Positions 1-64,000 of a stretch of 64,000 nucleotides of DNA are shown here, in pieces. A program made the translations under genes and the position numbers. The notes beneath the pieces were generated by a model. It saw only the letters and a program-made list of their open reading frames with translations, was not told the origin of the DNA and searched no databases. How positions within the stretch are numbered: the first letter of the stretch is position 1; the number at the start of each line of letters is the position of its first letter. The stretch is from Octopus vulgaris (taxonomy: Eukaryota), in the NCBI GenBank assembly GCA_951406725.2, contig OX597824.1, positions 63,054,001 through 63,118,000 on the forward strand, given 5' to 3'.

Positions 1-312
1 ATGGTGGAAATAAACGCAACTTCTTTCTATATTTTTGTTAACTTAGAATTTTTCTGTTTTGGTCAGGACTTTTCCAATTTCTTTTTTCTTGTATCAAGCA
101 ATTAACGAAAGCATTAAAAAAAATTAAATTCATAGACCCGAACAAAATCAAAAATATTAATTCTATTTTCCTTTTACTTTTTACTTTCCTACAATATAAT
201 TAATTACCGTATCCTTTCATATTAGGTAAGTATTTCGGAAATATTTCCCTTTTTAAACAAAAACCATAAAATACATTTTGGGCATTTACTGTTTTAATAG
301 AAAGTTTTAAAA

Positions 313-650
313 TATGGATAATCACACGAGGGACGCATCACAAGAGCGTCAGCGTAGAAGGGGTTACGCGAGGAACAGCGGGAGGAAATAAGGAATCAAA
401 ATCGCGTGAGGATGAGACAGAGAAGAAACGAAATAAGCCGAGCGGAGAGGGTGCGTATCCCTACGGCATAGGAGAAAAAGAAATCAGCAAAGGATAGGAC
501 AAATGAGCTAGGACCAAAGAGAAGAGTATTTCCAAAATAAAGAGAGATAGAAATCAACAGAATCGTGAACACATGAGTCAAGAGCAAAGGCAGCTGTACT
601 TAGAAAATATGAGAAACAAAGCTGGATCTCTCTCGGGATACCAGCAAATC
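313..650 (+). pseudogene. Possible decayed charged (R/E/Q-rich) coding remnant resembling Helitron RepHel N-terminal repeats
   Basis: Purine-rich stretch from ATG at ~314 reading REEQREEIRNQNRVRMRQRR and MSQEQRQLYLENMRNK across stops and frameshifts. No catalytic motif seen. Confidence 0.2.
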
Positions 651-1004
651 ACAAAATCGTGCCAGCCAGCATCACAACCACATCCAAGCCCATATATAGG
701 TGTCTGTGTGTGTATGTATATATTTATGTGTGTGTATTTGTGTCTGTCCTCTACCACCATTGCTTGACAGCCGATGTTGGTATGTTTACACCCCTGTACT
801 TTAGCTGTTCAGCAGAAGTGGCTGATAGAATAAGCACCAGGTTTACGGGTAATTGGTCCAGTAAACCAAGAGGGTTCTCTGAATATGTACGATGTATTTT
901 AAGGCTAAATAGTAATTCTATTTGCGTAACTGAGATATTTTGGTTGGATTGATAGTTATCGGTTTTACACTTCTTTCTATATTCTGTAAATGTCGCAATA
1001 TACT

Positions 1005-1218
1005 TTTCTACTATAGGGACAAGTTCTAAAATTTTGGTGGGGAGGTGGCCAGTCCATTAGATAGACCTCAGTACGCAAATGGTACGTAATTTATTGACCC
1101 CGAAACGATGAAAGGCAAAGTCGATCCGGTAGAATTTGAACTCGGAAGGTAAAGACAGACAAAATACCGCAAAGGATTTCGCCCAGCGTGCTAACGATTC
1201 TGCTAGCTCGCCGTCTTT
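1005..1218 (-). mobile_element. tRNA-derived SINE, family B (diverged copy)
   Basis: Matches reverse complement of the repeat at 9673-10067 and matches 60937-61359 (gaaaggcaaagtcga..gaatttgaactc..gctaacgattctgctagctcgcc). Confidence 0.75.
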
Positions 1219-1309
1219 AACTATAGAAACATTTCTCAAGGCACCAGCACACAGTTTAGAGATGCTTACATTTTTAATATTTTCCATGAATTTTTCACGG
1301 GTCCAGTTA

Positions 1310-1342
<33 letters not shown>

Positions 1343-1820
1343 GAGTGAGCGAGCAGAGCATGCCATCAAAGTGACACTGGGGTAAAATATACGAAGCCCA
1401 GTATACCCATCATGACTACCCGTCTGATAAGGGTACACCAGGCACATGCATCACAACCATATGTGCGCGACATGGTGATCTCATATCAAGATAAACAGCA
1501 CATGACCTTGCAGGTGGAGCCCAGTTAGAATTTTCTTCAGATCGAGTAATCCATCCCGCTCAAAAGGTCCCTGAATAAGGGTTGTTTAAGGACGTTGAAA
1601 GAAACACCCATGTTTCTAGAGGTGAATTATTCAAACCCCAAAGAATCCTTAACACATGGCTATGATGCTCCCCCACTACTTCTGCTCGTGATCAGAGATG
1701 CACATATCGTCAGCCACGAAGGGACATGCTCAACTGGTTAAGGTCAAACAACTGACAAGCAAATCTGTGGTATTGAGCAGAATATTTGCTGTAGCCCATC
1801 TTTTATACCAAGACAAAATA
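1343..1820. mobile_element. ~480-bp non-coding interspersed repeat (family C) bounded by (TAA)n
   Basis: Homologous diverged copy at 16978-17395 with the same start after (att)n (gagtgag.gagcag). This copy has (att)n on both sides. Confidence 0.75.
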
Positions 1821-5896
<4,076 letters not shown>

Positions 5897-6035
5897 TTAT
5901 TATTGTTATTATCATCACCATTACCATCACTATCATCATTATCACCACCATTACCATCATCATTATCATCATCACCATCACCATCACCGCCATCATCATC
6001 AATGATATTGTTTTATGTGTAGTCACAGCAGTATC

Positions 6036-6036
<1 letters not shown>

Positions 6037-6088
<52 letters not shown>

Positions 6089-6148
6089 ATTATCATTATT
6101 ATTATTATTATTATCATTATTATTATTATTATTAATGCAGCGAGTCCA

Positions 6149-6212
<64 letters not shown>
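6037..6212. repeat. (TAT)n microsatellites between the two Dong-like elements, interrupted by aatgcagcgagtccaat
   Basis: Directly visible. Confidence 0.9.
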
Positions 6213-6215
<3 letters not shown>

Positions 6216-9200
6216 TAGTTTTATTTTTATAGCGTGCTTTCACTTCACTACCGAGCGCAGCTCTGTGTGCCTTGGGTATGTGCTGTGATTTGTTGTGATG
6301 CTCTGATGGTTATTGTATGGAAAGTGTTCTGCGTAGGATGTGTGCAGTGCCTAGTAGTGCAATTTTCTGTATGTTATATGTGTTTGTAAGTCCTGGTGTT
6401 TTTGTTATGTATTTGTCTGAATATTTTTTTATCATGCCTAATGCACCTACTATGATAGGAATTGTTTCTGTTTTCAGATTCCACATTCTAGTTACCTCTA
6501 TTTCCAGGTCTTTGTATTTTGAGAGTTTCTCCATTTCTTTTAGAGACACGTTGTCATCAGCCGGTATTGATACATCAATTAGAAAGCATTTTTTTCTTCA
6601 TGATCTCTGACAACTATATCTGGTCTGTTGGCCTTAATTTCTCTATCTGTGTGTATCGGCATATCCCAGAGTATGGTTGCTTTCTCGTTTTCTGTGACCT
6701 TTTCTGGTGTGTGCCTATACCATCTTTTTTCTGTTGTTATTCCATAAAGTTGGCATAGCTTCCAATGTATGTAGGTTCCAACTCTGTCATGTCTGTGAAT
6801 ATATTCCTTCTTAGCCAGGACTGGGCAGCTAGAGATAATATGATTTATTGTTTCTTGTCCATCTCCACATATTCTGCAGTTACTTGTTATATTTATTTTC
6901 ATTACATGTTTTTGGTAATTTCTGGTGGGGAGGCTTTGGTCTTGTGCTGCAATTAAAAATCCCTCTATTTCTGCTTTGAGTCCTGAGCTTCTCAACAATT
7001 GCTGGGATTTTTCTTTGTCTATTTCTTTTGCGTTTAGTTTAGTCCAGTATTTACCATGAAGGGGATTTTCTTGCCATCGTTTTATCATGGTTCGTTGCTG
7101 TTCTATTTTTAGTTTGGATTTCATTTGTTTTATAGCTTTTGTTGTTTCTTCTTCTTCTTCTTCTTCTTCTTCATGTTTATTAGGTGGTATGATTTCTTGT
7201 TTGTATTTGTCAGCTTCCTTAAATACTGAGAACAGTTTTTTGTTTTGCTCGTGTTTTGCTGCTATCTGGATCAGTTTTCCTTCCTTCTGAAGTAGATATT
7301 TTTGCATTCCAATGGTGGTTATTTTATAGTAGTTTTCCTGTTGTATAAGGCCTCTACCACCTTCTATACGTTGTATATATAGTCTTTCTATGTCAGATTT
7401 TGGGTGATGCATCCTAGATCCTGTCATTAATTTTCTTGTTTTCCTATCTATTTTGGTCAGGTCATTTCGTGTCCAGTTAAGGATATTGTAGCTGTAACTT
7501 ATAACTGGGACAGCTAAAGTGTTGATACCTATTATCTTGTTTTTAGCATTGAGCTCTGTTTTTAGTATTGATCTAACTCGTCTATAATATTCTTTTTTAT
7601 TTTCTCTTTCATTTGTGTGTGTTGTGTCTTATCTAGTTCATGGATTCCTAAGTATTTGTAAGTTTGGTTTTGGTCTAATTCTTTTATTTCATTGGTTTTA
7701 TCTAGTGTGATGTTGTTACTCTTAACTAGTTTTCCTCTTTTCATGGTTACTTTGGCGCATTTTTCTAATCCAAATTCCTATCTATTTCTTTGGTAAATCC
7801 ATGAACTGTCTTTAATAGTGTTTCCAGCTGTTTGTCATTTGCAGCGTATAGTTTTAGGTCATCCATATATAAAAGGTGGCTGATCGTTTTGCCGTAACAT
7901 TTATATCCGCATCCAGTTCTATTTAGCATATCAGATAGAGGTGACAGTGCCAAGCAGAAAAGGAGTGGAGAGAGCGTGTCTCCCTGGAATATTCCTCTTC
8001 TAATGGGGATGTCTTTGGATTTCATGAGTCCCTCTTTTGTTTGGAGGTGTAGGACTGTTTGCCATTTATTCATAGAGTGCTCTAAGAATTTTATGATTGT
8101 TGGTGCTACTTTGTTAATGGCTAGTGTTTCGAGGATCCATGTGTGGGGGATGCTATCAAACGCCTTTTTGTAGTCAATCCAGGCCATACTGAGGCCTTTC
8201 TTCTTTCTGTGGCTGTCTTCAGTTATTGCTTTATTAATCATTAGTTGATCTTTACAGCCATATGAGCCTTTGCGGCATCCTTTCTGCTCTTCTGGGAACA
8301 GTTTGTCTTCGTCCAGGTGCTTGTTTAGCCTTTGTGATATCACTGCAGTAAATGCCTTGAACATAGTAGGGAGGCAGGTTATTGGTCTGTAGTTTTCTGG
8401 TTTTTCTGTTTCATTTGATTTGGGAATTAAGATGGTTTTCCCCTTCGTGAGCCATTCAGGCATTGTCTCTGGTTCTGCTAGTACGTTGTTAAAGTTTTCA
8501 GCTAGCTTTTTGTGCATTCCTGTTAGATATTTCAACCAGAAGTTGGGGATCTTGTCATGCCCAGGTGCCTTCCAGTTGCTTAGTCTTTGCAGTGCCTGGG
8601 TGACCTCTTCAGTTGTTACGGGGGTCCAAAGTTGTTCAGATGCCGAGTTTGTTATTTTGATACTCCTTTTTTTTGGTGGTTCGTTCGCCGACCATATTTC
8701 TCTCCAGAATTCTTCCAATTCTTCTGCCTTTGGTGCTGCAGTGACTTCTATTTTACTTTTGCCCAGTTCTTGGTAGAACTTTTTGGGGTTGGAGTTGAAC
8801 TTTTTGTTTTCTTCAAAGAAGCGTTGGCGTTTCTTGTACCGGCGGATCCTTTGTGCTTTGGCAAGGATATCTTGCTTCAGCTTTTCTTTTATTTCAGGCA
8901 AATCTTTCTCTGTGATGTTATATTTGCGGAGTATTTTTGTTCTCTTTTTGTTGCTCAGTAGCGTTGATTGTTTGCTGATTTCATTAAGAATCGAGAGGTC
9001 TTTTCTAATTTGTTTTTATTTTGCTTTGAATGTTATTTATCCACAGGGTTTGTTTGGGTGGTGGTACTCCTGTTTGGGCGGGTTTGGGTGAGTATCCAGC
9101 TTCTTTTGGTGGTCCATTTTGAGCTCTGTGGTTTTCAGTTCTTTGATTATTTTATTTTTTATATTATCATAATCATTAGGCTCCCCTTCGTTGTTTACAC

Positions 9201-9569
9201 CGTGTTTGTTGGGAATGTTGCGTTTGTCTTCGTGTTTTACAGTTTCAGTGTTTATATTATTGGGCATTGTTGTGTGGCTTCTATCTACATTTTCCTGGTG
9301 TATGTTTTCTTTTAGGTGTTCTATTTCTATTTCTGATATTTTATTTTGTGTTGAAAATGTATCTTCGTACGTTAGCTAATTTATTAGGGTTCATTGCTGT
9401 ATCCAAGTCTATATCTCTATTATTTTCCTTCCATATTTTATATGTATGTGTTGTTGTATTTTCATTTTTTGGGTAGAGTACTGCTGTGTAGTATGCGTAT
9501 AAGATAGAAATGTATTCCTCACGTGTCCATTTACGTCTTTTGGGTTTTATTTGCGGGGCATGATGTACA
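6213..9569 (-). mobile_element. R4/Dong-clade non-LTR retrotransposon, element 2 (distinct family, probably 5'-truncated)
   Basis: Same domain order as element 1 but divergent sequence. Short 3' UTR, (TAA)n on both sides. Confidence 0.9.
6310..9569 (-). pseudogene. RT-RLE polyprotein of element 2 (ORFs 9341-9569, 9037-9267, 7765-8901, 7562-7744, 6579-7427, 6310-6549)
   Basis: RRKWTREEY..NKLANVRR; NWKAPGHD, NYRPITCL, WIDYKKAFDS, GIFQGDTLSP, YMDDLKLY; CRIC-x7-H-x4-C, RHD, RPDIV, KLSKYKDL. Multiple frameshifts. Confidence 0.92.
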
Positions 9570-9672
9570 TTATTATTATTATTATTATCATTATTATTAT
9601 TATTATTATTATCATTATTATTATTATTATTATCATTATTATTATTATTATTATCATTATTATTATTATTAT
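9570..9672. repeat. (TAT)n microsatellite with periodic CAT interruptions
   Basis: Directly visible. Confidence 0.95.
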
Positions 9673-10067
9673 TAATGCATCGAGCTGGCAGCATCGTTAG
9701 CACGCCGGGCGAAATGCGTAGCCGTATTTCGTCTGCCGTTACGTTCTGAGTTCAAATTCAGCCGGGGTTGACTTTGCCTTTCATCCTTTCCGTGTCGATA
9801 AATTAAGTTACGCACTGGGGTCGATGTAATCGACTTAATCCGTTTGTCTGTCCTTGATTGTCTCCTCTGTATTTGGCCCCTTGTGGGTAGTAAAGAAATA
9901 GGTATTCCTCCGTTGGTGCGTTCTGAATTAAAATTTCGCCGAGGTCGATTTTACCTTTCATCCTTTCGGGTTCGATAAAATAAGTACCAGTTAAACACTG
10001 GTGGCGATGTAATCGACTCATCCCCTCCCCCAAATATGCTGGCAAAATTTAAAACCATTATTATTAT
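9673..10067 (+). mobile_element. tRNA-derived SINE family B, dimeric body
   Basis: A-box-like tggcagcatcgtt, B-box-like gagttcaaatt. Body (ctgag/aatt..tttcatcctttc..gtcgataaa) occurs twice. Many copies in window. Confidence 0.8.
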
Positions 10068-10846
10068 CACTGTTGTTGTTATATTTAAGTCGGCGAGCAG
10101 GCAGAATCGAGATCGTCTTTGACTTTTGTCATATTGAACTCGATAAAATAAGTACTAGTTGAGTATTGGAGTCGATGTAGTCACCTTAATAGCTCCACCC
10201 CTTCTAACAAAATTTAGGCTTGTGACAAAAATTAAAACAGTTATTATTATTATTCACTTTCTTCTTCGTATACGTGTGTATTCGTCACTATTTTATTTAT
10301 TTTATTTAATTTTAGAATAATTGAAGCCTGTCTGATATATTTATGAATTTATGCATGTATAAATGCATAAATGCATACCAACTGCAATTGGTAAATAACA
10401 GTGGATTATATTGCTACTGTCTTGTGTATGTCTAGTGTTTCAGCACGATTATGCAACCGCCTATGTAACCGTTACCGAACACATGCTATCGCTATTAAAC
10501 TTGCTTCCTGGATAATAGAGACAATTATACTTCATCTCTCGTCTTTAAATGGAACATTATCCCAATTAAAACCTCAACTGAATTTATAATTTATTGCTAT
10601 ATTACCATTAGGGCAATTCCTGCTCGTTAAAATTCTTAGAGACAAGTGTTGCATATCTTCCTGAGATATCCTACGTCATATGTACATCGTTCCTAGCTTT
10701 AAAAAGCTGTTTTGATTATTATATTTATATTATAACCTCCAGTCCGATATCTGTGATTATGTTGAACATTTCCAAATATTGCATGCAATTCGAAATGAAG
10801 CTTTCTCAGATCGTTTTAAACTGTCGACTGATCTATCTATCTATCC

Positions 10847-10910
<64 letters not shown>

Positions 10911-10921
10911 CTATCTCCCTA

Positions 10922-10960
<39 letters not shown>

Positions 10961-10961
<1 letters not shown>

Positions 10962-11132
10962 GGCGCAGGAATGGCTGTGTGGTAAGTAGCTTGCTTACCA
11001 ACCACATGGTTCCGGGTTCAGTCCCACTGCGTGGCATCTTGGGCAAGTGGCTTCTGCTATAGCCCCGGACCAACCAATGCCTTGTGAGTGGATTTGGTAG
11101 ACGGAAACTGAAAGAGGCCTGTCGTATATATG

Positions 11133-11166
<34 letters not shown>

Positions 11167-11388
11167 CATATATGTTTGTGTGTCTGTGTTTGTCCTCCTA
11201 GCATTGCTTGACAACCGATGCTGGTGTGTTTATGTCCACGTTACTTAGCGGTTCGGCAAAAGAGACCGATAGAATAAGTACTGGGCTTACAAAAGAATAA
11301 GTCCCAGGGTCGAGTTGCTCGAATAAAGGCAGTGTTCCAGCATGGCCGCAGTCAAATGACTGAAACAAGTAAAAGAGTAAAAAGAGTA
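10961..11388 (+). mobile_element. tRNA-derived SINE family A with internal (TA)n(TG)n
   Basis: A box tggctgtgtgg, B box ggttcagtccc, tail gtaaaagagtaaaaagag. Several homologous copies in the window. Confidence 0.85.
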
Positions 11389-11390
11389 GA

Positions 11391-11427
<37 letters not shown>

Positions 11428-11670
11428 TATCTATATGTGTGTGTATATGTACGCATGTGTGCATGTTGTGTGCATGTATTCTCACAGAGGCTATACACAT
11501 AGCAGTTAACTGACTGAGCCTCAATAGAAAACACTAATGGAGCAATAATACCTACCACCACACCACATGACTAAAGACAGAAGGAAGGAGAAGAGAGAAA
11601 AAACAATAATAATTAAGACACAGATACAAACAGGGTGATACACACACAGTAGACATATATGTACATACCT

Positions 11671-12057
11671 GTGATGGTAAGTAGCTTGCTTACCAACTAC
11701 ATGGTACCGGGTTAAGACCCACTGCGTGGCACATTGGGCAACCATCTTCTACCATAGTCTCGAGTCGACCAAAGCTTTGTGAGTGGATTTGGTAGACGGA
11801 AACTGAAAGATGTCCACCGTATATATGTATATATCTACGTATGTGTGTGTATGTGTGTGTTTGTGTTTTTCATCCCACCATCGTTTGACAACCGATGGTG
11901 GTGCGTTTAAGTCCTCGTAACTTGGTGGTTCGGTAGAAATGGATAAGTACTAAACTCACAACGAATAAGTCCTGCGGTGGTTTGTTCGACTCAAGGCGGT
12001 ACTCAAGAATGACCACAAATCAAGTGACTTAAACAAATAAAAGAGTAAAAGAGCCAA
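11671..12057 (+). mobile_element. SINE family A copy
   Basis: Colinear with 10961-11388 (ggtaagtagcttgcttacc..gtgagtggatttggtagacggaaactgaaaga). Confidence 0.8.
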
Positions 12058-12384
12058 AGAGATAAATATAGAAAATGAATAAATATATTTGCCACATACC
12101 TGTGATAAATATAAGAAATAGAGATAGATAATAAATCTATATAAAGGGCATGGATACAAACAACGTAAGAAGCGAACCCGTATACGCATACAAACACAAA
12201 CACAATAACTTCACAGATGGCCGCAACAATATCAACAACATGACTGACAACGATAGCAGCAGAAGCGGTGACAACGATGGCAATAACAACAGCAACTACC
12301 ACGATGGCAACACCATGGACGTCCCATTATGTATTTTTTCATATATATATATATACATAAATATAGAAATACAGAAAAATATAT

Positions 12385-12819
12385 GGATCTTATCGGTTTG
12401 AACGGCAGTTTTTAACATAATTTCTAGGTAACTAAAAAATGTTAAACTTCGTATACTGGTAGAATGTATTTATAAAACTTCTTTTTCTCTTGGCTTTATT
12501 GAGAACATTCCATAGTTTGTAAGATATTTGTTGTTTTTTTCTTCAATTTCTGCAATTTCAACCAATCTCTGACGTCCATTGAAGTAAACATCATTCTGTG
12601 CCGTATGAATATGTCCCTCGTTTAAGAAACAGATGGGGCTTATTTACATTTGTGAAGAAAAAAGATACCCTTCCCCCCACCCCTAATCCTAACTAACACT
12701 AACTAACCCTAACCCTAAAATTGATTGAAATGCAATAGATCGATACTAGGATCATAATTATGGGTGACAGTTTCATATGACACCGCTAGAAAAAACTGCC
12801 GTTCTAACCGAAAAGATCC
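12385..12819. mobile_element. MITE / non-autonomous DNA transposon, ~29-bp TIRs, GG..CC ends, apparent 8-bp TSD, internal CCCTAA-like repeats
   Basis: TIRs ggatcttatcggtttgaacggcagttttt / aaaaactgccgttctaaccgaaaagatcc. aaatatat flanks both ends (12377-84, 12820-27). Inverted second copy at 62791-63191. Confidence 0.85.
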
Positions 12820-13348
12820 AAATATATACATATAGTCATATACACACAAGCGCGTATAGATGTGTGTGTATGCATGTCTGTATATGCATGTGTGGTTATG
12901 TGTTTGTGTGTGCGTGTGTGTGCATGTGTGTGCGTATTTGTCTTTGTCGCTTTGTTTGTCCCCAGTTACCGCTTGACATCCGGTGATGGTTGCTTTACGG
13001 CCGCCATAAATTGGCACTTTGACAAAAGACGCTGACGGAAAATGTACCAGATTTAACAAAATTAGTACAAGCATTGCACCGGCACGGCTACATTTCAATG
13101 GGTGAAAGAAGCAAAAGAAGAAAAGAAGGCATAAAGTAACAGCATGTAGTTGGTGTATTTTCTCGCATTTTCATTTTGTAGAAAATATTTTTATAATAAA
13201 CGGACGACCTTTACCTGTCATCTTGTTATCCTTGAATTCACAAGGAGTGGTAAATGATGTAAGCGCCATGTCTTCGTGAATACCCATGATTTAGTGCACA
13301 CCGCCCCTCACAGCGCACACATATCCATATATAACAGTACACATGTAC

Positions 13349-13380
<32 letters not shown>

Positions 13381-14364
13381 AGGTATATGTATGTATACAT
13401 GCCTGTATATATCTATGTTTGTGTGTGTATGTGTGTGTATACGTATATATGTATGTGTAGCAGTTATAGACTTTAGCAACAACAGTATGATGTAATAGTC
13501 GTATCGGCTGTCTTTTGCTTTACGCTTTTTTATTGGTCAATTTTACTATTTATTCACCAATTGTAGCCTACGTGAAGGTGCTCCTTTTAATGGAGAAATG
13601 CGACTAGAATCGGGTTTGCGGCACTTATTTAAACCCGAATTTTTGGGAAATTATTTAGTGACATTCGGTTACCACACGGGACCTTGTCACTCATTTCTGC
13701 AAGGCTGTTTTGCATTGTTCATTTTTCATGACGTTATGTCATGCGATTCTCAACTTGTTAATGTAGTTTAAAGAACTAGCTAAGTAAATTTAACCTGTTG
13801 TCATTCTCAACACAGATGCCTTTTTAAAATGTTTATTTCATATATAATATGTACTACAATCTTTACGATATGATTATGTCGTGATGAATTCATTTTTTAT
13901 AGTTTTACTACTTTCTGTAAATAAACTATTGGTTTTAAATCCGGTCCGTTTTCCTCTTTTGTATAACGTGTACGAACTTTCATCTTATGTTAATATGGAA
14001 AAAATGAATTAGTTTATGATTAATTTACATGCACCCCTAAGGAGATATACTCCATCCTTTGTCGACACAAGAAAATACAGTCAACCCAGTATGATGAAAC
14101 TAAATAACATTTTCAGAATAAACATGATTTATTAAATTTGCTTCCACAGATATTTTCTTGCTATCGAGCATACTTTCTTATGCTATTTAAACTATCATAT
14201 AACCATGCTAGTGAAATGTTGGTTTTCTTCAACATATATGCGAAACGCGGCTAAAAGTTTATATTACATATATGTATTCTGCATACACTTCGAAACTCTT
14301 TCTCGCAACTAGGTTATTAAGACACAGTGACGTTTACCTGTATGTATACACCTTTTAGGTTCTA

Positions 14365-14455
14365 GGTAAATTCCACTGCGTTAAATTCCACCACGGAAAA
14401 TTCCACCAGGTAAATTTCACCGTTGGTAAATTTCACCCGCTAATAATCACCGTGG
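14365..14455 (+). repeat. Short imperfect tandem array of ggtaaattccacc-like units
   Basis: About six units of 14-17 bp visible. Confidence 0.7.
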
Positions 14456-14479
14456 TATGTATTCAAAATCCGTAAAAAA

Positions 14480-15350
14480 AATGTCAACCATTTGTTATTC
14501 ATGGACGACCTCAACCTTTATGGTAAAGACGAAGCCGAAGTCAGTTCCATCGTTGAAACGGTGTATACTTTCAGTACTGATATCAGATTGGAGATCGGGT
14601 AGAGAAAGTGTGGTGTGTTAGTCTTGAAGAAAGGCAAAATCAAATGTATAGACAGGCTAACGATAACTTTGGTGGAGGTTATGAAGCAGATAGAAGAGAC
14701 GGGCTATAAGTATTGTGGAATTTGGAGATGGATAAATGGACGGAGAAAGACATGGAAGAAAAAAATTAAGGTGGAGTACATGCGCAGACTGAGACTGATC
14801 CCTATGTCGAAATTAAACGGACGGAATAAGATTGAAGGTACACTAGCCCAGAAGGAATATAAGAAACGCCACGACAATATAGCAAGACTTGACCATTGGA
14901 TACTTTGCAACAAGTATAGATTTGACAGAGTAGAAAATTGGTACGACTATAAACCCGAAGGCATAATCAAAAATGATAATGCAAGTATCCTGTGGGATTT
15001 TATGATTCAGTGCAACCATGAGATAAAGAATAAGAAGCCAGATATAGTCTTAATTGAGAAAGAAAATAAACTATGCTGGAACATAGATATAGCATGCCCA
15101 GCTGACAACAATATATGCGATAAGGAAGAAAGAAAAGTCGATAGATATGACAGGTTAGCTTGGGAGGTTTTGCTGTTGTGGTCGATAAAAAAGTGATAGT
15201 AGTACCGATAATTGTCGGAGCCTGGGAACAGGGAGTAAAAATATTGAGAAGTACGTGGAACAAATAGGGGCTACAATAAGTGTGGAGCATTTGCAGAAAA
15301 CAGTACTGTTTGGAACCGCTCGAATACTCCGGAAAGTACTCGAAAAATAA
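14480..15350 (+). pseudogene. Decayed, internally deleted R4/Dong-type RT-RLE fragment (element 3)
   Basis: HLLFMDDLNLYG, YKYCG, KRHDNIAR, ILWDF, KPDIV..IDIACP, ends LQKTVLFGTARILRKVLEK. Jumps from the RT thumb region (RNKIEG) straight to the post-knuckle region (LAQKEY). Confidence 0.85.
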
Positions 15351-15477
15351 GAGGGCTTACCTTAGTTCACAAATATATCATCTAAGTTGTATTGTACAGG
15401 ATATAAATAGTCGCAGATTAAGATTCCGGCAGTTTATCTATAGCCTACGAAAATAATGCCGGCAAAGATTATATATA

Positions 15478-16279
15478 TCTATATATATAAAACTGTAGTT
15501 GTGTGAGTGTCTGTCCCCTTCGATTTAGATTCCTAACTACTCCCACATTTTGCGGTGCAGTTTAACCAAATTCGGGTATCTTATAGTCGTGATTCATATC
15601 AAGCCCGTCTGGGTATTAGCACGCGTCTACGATGAGTCTACGATTTTAAAAATAATTTAACATAATTTTTTTATTCCACTTTAATGCATATTTTTTCGTG
15701 TGTCGATGGCGGCGGAGTTGGCGTCCACGCTCACACCTGCACCTGTTTGCTTCTCTCCCTTCTTCCCTCCCTCGTGAAGCTGTGGGGAAGGGAGTGTAAG
15801 GAAATCAACGTCGTAATGCGTTGTCAAGGAGACCAGCGTTCTTTTAGAACAACGACTTCATGGCTTGAAGTCGCCAAAACAGAAATCGCTAAAAAAGCTG
15901 AAACAGATCCACAAAAACGGCAATTACCGCCACACAGGGCAGGTTTCCTGTGCAAACAATTTGCACAACCGAATGTTTTAGTTGTTGCACAAATCTTTAT
16001 ATATAAAAGTAAGGTTGTGTGTATGTCTCCTACGATTTAGATTCCTAACTACTCCCACATTTTGCGGTGCAGTGTAACCAAAACCGGGTATCTTATAGTC
16101 GTGATTCATATCGAGCTCTTCTGGGTATTAGCGCGCGTCTACAATGAGTCTACGATTTAAAAAAAAAATTACCATCATTTTTTATTCCATTTTTAATGCA
16201 TTTTTTGCTATAACTCACTAAAAATGCTTATATAGTTATTTCCCTTACAAACCCGAGCAACGCCGGGCGATAGTGCTAG
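15478..16279 (+). mobile_element. Non-autonomous Helitron with duplicated 5' segment (5' ends at 15478 and 15994)
   Basis: A|TC starts, 3' hairpin cccgagcaacgccggg then CTAG|T at 16276-16280. ~200 bp of the 5' segment is repeated. Confidence 0.8.
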
Positions 16280-16355
16280 TATACTATATTGTTCCACGTC
16301 CTCGCGTTGTTGTGTTTTTTGTATTTTCTTGTTTGGATTAACTATATATATATAT

Positions 16356-16525
16356 AACAATTACAGTGTGTAAGGTGTTTAGAAGCCAATTAAAACAAAC
16401 AAAAACCTGTCACGGTCTCAAAGCGACGAAAATATTTTGGCAAACTAAATTTAAATGTTGAAGTGAATCTAACGGTTTTTGTGTGTTTTAAATGGCTTCT
16501 AAACAACTTCCACACTGCAATTGTT
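16356..16525. repeat. Imperfect inverted repeat, ~52-bp arms
   Basis: aacaattacagtgtgtaaggtgtttagaagccaattaaaacaaacaaaaacc vs ggtttttgtgtgttttaaatggcttctaaacaacttccacactgcaattgtt. Confidence 0.8.
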
Positions 16526-16977
16526 TTCGTTCTAACTCTATATATCCACTTATTTGAGTATCTGTCTAATTATTTATGATTTCTTCTAACTCTATATATC
16601 TACCTGTTTGAGTATCTCTCTAACTTTGTATCTGTCTAATTATTTATGTATCTAATTTTTAATCTGTTTCTTTATTCACCTATTTCTCTACCTATGAAGC
16701 TATCTATCAATCAGTTTGTCTGCCACTTTGTGTAAGAAAGTGACAAAATATCACACTATCTATCGAACTACTTATTTATTTACCTCTCACGTATCTACAT
16801 ACCAATCTGTCTCTATTTGTTTTAAAAACCAAACTGAATTAGAATCCAGCATTAAAATCAAACAAAACTATACGTAATTTGGTGCTAGCATTTTTAATGT
16901 AGGGATCCTTAGAAAGTTACTTTGATATCATAGTGCAGTGAGAATAAATGTTAATCAAAGGTAGTTATTATTATTAT

Positions 16978-17395
16978 TGAGTGAGAGAGCAGCGCATACC
17001 ATGAAAGTGATACTGGGGAACAAATATACGTAGCCCAATATATATATATCATGATTACTCGTCTGATAAGGCCTTACTTGCCACAAGCATGAAGATCATA
17101 TGTGCGTTATATAGTGATCTTATTTCAGGATAAACAGTGCATAACCATGCAGGTGGGGCCCAGTTACAATCTTTCTTCAGCTTGAGTAACTCAGCTCGCA
17201 CAAAAGGTCCCTGAATAAGAGTTGTTTAACGATAATGAACGAAATATCCATGTTTCTAGGGGTAAATTATTCAAGCCCCAATGAATATCTCTCAGCATAT
17301 GACTATAAATTCTCCGCTACTACTCTTAAGATTGAGTAACTCACAAGCAATTCTGTGGTCTTGGGAAGAATATTTACTGTAATACCCTTTTTTTG
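16978..17395. mobile_element. Family C repeat, older diverged copy
   Basis: Colinear with 1343-1820 (cgtctgataagg, gcaggtgg.gcccagtta, caaaaggtccctgaataag). Confidence 0.75.
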
Positions 17396-17489
17396 TACGT
17401 GTTAGCACTTCCAAACAGCTAAGTTCAGAAGCCATGATAGCCACTCCTTATTGTTGCATCAGGGCATTGACCATTATTATCATTATTAA

Positions 17490-17758
<269 letters not shown>

Positions 17759-18431
17759 AGGTACCGTGATAAGAGGATTTAAGTTGGAAACTTAAAGACA
17801 TCAAATGGAGAATCCGCTTTATATCCAAACCCTATTTCAACGGATCTAGAAAATGTTTAGTGTATTCGTTTAAAAAGCTGTATCTACACAACACTTGAGA
17901 ACCTCCAATGAATACATAAATTCGAGGGACGAGATTTTTTCTTTACGTCCACTTTTCAAAATATACATCTGGTTGGAATTTAAAAGTAGGTAACCGGACA
18001 CTTAGTAAGCCATTAACATCTGGTTTACATCTGCTTGACATCGAATTATTGTAACATGGATTATCTCTTGTGTTTTTGTCTTTTTCTCGAGAAGCATCTC
18101 TTATTTAAACGTTATCTACCTATGAAACAACTGACAAACGGTTTTGCTTTCAGCTGGATAAATGGCGGAATAAATTATTATTCCGACCAGGATGCCCTGG
18201 GTAGTTATTTGCAAACCAAACCAAGAGGAGAATGGAGATTTATTCACATCCAAAACTTTTTATAAAGAAAGTTGTCTACAGCATATATAACACTAACCAA
18301 CATATGTTTATACTGCAGCAGCTACACATTGCTCTGGATGGAATTATACATCCTACTCGCTGCAATTTCATAAAGGGTCTATCACTTGCGACGTTTTCAA
18401 AGTGAACTATAAGCTTCCGGCGTTGGTATTC

Positions 18432-18509
<78 letters not shown>
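18432..18509. repeat. (AGT)n microsatellite
   Basis: Directly visible. Confidence 0.95.
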
Positions 18510-19599
18510 TCTTTGCAAATCTATGTCGGTTTTACTCCGATGATATTCTATTTCGTTTCTGTTTCAAATACATTTCCTGTCATCAAGATTGAAGATTTTC
18601 AAATGTGATAAATTCTCATACGCGAGACATTCTGCTGAGAACGAAATAATCTTGAAATTTATTTCATACATTTAATTTAAATTAAGATTTCTTGCTAATT
18701 AAAAACAAACAAATAATGTCTGGTTTATTAAATAGAAAAAAACAAAAGAACAGGTTATTGCTAATTAGTTTCATTGTTCCAGCAATTTCGTTAGAATGGA
18801 CACAATGTTATCAAAACATTAATTATTTTTGCACTTTCAAGAGAGTTTCAATTGTATAAGACAAATGTTGAAGTGGTTAAGGTGATATAGTATTATTACT
18901 ATATGACGATTTCCTCTCATTTTTTTCACGTTATTATATTTGTCAACAATCATTTATATATCTATATTTATATAAAAGAGAAAATAATTAAGATGACTAA
19001 GTAGAAGGATGTAAACTTAGTTTTGAAAGCATTGGTCGGTTATAAAGAATAAATGTTTAAAGTATGTGTTAATCTATTATAATTGTAAAAGTATAAATGT
19101 GATAAAGGTACTTAATTTCAAAATATTGTTTGTAAACATAACTATAATTTGTATGATATTAATACAATCATAAAAGTTTAGGTACAGAAGTATATGTCAA
19201 TTAAACTGATTCTAGTTGATTCTTTCCTGTGTTTCCGTTGAAAAATAAAGTTGTCATCGGTCTCATTTGAACTATGTATATAAGGGACGTAATTAAATAA
19301 GGAAAAATAATTTGTTCATTGCCCTCAGACCGTGTTATCGGTTCTCCTCCTTCATAGAAATAATTATTTCACATAAGGGTATAAACCTCCTACAGATGAG
19401 TTTAGCCAAATCAGCTAATCGAATTTCATGTTACACTTATATTTTGCTGACTGCAGAAGTATAAAAACCGAAGGCCACTCGAACCACATTTGAAAAGGGA
19501 TTGTAGATAATATTAGGTAGATGCCACAATATCTTCATTTCAATGTTTTAGCGATTAGGCCAGCTCAATTTTCTCATTTGAAAAAAAACACGAAAAGAA

Positions 19600-19760
19600 A
19601 AAGAATGGCAGAGTTATGAAGAAAAAGAAAATCTAGTCATGAACATTATTAACTAAGTCATGTATGCCTGGATAGTAGATTATCTCAAAAGAGGTAATTC
19701 AATCTGTTCCCCGTTTGTGATTTGAAAGAGATACAATTGCTACGAGCATCTGCACAGGGC
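19600..19760 (+). pseudogene. Possible pogo/Tigger (CENP-B-type HTH) transposase relic
   Basis: RVMKKKKSSHE followed by VMYAWIVDYLKRGNSICSPFVI*K resembles the LYxWFxxxRxxGxPISGP HTH_Tnp_Tc5 pattern. Very decayed. Confidence 0.3.
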
Positions 19761-22700
19761 CTCTGTAATATGATATGAGTTCTGCATATACTACACTCTA
19801 CCGGTATGAAGACCTTGCCTAACATACCTGGCTTCATTTTCTTTGATATTTTCTTCCAGTTCAAAAAATATACCCTGCAATGGAAGATATTGTGCCCTCA
19901 AAATTTACCAATCTGTTTCTGTCATATCCCCCTGTCAATGATGATGTCAGCAACTTCACTAAAATTGGTGTTGCATTTAGATAAAATGCTATTATTTCAG
20001 GAAGTGTATGTCTTTCGTAAAGCTTTCAAACCCGCTAAGGACAAGAATCTTAAATTTTTTTATGCAAACATGTGGTTAGCTGTAGATATGTTTATCTCAA
20101 AAGTTACTTAATTAAAATAAATAGTTTCGAATTTAAAATATATGAGAGACAGTCAGGAATATTTCGATTGGATGCTCATTATTTTTGTCTGTAAAATTAA
20201 TTCTACTGATAAATATTAAAGCTAGCGATGTCTGGTGTTATAATGTTTATATGTCTAGTATTTTGTAGAATGGAAATGTTTTAATACAAGTTTGAAAATG
20301 AGATTGTAATTCTGTAAACAACAAAACTAATGATTTCATTCTAAAGTGAGTACAACTCGCTTAAGACATGATTTGCTAATTGTTTTATGTAGTAATCAGC
20401 AAATAATTAGACGCTGTCTCGGCCATCATACGCTAGCGTCAACTGAGACGAGGATGTGACTGATAAAGTGAGAGGGGGCTGCACTAACAGTCAGCTGGTA
20501 AGCACTCCACTTGAGTAGACGGGATCAACGTGAAATGTATCTGCATTTCTTAATGACACAACTCGCCACTTGATCCAGGAAAAAGAAATTCACAACATCT
20601 TGAACATGAACAGAACACTGTTGACACTCAGACACATCCACCTCCCGGTATAATTCTCAATAAGATATAGATTATGTGCAACGGCGAACACTGATTCGTG
20701 TCTTTATATACAAGCATTTCTAATGTCTGCCATATATCGGACAAAGTTATTAGCGACCATAAAAAGAAATGCATTATGATTGATATAGTATATCCCTTGC
20801 AATAAAAGAAACGGGAAAATCGAACTTCAAAGCTTTATAGATGGAAAAGTCACTCACATAAACGCTCTGACACACGAGTAAGCACTTTCGGTCCCTTCAT
20901 GTCTTCTTCTCTCTCTTCCTTTTGAGAATAATAATGATTATATTGTCAGTTACTACAACAAGGCTATGGTGGCATTTAATTGTCGTAAATAAAATGAAAA
21001 AGGGCCACAAAATCAGCAATTTACATGCGTTCACCTTCAACCCTAACACAGCAAAAATATTTCCTTTGTGATGCATTCACATCTTTTGTGCACACAGGCA
21101 AAGAAATGAATAGATTGTAACAAATCATACAATTCCCTGCCTACACAGGTCACCGTACGAACAGAGATACAAATTACATAGTCCATAGAATAATTTATGG
21201 AAGGACAACAATGGATGGAATACATATTGAAAGAAAAATAAGTATATCCAAGCGTGTGTCTTGTCTTGTATGCGTTAATTCTTTGTTGCTCCAGTTGGTG
21301 TATTCCTCGCTATGATAATAGAGGTGGTTGAACGTTAGGTCGAATATTTTCTCCCCAATAACCATGCCGTGATAGGGAGAATTTGAACTCAAAGCATTAA
21401 AGAGACGGAACACCGGCCATAGACAGACACAGAACACCTACTGCCAAACCATTCTATATCCGATACTTCAATGATTCTCCGATTCGTCACCTTACTAAAA
21501 CACAGAAAAAATATTCAAGTCTATTATTATAACTCGATAATATTATTATATTTGCATCATCTCCAGTAGTAGCAGCAGCAGCAATATCAGCATAGTCGTC
21601 AATAGCATCACGTAAAAGAGAAAATATGGGGTGTGTATTCCATAATACCGTTAGAAATAACGTCTCAAGATTTATAAACAGTCGATCGTACTTTCACCCT
21701 GAATCTTTCTCAAACTAAAATAGTGGGATCAAGACGTCATTTTCCAAAAAAATTTGTGAATGTTTTGTGATTTACAGGAATAGAAAATCAATTTCCGTGA
21801 ATCTGTCTCTAAATAAATGCACTTTTCATTCACCTCAGAAAACAAACATAGTACAATCATAACAATACGTTTTTATTGTTAATTATATACACCGACGCAA
21901 AAGTTTCCTAGGATGCACGTTACCAGGCATAAGAACAAAATATATTCACATTGACTTCTTCACCTGTAGCTACTATCAGAATCTATCAGATTTAATAAAG
22001 AGACAGAGCAGTAGCATAAAAACTGAACCCTGTATGATTACATCACAAATGGCATATAGTGGCTCCTAGCAGGTAGACGCATGTCAATTATGATGTTTAG
22101 TTTGGCTGTACAAAACAGAACAGTCAGCCAAAGCTAAATAGTCAGAACAGTCAGCAAAAGCTTTTGATCTTTTGGTTGGTGCACAGTGAGAGATAGATAG
22201 GCAGACATTTATAGTGTCGTACAACATGCCATACACTATTTAAGTTTCCTATTCAAATTGTGCCGTGTACCATTCTGCCTTCTCTATGTTTTGAAGTAAT
22301 ATAGCAAGTACCAGTTGACATGGACTTCGATTACATGATTTCCTTACCAAAAGTATCTGACCCTTTAATAATACTAAAGGGTTTTATTGTTAAAGCTATA
22401 GAAGTTTTATTCTCATTTAAGAAGAATCACTTATTTTAATTATCTTCCTATTGAAATATGAACACCACCCTATTGATATGTGGAGTTAACCAATGTAATA
22501 TAACGTTAAATTTTACGAGTGACACAAGGTTACACAACACAGGGTATATTTCATTAAATCCACCATATTTATTTTATCGAGAATAGAAGGGAGATGTTGA
22601 AGTTAACACCAGCTAAATGTGAACTCAGAACATGAAGAGCTTCCAATTAAATACAATCGGAAACTTCACAATGCGAGGGAAAAAGATACGTAGCATTTTG

Positions 22701-22789
22701 TGAAATCTAAAACCTGGAACTAGAAATCTCGACTTCAGCCGATTATAAATAATCAAATTTCCGTTATTCTAAAAAAAAGTTTACAATAT

Positions 22790-23392
22790 TGATTTCAAAT
22801 TTGGCGCAATGCCATCAGTTTCGAGGAAGGGAGTACGTAGATTAGATTAACACCGGTGCTCAATTGGTGTTCATGTTATCAATACCGAAATAATGAAAGT
22901 AAAGTTGACGTGGGCTGAATCTGTACTCGCAGCGTAAAGACGGACTAAATGCCGCTAAGCATCTTGTCCGTCGTGCAAACGATTTTGCCAGCTCACCGCC
23001 TTGAACACATTTAATATTGGTTTAACTTTCGTTGCAGAAGACCAGCATCGACTCCAGTTATCAGCTGGTATTTTATCGACACCGAGAGAATGTAACGCAA
23101 CGTAGAGTTCGGTGGTACTCAACGTACAGACAGACAAAATACAACTAAAGAGTCTGCCCGGTGTGCTAACTGTTCTGCCAACTCGCCGCCCTGAACACAC
23201 TTTATATTGTATGCAGTTTAAAGCGACGAGCTGGCAGAATCTTTAGTACGCCAGGCAAAATGATTAGTGCCATTTCATCCGTCCTTACGTTCTGAGTCCA
23301 TATCCCACCTAGGTAGACTTTGCCTTTCGAGGTCGAGAAAATCAGTACTAGACCCTCCAAATTACTAGCCTTCAGCCAAAATTTTAAATCAA
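22790..23392. mobile_element. Cluster of diverged SINE family B copies (two on minus to ~23192, one on plus from ~23220)
   Basis: Recurrent ctgccagctcaccgcc / gcgacgagctggcagaat heads and body motifs. Confidence 0.7.
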
Positions 23393-25301
23393 CATTGTAT
23401 GCAGTTTTTCGATGCTATGATCAATAAGGACGTACTTGTTTACATGTATTTCCCTCTCGCGCTCTCTCTCACACACACACATGCATACATGCTCAGACCT
23501 GAAAACGTATGTGTGTATGTATTACCCAACGAGTATTCGAAATATAATCGTTGCAGTGAAAATATGGAAGTACTGAAGAAACTAATTTCATAATAACATT
23601 TTTGTCAGTGATAATTATTCATACAATTGATCAGGTTATACATTTCTGTAAAGTTGCCATGGTTGGCAAAGTTTAGGTTTCTGTTCTTGAATTTAAAATA
23701 AATGGAATTGGCAAAACTTGTAAAACTGAACAACTTTATAGAAACTGAGACACCATGGCTGTCAGAGCAAGGTTGATGGTGATTGCGTACGAAAGCGTAT
23801 AAATAGTGCATGGAAGAGACCGTTCAGGAACACTCAATAAATTATTATTTGTGATAGCAGTAACGACCGCTAAGTACATTCATATTAATTATCCACACTG
23901 CCAAGCGATAGATGCCAATGATATGTAGCAGGTAATTTTACAACACATCACACATAACCCTCGAGCAAACGCTTTTTTGCCCACTCTAACAGATATGATA
24001 TTAATTTCATTTAAAGTTTAACTATCTGAAGAATCCTAAATTAATATTCAATGATATTTCATTTTCATAATCTTATTTACAGATGCGCACTTTATCTTTC
24101 CGCTAAGTTTAGGCATGCACAGTTGTGTTATATCTTCATTGCCAAATTTATATATAATGTTAAAATGATCAAATCTGATAGGTTGTATTACGAAAGTAGC
24201 GATTCTATTTAGTAGCCGATTACTCGATTCACCTAAAGCGCTATTTTACATATTAGAAATCACGGTTGAAACTATTCTAATTTCGTTTGATTTATTGATG
24301 TAATTATATAACAGCAGAATTCACCATTCACTCTCTTCTGAACACAATAGAATTTGAATGTACGTAGTCTCACAGACGATATAATGTAAATTTGGTAGTT
24401 TGCCGGTTTTAAACTATACTCTTATCCCATTAATAAATATTGCCTTTTCCTTGGGCAGTATGTTTTACATTACTTGCTTCAGGATAATCGACTTACTGAT
24501 TAGATTTACTGAAATTTACTGATTACTAGTTGACAACAGTCATAATTACTATGATTAAAGCATTTAATAAAGCTACTTAGTTGTGTAAAGCAACAATTGA
24601 AAGAATACTAGACAAACAAACGAGGTAGAATTTCCGTATCTTGTCAGTGGTACTATGTCTAAAATTCTAAAACGATGACCAAAATATTACACAGTCTACA
24701 TCCCTCTCAGCCTAGCTCTTAATTGCTGCCACTAAATAACATATTTCAAATCGATAAACTTCGATACAATATAAAATTTCTGAAGTTATATGTTAGGTTG
24801 TTCTGCAGATTTATATTCCCATACAGTAGCATGAATATTTATCACAGACTTTCTAATCAAAAGATTACTAGCTAATGAGCTCTGCATTGGTTCTTTTTTA
24901 TCATTTACTTATTTCAGTCATTAGGATGCGGCCATGCTTGAGCACCGCCTTGTAGCATATTTAGTCGAATGAATACTCCCCAGTATATATTCCTTTTTAA
25001 GCCCGATACTTATTCTAACGGTCACTTTTGCCGAACCAGTAAGTTACGCCGAAGTAAACACACTCTCACCGGTTGTCAAGCAATGGTGGGGGAAAACACA
25101 GCCAAAAAGAGAAACACACTCATGCACACGCGCGCGCATATATATATATATATACATCTCATATATATCGTATACAACGGACTTCTTTCAGTTTCCACTC
25201 ACAAGGCTTTGGTTGGTCAAGTCTACAGTAGAAGGCACCTGCCACAGGTGTCACGCAGTTGGATGGAATCCGGAGTGACGTGGTTGGGAAGCAAGCTTCT
25301 T

Positions 25302-27640
25302 TATTTCATTACATTTGCCATAAAGGCAGTACATAGAGTAAAGTAGCTTTTGACGAGGACATTAATGAAATGAATGATAATGGGAGATGATAAGGATGGG
25401 AGTAGACAAAAAGTGCCCGCCGACTTCTGCTTCTTTAAAACATTGTTCTTTAAAACCAAACACAAAACGAGGTATTAAACCTCTTACAACTTTTACAACT
25501 TTTCAATTTTTGGACTTAACAGTCCATTACAAACAACAACATAGTTCAATAATTACATATAATATAAATACAATACATAAAGCCCCTCCTCCTAGACCTG
25601 GCTTACACTTCCCTTAGGAATGCGCCAGCTCTAGGTCGGGGCCCCTCAAGTCGTATCACATAAAAAATACATTATCACTATTCCCTTCCTCCTCTTTCCA
25701 GACCTCCAGTCAAATATCTAGCCGCCTGCAGAGCAGACCACGTTGACAGCCGGGGAGTTCAGAAAGAAAGCGAAGTGCCTATTATCAAATGTTTGTGTCA
25801 CACAGTTCCACAATTTATGACTCATCCTCAAAATAACTTGTGCCCGTATCCTCTGCCATCCTCCACGCCTTCTCCAAAACCGAATCGAGTTCCGTGTCAG
25901 CATTGCCCGGGTACAAGCGATATCCCTCATTGAGCTCCTTCAGCCCAAACGTCACGTCGAACGTCATGGCCTCCACAGCTATCTGCGGAGGCCATTCGGG
26001 GTCCTGTGTGAAGGCTAAAGGTGCTCCCTTATGGTGCTTTTCTATCACCTTTTCAATATCTCCGCCTCTATGGAAGAAGATTAATACATCGTCTTTCCCT
26101 GGGGGCGGGATATCCAATTCCTTCATTGGCGGCACAGTTCCCGCCAGCGGTGTTTCTTCTCCTGCCGGTGGCACAACCCCAACCGACGTAGTTCCGGGAC
26201 ATTCCGTTACTATGTCACCGACTGCCGGCAATATCCCGTTTCTCTTCCTCTTTTTTTTCTTTTCAACTGAGGGAGGGTGCGTCTCCTCCGTGGCCGGAAG
26301 ATTCGCCTTCCCCTCCTCATCCCTAGGATCCTTCGGTGAGCACCCATTGTTGCTCACCTTCTTCCTCTTTCGGCCCCAGTTTGAGGAGTCCTCCGCTTCC
26401 TCGGCCGTCTTCATTCCCTCTTCTACAGGGGCCTCACTTGACTGCTCCGGGACCTTATTTTGTTCCCAGGGACAGTTTTTCTTTATATGACCGGACTCCA
26501 AGCACCGATGACACCTGGGGGCGACCCTCAAGTATCACCGGGTACCTGCACCCGGCCATTTTCAAAAAATCTGGAAAAACCAGATTGGCTGATTGGGTCC
26601 AAAGGGTCAACATTGCTTTTGACTCAACCCAAACAGCCGCAGGAAGAACTTTCACATTAAGAAGCTTGGTCCCGCTGCTACCCAGACCCCGGCGGATAGT
26701 CTCCTCTATCCACTCGGGTTTTATCCCGGGTGGCAGCCCGCAGATCCAAGCTTTCGTCAACCTCTTCCCATGATACGTGGGAAGAAATAAAATTTCCTCA
26801 CCTTCCAAGGGTTCACTAGCAAATTTGCGAGCCTCTTGAGGGGTATCAAAAAGCAACCACACCGTTGCATATCTGACACCCCTGGAAATGAATTTAATTG
26901 TTGGCAAATACTCTGCCAACTCCTTTTCAATTGCCGTTTTTTCGAATAGGGCGATGGTGTCGAGTGACTTGGAGTAGGTTCTCAACGCCACTGTCCTATC
27001 TTCACGGTCTTTTAACCACTTTTTAGGCGGTATAATCTCCCACTCCAAGGCAGTGGCTTCATTCTTCCTTGCCATGTGTAAAAAGTTCAAACAAAGTTCA
27101 CAATAGATTTAAAAATGAAGAAAGATATAAAAAAAAGAAAGAAGACACAACAGAAGGGAAGAAAAAAATAAAATAACAGTGCAATAAAGTTTTTGTTCCG
27201 AACCAAATGATAGACACGAAGAAGAGTTCAAATGATAGCAAAGAAAGCAATTTTCAGCCGAAAGTACTCCTGGCCAATAATCCACAGAGAATAAAATTTT
27301 CAATAATTTTCTTTTTTTCTTCGGCCGAAAGGTACTCCAGGCCTCTGTATAATCCACAGGTAAAAAATAATTTCTCACAATTACGTGAGAAAACACATAT
27401 CTCCACTGCAAGGCAGATAAAAACTCTGAATCCAGTAAGGACTCCTTGCTAGTACAAAAAATAAAACCTACAAGCAACAAATCCTACTGGACTCAAGAAG
27501 CAAAAAGTCTTACCTTACAGTAGAGCGTCTTTTAATTCACCAGCTGCACACCAGCGTGGTGACTTCAGTTCAATTTTCGCCAGCTGCAAATCAGCGTCGC
27601 GACTTCAACAGCGAGTGAAGAACAACTAACGACCGGAACC
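25302..27640 (-). mobile_element. Non-autonomous ORF1(Gag)-only non-LTR retroelement with 15-bp TSD
   Basis: TSD ggaagcaagcttctt at 25287-25301 and 27641-27655. ~565-nt 5' UTR, one ORF1-like gene, ~500-nt 3' region ending in AATAAA at the junction. No RT. Confidence 0.85.
25815..27075 (-). pseudogene. LINE ORF1/Gag-like protein: RRM-like region, CCHC knuckle, disordered basic tail. One frameshift at the G5 run 26517-26521
   Basis: ORF 26455-27090 (MARKNE..YPVILEGRP) joins ORF 25815-26531 (RCHRCLESGHIKKNC). This is the L1/Tx1-type ORF1 layout. NLS-like GRKRKK and KKKKRKR. Confidence 0.8.
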
Positions 27641-27814
27641 GGAAGCAAGCTTCTTACCACACTGCCGTGCTTGCATCTATAACTTCGTATAAAGATAACA
27701 AAAACCGTGCGTAGAAATTTGAGAGCAGAAGACTACAAAACTTCCTGTGCATATTTTGAACAAAGTGTTTCGATTCTCAGGTAGGGAACGTTACACTTGA
27801 CATTGGTTTCACTT

Positions 27815-28048
27815 CTTATTTCTTTATTGCACACAAGGGGCTAAACATAGAGGTGACAAACAAGGACAGACAAACGGATTAAGTCGATTGCATCGACCCC
27901 AGTGCGTTACTGGTACTTAATTTATCGACCACGAAATATGAAAGGCAAAGTCGACTTCGGCAGAATTTGAACTAAGAACGTAAGGACGGACGAAATACCG
28001 TTAAGCATTTCTCCCGGCGTGCTAACGTTTCTAACAGCTCACCGCCTT
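27815..28048 (-). mobile_element. SINE family B copy
   Basis: Near-colinear with the head-containing monomer at 61130-61359. Confidence 0.8.
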
Positions 28049-28297
28049 TAATTTATCTTAACGGTAAATTGTATACAGTCAGTTTATATCGGTTTTCTTT
28101 GTACGAAAAATAATTTTCTATTTAATAACATCAATATGATATTTCCCTTCATTCTCTGCTAGCGTTTTTGAAATTTTCCTTCATTTTCTGCTGGAAATTT
28201 AAACGCTACGACATGTATAATTTTCGTGGAAGTTTTGTGTTGGTAGTCAACTAGTGCTAATTCCTATTTCCATTCTTACGCTCCCTTTCTCTTTCAG

Positions 28298-28410
28298 AAT
28301 ATCATTCGGCTTCGTCTACGATAGAACAATATGGCAGAATCGGGACTCCACCACATGTCACACTGATTATAAATAATACAGTGACGGTTGAAGTCCCACA
28401 AGTGACCTAA
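28298..28410 (+). other. Candidate terminal exon of an unidentified host gene
   Basis: Long polypyrimidine tract + ttcag acceptor, then a stop-free frame YHSASSTIEQYGRIGTPPHVTLIINNTVTVEVPQVT*. No homology recognised. Confidence 0.2.
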
Positions 28411-29401
28411 TATTTGCAATTGCTTTTACATGAACCGTATTTTCTGTCAGCCGCCTATTGCTGTTCATCATTGTCGCAAATGAGCATGTGTGTTACTCTA
28501 TCGACACATCTTATGTGTGTGTACGTGTATCGGCAGCATTACCTGTGCACATTCTAACGTTGTCTGCCAGATGATGGAATGCAAATTATATTACGCAAGG
28601 ATACTGACACATGAAGGTACACGCACACACACACACACACTTACATGCACAATCACTCACACTCACTCTCACATAAGTAGATGTTTCAACGGACATACAC
28701 AAAGCATAGGGGTTCGATTCATATATTTATTTATTACACCATGATATCCTGTGTAGGTAAATGAACCGTGGATTAGTACAATGACTTAACCCGTTATAAT
28801 GGATACTGTCGATTAACTGATAAAGAGGTATCGAGACGAATACAATAAAAGCCAGAACAGCGTAGATGCGGTTCGGCATAAAGAAACTATTTATGGCCGT
28901 TAAGTATTTGTAATAGAGCGCACATACCACATATATACAGCAGCGTGTGTGTGTGTGAGTATGTGAGTGTGTGTGTGTGTGTGTGTGTCATGGGAAATAG
29001 ATAGAGAGACAGATAGATAGAGAGATAGAAAGATAGAGAGATAGATAGATAGATAAATAGATAGATAGATAGATAGATATATAGACAGGTAGATAGACAG
29101 GTAGATAGACACAAGCAGAGAGACACACACACACAAATAAACATACAGACAGGTGGATAGAAAGATAATATCTAGGTAACAATCTTAATTTGTCAAGAAT
29201 GCTTTCAAAGCTTCTGAATCAGTTGTCAGTCATTTTTAAAAAGCATTCTTACAATCAAATCCGACACAACTTACCTTCAAAGTCCATGAATCAATGTATA
29301 TTTACTGAGACACTGAAAAACTTAGACAACGAATACGTGCAGGCTGTTCCGTTGATGGGATCAAACGGAAGAGTCTTCGTCGTTACCAACGTAGTGAGAG
29401 G

Positions 29402-29449
<48 letters not shown>

Positions 29450-29503
29450 GCACATAAATGCTTATATATAGATATGTATGTATAAATATTCTATACACGC
29501 ACA

Positions 29504-29601
<98 letters not shown>

Positions 29602-31479
29602 TGAGAGAGAGATAAAGTGAGAATGAAATAGACAGATCGATCGATCGATTGATAGATTCGCTTCTTGAAGATATTAGTTGCTTTGATGACGTGCTAAATT
29701 ACTCTTATCTCTGCCATTAGCAATGCATCGTTCAACATTTTGCCGGTCATCCTCCAAGAGAATTTAGCCACTCATTACAACACTGTACCTCTCATCCCTT
29801 GGATCTTATATTTACTGTATTTTTACGATATCACATCTAAAAGCTTGACGGGTATTTTATTAAATGTAGCATACAGCAATGCCCATTTATATTTCGTAAG
29901 CCCTTTCTATTCAACAATTACAACCTATATGGCTTATTTTTAAGTACCTTGTCGTTATGCCTATAGTTTTACTGTTTATTGATCCTCTGTTGTCTTTTGT
30001 ATTTGAGCACCATTTACAATATTTTAATGTCTTTTTCTATACATGAATGAAATTGTCTTGCACAACACTTTTCTTTAACATATATAATGTATATGTAAAG
30101 CTCTTAAACTGCTATGGACGCTAGGCCTCACCGTCTATAATGATAACTCTTGGCCATTTTACATATGGAACACTACCGAAAACTCTTTCCCAAGCACATC
30201 ATTGGGAGCAGAATTTAATTCAATGTTGATACTCTACAACGTCAAAAATGGTCGCCGTTTGGGGAATTTTTCTATGTGGGACCCAGTTTATGCTATGTTC
30301 ATGAATACTCTAGAGCTTACATCATATATGTTCAGCGCTGATTGCCAGCTATTGCTTCCTGAACATTTTACAACTACAACTACTAACAAAACGATGCTCT
30401 GTTTCTTCTCTCAGTCGAATATATCATAGTCGTAATCTCATCCATTCTGATCGAATTCACTTCATTGACACCCATCTAATACATCAACCTACAAGCTCTC
30501 ATAATATTTACTGGCTTTCTTGGATTGCAGATTAAGTATTCTCTCCATAAGTTTCTTCTATAAACTTTGGCTATCTGCAATAATCCATCGTTTTTATCTT
30601 TGAGGAATTCTAGGGAAATAGAGATAACAGAGAATTTATAAAATATACCAGAACGACAACAGCAGCGAAGCCATCAGTGTGTGATGTACCGCAGTAGTAG
30701 TTGTAGGTATTACCTCTGTTAACAAAATAAGCATCGTGCTTCTGATCCATTTAATCTCAAAGTTTATGTAATGTTGAATGAAATAGATTATGCTTGCAAT
30801 CACTGAAATATGATTTGAATTTTAGTCTATAGATGCTCAGTGAACGGACCGCTTGAGGATGATTGTATTCAACGAATATAGAAGATATGACATATTTATT
30901 AACTATAGAACTTTAGTCAGAGCTGATAGCAAACTTGGTTTAGCGCTGATAGCAAGAGGTTATTGGCAAAAGAGTTGCAGAAGAGAGACATGGGCTAAAC
31001 GAGAAGGTGAAAAGATAGAGAGGGATGAGAGAGCGAGAGAGAGACAAACAGAGCTTTCATTTCACAATTTCATATGAAGTGCTATAAATTGTACTTTGAT
31101 CCGTGTGGGATTTTTTACGCGAATTCGGTAAATCCTCTGTTGATATCAAGACGTACTTTCACTTTCAAAAACTATTCTAATTACGTCATGATATAACACG
31201 CAAAACATGCATTTGGGGTCATCCAACACTGACACAATCTTCACTATGCACATATTTATATATAAACTCATATACGTATTTGTAAATACGTATATTTATA
31301 TATAGAAGAAATAAGGATAAACGAGGGTTTATATTATATTGCTTACATGCGTTTCACTATTATGTTTTCTCGGGGCCCTGCAATAGGTTTTCCAAGGGTG
31401 TCTAGATGTCCAACCAAAATATTACCGAAATGGTAAAATTCAATATATACATACATACATACATACACACACACACATA

Positions 31480-31527
<48 letters not shown>

Positions 31528-31533
<6 letters not shown>

Positions 31534-31588
31534 TGTCACACGCTGACGAGAGGTCAATACCTCGAAACTCGAGTCCGTGTGTATCATA
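31528..31588 (+). ncRNA. Type I hammerhead ribozyme, copy 1 (predicted cleavage after GUC, C31575)
   Basis: cacacg-CTGACGA-gaggt caat acctc-GAAA-c tcga g-TC-cgtgtg. Stem I extends via tatgat/atcata. Confidence 0.92.
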
Positions 31589-31879
31589 AGTTGAAGACGG
31601 GAAGGATGACTTCCCTTTGCAAATACTGACAGGACACAGAAAGTGTGTCTATGGCCAGCTGGAGGAGTGTGTCCTCCTGGGGCTAAAAACTACAGTAGCA
31701 TCCACCCTTAGGGGTAGCCATATTGAGATGGCAAATATACGTCACGATGTGTTACCGCTACTGTATATAACTCACTTTGATATTTATCATTGTTTGATTT
31801 CACTTTTTCAATATCAGCGACAGTGGACGCTGGAAAAAGTATAAGTATTTGTGAAGGAAATCTAATTCTCGCCGACAAC

Positions 31880-31940
31880 TATGATTGTCACACGCTGACG
31901 AGAGGTCAATACCTCGAAACTCGAGTCCGTGTGTATCATA
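31880..31940 (+). ncRNA. Type I hammerhead ribozyme, copy 2 (predicted cleavage after C31927)
   Basis: Same as copy 1. Stem I extends further with caact/agttg. Confidence 0.92.
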
Positions 31941-32096
31941 AGTTGAAGACGGGAAGGATGACTTCCCTTTGCAAATACTGACAGGACACAGAAAGTGTGT
32001 CTATGGCCAGCTGGAGGAGTGTGTCCTCCTGGGGCTAAAAACTACAGTAGCATCCACCCTTAGGGGTAGCCATATTGAGATGGCAAATATACGTCA

Positions 32097-32131
<35 letters not shown>

Positions 32132-32702
32132 AGGCTGGCCCTTGTGAATGAGAGATATAACTCACTTTTGCTAGCTGAGTGATCTCGAAGTGTACCGTGT
32201 TTACAATGCCAGCAGCTACCAGTTGACAATTTCATAATTTCCTATTGTTACACAGACATACACAGATAACGTACACACAGTCTATTCGTTTTATACCTGC
32301 ACTAGTAGTAGTAGTAGTAGTAGTAGAACTAGTAGTACTAGTAGTACTAGTAGTAGCAACAGCAGCAGCAGTAGTAGTAGTTGCTGTTGTTGTTAAGCAA
32401 CAAGACTAGTAAGGGTGATTAGGTGTTGGTCTAGGTCTTAGGGACTAGAGACCCCAGGCTTTGGAAAAAAAATTTTCTTCGTCTTGTTGTAGTCGAGGGC
32501 TCTTCGTTGACGCCCGTCACCACTGGGAAGTGGTCCTCGAAGTCGCTGGAAATGGAGATCTCCAGGTCCAAATTCTTGAACGGCTGCTGCTGTTGCTTCT
32601 GCTGCTCTTTCTGTCACTTGTTTCTACTACCAACATCTCTGTATGTGTGTGATATCATTGCATGTAATGAAATATTACAGATACTTATACGCACGCACTT
32701 AC

Positions 32703-32760
<58 letters not shown>

Positions 32761-32833
32761 ATAAATACATATATATGTATATATGTGTGTGTATATATAT
32801 GTGTGTGTGTGTATAAATACATATATATGTATG

Positions 32834-32916
<83 letters not shown>

Positions 32917-35185
32917 AGACAGAGAGATACATATACATATGCAAATACATATATATAAATATGATAAATGTGAATAAACATAACTGAAAAAAATTCCAAA
33001 GATGCTCCAGAGATTTCACAACAAGAAACACTTTTGTCAATAAATATTAGATATAATTTGCAATTCATTCCCTCCCAGAGGACATTGACAGCTGGATCAA
33101 ACAATTCAAATACTTTGCACGGTGGAAGGAAATCATCGTTGGAATTGAAAGAATTGGTGAGTGAACGCGTAAGTAATCAATATGTTCGATAAGTACTGCC
33201 CTTGTTTTTATCAGATCTGTTGTTTAGTGACAGGTCAACCTTAGTCGAGCTGTCCTATAATCAAGTAGCTAATAATTTTGACCTCCATGTCTGTTTCCTA
33301 AGAACAATACTATTTAGACTGTCTATATCAACAGCGTAAATATACCATAGACACAAAAGTCAATAAAATTATGTTTTGGATATATAGCAAAGAAAACAAA
33401 ATGACGTACTAACAAACGTAGTCATAATATGAGAAACTACAATGTGCACAAATATCAAATATTATATTTTGTCTATCCAAAATTGGCTAATTCTGCCTGG
33501 TTACCAAAACGCCCAACAACCAACTTCAATAATCGACAAAGAATGTTTTTAATGCATTACGCATTGCCATATATTGTTAACACATAGTACCTCGATATTC
33601 AAAGAAATATACTAAATATCAAGCGCACCAACTACCTTGCGTAACAGCATTTCTTCCAAGGTCAGTTACAGTTCACGTCCACCATGTGAATATGTGAAAT
33701 AATTGAAATAATATACTTCTTGCCCGAGCACTAAAATTTAACACACTATAAAACAGGAACTTTCTTACTCAGAAATAGCCGTCATCAATATGATTGTTCC
33801 ACTGAGCATAAATGCTGAGTACGAATGCATATCACAAAATATGCGCATACAATTAGCATCTGTTTCCACTCTGTCCATAACAAAATCGAGGAGCGCACAG
33901 AAATAGTCTGGATACACAAGCCCGTGACGCTAAACTACATTGCATTTATAAGTACAAATCGAAGAATAGAGAAAGATATTTAACTATAGAACAATAGGCT
34001 CAACAGATTATTTACCCACACAGCTTCACAGCTTTAACCAAAACATGAACAAGAACAACTAGAAGGAAGTCAATATAAGGGACATTTACGGCAGCTAGCA
34101 TGAGAGAACCATGTCTTTACATGATAATGAGCGGATCTGCACTCCAGTTGAAGAGGAAACCATCCTGAGGCAAATAAAGAACATTAACGCTGTAGATTTT
34201 CTACTGGAAATATGATCTGAAACACTCCGAATCACATCGTATCTTGTATAGTACACATGTAAACATTCGGTAATGGAGTCTTAGATACACTGTGTTTCAT
34301 ATCTGAAATATGGATTGCCAGCGCAGAAACGATATTAGTTACATATTTCATCTATATGATGTGTCACCACTGTCATGTTGATTATACAAAAACGCTCTAT
34401 GTGATTGACCTTTACAGAAACGCATAAAAACAAAATTACATCATCGCCATTTAGAATTGCATAAAAATTAATGATCATATTATTGATATTTGGGTTTCTA
34501 ACGGCACGAAACGGAACGTATGCATAGAGACTGATCACACGGAGCTTTCAATGGTTAAACTAACGCAAGATTCATTCGACTAATTCATTTCTACACGATG
34601 TAATATTATTCTCTACTAAATAAACAAGAAAACATTAACGAGTACTTAGAGACTAGAAACGGAAAAAATACATACAGAAAATGATAGTGAAATACAACGA
34701 AAGAATACGTTTATCCACATGATAATATGTTATTAGATGAAAGGGAATTAATGAATGAGTACTATTGAAAAAGAATTGATGTATTTCAAATGTTCGCTAA
34801 ACATAGACATTTCATTGACAAATCTATTTTCCCGAAACAATGTATTTAAGTATGGCGGGGAAGGAGTGGGGCAAAAGATGAAGGAAATTTAAACAATATT
34901 CACTGCAAAGAAATAGAATGTATCCACTTACAGTATCTCGAGACAGTTTAGGATACTTAAAGTAAATTTAAATGGAGACGTTATGAAACGTATTGCCTTA
35001 AACAAATACACGAGTTTATCTACTTATTACATGTGTGTGAGTGTGTTTGTGCACGCTCATGTGTAGGTGTGTGAATGAATGTATGTGTGTCTGTATGAAT
35101 AATTTACTACGTGTGTGTGTACATATGCATATACAAATCCAAATATAAAGATATATATGTGTAAACATACATATATGCGTATATA

Positions 35186-35238
35186 TATTGTTGTATTTGG
35201 GGATGGTCATGTTGCAATTTTAGCCAATAAAAACACAC

Positions 35239-35283
<45 letters not shown>

Positions 35284-35580
35284 TGTTCACCTGCTTCAGC
35301 TTTATTTTATATTAATTTATATCGGCCAGAGTTCTTTCATCACACTTCTGTGACCTCATCAGTGGTCTTTTGCTTTCTTCTTTCTCCTTTTTTTTGAGAC
35401 ACAAAATGGAAAGAAGAAAGTAAAGGACTACTGATCAGGTCACAGAAGTGTGTCGAAATAATTCTGGCCGATATGCAATTTATATAAAATAAGGCTGAAG
35501 CAAGTGAAAGCCAAATATATAGTGCGTGTGTTTTCATTGGCCAAACTGGCAACATTACCATCCCCAAACAAAACAATATC
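35186..35580. repeat. Diverged inverted repeat with a degenerate hammerhead in each arm (Penelope-type inverted pLTR relic)
   Basis: Arms 35186-35370 and ~35421-35580. Minus: cca-CTGATGA-ggtcacagaagtgtgat-GAAA-gaac-TC-tgg. Plus: cta-CTGATCA-ggtcacagaagtgtgtc-GAAA-taat-TC-tgg. Confidence 0.7.
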
Positions 35581-35793
35581 TGTTTCTTGCAAAATGAATA
35601 TATAAATGTATTTATATGACAGACATGTATCTATATGTGCGTGAACGCCCGTCTGTGTATATGGAACGGTGACGGTTGATTGTATCGACGATGTAACTCT
35701 ACTAAAGATTTTTTGAACAAATAAACCCGATGTACGAAACTAAGTTACTATATTAATTGCATATCACATTTCTCAGTATATAAAACCGCACCA

Positions 35794-35828
<35 letters not shown>

Positions 35829-35905
35829 GCATGCTATTACACACTCAAACACACACATACGCACACACACGCACAAAATTATACGTACTTGTATACTAGA
35901 AAATA

Positions 35906-36762
35906 TTGGGTCGTCCCATAACTAATGCGTTTTTCATACTTCTTTATTTTTCAAAATCAAGATAAGCAAAGTTGTTTTTAATCTCCTTCTTTTTCTACAA
36001 TGCTCTTCCATCTATCCGGTAAACTTGCAAGACCCTTTTTCCAACATCTACTTCTCCGTGACAACAAACACTCCTGCTTTACTCTGTTGACCCCGTCTAC
36101 AGAATTCATATTTTTCCCCGTCCAAATGATTTTCAAGACTGCGAAATAAATGATTATCAGACGCGGTAATGTCCGGCGAATATGGTGAATGGGTATCGTC
36201 TCCCAATCAAACAGTCCAGTCATTAAAATATCATCCTCGCCTAATGTAGCCGAATATTATCCTGATGGAAGAACACCTTTCGTCTTGAAACCAAAGATGG
36301 TCGTATTCCATCAAGCGCTGACTGGTTCAATGACCAAATCGAAGCTTCTCTGCTAGTTCCTCAACAGTTACGATGGCATTCTTTTCCATCTGAGTTTGCA
36401 GGACGTTCTCGTCGAGCTCTACAGATCTTCCGTGGTGAGGGTCGTCTTCTAGGCTATAGTTTCCCGCTCTGAATTTCTGGAACTACCGTTGAAACTAGCT
36501 TACGTTTATTGTCCGGGTCCCATATACTACATTAATATTCCTCGTAATTTCCGTTGCAATGTTGCCCCTACTGAGGTCAAGCAAAATACGCCGAATATGC
36601 TCCTTTGTCACTGCCATAATAGCTATGACGAAAATAACTGTTAAAATCGAACTGCACTCTTCAAAACTTACACTAAAAATAAGATCAAGATGAAATTACT
36701 ACCCACTATTATAGCAAGTTGATGCAGGTCGTATATCCTGCATTATTTATGGGAGGACCCAA
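35906..36762 (-). mobile_element. Decayed, internally deleted mariner element
   Basis: TA-flanked TIRs ttgggtcgtcccataactaatgc / gcattatttatgggaggacccaa. Transposase relics FQKFRAGNYSLED, FHQDN, PYSPDITASDNHLF, LPDRWKSIVEKEGD. Confidence 0.85.
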
Positions 36763-37859
36763 TATATAAACACAATTTCATTCATACGGATATACTGACT
36801 CACACTATTGCACACACATGCAAACGGAGCATTTCGTATGCATTAACTACATATATATACATGGACATTACAATGTGTACATGTGTGCAGATATATACAT
36901 ACATATATGTGTGTATGTGTGTACGCGCACGTGCGTGTGTGTGTGTACGAATGAATGCATGCAAGACTGTGCATATGCATATATACATGGATGTGTATTA
37001 TAGTGTACATCTGTAGTCAAATGAAAATGTCTCTGGGTGTTTGTAGACCGTGACATGTAATTGGTTCATCCTTACAGCTTCATGCGGATATATGTGTATG
37101 TATACCTAAGTGTGATTAGAGCATACAGTAGTATAATTAATGCAGTATAATTTCACATTATATTCTCCTCACTATTTATCCGTTATCGATGACCATTGAA
37201 GCCACCAAACATTTAACATGGGATTATCTACGTAATGACGAGAATTTGTTTCCTGGCAACTGTTTTGTAGTGCAGCGGGACATATGGATTTCGAACTAAA
37301 TTGTTACATGTCACGCACTTTCTAAGCATGATGTGCGTGTGTGTATGTGTGTATGTGAGTGCGTGTGAAGAAAGGGAGAGATAAAGAAAGAGAGAGGAGG
37401 AGAGAGAGTGAAAGTGATATACCTGAACATTTGCACAACATAACATTTGCAAGGAAAAGTAATACTGAAAAAGTGTTTGTTATGAGAATTTAAGACCTTT
37501 CCACACTTAAAAGATTACACATACGGGAAAACCCTTAGCAAGACATGTAGAGCAACATCAGTATTCAAATGACTATTACGACTACTACTACCTACTACAT
37601 GCTACCAAGAGTAAAAAAGAAACACAGAGGCAGGCGGAAAAATGGAAAATGTCCCTGTATTTGAAAAATATGGAAATAAATATTAAATACATTTCATTTA
37701 ATTTTTCCACAATTTAATTGTTTTTCATGCTTTACTCTAAATTGAAAAAGTTGAAACCGGTACTAAAATGTTCTTCATGATAAAATTATTTTAACATTTT
37801 CTACCTTGTCTTATTTTCCTTATACATATCAACTCGTGTGCTTCTTTTCTACCTTCTCC

Positions 37860-37889
<30 letters not shown>

Positions 37890-37892
<3 letters not shown>

Positions 37893-38047
37893 CAACAAGC
37901 TTCTTTCAGTTTCTGTCTACCAAATCCACTCACAAGGCTTTGGTCAGCTCGAAGCTATAGTAGAAGACATTTGCCGAAGATGCCACACAGTGGGCTTGAA
38001 CCCGGACCCATGTGGTTGGTGAGCAAGCTACTTACCACACAGCCACA
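37890..38047 (-). mobile_element. SINE family A, 5' half
   Basis: Reverse complement of the head of 10961-11388. Confidence 0.8.
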
Positions 38048-38782
38048 CGGTATGTCCACGAGTGGTAGATGAATTCAATTCAAAGAAAGTTGACCAAATC
38101 TGTTGCTGGTAAAATGGTAGATCAGGTAGGTTTCTACAAATCTAGCTGCCACACGTTGCGACTTTACTGCGACGATGTTAAGAGAAGCAATACGTTCAAG
38201 ATATGGTCAGTGACTGACAGAGACTGTTCGACTGCGATTGTTTCTTAATAAATCCCACTACGAGTAAATTGGTTTCTGTTATAAAAGACACAAGACATTT
38301 CACAGAAAACTATGCGTTTCTAGTGAAGAATCTAAAGATGCAAGCAACATCATCTTACGAACCCGACAATTTTTGAGGATAACAGAAATCGTAAATTCAA
38401 GTAAAATGAAGATTAATTACCAGAAATACTTTAGGAATGTTGTATACGTCTAGATATTTGATATTCCATGAATAAAACTGTTCAAATATTGGAACTACAT
38501 ATTAAAAGTGCCATGTCAGTAACGGAAACAGCGATAATAACGCAAATATCCCGAGCGAAAAGGGTAATAATTGAAAACGATTTTCAATATATATTTCTTT
38601 CCTGCATGTACATTACTTTATAAATTAATTTTTTGTATAAACTACACTTGTTATAAGTAATCGAAAAGTAATCCTATTTGTGTGTGTGTGTTGTGCTTAA
38701 AATATCACAGCCATTTCCTACAGAAAATTCATATGCTATGATAATTCAGTAGATCGATTATATATATATATGTATAGATAGT

Positions 38783-38857
<75 letters not shown>

Positions 38858-39005
38858 TTAGATAGACAGATATATAGATAGATAAATAGATAGATAGATA
38901 GATAGGTATACACACACACAAACATATATATAAATACATATACAGATATAATTTAAATAAATATATAAATGTATAAATACATATATATATATATATGTAT
39001 TTATG

Positions 39006-39059
<54 letters not shown>

Positions 39060-39444
39060 AACATATGTATATGTACATATATGTGTATGTGTGTGCGTGT
39101 GTGTATGTATTTATGTTTGTATGTATGTTTATAAATATATGCTCATTGATTTAGATGAATTCTTCTTTAGCTGCAGTCTTCATATTCTTCTAATACTTTT
39201 ATTCTTTTAATTCTTTCGGTCATTACACTGCAGCCATGCTAGTTCAATGCTTTGAAGGGCCTCTAAACACTTTCTGTGTAGCTTTATCTCAGCATATCTG
39301 TTTCAGCTATTCTCTCAATATTTATTTACGATTTCCCGAACAAACCCGTTGATTTATCGAACAATCTACCTAAATCAACGTGTTATATCAAAAATCATAA
39401 ACAAATATTTAGAGTAGAGCTCAGGTAGATAGGCTACACTACAT

Positions 39445-39496
<52 letters not shown>

Positions 39497-39587
39497 AAAC
39501 ATAATACCTGAAGTCTGAAGTGAAATATTTATAATCTGTTTTATATTCAAATAAATCAACATTACCATATTGGTACTTCGGCATTTA

Positions 39588-40880
39588 CGAGGGGCGTTCA
39601 ATAAGTAATGCCCCTGACCCACTTCCCATAGCAGTAGAGCAACGAAACTTGGCACAGTTATTAGTCTTTTTCTACATAGGAACCACCCAGAGTTACGCAT
39701 TTCTCCCATTGCTTGATGCAGCTCTGGAGACCGTTTTTATAGACGACCCCAGCTTGGTCCTCCAACCTGAACGTGACTTCAGAAATCAAGGCTGCATCAT
39801 CTGGGAAACGCTTTCCTTTTAAAAACAACTTCATGACTGGGAAGAGGTGAAAATCAGAGGGTGCAAGGTCAGGAAAGTAGGGGGATGGGGGAGGAGTTCA
39901 TAGCCATACGCCTGTGCTTCTGATTTGGCGACAAGCGAGTTGTGGACCGGAGCGTTGTCCTGCAGGAGGAGGATGCCTTTGCTGATCTTGCCCCGCCTCT
40001 TGATTTTGATAGCTTCTCTTAATTTCCTCAAAAGTGAAGCATAATAGGCTCCTGCAATTGTGGTACCCTTTGCCAGGAAATCTGTCATCACTACTCCGTC
40101 CTGGTCCCAGAAGACTGTGAGCATGACCTTGCCAGCGGAGGGCTGCACCCTTGCCTTCTTTGGAGGGGGTGAGTCACGGTGCTTCCACTGCATTGACTGG
40201 GCTTTGGTCTCTGGATCATCGTGATGGACCCAGGTTTCATCCTGTGTAATCAGTCTTTTGAAAAATTTTGACTCCTCTTCTCGGCAAATCTCCAAATTCA
40301 TCCTCGAGCACTCGACGCGTTCTTGCTTCTGGAAAGGTGTGAGCAACCTGGGAATCCATCTGGCAGACACCTCCTTTTGCATATGCAAATGGTCATGAAT
40401 GATAGTTTCCACAGACCCGGTACTAATCTTGATCTCATGGGCTATTTGGCGAATAATTATGCGTCGATCTTCCAAAATGGCAGCCTCAACGTGACGGACA
40501 GATGCCTCATCAATGGCAGAAGGGGTGACCAGATCTGGGAGCTGTTTCCACAGAGTTCCGACCATGTTTGAATTCACGATGCCAGCGTTTTACAAGGTCA
40601 TATGATGAGGCATCATCACCATAAGTTACTTTCATTTCATCAAAAGTCTCCCGTGGTGTCCGTCCTTTCAAATACAAAAACCGGATCACTGCTCGACACT
40701 CAACAGGCTCCATTTCACACTTGACTCGGTTCAAACACCTGTAAATCAGAAACCACAATTAATTTACAGCTGTAATTTGCCACTTACTCTATAGAGATAT
40801 AAATGATTGCACATGCAGCATTTCAGCTAGATCAAACAACTGCAAGTGGGTCAGAGGCATTATTTATTGAACGTCCCTCG
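39588..40880 (-). mobile_element. Full-length mariner (DD34D-type) transposon, 1293 bp
   Basis: TA TSDs. ~37-bp TIRs cgaggggcgttcaataagtaatgcccctgacccactt / aagtgggtcagaggcattatttattgaacgtccctcg. Confidence 0.95.
39661..40713 (-). pseudogene. Mariner transposase, frameshifted
   Basis: MEPVECRAVIRFL.. HTH, WIPRLL, QDETWV, QDNAPVH, (Y)xPDLAPSDFHLF, ends SYVEKD*. Split between ORFs 40510-40758 and 39831-40577 and a further frame. Confidence 0.92.
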
Positions 40881-43800
40881 TATATTAGAATATTACAACT
40901 CGGAAGCGGCTGTTTGAGAAATAGTTTCTACAAAATAGGGCTCTTGGTAAAATATATTTCCGGAAATAAGCAATGTTTTAAATAAAAAGATAGATTTTTT
41001 TAAAAGAAAGGTATGATTGTTCTTATTCATAATTATTGAAGTATTATGGCTTTCTATGTATTGAAATTCGTACCACGAATTCAAATATATTTCCTTACAC
41101 ATGATAGTATCTTAATGTGAGGGCTTAGTATTACCGAGGGACATTTCTGAATGCCTACGCTCTTCGTTTATTTATTTTTAAATGTAGCCTATCTTCTTTA
41201 GTTCTTCCTTCCCGTTTTCTTCGAGAAATGCAGCTATATTATTCATAAATTACTCATCGGCATCACTGGATATCAACTGTTCTTCTCTAAATTTGCCCTG
41301 GCTATATTTTCCAATGAACCATGTCTGGCGATAGTTCAAGTATCTCCTTTGCTTAGAATTTACTTACATGAAATTGTTTGGTTGGTAACTTTGCCTGGCC
41401 GAACGTTGTAAAGCATGTATTAGTATTAATATTTTACACGCATACACATACATACATATATATATATATATACATATGTGCGTGTGTTGTATGTGTGAGT
41501 GCGTTCATACATACACACACTCACACACATACACACACATACATATGCATACATACATACAGACATATATACATACATACATACACACCCATAAATTTAA
41601 TTATACATACATGTGAGTGGCTGCGTGTTTGGTGTGGTTGGAGGGTACGACAGATTGAGAGATAAATAGAGATACAACAGTGAGATGAGTAGATAAAGTT
41701 TAATAAAGGAAAAGCAATATTCTACGCCTACCACCATTTGGTAGGGAAAACCTTATTAAGAAACGAGGAATTCCTATAGTATAAAACAGCTCCAGAGATT
41801 TGTTCCTCACGCTGTACAAAGTTAATCCAGTGCTATGGCTTTTCTTTAGAAATGTCTTACTGCTATTTTAGGCCCCTCATGTGATGCATGAAGACGAAAA
41901 TATTGTGAATTTACTTAATGTATAAAACATCCCTCAATACACAACAACATTGGTTTCTACCTCTATCACGCTAGTGATAGCATCAAGGGAACCATTTTTG
42001 CTGCTTTCTATAATTTATTTTGGGGGTTTCTTGACATGTAATAAAAACTACAATCTACTGAATTTTAGATTAGATTACTGACTATCAAAATCCCTGAACA
42101 CCTCCCTCTATTTATATTGCATGTACTTCTTGTTTGCATTGCTGTTGTTATTGTTGTTTTTATAGCTGTTTATTTCTTTTTCTTTTTGTTACTGCTATGA
42201 TCGTAGGTTTTCTTTCATTTTTGTCTTGTGGTTGTTTTCTTTTGGATTTTAGTTTTGTATTTATTCCTTTCTTCTCGAAAATAATGCTCTCGATACTGAC
42301 TAATACTACTGCTACTACTTCTGCTGTTATTACTTCCATTGCTTAGCGATGGTGTTGAAGCTTGCGCTGTTACAGACTTCTAAACAAAACTTCCCTTCCA
42401 GATAGAACATTTTTGTTTCCCAGCAAAGACTGTAACGTGGTAGAAACTTCATCAATGGATAATTCTTTGTTTCTTTCGCCTCAATGGATCTTTATGCTTC
42501 CTACTGCTAAAAGAACTCCTTTCGACAATGCTGTCGATGCATAAATCACAGCATTGTCATCTGAGCTAAACAACATTACACAACCCGAAGGCTACAACAG
42601 TTTATTATTCAGTTGAATTTGTCTGGCAATCAATTACTATTTATCACGGACTTATTTCTATTTATTTCTCTCGATCTCATTTCAGTATATTTAGCTTAAC
42701 TTTATTACGAATTACTTCTTACTTTTTATAGGTTGTCCTACTAGCATTTATGAACGAAAATTGTTACTAGCCTCAACACCAGAAGATTGTAGTTTCGTCC
42801 CTTCATCACTGAAGTGCTGTGTCCTTGAGCAAGGTTCTCATAATTTTATGTTACTCCAGTCTACTCTTGTAGCTGTTAAATAACAATTGCAGACTCACTG
42901 ACAGTCGTATTTGCCGTTTTTTTTTCTACCCAATTTTACTTACAGAGTGAAAATTAAACTTGCGCGAGATAACACCAAGTTAGATCGAACTCAATTTCTA
43001 TCGGATATGACATTCATTTCTTAAACATTCAGCTAAACTTCGATGGGTCACGCTGATTCTGCCTAGGAATTAGGTTAAGAATAAACTTGTGTCAGTCATT
43101 TTCACATTAATTCTAGAGTTATTCAAGTGATCCAACAATTGAATACTGACTGTTTAGGGACGTAGATCCACTATTACTACTACAACTAGATTTTATGAGG
43201 GGAACCACTGAATTATGCAAGATTTCAATAGCGTTGACTACTATGTTAATTATTGCTTTCATTCAAATTTACATATCTATATGAAAACATTCAATCCATA
43301 ATCGTAATTTTGTCGAAATGATGGTAAACGATGAAATGTTTATTCAGTCTCAGACATATCTCTGAGTTCTATATTCTAAATGGCCAGACATAGCTTTTTC
43401 GAACGCGTCACACGCTAGAATCAATATGCCTCAATTTATAATTTGTGTGAGGAAATATAGCTCTTTTCATTTAGTATGAAATTTTAGCTTCGATGTGAAA
43501 ATAGACATTTCGATTGCCCCGCCAATCATTTTTCCTCTTAGCGAAAAGAAAGTCTATGTTCAATCTCATTAGATTTTAGTTTCTTTATACATTTAAGATA
43601 GAAATAGTAATCCTCTTCTTTCAATAGACTGGCACGTAGCCGAAATATATTTATAGCATAATACAAATTGGAACTCAGCTAAACTCCTCAGAAGCTGCGT
43701 ATTCTTTCCTTAATGAAAATTTGACTAGAAAATAATCAGAAAGATATCTATATCTTCCCAGAGAGAAATAAAGACTTCTGGTGTAACCGTTTCGCTAACT

Positions 43801-43939
43801 TTTCGCATCAATACTAAAACAGTATGATCATTAAATGAATGTCTTACTTCCAAATTATCAGAATCAGTTAATAAATCAGCGTATGGAAAGTTATGAAATT
43901 TTGATTAATATTTCAGGTGATTCAAAATTTTTTACTTAA

Positions 43940-44700
43940 TATTGGTTTCAAAATTTGGCACAAGGCCAGCAATTTCAGGAAGGGTATATGTCGATTACAT
44001 CAAACCCAGTGCACAACTGGTACTTATTTTATCGACCCCGAAATTATTATGAAAGGCAAAATAGGCCTCGGCTGATTTTGAACTCAGAACAAGGATGAAA
44101 TACTGTTAAACATTCCGCCCGGTACACTAACGATTCTGCCAGTTTGCTGGCTTAAATTTGTATGTAATATTGCTTTCAAGTTTTAGCAGAAGACTAGCAA
44201 TTTCAGCGGTGGGATAGGCAAATTACATCGACCCAAGTGTTCAACTGGTACTTATGTTATTGATCCCCAAAGTGATAAAAGGCAAACTGACATCGGTGAA
44301 ATTTGAACTCAGAACGTAAAGATAGAAACGATAAACGTCGCCCCTTTCAAGCCCAGCCAGGCTCATGGGCTCGGTTTCCCGGTTTCCGTTGCGTATGTGT
44401 TCCCCCCACCTGGACGGGACGCCAGTCCATCGCAACGTTACTCAAGAAACAGGAAGAGAGTGAGAGAAAGTTGTGGCGAAAGACTACAGCAGGGGTCACA
44501 ACTACCCACTGCCGGAGCCTCGTGGAGCTTTTAGTTGTTTTCGCTCAATAAACACACACGACGCCCGGTCTGGGAATCGAAACCGAGATCCTCTGACCGC
44601 GAATCCACTGCCGTAACCACAGGGCCATTGCGCCTCCACAGAACGTAAAGAAGGACGGACAAAATGCCGCTAAGCCCGAAGCTGTAATGATGCTGTAATG
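43940..44700 (-). mobile_element. Tandem SINE family B copies, the second interrupted by a family D SINE
   Basis: B-family motifs. gaactcagaacgtaaaga resumes after 44638. Confidence 0.75.
44323..44638 (-). mobile_element. tRNA-derived SINE family D with 13-bp TSD
   Basis: TSD cagaacgtaaaga at 44310-22 and 44639-51. Head ggaggcgcaatggccctgtggtta..gtttcgattccc. Confidence 0.85.
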
Positions 44701-44714
44701 ATTCATATAGACAC

Positions 44715-44933
44715 AAAGGGCCGGTTTCCCGGTTTCCCTGGCGTATATATTCCCCACCTGGTCGGGACGCGGGTCCGTCACAGGATTAGTCACTTTTGAC
44801 AGCTGTTTGGACTGGAGCAATGTGAAGTGAAGTGTTTTGCTCCAGAGCACAACGCGTTACCCGGTTCAGAAATCGAAACCACAACGTTACGATCATGAGT
44901 CCAACACCCTAACCACTAGGTCACGCGCCTCTA
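44715..44933 (-). mobile_element. tRNA-derived CORE-like SINE (family E) sharing its 3' part with family D
   Basis: Head gaggcgcgtgacctagtggttagg..gtttcgatttc, CORE-like gagcaaaacacttcacttcacattgctccag, tail ccaggtgggg..ggaaaccgggaaaccg. Related relics near 20450-20630, 42775-42880, 54700-54918. Confidence 0.7.
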
Positions 44934-44959
44934 AAGAAATTGGTATATACTATATTCTT

Positions 44960-45169
44960 TTCAACCATAGGCACAAGGACCGAAATTTTGGGGGAGTGGG
45001 CTACTGAAGTAAATCGACTCCAGTACGCAACTGGTACTTAATTTATCGAACCTGAAAGGATGAAAGGGGCGGAATTTGAATTCAGAACATCATCTTCTTT
45101 CAATAAACAGACGAAGTATCGCTATGTATTTCGCGCAGCGTAGTAACGTTTCTGCCAGCTCGCCGCCTT
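44960..45169 (-). mobile_element. SINE family B copy
   Basis: Ends in ctgccagctcgccgcctt, as at 61359. Confidence 0.75.
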
Positions 45170-45284
45170 GGAAAAGTTTGAATAGAGTGGGAACAAATAA
45201 GCTCAACCCGAAATAAATTTTCAACTGTAGGAGTGATAAAAGCCATGATATAACTACTTTGGTTTCTTTTCACAAAAAATGTGC

Positions 45285-45365
<81 letters not shown>

Positions 45366-45410
45366 TATGTATCATATATTTTTATATATACATATACAGA
45401 CATACATACG

Positions 45411-45700
45411 AGGCTGTGTGGTAAGGGTTCCGGATTCCTTCTCATTGCGTGGTACTTTGGGAAAGTGTCTACTACTATAGCCTCTAGGCGACCAAAGCTT
45501 TCTGAGTGGATTTAGTAGATGGAAACTGAAAGAAGCTCGTCGTATATGTGTGTGTGCGTGTGTGTGTATGTGTGTGTTTCTTTGTGTCTGTGTTTCTGTG
45601 TTTGTCCCTTGTTTGACAACAGGGGTTGATTTGTTCGACTAAAACCCTTCAAGACGGTGCTCCAGTCAAATGACTGATGCAAGTAAAAGAATAACAAAAT
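45411..45700 (+). mobile_element. SINE family A, diverged and deleted (another head at 45975-46135)
   Basis: ggctgtgtggtaag..gagtggattt.gtagatggaaactgaaaga..cagtcaaatgactga. Confidence 0.7.
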
Positions 45701-46355
45701 AAAAAAATACAATACATGTGTGAGAATCTATATGTTTGATTATCTATGCATGCTCATATGTAGAGTGACGGTGGGATTTAGACAGCAGGATAAATAAAGA
45801 AAAAACGAAGAGATTTTGCATAATATAGTCATATATTTTTCCACTGCTCTCAATAATTCAAACACACTTAGAAACGACCACCATCGTTTTACTTGCACAT
45901 ACACACACAAATACACAAGCGCGCGCATAAATAAAGAATACACCACACCCAATCACGGATGTGTGTATTTATATAGGCGCAGGGGTAGCTGTGTAATTAG
46001 GAGTTTACTTCCTAGCGATATAATTAGGGGTTCAGTCCTACTGCATGGCATCTTAAGCAATTATTTTCTAGTGTAGCTTCCGGTTGATCAAAGACTTACC
46101 AGTGGGTTTGGTACACGGAAACTAAGAGAAGTCTGTTGTGTATATGTATATATATAATAAATATTTTGGACTAATAGTTATAAGTCGATTAGTGTGTCTA
46201 AATGTTGGTAGAGTACCGGCACAGTTTAGGCTACATGTTGTCATCCGCAGTCGTGGTGTACTTCCGTTGGATCAGCTTCAGAAACACCGCAGTGTCAGTT
46301 ACAGTAATTACATTAATAAGTAACGAGAAAATGGATTTGGCATTAAGCCATATTC

Positions 46356-46457
46356 TGTACGAGGTTCGTTTCGACCTGTTATGGTATTGTCCTTATGTGT
46401 GGGACTCCGTTCAACATGTGCCTAACCGAGTGTACAGTCTGGGTCTCATCAGGTACA
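46356..46457 (-). ncRNA. Type I hammerhead-like motif with long stem II insertion (stem III mismatch, probably inactive)
   Basis: Minus strand: tgtac-CTGATGA-gacc[~65 nt]ggtc-GAAAC-gaac-cTC-gtaca. Inverted partial copy at 46931-47010 has GAAAC-gaac-GTC-gtaca. Confidence 0.65.
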
Positions 46458-48731
46458 TCGACTGATAAATTTTGTCTCACTGCCATGTTGTTAGGAAATG
46501 AATAAAATGCGGACAAGATTGCTGAAGCGCAAAATTCAGATATGGAGCGGAAATCTTGCGTTCCTGTTTAGATAAAGTGACATAATCAGCTTCCGCTTTC
46601 ATTAACTGGATAGAGGGAAAATATATTAGCAAAAGAAAAAAGGAAGAGAACAGGTAAAACAGGAAAACGAATACTTAGTCAAACAGTTTTGTGTACTTAC
46701 ATACACATACAGACACATACACACACACATACAGACTTATATACAAATATATATATATATATACATATACATACACACATACAAACATACATGCGTGCAA
46801 ACAAACATACATGCATAGACACACACAGAGGCACACTCATATATACGTATATTTGTACACGCACGCTCACACACATATACGTATGTACTTACACGCATGC
46901 ACATATACACAAGCCTTCGAATGCATAAATCACAATAGTAGGACGGGTTGAAACGAACGTCGTACAGAATTAAGTTTAATACCAAATCCATCTTCACGTT
47001 ACTTATTAGTATATGTGTGTACGTGCGTGTGAGTGCGTACGTGTGTGTGTGTGTGCGTGAGTGTGTGTGTGTATGTGTGCGTGTGTGTGTGTGTGTGCGT
47101 GTGTGTGTGTGTGTGAGGCGCAATATATATATAATCTGTCTGTATGTCGTGTTATTAACTGAGCCTTTATGTTCTAATCGAGCATGTTGTTAGAACACTG
47201 ACGAGCTTTTCTCCTCTTTGATCTCCCACCAATGATCATTTATCCGCTCCCCTATGCTATGTGCTGTCTCAGCAACGTAGACGGATGTCCCTTTGAATAT
47301 GTCAAAGCTTGCCCCTTCTTTGTTAACAAGGTATGGGCAAATGAGATAATGCGGTGTGGGGGTAAATAAAATAGATGATAGTGACTACATGAATTTTGCT
47401 TTTCTTAAGAACGAGCCTAGGTAGATATTCTACAATAATCAATTTATATGAAAAGCATAATACTGATGTGCTTTATAGCCTGGCAAGAGTGGCTGACATT
47501 CTTAGATAAAGAAACTTTCCTAATTAATTCTTGTTTGGTCCTAAGTTTTGTCTGCAATTGATAGAGTGGGAAAACAAGAATTTTAAGAAATTCTAAAGAT
47601 TTTTTTTTTTTGTTGACAACCTGTGTTGCTGTGTGTGTGTTTCCTGAACTTCGGTAAAAGAGAACTTGTTAGGCTTAAAAGAAACCCTAAGTACTGGGGA
47701 TCAATCCGTTTGGCCAAAATGCTTCAAAACGGTACCCCCACACTGCCCGCACTGAGACAAGAAAATGATAAAACATAAAAGATGAACGGTAAAAATATAT
47801 ATGTGAATGATTGCAAATATGAGTGTATAAATGAATTTCTATCAGTATATGTCTGTAAAGATATTGATATGTACACATCCTTATGTGTATATGAGTGAGT
47901 ATGCGTCCGTGAGAGTATTCATGCCTGTGTGTATGTGTGTACTTGTATATAACGTATGTTTTATGATTTATGATCAATAATGGCTTGTATAGCATTTCCA
48001 TCCTCCATGACAGTAAGCTGATTCGTTTAATGATAATGACCCGAAACAGTAATGTGTACGTAATGCTTCTTTGATTTAAACACGTCACTCGCTTTACCTC
48101 AGATGTTCTCGCAACATTATAACTATGGCAACACGAATCTAATGCGCGTGTACTAATGTGATCCAGAGTTATTGGCTTGTGACATTCTGTTCAGTGACAT
48201 ACATATTTTCTTTATTAGTTTGATATGTGTCTGTATCAGAAGCATTTTGACTTTATGATATATTTTCGAAGTGAAAAATATGTTTTCTCTTTTTTTCTTT
48301 AGAGCGAAAACATTGTAGTTTAAATCTTTTTTCTTCCAATAATGATCGGGAATGTTCTTTCTCTATTTATCTTACTTTCTCGAGTGAATTCCAGATATTA
48401 CGCACACTATCTTGTAAATTATGTGGTTGGCTAGATACCTCCTATAAGAGAAAAGAAAAACAAAACATGTATATTACAGCTTGGGATTTTTAAGAAGCGG
48501 ACAAAATTTGATATTATAAATTGTGATTTTTTTTAATCTTAATAGTGGTGCTTTACGCTTCAATATCCATGCACAAATAATATACGTACCCACTATGTAC
48601 TAGGGATAAATGTGGTCAGATAAATATTTTTCCTACAGGAATTTAATTTTGAAACATCCCCATTAATTGCCAACCATTTATACATTTAATGAAGGTGCTA
48701 TTATGGCATCAACACATACACACACACACGC

Positions 48732-48852
<121 letters not shown>

Positions 48853-48870
48853 CATACATGCATGCATACA

Positions 48871-50176
48871 GGAAAATATGGCAGTCAGAACTTTCCTCTT
48901 ACAACGAAACAATATCCCACAATGCATTTGCAGTATCAGTGCTTATCCCAATTTCGGATACTTGTTTGGTGTGTAGAGGAATTCTACTCTAGGGATATCA
49001 AAACCCGCAAAATCCTATCAACAACTGAGAACTTCCAGAGAAACAGTGACGTTGACAGGCCCTACCTAAAAAAAGATGAAAGTGGTAGAGGCCTGATATC
49101 AGTGCAGACGGCTTTCGAACGCCGTATCGTATCACTCAAGCAGTACCTGCTAAACAACAGCAGCAAAAATAAATATATAAATGCTGTGCTGAAATGTGAA
49201 GTGTGCAACATTGTATGACTTAGTAGTGAGCTTTTAAAGAAACACTCTCTTCCTGATGATATTCTATATAGCCCCAAAACAGCTGGGCTCCCTTACCTCG
49301 GAGGAGACCTGGATGGAAAGCACTCAGCATAGAAAAAAAGAGTATGCATGGGTATGAATTAAGACGAAGTGCAGCCTCACTTGGCCACAAGACCACTACA
49401 TTACATCACACTTTGAAGGCTATGCGTTTGCAATCCAGGAACAGGAGATTTCCACAAAGTACCTGGTGAACAAGAGAGACAGTGACGCTCTTGCAATCCC
49501 AAGGGCCAACCGCATGTGTAGGATATGTCATGTTTCTGTGGAAGACACCACGCATGTGATTAGCAGCTGTCCTAGAATGTCATCACAGTACTACCTCCCA
49601 ATGCGGCACGATGTTGTTGCTAAAACAATTTACAATGTTATCTGTAAAAAAGACTGTCCTGAAATAAACTTAGAAAATACTTCTGCTGTGGAATATATCC
49701 ATAAAGACCAACTCAAGAAATACTGGTGGAATATTTCTATCAAAATTTCTGTCAAATGTAAACATTACAGTCCAGATATTGTTGTTTGGGATAGAGAGGC
49801 AAAAGTATGTACCGTCATAGAGGTCAGCTGTCCCGCAGATACAAATATGTCTTCGAAAAATCAAAGGAAAACAGGATATCTACAACTGCTTTGAAACCTC
49901 CAGCTTCTATATACGGAATATGAATTCATATTCATACCAATAATAATTGGAGCACTAGGTTTTGTTAGTAAATGCTTAAAAGAAAATCTGGATAAATTTG
50001 AATTTTCAGAAAAAGAAATTGACCGGAAAATTCGTACATTACAAGTGCAATTTGTGAGTGGAACAGTAAAAATATGCAATTTGTCTGTCTTAACTACATC
50101 CCAAAGACATATTTTCGTATCTTTGTTGGAAATCGGCTCCCTCAGTGGAAGATTCATAATAATTAAAAAGTAGAAG
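48871..50176 (+). mobile_element. 5'-truncated, decayed R4-clade retrotransposon (element 4) with 13-bp TSD
   Basis: DIKTRKIL..SDVDRPYL..GRGLI, FAIQEQEI, CRIC-x7-H-x4-C, MRHD, SPDIVV..IEVSCP, IPIIIGALG. atgcatgcataca at 48858-70 and 50177-89. Confidence 0.85.
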
Positions 50177-52159
50177 ATGCATGCATACACACACACACAC
50201 ACACATACATACATACATACATACATACATACAATCATACATACGTATATATAAACTTGTATATTTATGTGTGTCTGTAATATGAATGTGTATATGAATG
50301 AATTTGCTAGCACGCCTCTCTAGTTTAGTGGCATATCACGGCCATTTGGTCTGCTGCAAATACATGATTCGGTTCTCGCGTGTGACTTTGTCCACCTCTT
50401 CCTATATTATGTATTTGCACTCGTATGTATATATTTAGGTATACATTTTGCCATGTTATCTATTATTTTTGATACTTACATTGGTAATATGTTGCCATAT
50501 CCTTTTAGTGAGCAAATGGTGTTTGGAATATTTATATACATTATATATACATGGTTCTATGTATGTTATAAGGTTTCTGCATAAGTTTGGTTTATAACCC
50601 TACGTCATAGTACATTTAGGAATTTTGGGCTTTTCTTCGGAATTCTTGTGATAGCGTTTCCTCAGTAATAATAGTTATACATTGCGTGATGTTATTTTGA
50701 ATTTTCTTTTTGCCCTTTCATTGTAAAATTAAGGCTTCATGTGTTGTATTACAATATGAGTAGACGTATATATTTTCTGTAAATACCGTTCGTCGGTTAA
50801 TTGTTACATTGTTAAATACGTTCCCATTTTATCTATACCATTTCCTCTTTTTAGTAACTGTAAGACTACATCAGGAAATTCGGAAATGCGTCCTGTACTT
50901 TTTAAAGACTGCTAGGAGGAACATTTGGTTGCTATCTCTGGAAGGTAGACTGTTATTCTCTAATTTCATTGTTGTTCTGCATTTTATGTATCAAATATTT
51001 ATGCTTAAGTATATTAGCTGAATTCGGACAGCGGCTACAATTGAAAGAAGGAAAATAATGAGAGTACTTCTGGTGTTTTTGTTATATATTCTAGTGATAT
51101 TTGATTCCTTCATGACAGTGATTATTTATCCTCAGACCGTTTACGTGTACGGCGTATTTCATTTCGAAAGAGGTTATTATTTAGTAAGGAGTCACCATGT
51201 TCAAGATTGCTGTTATTGATGATGATGAATATTATGGTGTTGATAATTGACATCAAATCAATCCCCGAATAAAAAGAGACACTGAACAAACATGCTCCAG
51301 CCGTAACGACTCCTTTTTCCTACCTGCATCGTACAGAGGCCCAATTATCTGATGTGTTTCTCTCTCAGCGAGGCAGCTTAGGACTTGAGGAATATTGTGT
51401 TTGCAATTCTACCAACAACGCAAACATTTCTAACAGGATATATCAATATTAATGATTAACTACGCTACTCAACTGCTATATCTCTTTGTGACAGATCTTG
51501 AGTAGATTTAGCCATGGCCTTTTCGTCTCCACCAATATGAAAGCTGCAACTACGTCTTACATTATTCTTGTTAGCCCTAATTTTGCAGATATATGATCAA
51601 AGAAATTTCGAGCAGTTTATATTTTGTGTATTGTGTATGTCAGAAGCAACATGTTGCAACGCATCCTTCCTAATTCTAGAGAACTGCCTGATTTGTGAAA
51701 GAAATAACTGCCATTTCTATCGACTTCATAGCAGAATATTAAATGGATTGCAGATTTTAGTTTTGTGTTAAAATCTACTTCAATTACATTCACTTGACAC
51801 AACTATATTCTACAGAAAACATAAAACGTATCTACACAAAAGTTATGAGTATTAGACATTGTTAATATATAGCAACATGTTGTCGTGTAATATTATTCGA
51901 TATTCTAGCAGGAAAGCAATGAGGAAATTACGTCCTGTCCAAGGAGTAACAACTTGCTCATTCGCTCAATATTTTCGACTATTGTATACACGGAATACAA
52001 ATAGATACTAACATACGCGTTTATGCAGGTTTTATACATACATACATACATACATACATACATACATACGTACATACATATATATATATATATATACATA
52101 CGCACGCATATATGCAACATACATAACTTATAAGTTATGTATGTTGCATATATGTGTGC

Positions 52160-52206
<47 letters not shown>

Positions 52207-53055
52207 CGCGCACATATATGCAACATACATAACTTGAAATTTTTTACATCAAGATCAACATAAAAGCATATCTTACCGAAATATTTTGTTAGTGGATAAG
52301 CGACAACCACTTTAGCACTTAATACTTATAATTTCTTTTCTTGTTACTTTTACAGTATTGAAAAGTTGTCGTGAAGTTCATGTTAGATATCTCTCGTTTG
52401 GAGTTTGGGAAAAAAATTTACTATCGTCCGCTATAATGCAGGGTAGATTTTTAGAAATTGTCCCTAGAAAAGATAGCAGCTTCGCTGCTAAGAAATACCG
52501 TGATGTAAAGGTTATTTTGTTCATAATCGGCTTCTAAATCGATAATAATAACATAGAGAGTGAACAAGGGCTACCATGTTCTTCATAAAACACAGTGGTT
52601 TAAACAGAAGAGGTTATATTAGTTTTACAATATCAGCAAAAGCTGGGAAGATAACACTGAGGAATGGGCTTTGATCGTTGGAGTTAATTTAGAGTCCCTC
52701 TCTCTCGCTTTCTTTCTTTCATTCCTTCTCTCCTTCTCTTTTCTTTCTTTCCTTCTCTTTTCTCTCTTTCTCTCTCTCTCTCTCTTCCTACAGACAGACG
52801 TTGAACGTCATACAAAGCATTTCACCACCAGTTTCATAAGACGTATGCGATAAAAATTACCTATTTCTTGGTAGGTAGATAAATACATTGAAAGTGATCA
52901 TGCGTTATAATATTTCCCTTTAAAATGTGCTACCTCAATCAGTCGATCATTTATGCGATAAGATAGGATCAAAGCTATCAAGAAGCATACAGCAGGAACA
53001 ATAACAGTAACAACAATAATACAAATTAAACAATACAATATATGCATGTATTATA

Positions 53056-53093
<38 letters not shown>

Positions 53094-53110
53094 CAAACAT
53101 ACATATATAT

Positions 53111-53170
<60 letters not shown>

Positions 53171-55960
53171 ATACATACACACATACACACACACATACAC
53201 ACACACACACACACATACATTTTTTTTTTTTTTTCTACAGGCATGTATATCATAGACGTTGTAAATATGTTCGATTGAGCAATACAATAATGGTCGATGA
53301 AAATACGTTACTAAACAGTGTCATGAATATTGATCTGGCTGATACCAATTGTCGTCTAAATTCAACACTTATCTATTAGCTATTCACCAGTAACTAAAGT
53401 AACGACGATGCATGTAATAAACGTTCATGTTTTATTCTCGGCTAAATTAGATCCGTGGTGCCAATATTTGGATACATTCTGTTTACGCCATACATTAGTC
53501 TGAGTTCCACGCTAATAATAAAATTGCAGCTGCATTAAAATTAATGGGGTTTTATTTTAATATTATACACTACCTGACACAAAAGCTATTCAATATTTTC
53601 ATTTTCTTTATAATTTTAAAACTAGAACTTCCATTATAATCAATAAAATTATGATAAAGAACAAAATCTGTTAGTAGCTTATGGCTGTGTAGTATTCTAA
53701 AAATATATCAAAGCAGAAATGTTGAATCAGTTGTTATTAAGAATAATTATGCTATTGTATGTTTGGTGAAATAATATTTAACTCCACTAGAGAATTTAAC
53801 AAAACAAATTAATTATATAGTTACATGTCTGGTTTGAATTGCGGCAGTTTCATAATATATAAATAAAACAAGCTATTTAGTAGGTACAGTTTATATTTGA
53901 AACAAAGTTCGTCTGAAGACTATTATTAGTATCTTAAGATGATTTTACAAAGAATATAAAAATCAATATCGGACACTCTGAAATTAAATGTGACAAAGTT
54001 TTGGGATGGATATATTCCTCAAAAGAAGAGATAACTTTCAAAACATTTAATGTTAGTAGTCCACAGTAAGGAATCGTACTGTTTCACGTTCATCGATCAA
54101 GATTATTCTAGTCCAGTGAATAGAACATCGGTGCACATTGTCCCTGTATCAATCTCGGGTAGTAGAGCATATATTTTAAGCCTAAAATATTTCACTAAAT
54201 AAATAAAAAAGAAAGAACACTTTCTGGTTTCTGGCATCATTACTATCATTATTGTACAAGAATAGGTTTACATCCGTTATGAAAAGAGATCAAAGTCTTC
54301 TACAATAGGACTTTCGTTTTAATTAATAAATTAGAAATCTTCTCCGACTTCAGGTTACTCATTCATGTCGATGATTGTGCTGTATATGTTGTTCAGAGTT
54401 TCCAATCTATTTGATCAATATACATGCAGGTAGCTGATAATATTTCGCTTAGAAGCGGCTTATTTTAATCTCTTTGAGACGAAAGCGTTTCAGGTAACAT
54501 ATACTGATGATAGCTTAAGTAGATGATAACGAATACTATTGGCTCCTTTAAAATGACTATGTAGTGACACATTTATTTTCGTAACAATATCTATTTTATG
54601 ACACTATCAATAATAATGATAAACGGCTTTATGAATAGAACCATACCTACATATAGTTGTGTGTGTGTAGAGCTATAAACTTAACTAGTACTGTGTCGTT
54701 TACGGGGGTCTAGTTGATCCGATTCATCTTGTGAACTTAAAGTGCGAGTGACTGAACACTCTACTGAACTACTTAACCTAGTTCACAGGAAGATTCGGCG
54801 TGACACAGGAAGAGCAACATAAAATAAAGTGTCTTGCTCAAGGACACAACGTGTCGCTGAGAATCGAACTCAAGACTTACGACCGTGAACCGAATACCCT
54901 GACCCCTTAGCCACATACATACGTACATAAATACGCATTTCATTGCATATTCATAAATCATATCGCTATCTTTGTAACGTAATATCAACATGCCATAACT
55001 GAGATAGAATATCCTGCTGCGTCAGTGGACATTTTTTCTCGGATTACTTACAGAAGTTTTTAATTTCTTTTTGTTTTGGTTTTTTACAATACCAATACAG
55101 AGTCGCCAGCGCATGAAAATACGTGACTAACTCATCATATGAAATAAATACTATCTTCGATTTATAAATATCCACTCGTATTATACCTATTAAAGCATAA
55201 ACTACTTTCAATATGTCCGTTTAGGCAGGAAGTGCTGCTTTCATTACTAACTGCTTGGAACTTAACGCACTGATTGTGCCGTTTTCTATATTCAGCAGCG
55301 CCAGTCAGCTGCAACTCATTACTAAATCATAAGGAGAGATGTTTGGGATAGTCATCAGCTTCATGGATTTCGATTACTGAAGGTTTTGGTATTCTCGGGT
55401 GGAGTTTATTTTTTCTGTTTCGTGTAATATTTCCTTTTATCATAGTGTTATTATGTTAAATCTTAAGTTTAGTAAATCTAATGAAATTTAATAGGTTAAA
55501 AGTCGTTTATTTCAGTATGAGCACGTATCTCCATGTTTTCTGCACACACACACACGCGCAAACACACATATACACACACATGCACACAAACATATATATA
55601 TTTGTGTTTGTATACATATGAACGTGCATGTGTAGGTGTACATTGTGCACGTGTTTCTGGGTATGCAAGTGTGTATGTGTGTGTTTGTGTGTGCGCGCGC
55701 GTGCGTATGTGCTTGCGTGTGTGCATGTGTGCGTGTGTTGAACCATTTCTCTGTTCAGCGCTACTCTTAATTTCTCTGTTGATGCGTCACGTCCTCCTTC
55801 GTGATACTTGTAAAATATGAATGTAAGTATATAAAATAGAATAAGTAAAGTACTCATCTATTCAAAATGATCAATAAACTGGATTATCGCTAATAAAATG
55901 AACCATATAAATATGTGTGTGTTGGATCGTATGCGTAAATATTTATATACGTGCATTCCC

Positions 55961-56366
55961 TATTAAATTAAGAGAAGAAAATGGAGGGATCGAGGTTAAT
56001 AACTTGATAATAATTTTTCCTACTGCAGTTTCCATTTATAATCATTGAAATAAATTACAAATTTCTACATTAAATTTTCATTTATAAGTTATGAGCAAAA
56101 TATCATCAGGAAAACGTCAGAAATTAAAAAATAACGTATTGACCTACCTTTTGATTCCAGCAGACTCTGAGAGGTCAGAATGTAATTTTTCATATCTAAC
56201 TTATCCCTATTTATATTTAGCTCATAACTTATAAATGCAAATTTAATGCACAGGTTCGTAACTTATTCACGATTACAAATGGAAACAGCTGCAAAAAGAA
56301 ATGATTATTAATTTATTTAAAAAATAATTAACCACTAACTCTCTATTTTCTTCTCTTAATTTAATA
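55961..56366. mobile_element. Foldback/MITE-like element with ~135-bp diverged inverted arms
   Basis: tattaaattaagagaagaaaat..catttataagttatgagc vs gctcataacttataaatg..attttcttctcttaatttaata. Confidence 0.7.
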
Positions 56367-56504
56367 CGCATCAATAATAAATATATACTTATTGATTTAG
56401 GAAAATTTAATTTCTCAAAGGTATTAAGTATAGAACCATCGTTTTCTTGGATGTAATCATCTCTTTAAGAAGTTAATGTATCATCTAATTAAATTGCACA
56501 CACA

Positions 56505-56538
<34 letters not shown>

Positions 56539-56544
56539 TAGACA

Positions 56545-56629
<85 letters not shown>

Positions 56630-57094
56630 TATATACGTAAATATGGAACAATGAAAACGAGTGCTCAACATCGGATCGGTGGATATAATTTCTTTATTTG
56701 TGAATTAAGGCTACCGTTAGTTTCATTTTAAGAAAAGTAGGAGAATAACCTAGTGTCTTAATAATTTTCAAGCCGATCACATGGAGAAAGGTATTCGCCT
56801 CCATTTTGGCAAACAGACTCGCTTCGTTCACAGGGTATCTCGTAAATTCGCGTAAATAAAGCAATGAATCAATGAATCAAGGAACGTTACTCTTCAGAGG
56901 CATATTTTGGATGTTTGCCTCCCTTGAATTTGTCTTTTAGGCAATTATTTTTGTGATCAATTTCTTTGTATTATTCTGTTTTTGTTCTGAGTATAGTGTC
57001 CTTATGCTTGTTTGCTGAGGTAGTTCGTCATTGGGGCATATTTCTTGTTTGTGTGAAGTTTGTGTGCTATGTAAGTTCACGTTTAGGAAAGGGG

Positions 57095-57390
57095 CTATAC
57101 TGCTACGGTTACCCTCGCATGTAGGGGCTCTTTGAAATATTTGTGAGTAACATATTGTTTGTGCGTGCAGGGAGAGAAGGTTTCATCTCTAATGTTTAGG
57201 ATGTTATCTGTTGATTGTACAAAGTTTAATTTTTCAGTAATACAGAGTTCACATTTGGTACTCCGTCCCCTGTATTTTTTGGCTTTAGCAATGATTTTCC
57301 ATTCTATCTGGGGATTGCTTATTCTACCTTCATTCAATATCCATATCATATTTGATAGGGATGCTGCATTTTGTTTCTCTGAATGACATG
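57095..57390 (-). pseudogene. C-terminal GIY-YIG endonuclease fragment of a Penelope-like element
   Basis: SLSNMIWIL..IEWKII..Y..KCELCITEK..ILNIRDETFSPCTHK fits the PLE endonuclease C-terminal pattern LSxxIW..IxWxI..CxLCxxEK..LNxRxE..CxH. Confidence 0.75.
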
Positions 57391-58545
57391 ACTGGCATGA
57401 AAATTTAAGACACTAAGAGATTTTCCTATTTGTCATGAAACTTAAGATGAAACCAATGGTAGCCTTAATTCACAAATAAAAGTTAGACAAACATGCCCCA
57501 CCCCCACATATTTATCAATAACAAGAAAAGTAGCTAGTTCGAAAATCTCTATAAGAGATGAAAGTAGTAAATATAATGACTGAGAATTAATGTTTGTCGC
57601 CACATCAATATGGTTGTTCGATGTTATTACAGATTTTAAGCCCAGGAAGATCCATCTACAATCTGCACCCGGTATATATTGCAAGCAGGGAGCGAATCTC
57701 AACCATCTTCTAGCAGACGGCGGGATCACCACAGCAAACGGTTTAGGGTTATTATGGGTTAATTTTACATTTAATTTCTCCAGGGTCAATCCAATCAAAT
57801 ATAATTCATGTACGTGAGGAGATCTAATAAATTATTCCATGTTCTTTCAATTCTCTCACTGTCTTTCTTTCCCTTTTCTCTTGTTCCCTCCCCGTTTCTT
57901 TATGGTCCTTTTCTAAACATGCTATTTGCATAACCATTCTACTTAAATCTAAATCAGTGACATGTCATTGTAACAGTGCTTCTCTTTCTAAACACTTCTT
58001 TTATTTCTTTATACATCTGTATAAAGATCACGAACCACATCTCTATCACCTTTTGAATGGGCGTCGTTACAGGTGATTGAAAATTTATTCTAGGAATAAG
58101 GATCTACTTTTTATCAAACTATATCCCACTATTTATAACTAGAGATAGCTACAGTCAGTAATATATATTTAGATACCTATCAAAACGATTGGGATTAAAC
58201 GAAGCATATTAAACTGATCTGTTTGTTCAGAGCTGGTCCAAAAGTTAAACAATAAGAATAAATCAAGAAATTGACAATATCTATTTCTTTTCATTTATGT
58301 TTCTAAAGACTTAACGGGTTTGAAATGTTTCTTTTTCAAACATTGAGATAGTAAAGTATGGAGCCATCTCAGCTTTAGAAATTCAGAGAAATCTGAGAAA
58401 ACGTTAAACTATTTTAATATTTTTAATTAAAATATCTAAACGAATCCCAGTGCGTTTCCACCTGCTTTTTTCTATATTTCTACTCGTGTGGAACAAAATA
58501 ACTTAGTTTCAGATACATATACGTGTGTGTATGGGAGGTGGTGTA

Positions 58546-58584
<39 letters not shown>

Positions 58585-60936
58585 GACATATAATAGGCTA
58601 TAATATTTTGTTTTCTTGATAGATGTTGCGACAGATGACGGGTAACTGCGTAAATGTACGCCGCACAGATGTAATCTTACATAAAGAAGTGGACTCTAAG
58701 GAAGTTACTTTCAGCCAACAATTAGTGGTGAGAAGATACTGAGAAACTGAAATATTTATTGTGCCCTGATGACGCAAAATAATTTGGAATAACTGATGCA
58801 TATTTGTATATAACATAATTTTCTACAATTTCATTTCATGTCAGACAAAAATAATAAAAGAATAATTTTACGAACAAGATGTTTACTATTACAAGGAATA
58901 GTGGATTTTGTGCAATATAGAATGAAACTTTAATCAAAACATAGGAGCATTCTTATATCATAACGCGTGTGTCTGCGTATTTCTTATACATATATACATA
59001 TATATATATATAGAGAGAGAGAGAGAGGGTGAGAGAGAGTGAGAGCGAGCGAGAGACACATATATATGCTTATATATATATGCATATATATATATATACA
59101 TATATATATGCTTTCATATACATAAATATATGTATATATTATATATATATATGACTATGTATGTACGTATGTATGATTGTTCGCATGTATGTATTTATAT
59201 GTCTGTATACATTCATATATACACAAACATACACACACATATATATATACATGCGTGTATATATCTATATTTATATATATACATATATATATATATGTAT
59301 ATGCATATGTATATATGTATGTATATGTATATATGTATGTATATCGTATGTATACATAATGAAAAATTAATTATAAGGGTCCATATGCTTTTAATCATAT
59401 TAAAAATAATGATGTATATGTATTTTAATTAGGCAAGTATTTTGACGCATAACAGTAAAAATGTTATGCGCTCCGTGATTTTTTACCTTTCTATATTTAC
59501 ACAGATAATTTCAGATAATTAATCATGATATGAAATAATTTATATTATATACAATTATTTGTTTAGCTACCTGTTTTGAAAGTTTAGACATCTCTAAAAA
59601 ATGTTTATGTATATTAATTTGGAAAATATTTGTACCTCTGATGGATGGTTATGCTTAACATAATGTAATAATAATGATTAAATTATTTTTCTTGGAATCA
59701 AATACATTATTTTTTTATGCGAGAGATCACATGTTAAGACGCAAGTGCTTCTGGAATTTGAGAACTTCCAAACTGAATGCGTAGAATAAGAATTTAGGAA
59801 CATAATGAAATAATAAATCAAACATGTTTGGACGCACAATATAACGTAGGGAAATTGTATTAAATTTATTGAATTTTTTCTGACTTGGAGAACGAAAAAC
59901 GAAATAGAAACAATGAGAATTTCAATAACTCGAGAAATAATTGGAAAAATAGTTGTTATACTTTACGAAAAGGAACGTTGAACGCCTTTAACCGGAAGGT
60001 ACCACGAAAGTTAACGATTTAATCATACTAGCAGCAATACATGGAAAATATGTTTTTCTTTATTACCTTATGAAAAGGATACATACAGAGGAGAAACAAG
60101 TACAGACAAAGGACGTATAGGGGTCAGACACACCCGTTGCATGATTTGAAAGCGTATGGGTTTAAAATTATGCAGACGAATGATTAGAGCCGATTTCCTT
60201 TTTGGTAATTATTTTCCGTTCCCTTGCACGTGGACCGACCTTGCTAGCACGGCACCTTGCATACTCAACTTCCTTTCAACTTCCATCCATCTTTTTCCGA
60301 AAACTCTTTGCGACAGCCTCCTCCTCTCCATACGGATCTTGCTGGAAAGATAGACGGCGAAGTAATTCACCATACATGGAAAATAAGAAATCGTTTGGCC
60401 AACAAACAGGATTTTAAATATCAAAAACACGGGCACCAATTATTTTTGGTAAGTAATAATTTGCATAATAAAAAATTAGCCAAAGAAAATAACTCAAATA
60501 ATGGCAACAATTCTGATAAGCTAATCTTTTGGATACATTGCAAAAGTGTTACCTGCCAAAAAAAATATCCTTACGGTCTCATATGTTTGTATATGTAAAA
60601 CTTCTACTTCTTCCTAAAGTGACTTCCACTTTTACATGTTTCGTTGAGGTAGAAGCATGTTCATTTCTGCTATAGCTCCGCTAACAAGCGTAAAGATTTC
60701 CATTTAATCCAATTTTATTGAAATTTCCAGAAAAAAGAGTCTTCCATTATTATAGATCTATTCTGGATATTTTATTCGTACTTGCTAAAAATGTTAATTT
60801 TTTTCCTTATTTTGTCAAGCGTCCTAAGTTGCTTACGAAAAATGTTTCAGGCGAGCTTTCCTCGCGAAAAAACATCATTAACATGGCTAGGACTATATAA
60901 GAAATACTGATGTTTCGCTTCAGAGGCAGAAAATAT

Positions 60937-61359
60937 TCATTTCTTTATTACCCAATGGGAACTAAACATAGAGAGGACAAACAAGGACAGGCAAATGGAT
61001 TAAGTCGATTACATCGATCCCAGTGCGTAACTGGTACTTAATTTATCGACCCATCCCCGAAAAGATGAAAGGCAAAGATGACCTCGGCGGAATTTGAACT
61101 CAGAACACAGCGGAGGACGAAATACCTATTTATTTACTACCCACAAGGGGCTAATCACAGAGGGGACGGACAAGGACAGACAGACGGATTAAGTCGATTA
61201 CATCGACCCCAGTGTGTAACTGTTACTTAATTTATCGACGCCGAAAGGATGAAAGGCAAAGTCGACCTCGGCGGAATTTGAACTCAGAACGTAACAGCAG
61301 ACGAAATACGGCTACGCATTTCGCCCGGCGTGCTAACGTTTCTGCCAGCTCGCCGCCTT
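60937..61359 (-). mobile_element. Young dimeric SINE family B with 15-bp TSD
   Basis: TSD agaggcagaaaatat at 60922-36 and 61360-74. Full monomer plus headless second monomer. Confidence 0.9.
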
Positions 61360-62489
61360 AGAGGCAGAAAATATCACAGCACCAACCAACCACCTTCGCC
61401 AACATTAGCTGAGATTCTACAAAACTCAGTGACACTTAGGATTAACTAATGCATGCGCATCTTGGACAACTTGCAGGAATGAATACTTGCTTTATTTGTG
61501 TCAAATCACCAACAAATACGTTCCACTCTGTAACACAATGAAATCTAAAATCTAAAACTAGAAGAAGTAAGGTCGTTCCCCCGAAAATAGAACGGCAGGG
61601 CAACACTAAAATACCGGAGTGGAGGCTTAAAAGTGAAATATATAGTTTTGAAAGAAAAATGTTTTATATGATAAGTCATCATATTAGGGCGATCTTAGAA
61701 GTACATTAACTGATATTGAATATAAAACTACGGTTTATAGGGAATGAAGAAAAATAATTTGTTTACCCGAATGAGTGAAACAAAGAAATAAAAGCTTGAA
61801 AGTACATCATTTTTATTGATTTGTGTTTGTATTTCTCAACAGCAATATTTTCAGAAGTTATTCAAGTGGCGTCGTGGAAACCTGTCAAAATAATTTCATC
61901 TTGAAAATTAATTTCGAGAAATATTATTTAAAATCATATTTAAAACTTTTCCAAGCAAAAATTTATGACTGGAGATTAATTTTAATTAAATACTTCTAAA
62001 TGTGTTTTTTTTTTTTTGTAATTCACATGCTTTTAAAATGTATTGCTGGCTCTTAAACATTCTCAGGGCTTAAAATTATTATTTTTCACTACTGCTCCTA
62101 ATATGTATTTATACTAATAACTTATCTAAATGTATTTCTCTTTATCCCCCACTCACAATATTAGTGTTTTTGAAACGGAATGTTTTCTCAATAGTGTTTC
62201 CAAACAGGTCATAACTCTATATGTTTAATATACCATTACATCACATGCTCCCATTTAAACAACGACAACACACAGTAACAATGACAAGAAAAATAAATAA
62301 ATAACATGAAAAGTAATGGCAATAATTAATAAGAATTCATGATGCTTAAAATAGAAACACAGACACCATCATTGTAAGACAAATATGCAAATGTATCACG
62401 AAAGAATGAACGTTTAACTGGAAAAGTGAAGTATGTGATTTTACAAAAGAGAATTGGACAGGCGGAAAGTAGATATCATCACAATGCTT

Positions 62490-62690
62490 CTATTTTCGGC
62501 ACAAGACCAGCAATTTCGGTAGATGGGGGCAAGGCGGTTACATCGAACCCAGTACTCAACAGTTATTTTATCAACTCCGAAAGCGATGAAAGGCAATGTA
62601 CACCATAGCAACATTTGAACCCAGAATGGATGTTATAACAGTGAGCGTTTTTGTCCGGTAAGCTAACGATTCTGCTATTTCAACTGAGTA
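62490..62690 (-). mobile_element. Diverged SINE family B copy
   Basis: gatgaaaggcaa..atttgaacccagaa..gctaacgattctgc. Confidence 0.6.
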
Positions 62691-62790
62691 AATACCATCA
62701 TAACCAAAAGTATTCTTTCCTATTATTGAAGCAGGATGACAACGATGTTGAAGCTTTCAAATCATACAAGAAAATTAAGTTTATTTCTAA

Positions 62791-63191
62791 GGGTTTTTTT
62801 ATAGCGATGTCATATGATGTCACCCATAATTATGACCCTAGTATCGATCTATTGCATTTCAATCTGTTTTAGGGTTAGGTCTAGTTAGGGTTAGGGGTGG
62901 GGGGAAGGGTATCTTGTTTTCTTCAGACAGGAAAATAAACCCAATCTGTTTCTTAAACGAGGGACATATTCATACGGCACAGAATGTTTTCACCTCAAAA
63001 GACGTCATTGATTGGTTGAAATTGCAAACATGAAGAAACAAACAACAAATATCTTTCAAACTATAGAATTCCTCAATAAAGCCAAGAGAAAAAGATGTTT
63101 TATATACACATTCTACCAGTATACGAAGTTTAAAAGTGTTTAGTTACATGGAAATTATTTTAAAAAACTGCCGTTCAAACCAAAAATATCC
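62791..63191. mobile_element. Second, inverted copy of the 12385-12819 MITE, one TIR mostly lost
   Basis: Reverse-complement match throughout, including ttagggttagg repeats and TIR aaaaactgccgttcaaaccaaaaatatcc. Confidence 0.85.
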
Positions 63192-63410
63192 AAATGATAA
63201 TTAATAAGATTTGGCGCTGTTCATGTTAGATTCAGAATGAATTCTTTTATAGATATTATTACATAGATACATAATCAAATACACATTGCTGTACTTCCTG
63301 ATCATATTGTAATTAAACCTTTTCATATGTATTTCGAGGAGATTATTTCAAGGTAAATATGGATTATGTATTAAATTAAGAACAACATATGATAAACATA
63401 TTTGATATGC

Positions 63411-63468
<58 letters not shown>

Positions 63469-64000
63469 AGTTAAACGCAGGTGTTATTCAAATTGTTTTA
63501 CTTCCGACACATGTTTCGAAGATATCACTGGTATTATTCCAAAGGAATAAAATGGTGTAAAACAATGTAATCTTCTCTTCAGGGAAATAAACAAATGAAA
63601 CTCACTAACAAAACATTTTAACAGAATATGATGGATATGTATAGGGATTAATTGAACGCTATTAAGATTTAAAAAGAAACATTGAGGATATAACGTCAAA
63701 TGTACCCTATAGGAACAGGAGGGGTAAAAAAAAGAAGTATATAAGGATATGTAAATTAAATAAAACCCTAAAGTCTAGTGAATGTGAAATGTAAGAAGAA
63801 AATTAATGTTTAAATTATGAGCTAAAAGTGTGTTTCTACCAATGTTTACATCGGTATGCACACTATAATTTTGATTACAAGGGAATTTTAGAAAAAAGAA
63901 TAAAAAATAGTTTAGAATTACAGAGGAGACAGAATTCCTTACCTTTATCATAAGGGATCGAATTTGAGAGAATCGATCAATCTAAATTAAATTGTTTATA

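Follow-up and report, generated by a model that had tools for sequence, protein, structure and literature searches.

An ORF1-only LINE-like element in the head of an Octopus vulgaris SINE: a candidate non-autonomous retrotransposon with an RRM–CCHC protein

Non-autonomous LINEs of the bipartite class that have kept ORF1 include HAL1, which is derived from L1, HeT-A (Jockey) and Ag-Sponge (CR1) (PMC5786205). They have a 5′ UTR and ORF1, lack ORF2 and end in a non-coding 3′ part, and the reverse transcriptase (RT) and endonuclease are borrowed; their ORF1p has been proposed to multimerise with the proteins of the partner (PMC5786205). HAL1 carries ORF1 only, is flanked by target-site duplications (TSDs), uses an L1-type target site (PMC5753468, PMC5322556) and has a poly(A) tail (PMC5322556). 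The ORF1 of mammalian L1 is of type II, with a coiled coil, one RRM and a CTD (Transposase_22) (PMC5203782). HeT-A of Drosophila also possesses only a Gag-like ORF1 and needs the RT of a partner (PMC5786205). Type I LINE ORF1p is defined by a CCHC knuckle that is immediately preceded by one or more RRMs (PMC4120745; also PMC5203782), and ORF1 proteins of this type are found in many LINE clades (PMC4120745).

The insert described here is located in a 64-kb window, which is the whole stretch of Octopus vulgaris DNA that was analysed (Table 1). It is laid out like the members of the bipartite class: it comprises the 5′ portion of a LINE, with ORF1, it ends in a non-coding 3′ region without ORF2, and its RT and endonuclease would have to be borrowed. 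It differs from them in its mollusc host, in its two-RRM ORF1 of type I and in having a single knuckle. The reading that we favour, with no more than moderate confidence, is that the element is a propagating non-autonomous ORF1-only LINE, probably of the L1/Tx1 type, that an APE-type partner copies in trans; should it prove to be a family, it may function like HAL1, HeT-A and Ag-Sponge. The weights given to the competing readings are a matter of judgement, not of computation. The element is not HAL1 proper, because its ORF1 is assigned to type I and it has no poly(A) tail. The comparison with HAL1 made in a preliminary description of this DNA is apt for a TPRT-type, ORF1-only insertion, and the functional likeness is fair, but it does not extend to the ORF1 type or to the tail. 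Unlike HeT-A, which forms telomeric head-to-tail arrays, the octopus copy is single, interstitial, TSD-flanked and placed inside a SINE.

Table 1. Features of the element and its insertion site (positions in the window)
Feature	Position	Strand	Details
Whole insert, ORF1-only LINE-like element	25302..27640	-	2339 bp
TSD copy, element 5′ end	27641..27655	-	empty site in other SINE copies
TSD copy, element 3′ end	25287..25301	-	exact repeat
Host SINE head, 5′ part including TSD	27641..27681	-	blastn, alignment
Remainder of host SINE and tail region	24901..25301	-	71% to 10984-11376
5′ UTR	27076..27640	-	565 nt, repeat pairs and hairpin
ORF1, assigned to type I (predicted RRM-RRM-CCHC and low-complexity tail)	25815..27075	-	419 residues, one frame break
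Predicted RRM-fold domain 1, residues about 15-102	26770..27033	-	La RRM Z 8.9, rmsd 2.5, 81 aligned
Predicted RRM-fold domain 2, residues about 103-184	26524..26769	-	4n0t_A Z 8.5, rmsd 2.7, 73 aligned
C5 homopolymer, reading-frame change	26517..26521	-	tblastn, homologue alignment
Single CX2CX4HX4C zinc knuckle	26472..26513	-	sub-threshold Pfam and pattern
3′ non-coding region	25302..25814	-	513 nt, no ORF2 remnant detected
AATAAA across 3′ junction	25300..25305	-	AATA from insert, AA from TSD

The insert is bounded on each side by one exact 15-bp repeat, GGAAGCAAGCTTCTT, which cannot be extended in either direction and has exact matches at only these two places on both strands of the window. 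The repeat alone is little proof of an insertion, because comparable exact 15-mer repeats, 0.5–8 kb apart, occur elsewhere in the window. Using blastn within the window, the left and right flanks of the element can both be aligned to one SINE, the head of which is split by the insertion. Four other copies of this SINE from the window were aligned; the 15-mer is single and unbroken in three of them, and the fourth has a deletion at that site. Since the empty site is kept in three other SINE copies, the 15-bp duplication is a true TSD, and the insert size and perfect TSD given in the preliminary description hold, with exact limits. The location in a SINE head is absent from that description. The SINE head is presumably tRNA-derived; ARAGORN finds no tRNA genes in the window, and a search of Rfam over 24000–29000 yields two weak matches, both outside the element. 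The insertion point lies directly after the GGT/AAG motif of the SINE. The cleaved strand reads TTCTT/AC, a pyrimidine run followed by a purine, which resembles the L1 site, quoted as TT/AAAA (PMC5322556). The site reads AAGTAG in three other SINE copies versus AAGAAG at the element’s own SINE, a difference that fits a general purine-run preference equally well. To the right of the element, at a distance of about 180 bp, lies another SINE-like repeat (27817–28054, +), which is abundant and matches many places in the window.

ORF1 is read from an ATG at 27075 to a stop at 25815, with X at the break, and has a GC content of 51%; an earlier estimate of about 420 codons, broken only in a homopolymer, agrees with this. 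The sole frame switch maps to the C5 run. In tblastn comparisons, P0002, P0014, P0015 and P0033 all change frame at this run, and the closest homologue, which is intact there, reads in frame through the position. Either a mutation arose here later, or the break is a homopolymer error of the long reads. The zinc knuckle, reported previously from its pattern, matches Pfam zf-CCHC with E = 0.01, under the curated cut-off; it is the only Pfam match in ORF1, where neither RRM nor Transposase_22 is detected. The tail past the knuckle is acidic/basic and of low complexity. For the C-terminal 101 aa, the predicted structure has a pLDDT of 40 (model without an alignment), with no match in Pfam or among the stored homologues.

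The AlphaFold model of the N-terminal region of ORF1, built from the homologue alignment, has a mean pLDDT of 90. VIA-align places an RRM on each of its two domains: La on the first and, on residues 103–183 of the second, 4n0t_A, a chain from the U6 snRNP core; RRM1 of U2AF65 matches the second domain with Z 8.0. The top ranks of a Foldseek search are filled by tandem-RRM proteins, with a best E of 1.1e-4 and a low TM of 0.3. According to these models, the N-terminal half of ORF1 comprises two RRM folds, so that the RRM likeness noted earlier is recovered by structure (AlphaFold, Foldseek, VIA-align), not by Pfam. As the predicted RRM folds stand directly before the CCHC knuckle, octopus ORF1 is assigned on this modelling to the type I LINE ORF1 proteins, following the definition given in PMC4120745 and PMC5203782.

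A word-based protein search found two relatives among 4111 candidates, both of them Octopus sinensis gene models. The nearest, P0002 (LOC115225585), has 64% identity over 283 columns; its first knuckle cysteine is gone, and it stops at 281 aa. P0003, a stretch of 47 aa (81%), lies within a gene model for an integrase. From their sequences, both look like decayed dispersed copies. An exhaustive search with the first 184 residues of ORF1 yielded 40 proteins at E ≤ 0.001. The knuckle pattern occurs in 8 of the 41 stored proteins, each with at most one intact CCHC. Conservation is 73/101 and 64/82 in the RRMs and lower, 30/74, in the tail. Both octopus ORF1s have 15–16 residues ahead of the first conserved proline, and six distant homologues have 46–143; three other homologues in this comparison are N-terminal fragments. 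The N-terminus may have been shortened in the octopus ORF1 lineage (27027–27075, −).

The 5′ UTR, rightly described as long, is T-rich (37% GC), and its first letters are GGTTCCGGT. It contains a 32-nt repeat pair (27536–27607, 84%) and a second, degenerate pair at about 27253–27367. A hairpin at 27420–27500 (−), a stretch picked by eye, has a folding z of −7.7 and is matched by 0/200 shuffles. This hairpin overlaps a possible 65-nt intron, with a donor-like site at 27513 and an acceptor-like site at 27449, which is retained in the copy. The TTCCGGT core at the 5′ end of the element is also present in the lizard L1 5′ consensus of PMC5381506, a lead suggesting that this end may be native. The first 8 nt of the element (27633–27640, −) are found in two SINE copies as well, at 11008 and 45426; in the copy at 11008, the 8-mer sits 9 nt downstream of the duplicated 15-mer. 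These 8 nt may be target-derived or may simply be an L1-like 5′ motif. A stop-free frame of 124 codons without an in-frame ATG is present in the 5′ UTR (27109–27483, −), in the same frame as ORF1, with one stop between the two. A frame as long occurs in 0.8% of shuffles, this segment being one of four tested, and Pfam gives no significant match to it.

The region beyond ORF1 bears most directly on what the element is. Its longest open frame has 57 codons, a length equalled by 40% of 1000 shuffles; in equal slices of the two RT LINEs of the window, 104–171 codons are open in 15/15. The three sense frames of the region, with stops read as X, have no APE or RT match in Pfam or PDB, in accordance with the earlier statement that RT is missing; neither RT nor endonuclease was found in these searches. 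The 513 nt past ORF1 are non-coding, in a copy whose ORF1 and TSD look young. A frame at 25649–25825, which overlaps the ORF1 stop and by eye faintly resembles the start of an APE domain, was discarded, as searches of PDB and Pfam returned nothing relevant. At native L1-type ends, the 3′ junction reads AATAAA, and premature polyadenylation would leave its signal 10–30 nt upstream of the tail. In this one copy, the 3′ junction is AATA/AAGAAG, without an A-run or a poly(A) tail. The AATAAA of the preliminary description is present, but its final AA comes from the TSD and no A-tail follows. It is also the only AATAAA/ATTAAA of the 3′ region. The last 263 nt of the element have a GC content of 32%, and a search with a simple pattern reveals no acceptor-like site 3′ of ORF1. 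Shuffled sequences fold at least as well as the last 179 nt (z +1.44), and the last 44 nt have a z of −1.71; a stringent 3′ stem–loop is not supported by folding.

The reading as an ORF1-only family is preferred mainly because, had an otherwise young copy suffered a random deletion, open ORF2 ends would usually be expected to remain, and because the junction reads AATAAA. In this scheme, a master copy would be transcribed from an internal promoter within the 5′ UTR, and its ORF1p would bind and chaperone its own RNA and co-assemble with the ORF1p/ORF2p that an autonomous relative provides. The APE endonuclease, borrowed in this way, would nick the bottom strand at TTCTT/AC, and the 3′ end of the RNA, at the AATAAA terminus, would pair with the exposed T’s. 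Reverse transcription would then proceed to the 5′ end, and a second cut staggered by 15 nt would give rise to the TSD.

The L1/Tx1 type is suggested by the single knuckle, the TSD length, the target site and how abundant such elements are: L1-Tx1 elements amount to 56 Mb in 80 families in O. vulgaris, versus 0.5 Mb of I elements (PMC13282606). Autonomous partners are plausible in this species, since 13 of the 80 L1-Tx1 families have been recently active (PMC13282606). RRM/CCHC variants of ORF1, such as that of the octopus element, fit the Tx1 clade (Tx1L, Keno, Tx1-Mar) (PMC5203782); unlike these, the element has no ORF2/RT, on which clade assignment rests. Atlas leads for P0002 point to ZCCHC3-like clusters (0.89–0.90) and, when knuckle clusters are skipped, weakly to Jockey/I-type PRE_C2HC clusters (0.84). 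The clade is not fixed, because these leads diverge and type I ORF1 spans many clades.

Several Tx1 families insert into other transposons (PMC4494074), and the octopus copy sits in a SINE head. It is conceivable, though quite unlikely, that a Tx1-derived ORF1-only family and its autonomous partner insert specifically into the head of this abundant octopus SINE; a protein-coding but non-autonomous element would then parasitise LINE enzymes and find in the SINE a safe harbour of high copy number. A single insertion in a SINE head is no demonstration of targeting, because the SINE core makes up 1.5% of the window and SINEs account for 11.7% of O. vulgaris (PMC13282606).

Against a family, only a single copy is seen: blastn finds neither a second copy nor an autonomous partner in the 64-kb window, and the 3′ end has no match to an autonomous LINE there. 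The tail is missing, as internal priming predicts, and the 513 non-coding nt could be an inter-ORF spacer rather than a 3′ UTR, spacers of 257–1,032 bp being common in the L1 elements of fish, frog and lizard (PMC5381506). Gene models with ORF1 fused to RT or ORF2 were found neither among proteins of 1092–3115 aa nor among the 8000 best candidates of 46–1091 aa, both weak negatives. Of 304 pattern matches in prokaryotic genome contigs, none was confirmed. In the literature searched, ORF1-only LINEs are not reported from cephalopods; Repbase, Dfam or the Zenodo library of PMC13282606 may already hold the element, and Table 1 of that paper contains one ‘other retrotransposon’ insertion of 2391 bp. 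If the element represents a family, ORF1-only LINEs would have arisen independently once more, besides HAL1, HeT-A and Ag-Sponge, this time in a mollusc and with a type I ORF1, and the family would permit a direct test of selection keeping ORF1 for the packaging of its own RNA. RT-based annotation would miss such an element.

The preliminary description allowed for either a family or one copy that had lost ORF2 after insertion. This choice is incomplete, as a one-off 3′-truncated tailless insertion also fits. Such a copy of an autonomous LINE could have formed if the LINE’s own ORF2p primed internally, at an A-rich spot within a long inter-ORF spacer, or if a prematurely ended RNA was used, so that copying took in only the 5′ UTR, ORF1 and a portion of the spacer. 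We regard this as possible, though on the unlikely side; the element would then be an ordinary by-product of LINE activity. A one-off truncation predicts the lack of an A-tail, the complete 5′ end, the perfect TSD and the lack of an ORF2 remnant. In human, 90 3′-truncated tailless L1 copies with TSDs are set against 708 full-length ones, with internal priming as the favoured explanation (PMC5322556); these resemble the octopus copy in being 5′-complete, TSD-flanked and without an A-tail, but they are one-off events, not families, and the octopus junction reads AATAAA. The spacers of PMC5381506 are long and T-rich, and the end of the octopus element has the low GC content given above. However, for the truncation the spacer must reach 513 nt or more, priming must fall within it, and the junction must read AATAAA by chance. 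For a prematurely polyadenylated RNA, the signal would be expected ahead of the tail, whereas the sole candidate is the junction itself.

Loss of ORF2 from an autonomous copy, either through an internal deletion once it was inserted or through splicing of the RNA beforehand, is unlikely. A deletion would leave the TSD and both ends, spliced L1 insertions are known as SpIREs (PMC5860796), and the window holds a single copy. Both breakpoints would, however, have to fall outside recognisable ORF2, as the open frames do not exceed chance and APE/RT matches are lacking; the copy looks young, with an exact TSD and one break in 419 codons, yet retains no trace of ORF2. The post-insertion loss proposed earlier is weakened by the lack of an ORF2 remnant on either side of the supposed junction, and splicing by the lack of an acceptor-like site (simple pattern) 3′ of ORF1.

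It is very improbable that the insert is a processed retrocopy, mobilised in trans, of a host gene which, like L1TD1, had been domesticated from a LINE ORF1: the layout of UTR, ORF, UTR and AATAAA is mRNA-like, P0002 is annotated as a gene and the RRMs are better conserved than the tail, but P0002 and P0003 look decayed and the 5′ UTR carries tandem repeats and starts in an L1-like way. An assembly artefact in which the middle of a full-length element was dropped is scarcely credible, for although the homopolymer frame break may hint at long-read error, the window is free of N, the TSD is clean, no cut ORF2 ends are seen and the element contains no repeat that would favour collapse.

Other repeats are also present in the window. 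Two broken LINEs with RT, at 2123–5803 (−) and 6579–9751 (−), adjoin (ATT)n arrays. They have a C-terminal motif like a restriction-like endonuclease, and we take them to be probably Dong/R4; being of another type, they are not likely to be partners of the ORF1-only element. The stretches at 14603–15196 (+) and 49358–49894 (+) look by eye like the C-terminal part of the same type of RT LINE and have no Pfam match. A fragment of a Mariner-type transposase lies at 39831–40589 (−) (Pfam Transposase_1, E 9e-25), and at 15521–16158 (+) a stretch is locally duplicated, the period being 512 bp.

Follow-up and report, generated by a model that had tools for sequence, protein, structure and literature searches.

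The DNA analysed here (the window) is a 64,000-nt stretch of the Octopus vulgaris genome (contig OX597824.1, positions 63,054,001 to 63,118,000) that is intergenic, repeat-rich and animal in character. Near its middle lies an insertion in a (TA)n tract that consists of two 221-nt direct repeats spaced 352 bp apart, and the repeats are 100% identical and flanked by TA runs on both sides, as an earlier note drawn from the letters alone had described (Table 1). We number the 352-nt unit from window position 31530 (unit position 1). Elsewhere in the window are what we take to be two RTE-like LINE remnants with long RT frames (2123-5803 and 6579-9751, both minus strand) and, presumably, a Mariner-like transposase fragment recognised by its motifs (39831-40589, minus strand). 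ORF remnants of the Gag-like or zinc-knuckle type lie where the GC content is higher (25815-27108, minus strand). A 14-nt match at 32155-32168 is at chance level (E 0.55), and the miRNA matches returned by an Rfam search of the window are TA-repeat artefacts. Run contigs (three runs, guessed to be RNA) cover the unit and not its flanks, a pattern that we gave no weight as a sign of expression, since the unit is far more repeated than the flanks and DNA carry-over would look alike.

Table 1. Features of the insertion and its target (window coordinates)
Feature	Position	Strand	Remarks
(TA)n target run, left	31483..31530	.	last bases overlap the element start by microhomology
Whole insertion	31528..32100	+	one-armed, ~1.6 laps of the 352-nt unit; random 5' end, 3' end fixed at site A
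Direct repeat 1 (221 nt)	31528..31748	+	
Type I hammerhead 1	31528..31588	+	stem I with internal loop; predicted cut after 31575
Hammerhead 1 core CUGACGA	31543-31549	+	
Hammerhead 1 stem II	31550-31563	+	5 bp, 4-nt loop
Hammerhead 1 GAAA	31564-31567	+	
Palindromic stem III segment	31567..31574	+	predicted dimer pairing of two ribozymes, by analogy with amphibian hammerheads (PMC7229834)
Predicted 352-nt monomer RNA between both cut sites	31576..31927	+	branched, highly paired
Site A, internal lap (unit 215-219)	31744..31748	+	main fixed 3' end in the family; putative reverse-transcription start 1
'Tail', site A to site B (43-47 nt)	31749..31795	+	from the copy census and PMC11167929
Site B (unit 260-266)	31789..31795	+	second fixed 3' end, putative start 2; no end here in the window copy
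Direct repeat 2 (221 nt), ending at site A	31880..32100	+	
Type I hammerhead 2	31880..31940	+	identical to hammerhead 1; predicted cut after 31927
Site A as 3' end of the window insertion	32096..32100	+	
(TA)n target run, right	32099..32129	.	

Each repeat carries a type I hammerhead with a complete core (CUGACGA, GAAA and GUC), in which every pair of stems I, II and III is Watson-Crick and C17 falls at 31575 and 31927, exactly as had been proposed. The suggested Rfam check held in part: Hammerhead_1 (RF00163) matched both ribozymes (31537-31581 and 31889-31933; 32.2 bits, E 2.6e-5), although the score just missed the gathering score of 34. Stem III comprises one C-G pair beyond the core A-U and a palindromic tetraloop cap, and the 8-nt palindrome is predicted to form a self-duplex of -10.7 kcal/mol, the co-fold of two ribozymes gaining -4.7 kcal/mol; the short, dimer-prone stem III that had been claimed is borne out by these values, with the palindrome as the predicted contact between two dimerising ribozymes. 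For a single hammerhead, an alternative fold (-19.9) is more stable than the ribozyme fold (-14.0). The 352-nt monomer folds far better than its shuffles (z -5.79, 0/100), brings its 5' and 3' ends close to each other via stem I and, as a circle, reaches -117.4 in its best fold and -113.0 in a ribozyme-open fold. Its G+C content is 151/352 (43%), and the longest ATG-started frame round the circle spans 38 aa, in agreement with the earlier statement that the unit has no credible ORF. No antisense hammerhead core was found in the unit by pattern or by Rfam search (the latter alone covering other ribozyme types), and we therefore rejected a viroid-like RNA with ribozymes in both polarities.

In the genome (2.8 Gb, 227 contigs) the exact 33-nt ribozyme core has 439 matches, against 0 for the control, and a search with the unit gave 3081 first-look candidates, the best 40 of which were scored. 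The copies compared are ~95-100% identical and are dispersed over many contigs, which upholds the proposal of a retrozyme-like, recently mobile element. We examined 87 elements, made up of the 40 best-scoring ones, a choice biased to full units, and 47 further exact-core places among those listed on contigs 1-3, where arms long enough to include the ribozyme are over-represented; both samples thus favour long arms. These 87 elements, all located elsewhere, share the unit junction of the window copy and differ in their ends, which makes an assembly artefact at the window locus very unlikely. The family is a young, dispersed, protein-less metazoan non-LTR retrozyme, a kind already known. A genome search with the Rfam hammerhead model returned 6 loci, none of them related to the unit. 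Other hammerhead families that are unrelated to the unit (L101-L106) include three with a long extended stem II, and some stand in inverted arrangement. One place considered as a full Penelope-like element (PLE; L167 2396-5882) was rejected, as its two cores, which lie 3.25 kb apart in two partial copies, are duplicated together with an AT-rich satellite.

The 3' ends of the copies lie at site A (unit 210-220, mostly 219) or at site B (260-267), 43-47 nt apart, and the ribozyme cut site (46/47) is not used as an end. Nearly half of the elements (40/87) are two-armed, with the arms arranged head to head, and among these 35 pair an A end with a B end, none pairs A with A or B with B, and 5 have one unclassed end, whereas independent 50:50 choice would give such pairing with p 3e-11. 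As L138 and L143 look like one duplicated event, the A+B events may number 34, and in the position-ordered set alone the pairing is found in 20/22 two-armed elements. The one-armed elements (47/87) end at A in 37 cases, at B in 7 and elsewhere in 3. By contrast with these fixed 3' ends, the 5' ends scatter across the whole unit, the longest arm extending for 2169 nt or 6.2 laps. The permuted ends that had been anticipated were accordingly seen on the 5' side only, the 3' ends being fixed at two sites, and with 5' ends scattered in this way the idea that the element begins at the ribozyme by design falls away. The window copy is likely a one-armed product that started from site A and stopped after 1.6 laps, and nothing special is required to explain why it begins at stem I. 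Nor is its 1.6-unit layout, taken by itself, the mark of a circle that the earlier note had seen in it: a fixed start at ~219 and a random 5' stop suffice, and an uncut linear multimer gives the same. The case for a circle is instead built on private variants that are fixed in all laps of other copies (see below).

A preference for TA repeats, also proposed beforehand, was confirmed by a TA flank at 109/127 3' ends. Target duplications of 11-13 nt were found at 3/10 loci tested (L001, L066 and L179), while at the other 7 the duplication is absent, short or TA-only. Because the census reveals a tail, 5' truncation, an inverted 5' arm and a microsatellite target, the copies have the anatomy of PLE-type insertions, and the suspected link to Penelope is supported by the tail, inverted arms and TA targets alike. 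The earlier interpretation hence stands as regards the retrozyme and its mobility, but it had overlooked that starts are fixed at two sites and that insertions can have two arms. In L1 twin priming both target strands prime on one RNA, giving a 5' inversion, and the second start is variable. Unlike in L1, both starts are here fixed, internal and close to each other, and the two arms each run several times over the same sequence. That the elements form one such family and were inserted by twin priming of the PLE type is, in our judgement, very probable.

Turning to the template, we found that arms cross the cut site without an indel in 197/197 spans, and that TA-flanked 5' ends near the cut site amount to 9 distinct ones, as opposed to 479 matches just downstream, with 0/9 falling exactly at 47; a pile-up of 5' ends at the cut site, which could have served as a fossil of cleavage, was not seen. 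With neither an indel nor a pile-up at this position, we take the template to have been continuous, either a circle or an uncut multimer. Sequence variants bear on the choice between these. Across 16/85 loci, 21 rare variants are fixed in all the laps that span their position, 10 of them (in 8 loci) over at least 3 laps and 11 across both arms, with private variants fixed in up to 6/6 laps. Ten further rare variants, equal in number to those fully fixed over at least 3 laps, occur in some laps only, and some of these partly spread variants come from later duplication or conversion near the inversion. Three rare variants were followed genome-wide in a ranked DNA search that placed exact matches at the top and scored the best 40. 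Within these 40, L012 was the only carrier of 32C>T and L022/023 of 344C>A; 68A>G was carried by L076 and by two single laps that are unrelated to it and belong to other haplotypes. The differing haplotypes led us to reject these two places as the parent monomer of L076. No multi-unit source array for the three variants was found by this search in the assembly, which is haploid and could lack source loci. Given lap-fixed private variants and no source array, the simplest reading is that both arms copied one monomer repeatedly by going round it, the monomer probably being a circle. An RNA-editing footprint is unsupported, as A>G makes up 4/20 lap-fixed and 16/190 single-lap substitutions (p 0.11).

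The alternative that fares best, and which we nevertheless consider unlikely, is PLE twin priming on a linear multimer that had been transcribed from arrays already in place and left uncut, with the ribozyme as a passenger or acting at another step. Such a template also predicts that cut sites are passed without scars or a pile-up of 5' ends, and the anole PLE works mainly on uncut RNA and in vitro can do without its ribozyme (PMC11167929), while in Xenopus only 1/9 predicted retrozymes cleaved and 8/9 did not (10.64898/2026.07.22.740005). A multimer would likewise account for unit-specific variants that lie in register from the 3' ends: in L022/L023 the loop-2 variant 26C>G (unit position 26) occupies 4/6 laps, in a succession that reads alike from either 3' end, and in L065 154C>A is confined to the last lap of each arm. 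These patterns imply mixed multimer templates in some events, and they suggest a single RNA on which the two arms set out from one and the same unit. The 26C>G pattern is compatible with a three-unit template, and the variant itself may weaken cleavage. As a general account, however, the linear multimer is opposed by the private variants fixed in up to 6/6 laps with no source array in the assembly, by the eight common variants tallied, which are fixed in all laps in 165/176 multi-lap cases and hence indicate that each new haplotype spread from one unit, and by the retention of the ribozyme core and fold between subfamilies.

This last point comes from an old subfamily that is 70-84% identical to the unit (30 loci retrieved out of 2096 candidates) and whose 3' ends lie mostly at the same two sites as in the young family. 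Its invariant core bases are kept (12/12), as against 63 differences over the 337 unit positions compared, and the fold is retained with several two-sided changes; the fold comparison, which spans two lineages only, gives 82.5% paired cells versus ~40-48% for slid controls. The covariation thus comes from about two lineages, and 5/11 old rows include some flank. In most of the old copies L209-L238, stem II has a C-A mismatch at its base and the stem III palindrome includes a wobble, with both end sites kept. A copy of an intermediate subfamily (L289 1394-1612, minus strand; L291), 90% identical to the unit, combines a CCGAUGA core with an old-type stem II; its one arm ends at site A, and a short duplication accompanies it at a non-TA target.

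A further possibility, which we regard as quite improbable, is that the template was a cut linear monomer held together by stem I, a nicked circle on which the enzyme jumps the nick at each lap without any covalent closure. It would explain the lap-wide private variants equally well, and stem I does hold the two ends close to each other in the monomer fold. Yet template jumps usually leave indels or an excess of 5' ends at the junction, and here there is no junction indel in 197 passes and 0/9 nearby TA-flanked ends lie exactly at the cut. We retain the covalent circle as the preferred template.

A candidate source of the enzyme resides in the same genome. A young Neptune-like PLE family (L081-L098 and L279-L288, e.g. 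L084 2126-4468, plus strand) has 781-aa frames with RT and GIY-YIG domains that are uninterrupted in many copies, many of them 98-99% identical, and an apparent upstream ORF; its clade label is based on a Cys motif before the endonuclease, as described in PMC8557442. This family inserts into (TA)n targets and has two 3' ends ~40 nt apart, and in 40 stretches 4/4 two-armed copies pair one end of each kind. A canonical hammerhead was not found in its ends. A second young Neptune-like family (L269-L278; 785-aa frame, RT 73% identical) has a minimal variant hammerhead-like motif near the 3' end. Queries with GIY-YIG, RT and Penelope-type endonuclease sequences recovered these two families together with decayed copies of the Penelope type, and among the copies compared with the unit no homologous end turned up; the window itself holds a decayed Penelope/Poseidon-type endonuclease fragment (57095-57412, minus strand), for which there were 11796 first-look genome candidates, the 150 scored being mostly broken. 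No DNA homology of the unit to PLE ends was detected in 100 PLE stretches, a partly overlapping set drawn from thousands of candidates, in which the unit matched only separate old retrozyme copies or less than 31 nt. Within these stretches the recommended search for an autonomous PLE bearing the ribozyme accordingly came back empty. Without such homology the partner is a candidate, inferred from geometry only: on this basis the reverse transcriptase/endonuclease is likely Penelope-like, and probably of the Neptune clade.

It is very improbable, we think, that an autonomous PLE exists of which the unit forms the pseudo-LTR and the copies are truncated partial tandems. The tail, inversion and TA bias are of the PLE type (PMC8557442), Xenopus retrozymes are related to pLTRs (10.64898/2026.07.22.740005), and one young copy (L064 1037-1657; L292) is situated exactly at the AT-rich 3' end of a Neptune-like copy on the same strand. 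That neighbour, however, is old and frameshifted and its own end sequence is unrelated to the unit, so that we rejected a PLE-retrozyme chimera in favour of nested insertion. Moreover, no element (0/87) is joined to or continues into a PLE ORF with RT and GIY-YIG, long arms repeat the unit itself and pLTR homology is missing from the 100 PLE stretches; the earlier note had allowed for the unit being a solo pLTR should it occur only as the end of a full PLE, and 0/87 elements are the end of a PLE ORF. Scarcely credible, finally, is a tandem made by local DNA-level duplication (minisatellite growth) or by misassembly, for although unequal-crossover amplification has been proposed by Li et al. 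(10.64898/2026.07.22.740005) and L065, L066 and L067 do have internal duplications or variants shared near the inversion junction, it is opposed by the fixed 3' ends, the strict A+B pairing of inverted arms, the target duplications and the dispersal over contigs.

The family has all the features of metazoan non-LTR retrozymes that we examined, as set out by Cervera and de la Pena (2020, PMC7229834): one type I hammerhead per unit, tandem and dispersed copies, no ORF and a highly paired RNA, a unit of 352 bp (350-390 in mussel, 330/350 in axolotl, 150-450 bp for the kind), a GC content of 43% (<50% in metazoan retrozymes), a weak palindromic stem III as in amphibian ribozymes and target duplications exceeding 4 bp (11-13 nt here). 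Its sequence is probably unrelated to theirs, and we found no mention in that article of fixed start sites or inverted arms such as those seen here. Coral, mussel and axolotl retrozyme RNAs are circular, with expression and cleavage demonstrated, and mobilisation from the circle by a PLE or a LINE has been proposed (PMC7229834). A plant LTR retrozyme is ruled out by the type I rather than type III hammerhead and by duplications of 11-13 nt rather than 4 bp. In Xenopus, 24/57 retrozyme families match known TEs, nearly all of them PLE ends (Li, Clavereau and Pollet 2026, 10.64898/2026.07.22.740005); the octopus family shares with vertebrate retrozymes the co-occurrence with PLEs and the proposed hijacking of PLE enzymes, but homology to PLE ends was not found here in the 100 stretches compared. 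The same authors favour local tandem growth by unequal crossover and call the mechanism open, whereas the anatomy of the copies described here points to multi-lap reverse transcription.

With PLEs the family has in common two internal starts that bound a tail, a tail mostly confined to one end, AT-rich or (TA)n targets, extension of both target strands and an inverted 5'-truncated arm (PMC11167929, PMC8557442). PLE insertions are biased to TA, have an inverted 5' arm and carry a tail of 30-40 bp that is mostly found at one end (Craig 2021, PMC8557442), and in the anole PLE Poseidon two internal starts define the tail and both target strands are extended (Frangieh 2024, PMC11167929). The octopus tail is longer (43-47 nt versus 30-40) and the unit lacks an ORF. 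In vitro no strand difference in start site was seen for the anole PLE (PMC11167929), whereas here each arm has its own site in 35/35 classifiable two-armed elements. In the literature searched, with supplements and most subscription papers outside the search, we found neither strict one-site-per-arm pairing nor lap-fixed variants in retrozymes, and no octopus or other cephalopod retrozymes.

From the family, its fixed ends, target, arm geometry and lap-wide variants, all of which are observed, we infer a sequence of five steps. A transcript with two ribozymes, such as the window locus could give, would self-cleave, probably as a dimer (step 1), and the 352-nt monomer would be ligated into a circle (step 2). 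A PLE protein would then nick (TA)n and prime at site A (unit ~219; step 3), and in events such as the 40/87 sampled the opposite target strand would also prime, at site B (unit ~262-265) of the same RNA, giving head-to-head arms (step 4). Each arm would run a variable number of laps through the cut junction before a random stop (step 5), mixed multimers presumably serving as the template in a minority of events. This full model, with PLE twin priming on a covalent 352-nt circle into TA repeats, is on balance the account we favour, with moderate confidence. More tentatively, and with the balance tipped slightly against so specific a claim, the copies may record a PLE dimer on one ribozyme-made RNA circle, each subunit priming its own strand at its own fixed site and copying multiple laps.

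The element itself is of an ordinary, known kind, but its copies make an open mechanism directly testable: the re-insertion of animal retrozymes and the origin of PLE tails and inversions are both called open in the literature that we consulted. The family offers sharp predictions: it names two starts, assigns each to one target strand, takes a 352-nt circle for the template and points to a PLE of the same genome, with intact frames, as the candidate enzyme. If the PLE-dimer reading is true, it would explain the movement of animal retrozymes together with the one-sided tail and inverted 5' arm of PLEs. The borrowed enzyme would then go by the structure of the RNA and not by a pLTR sequence, since the search found the unit to have no sequence homology to the active Neptune-like family. 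RNA-templated genome writing is a further field for which a natural RNA of 352 nt that directs multi-lap, TA-targeted insertion would be of interest.
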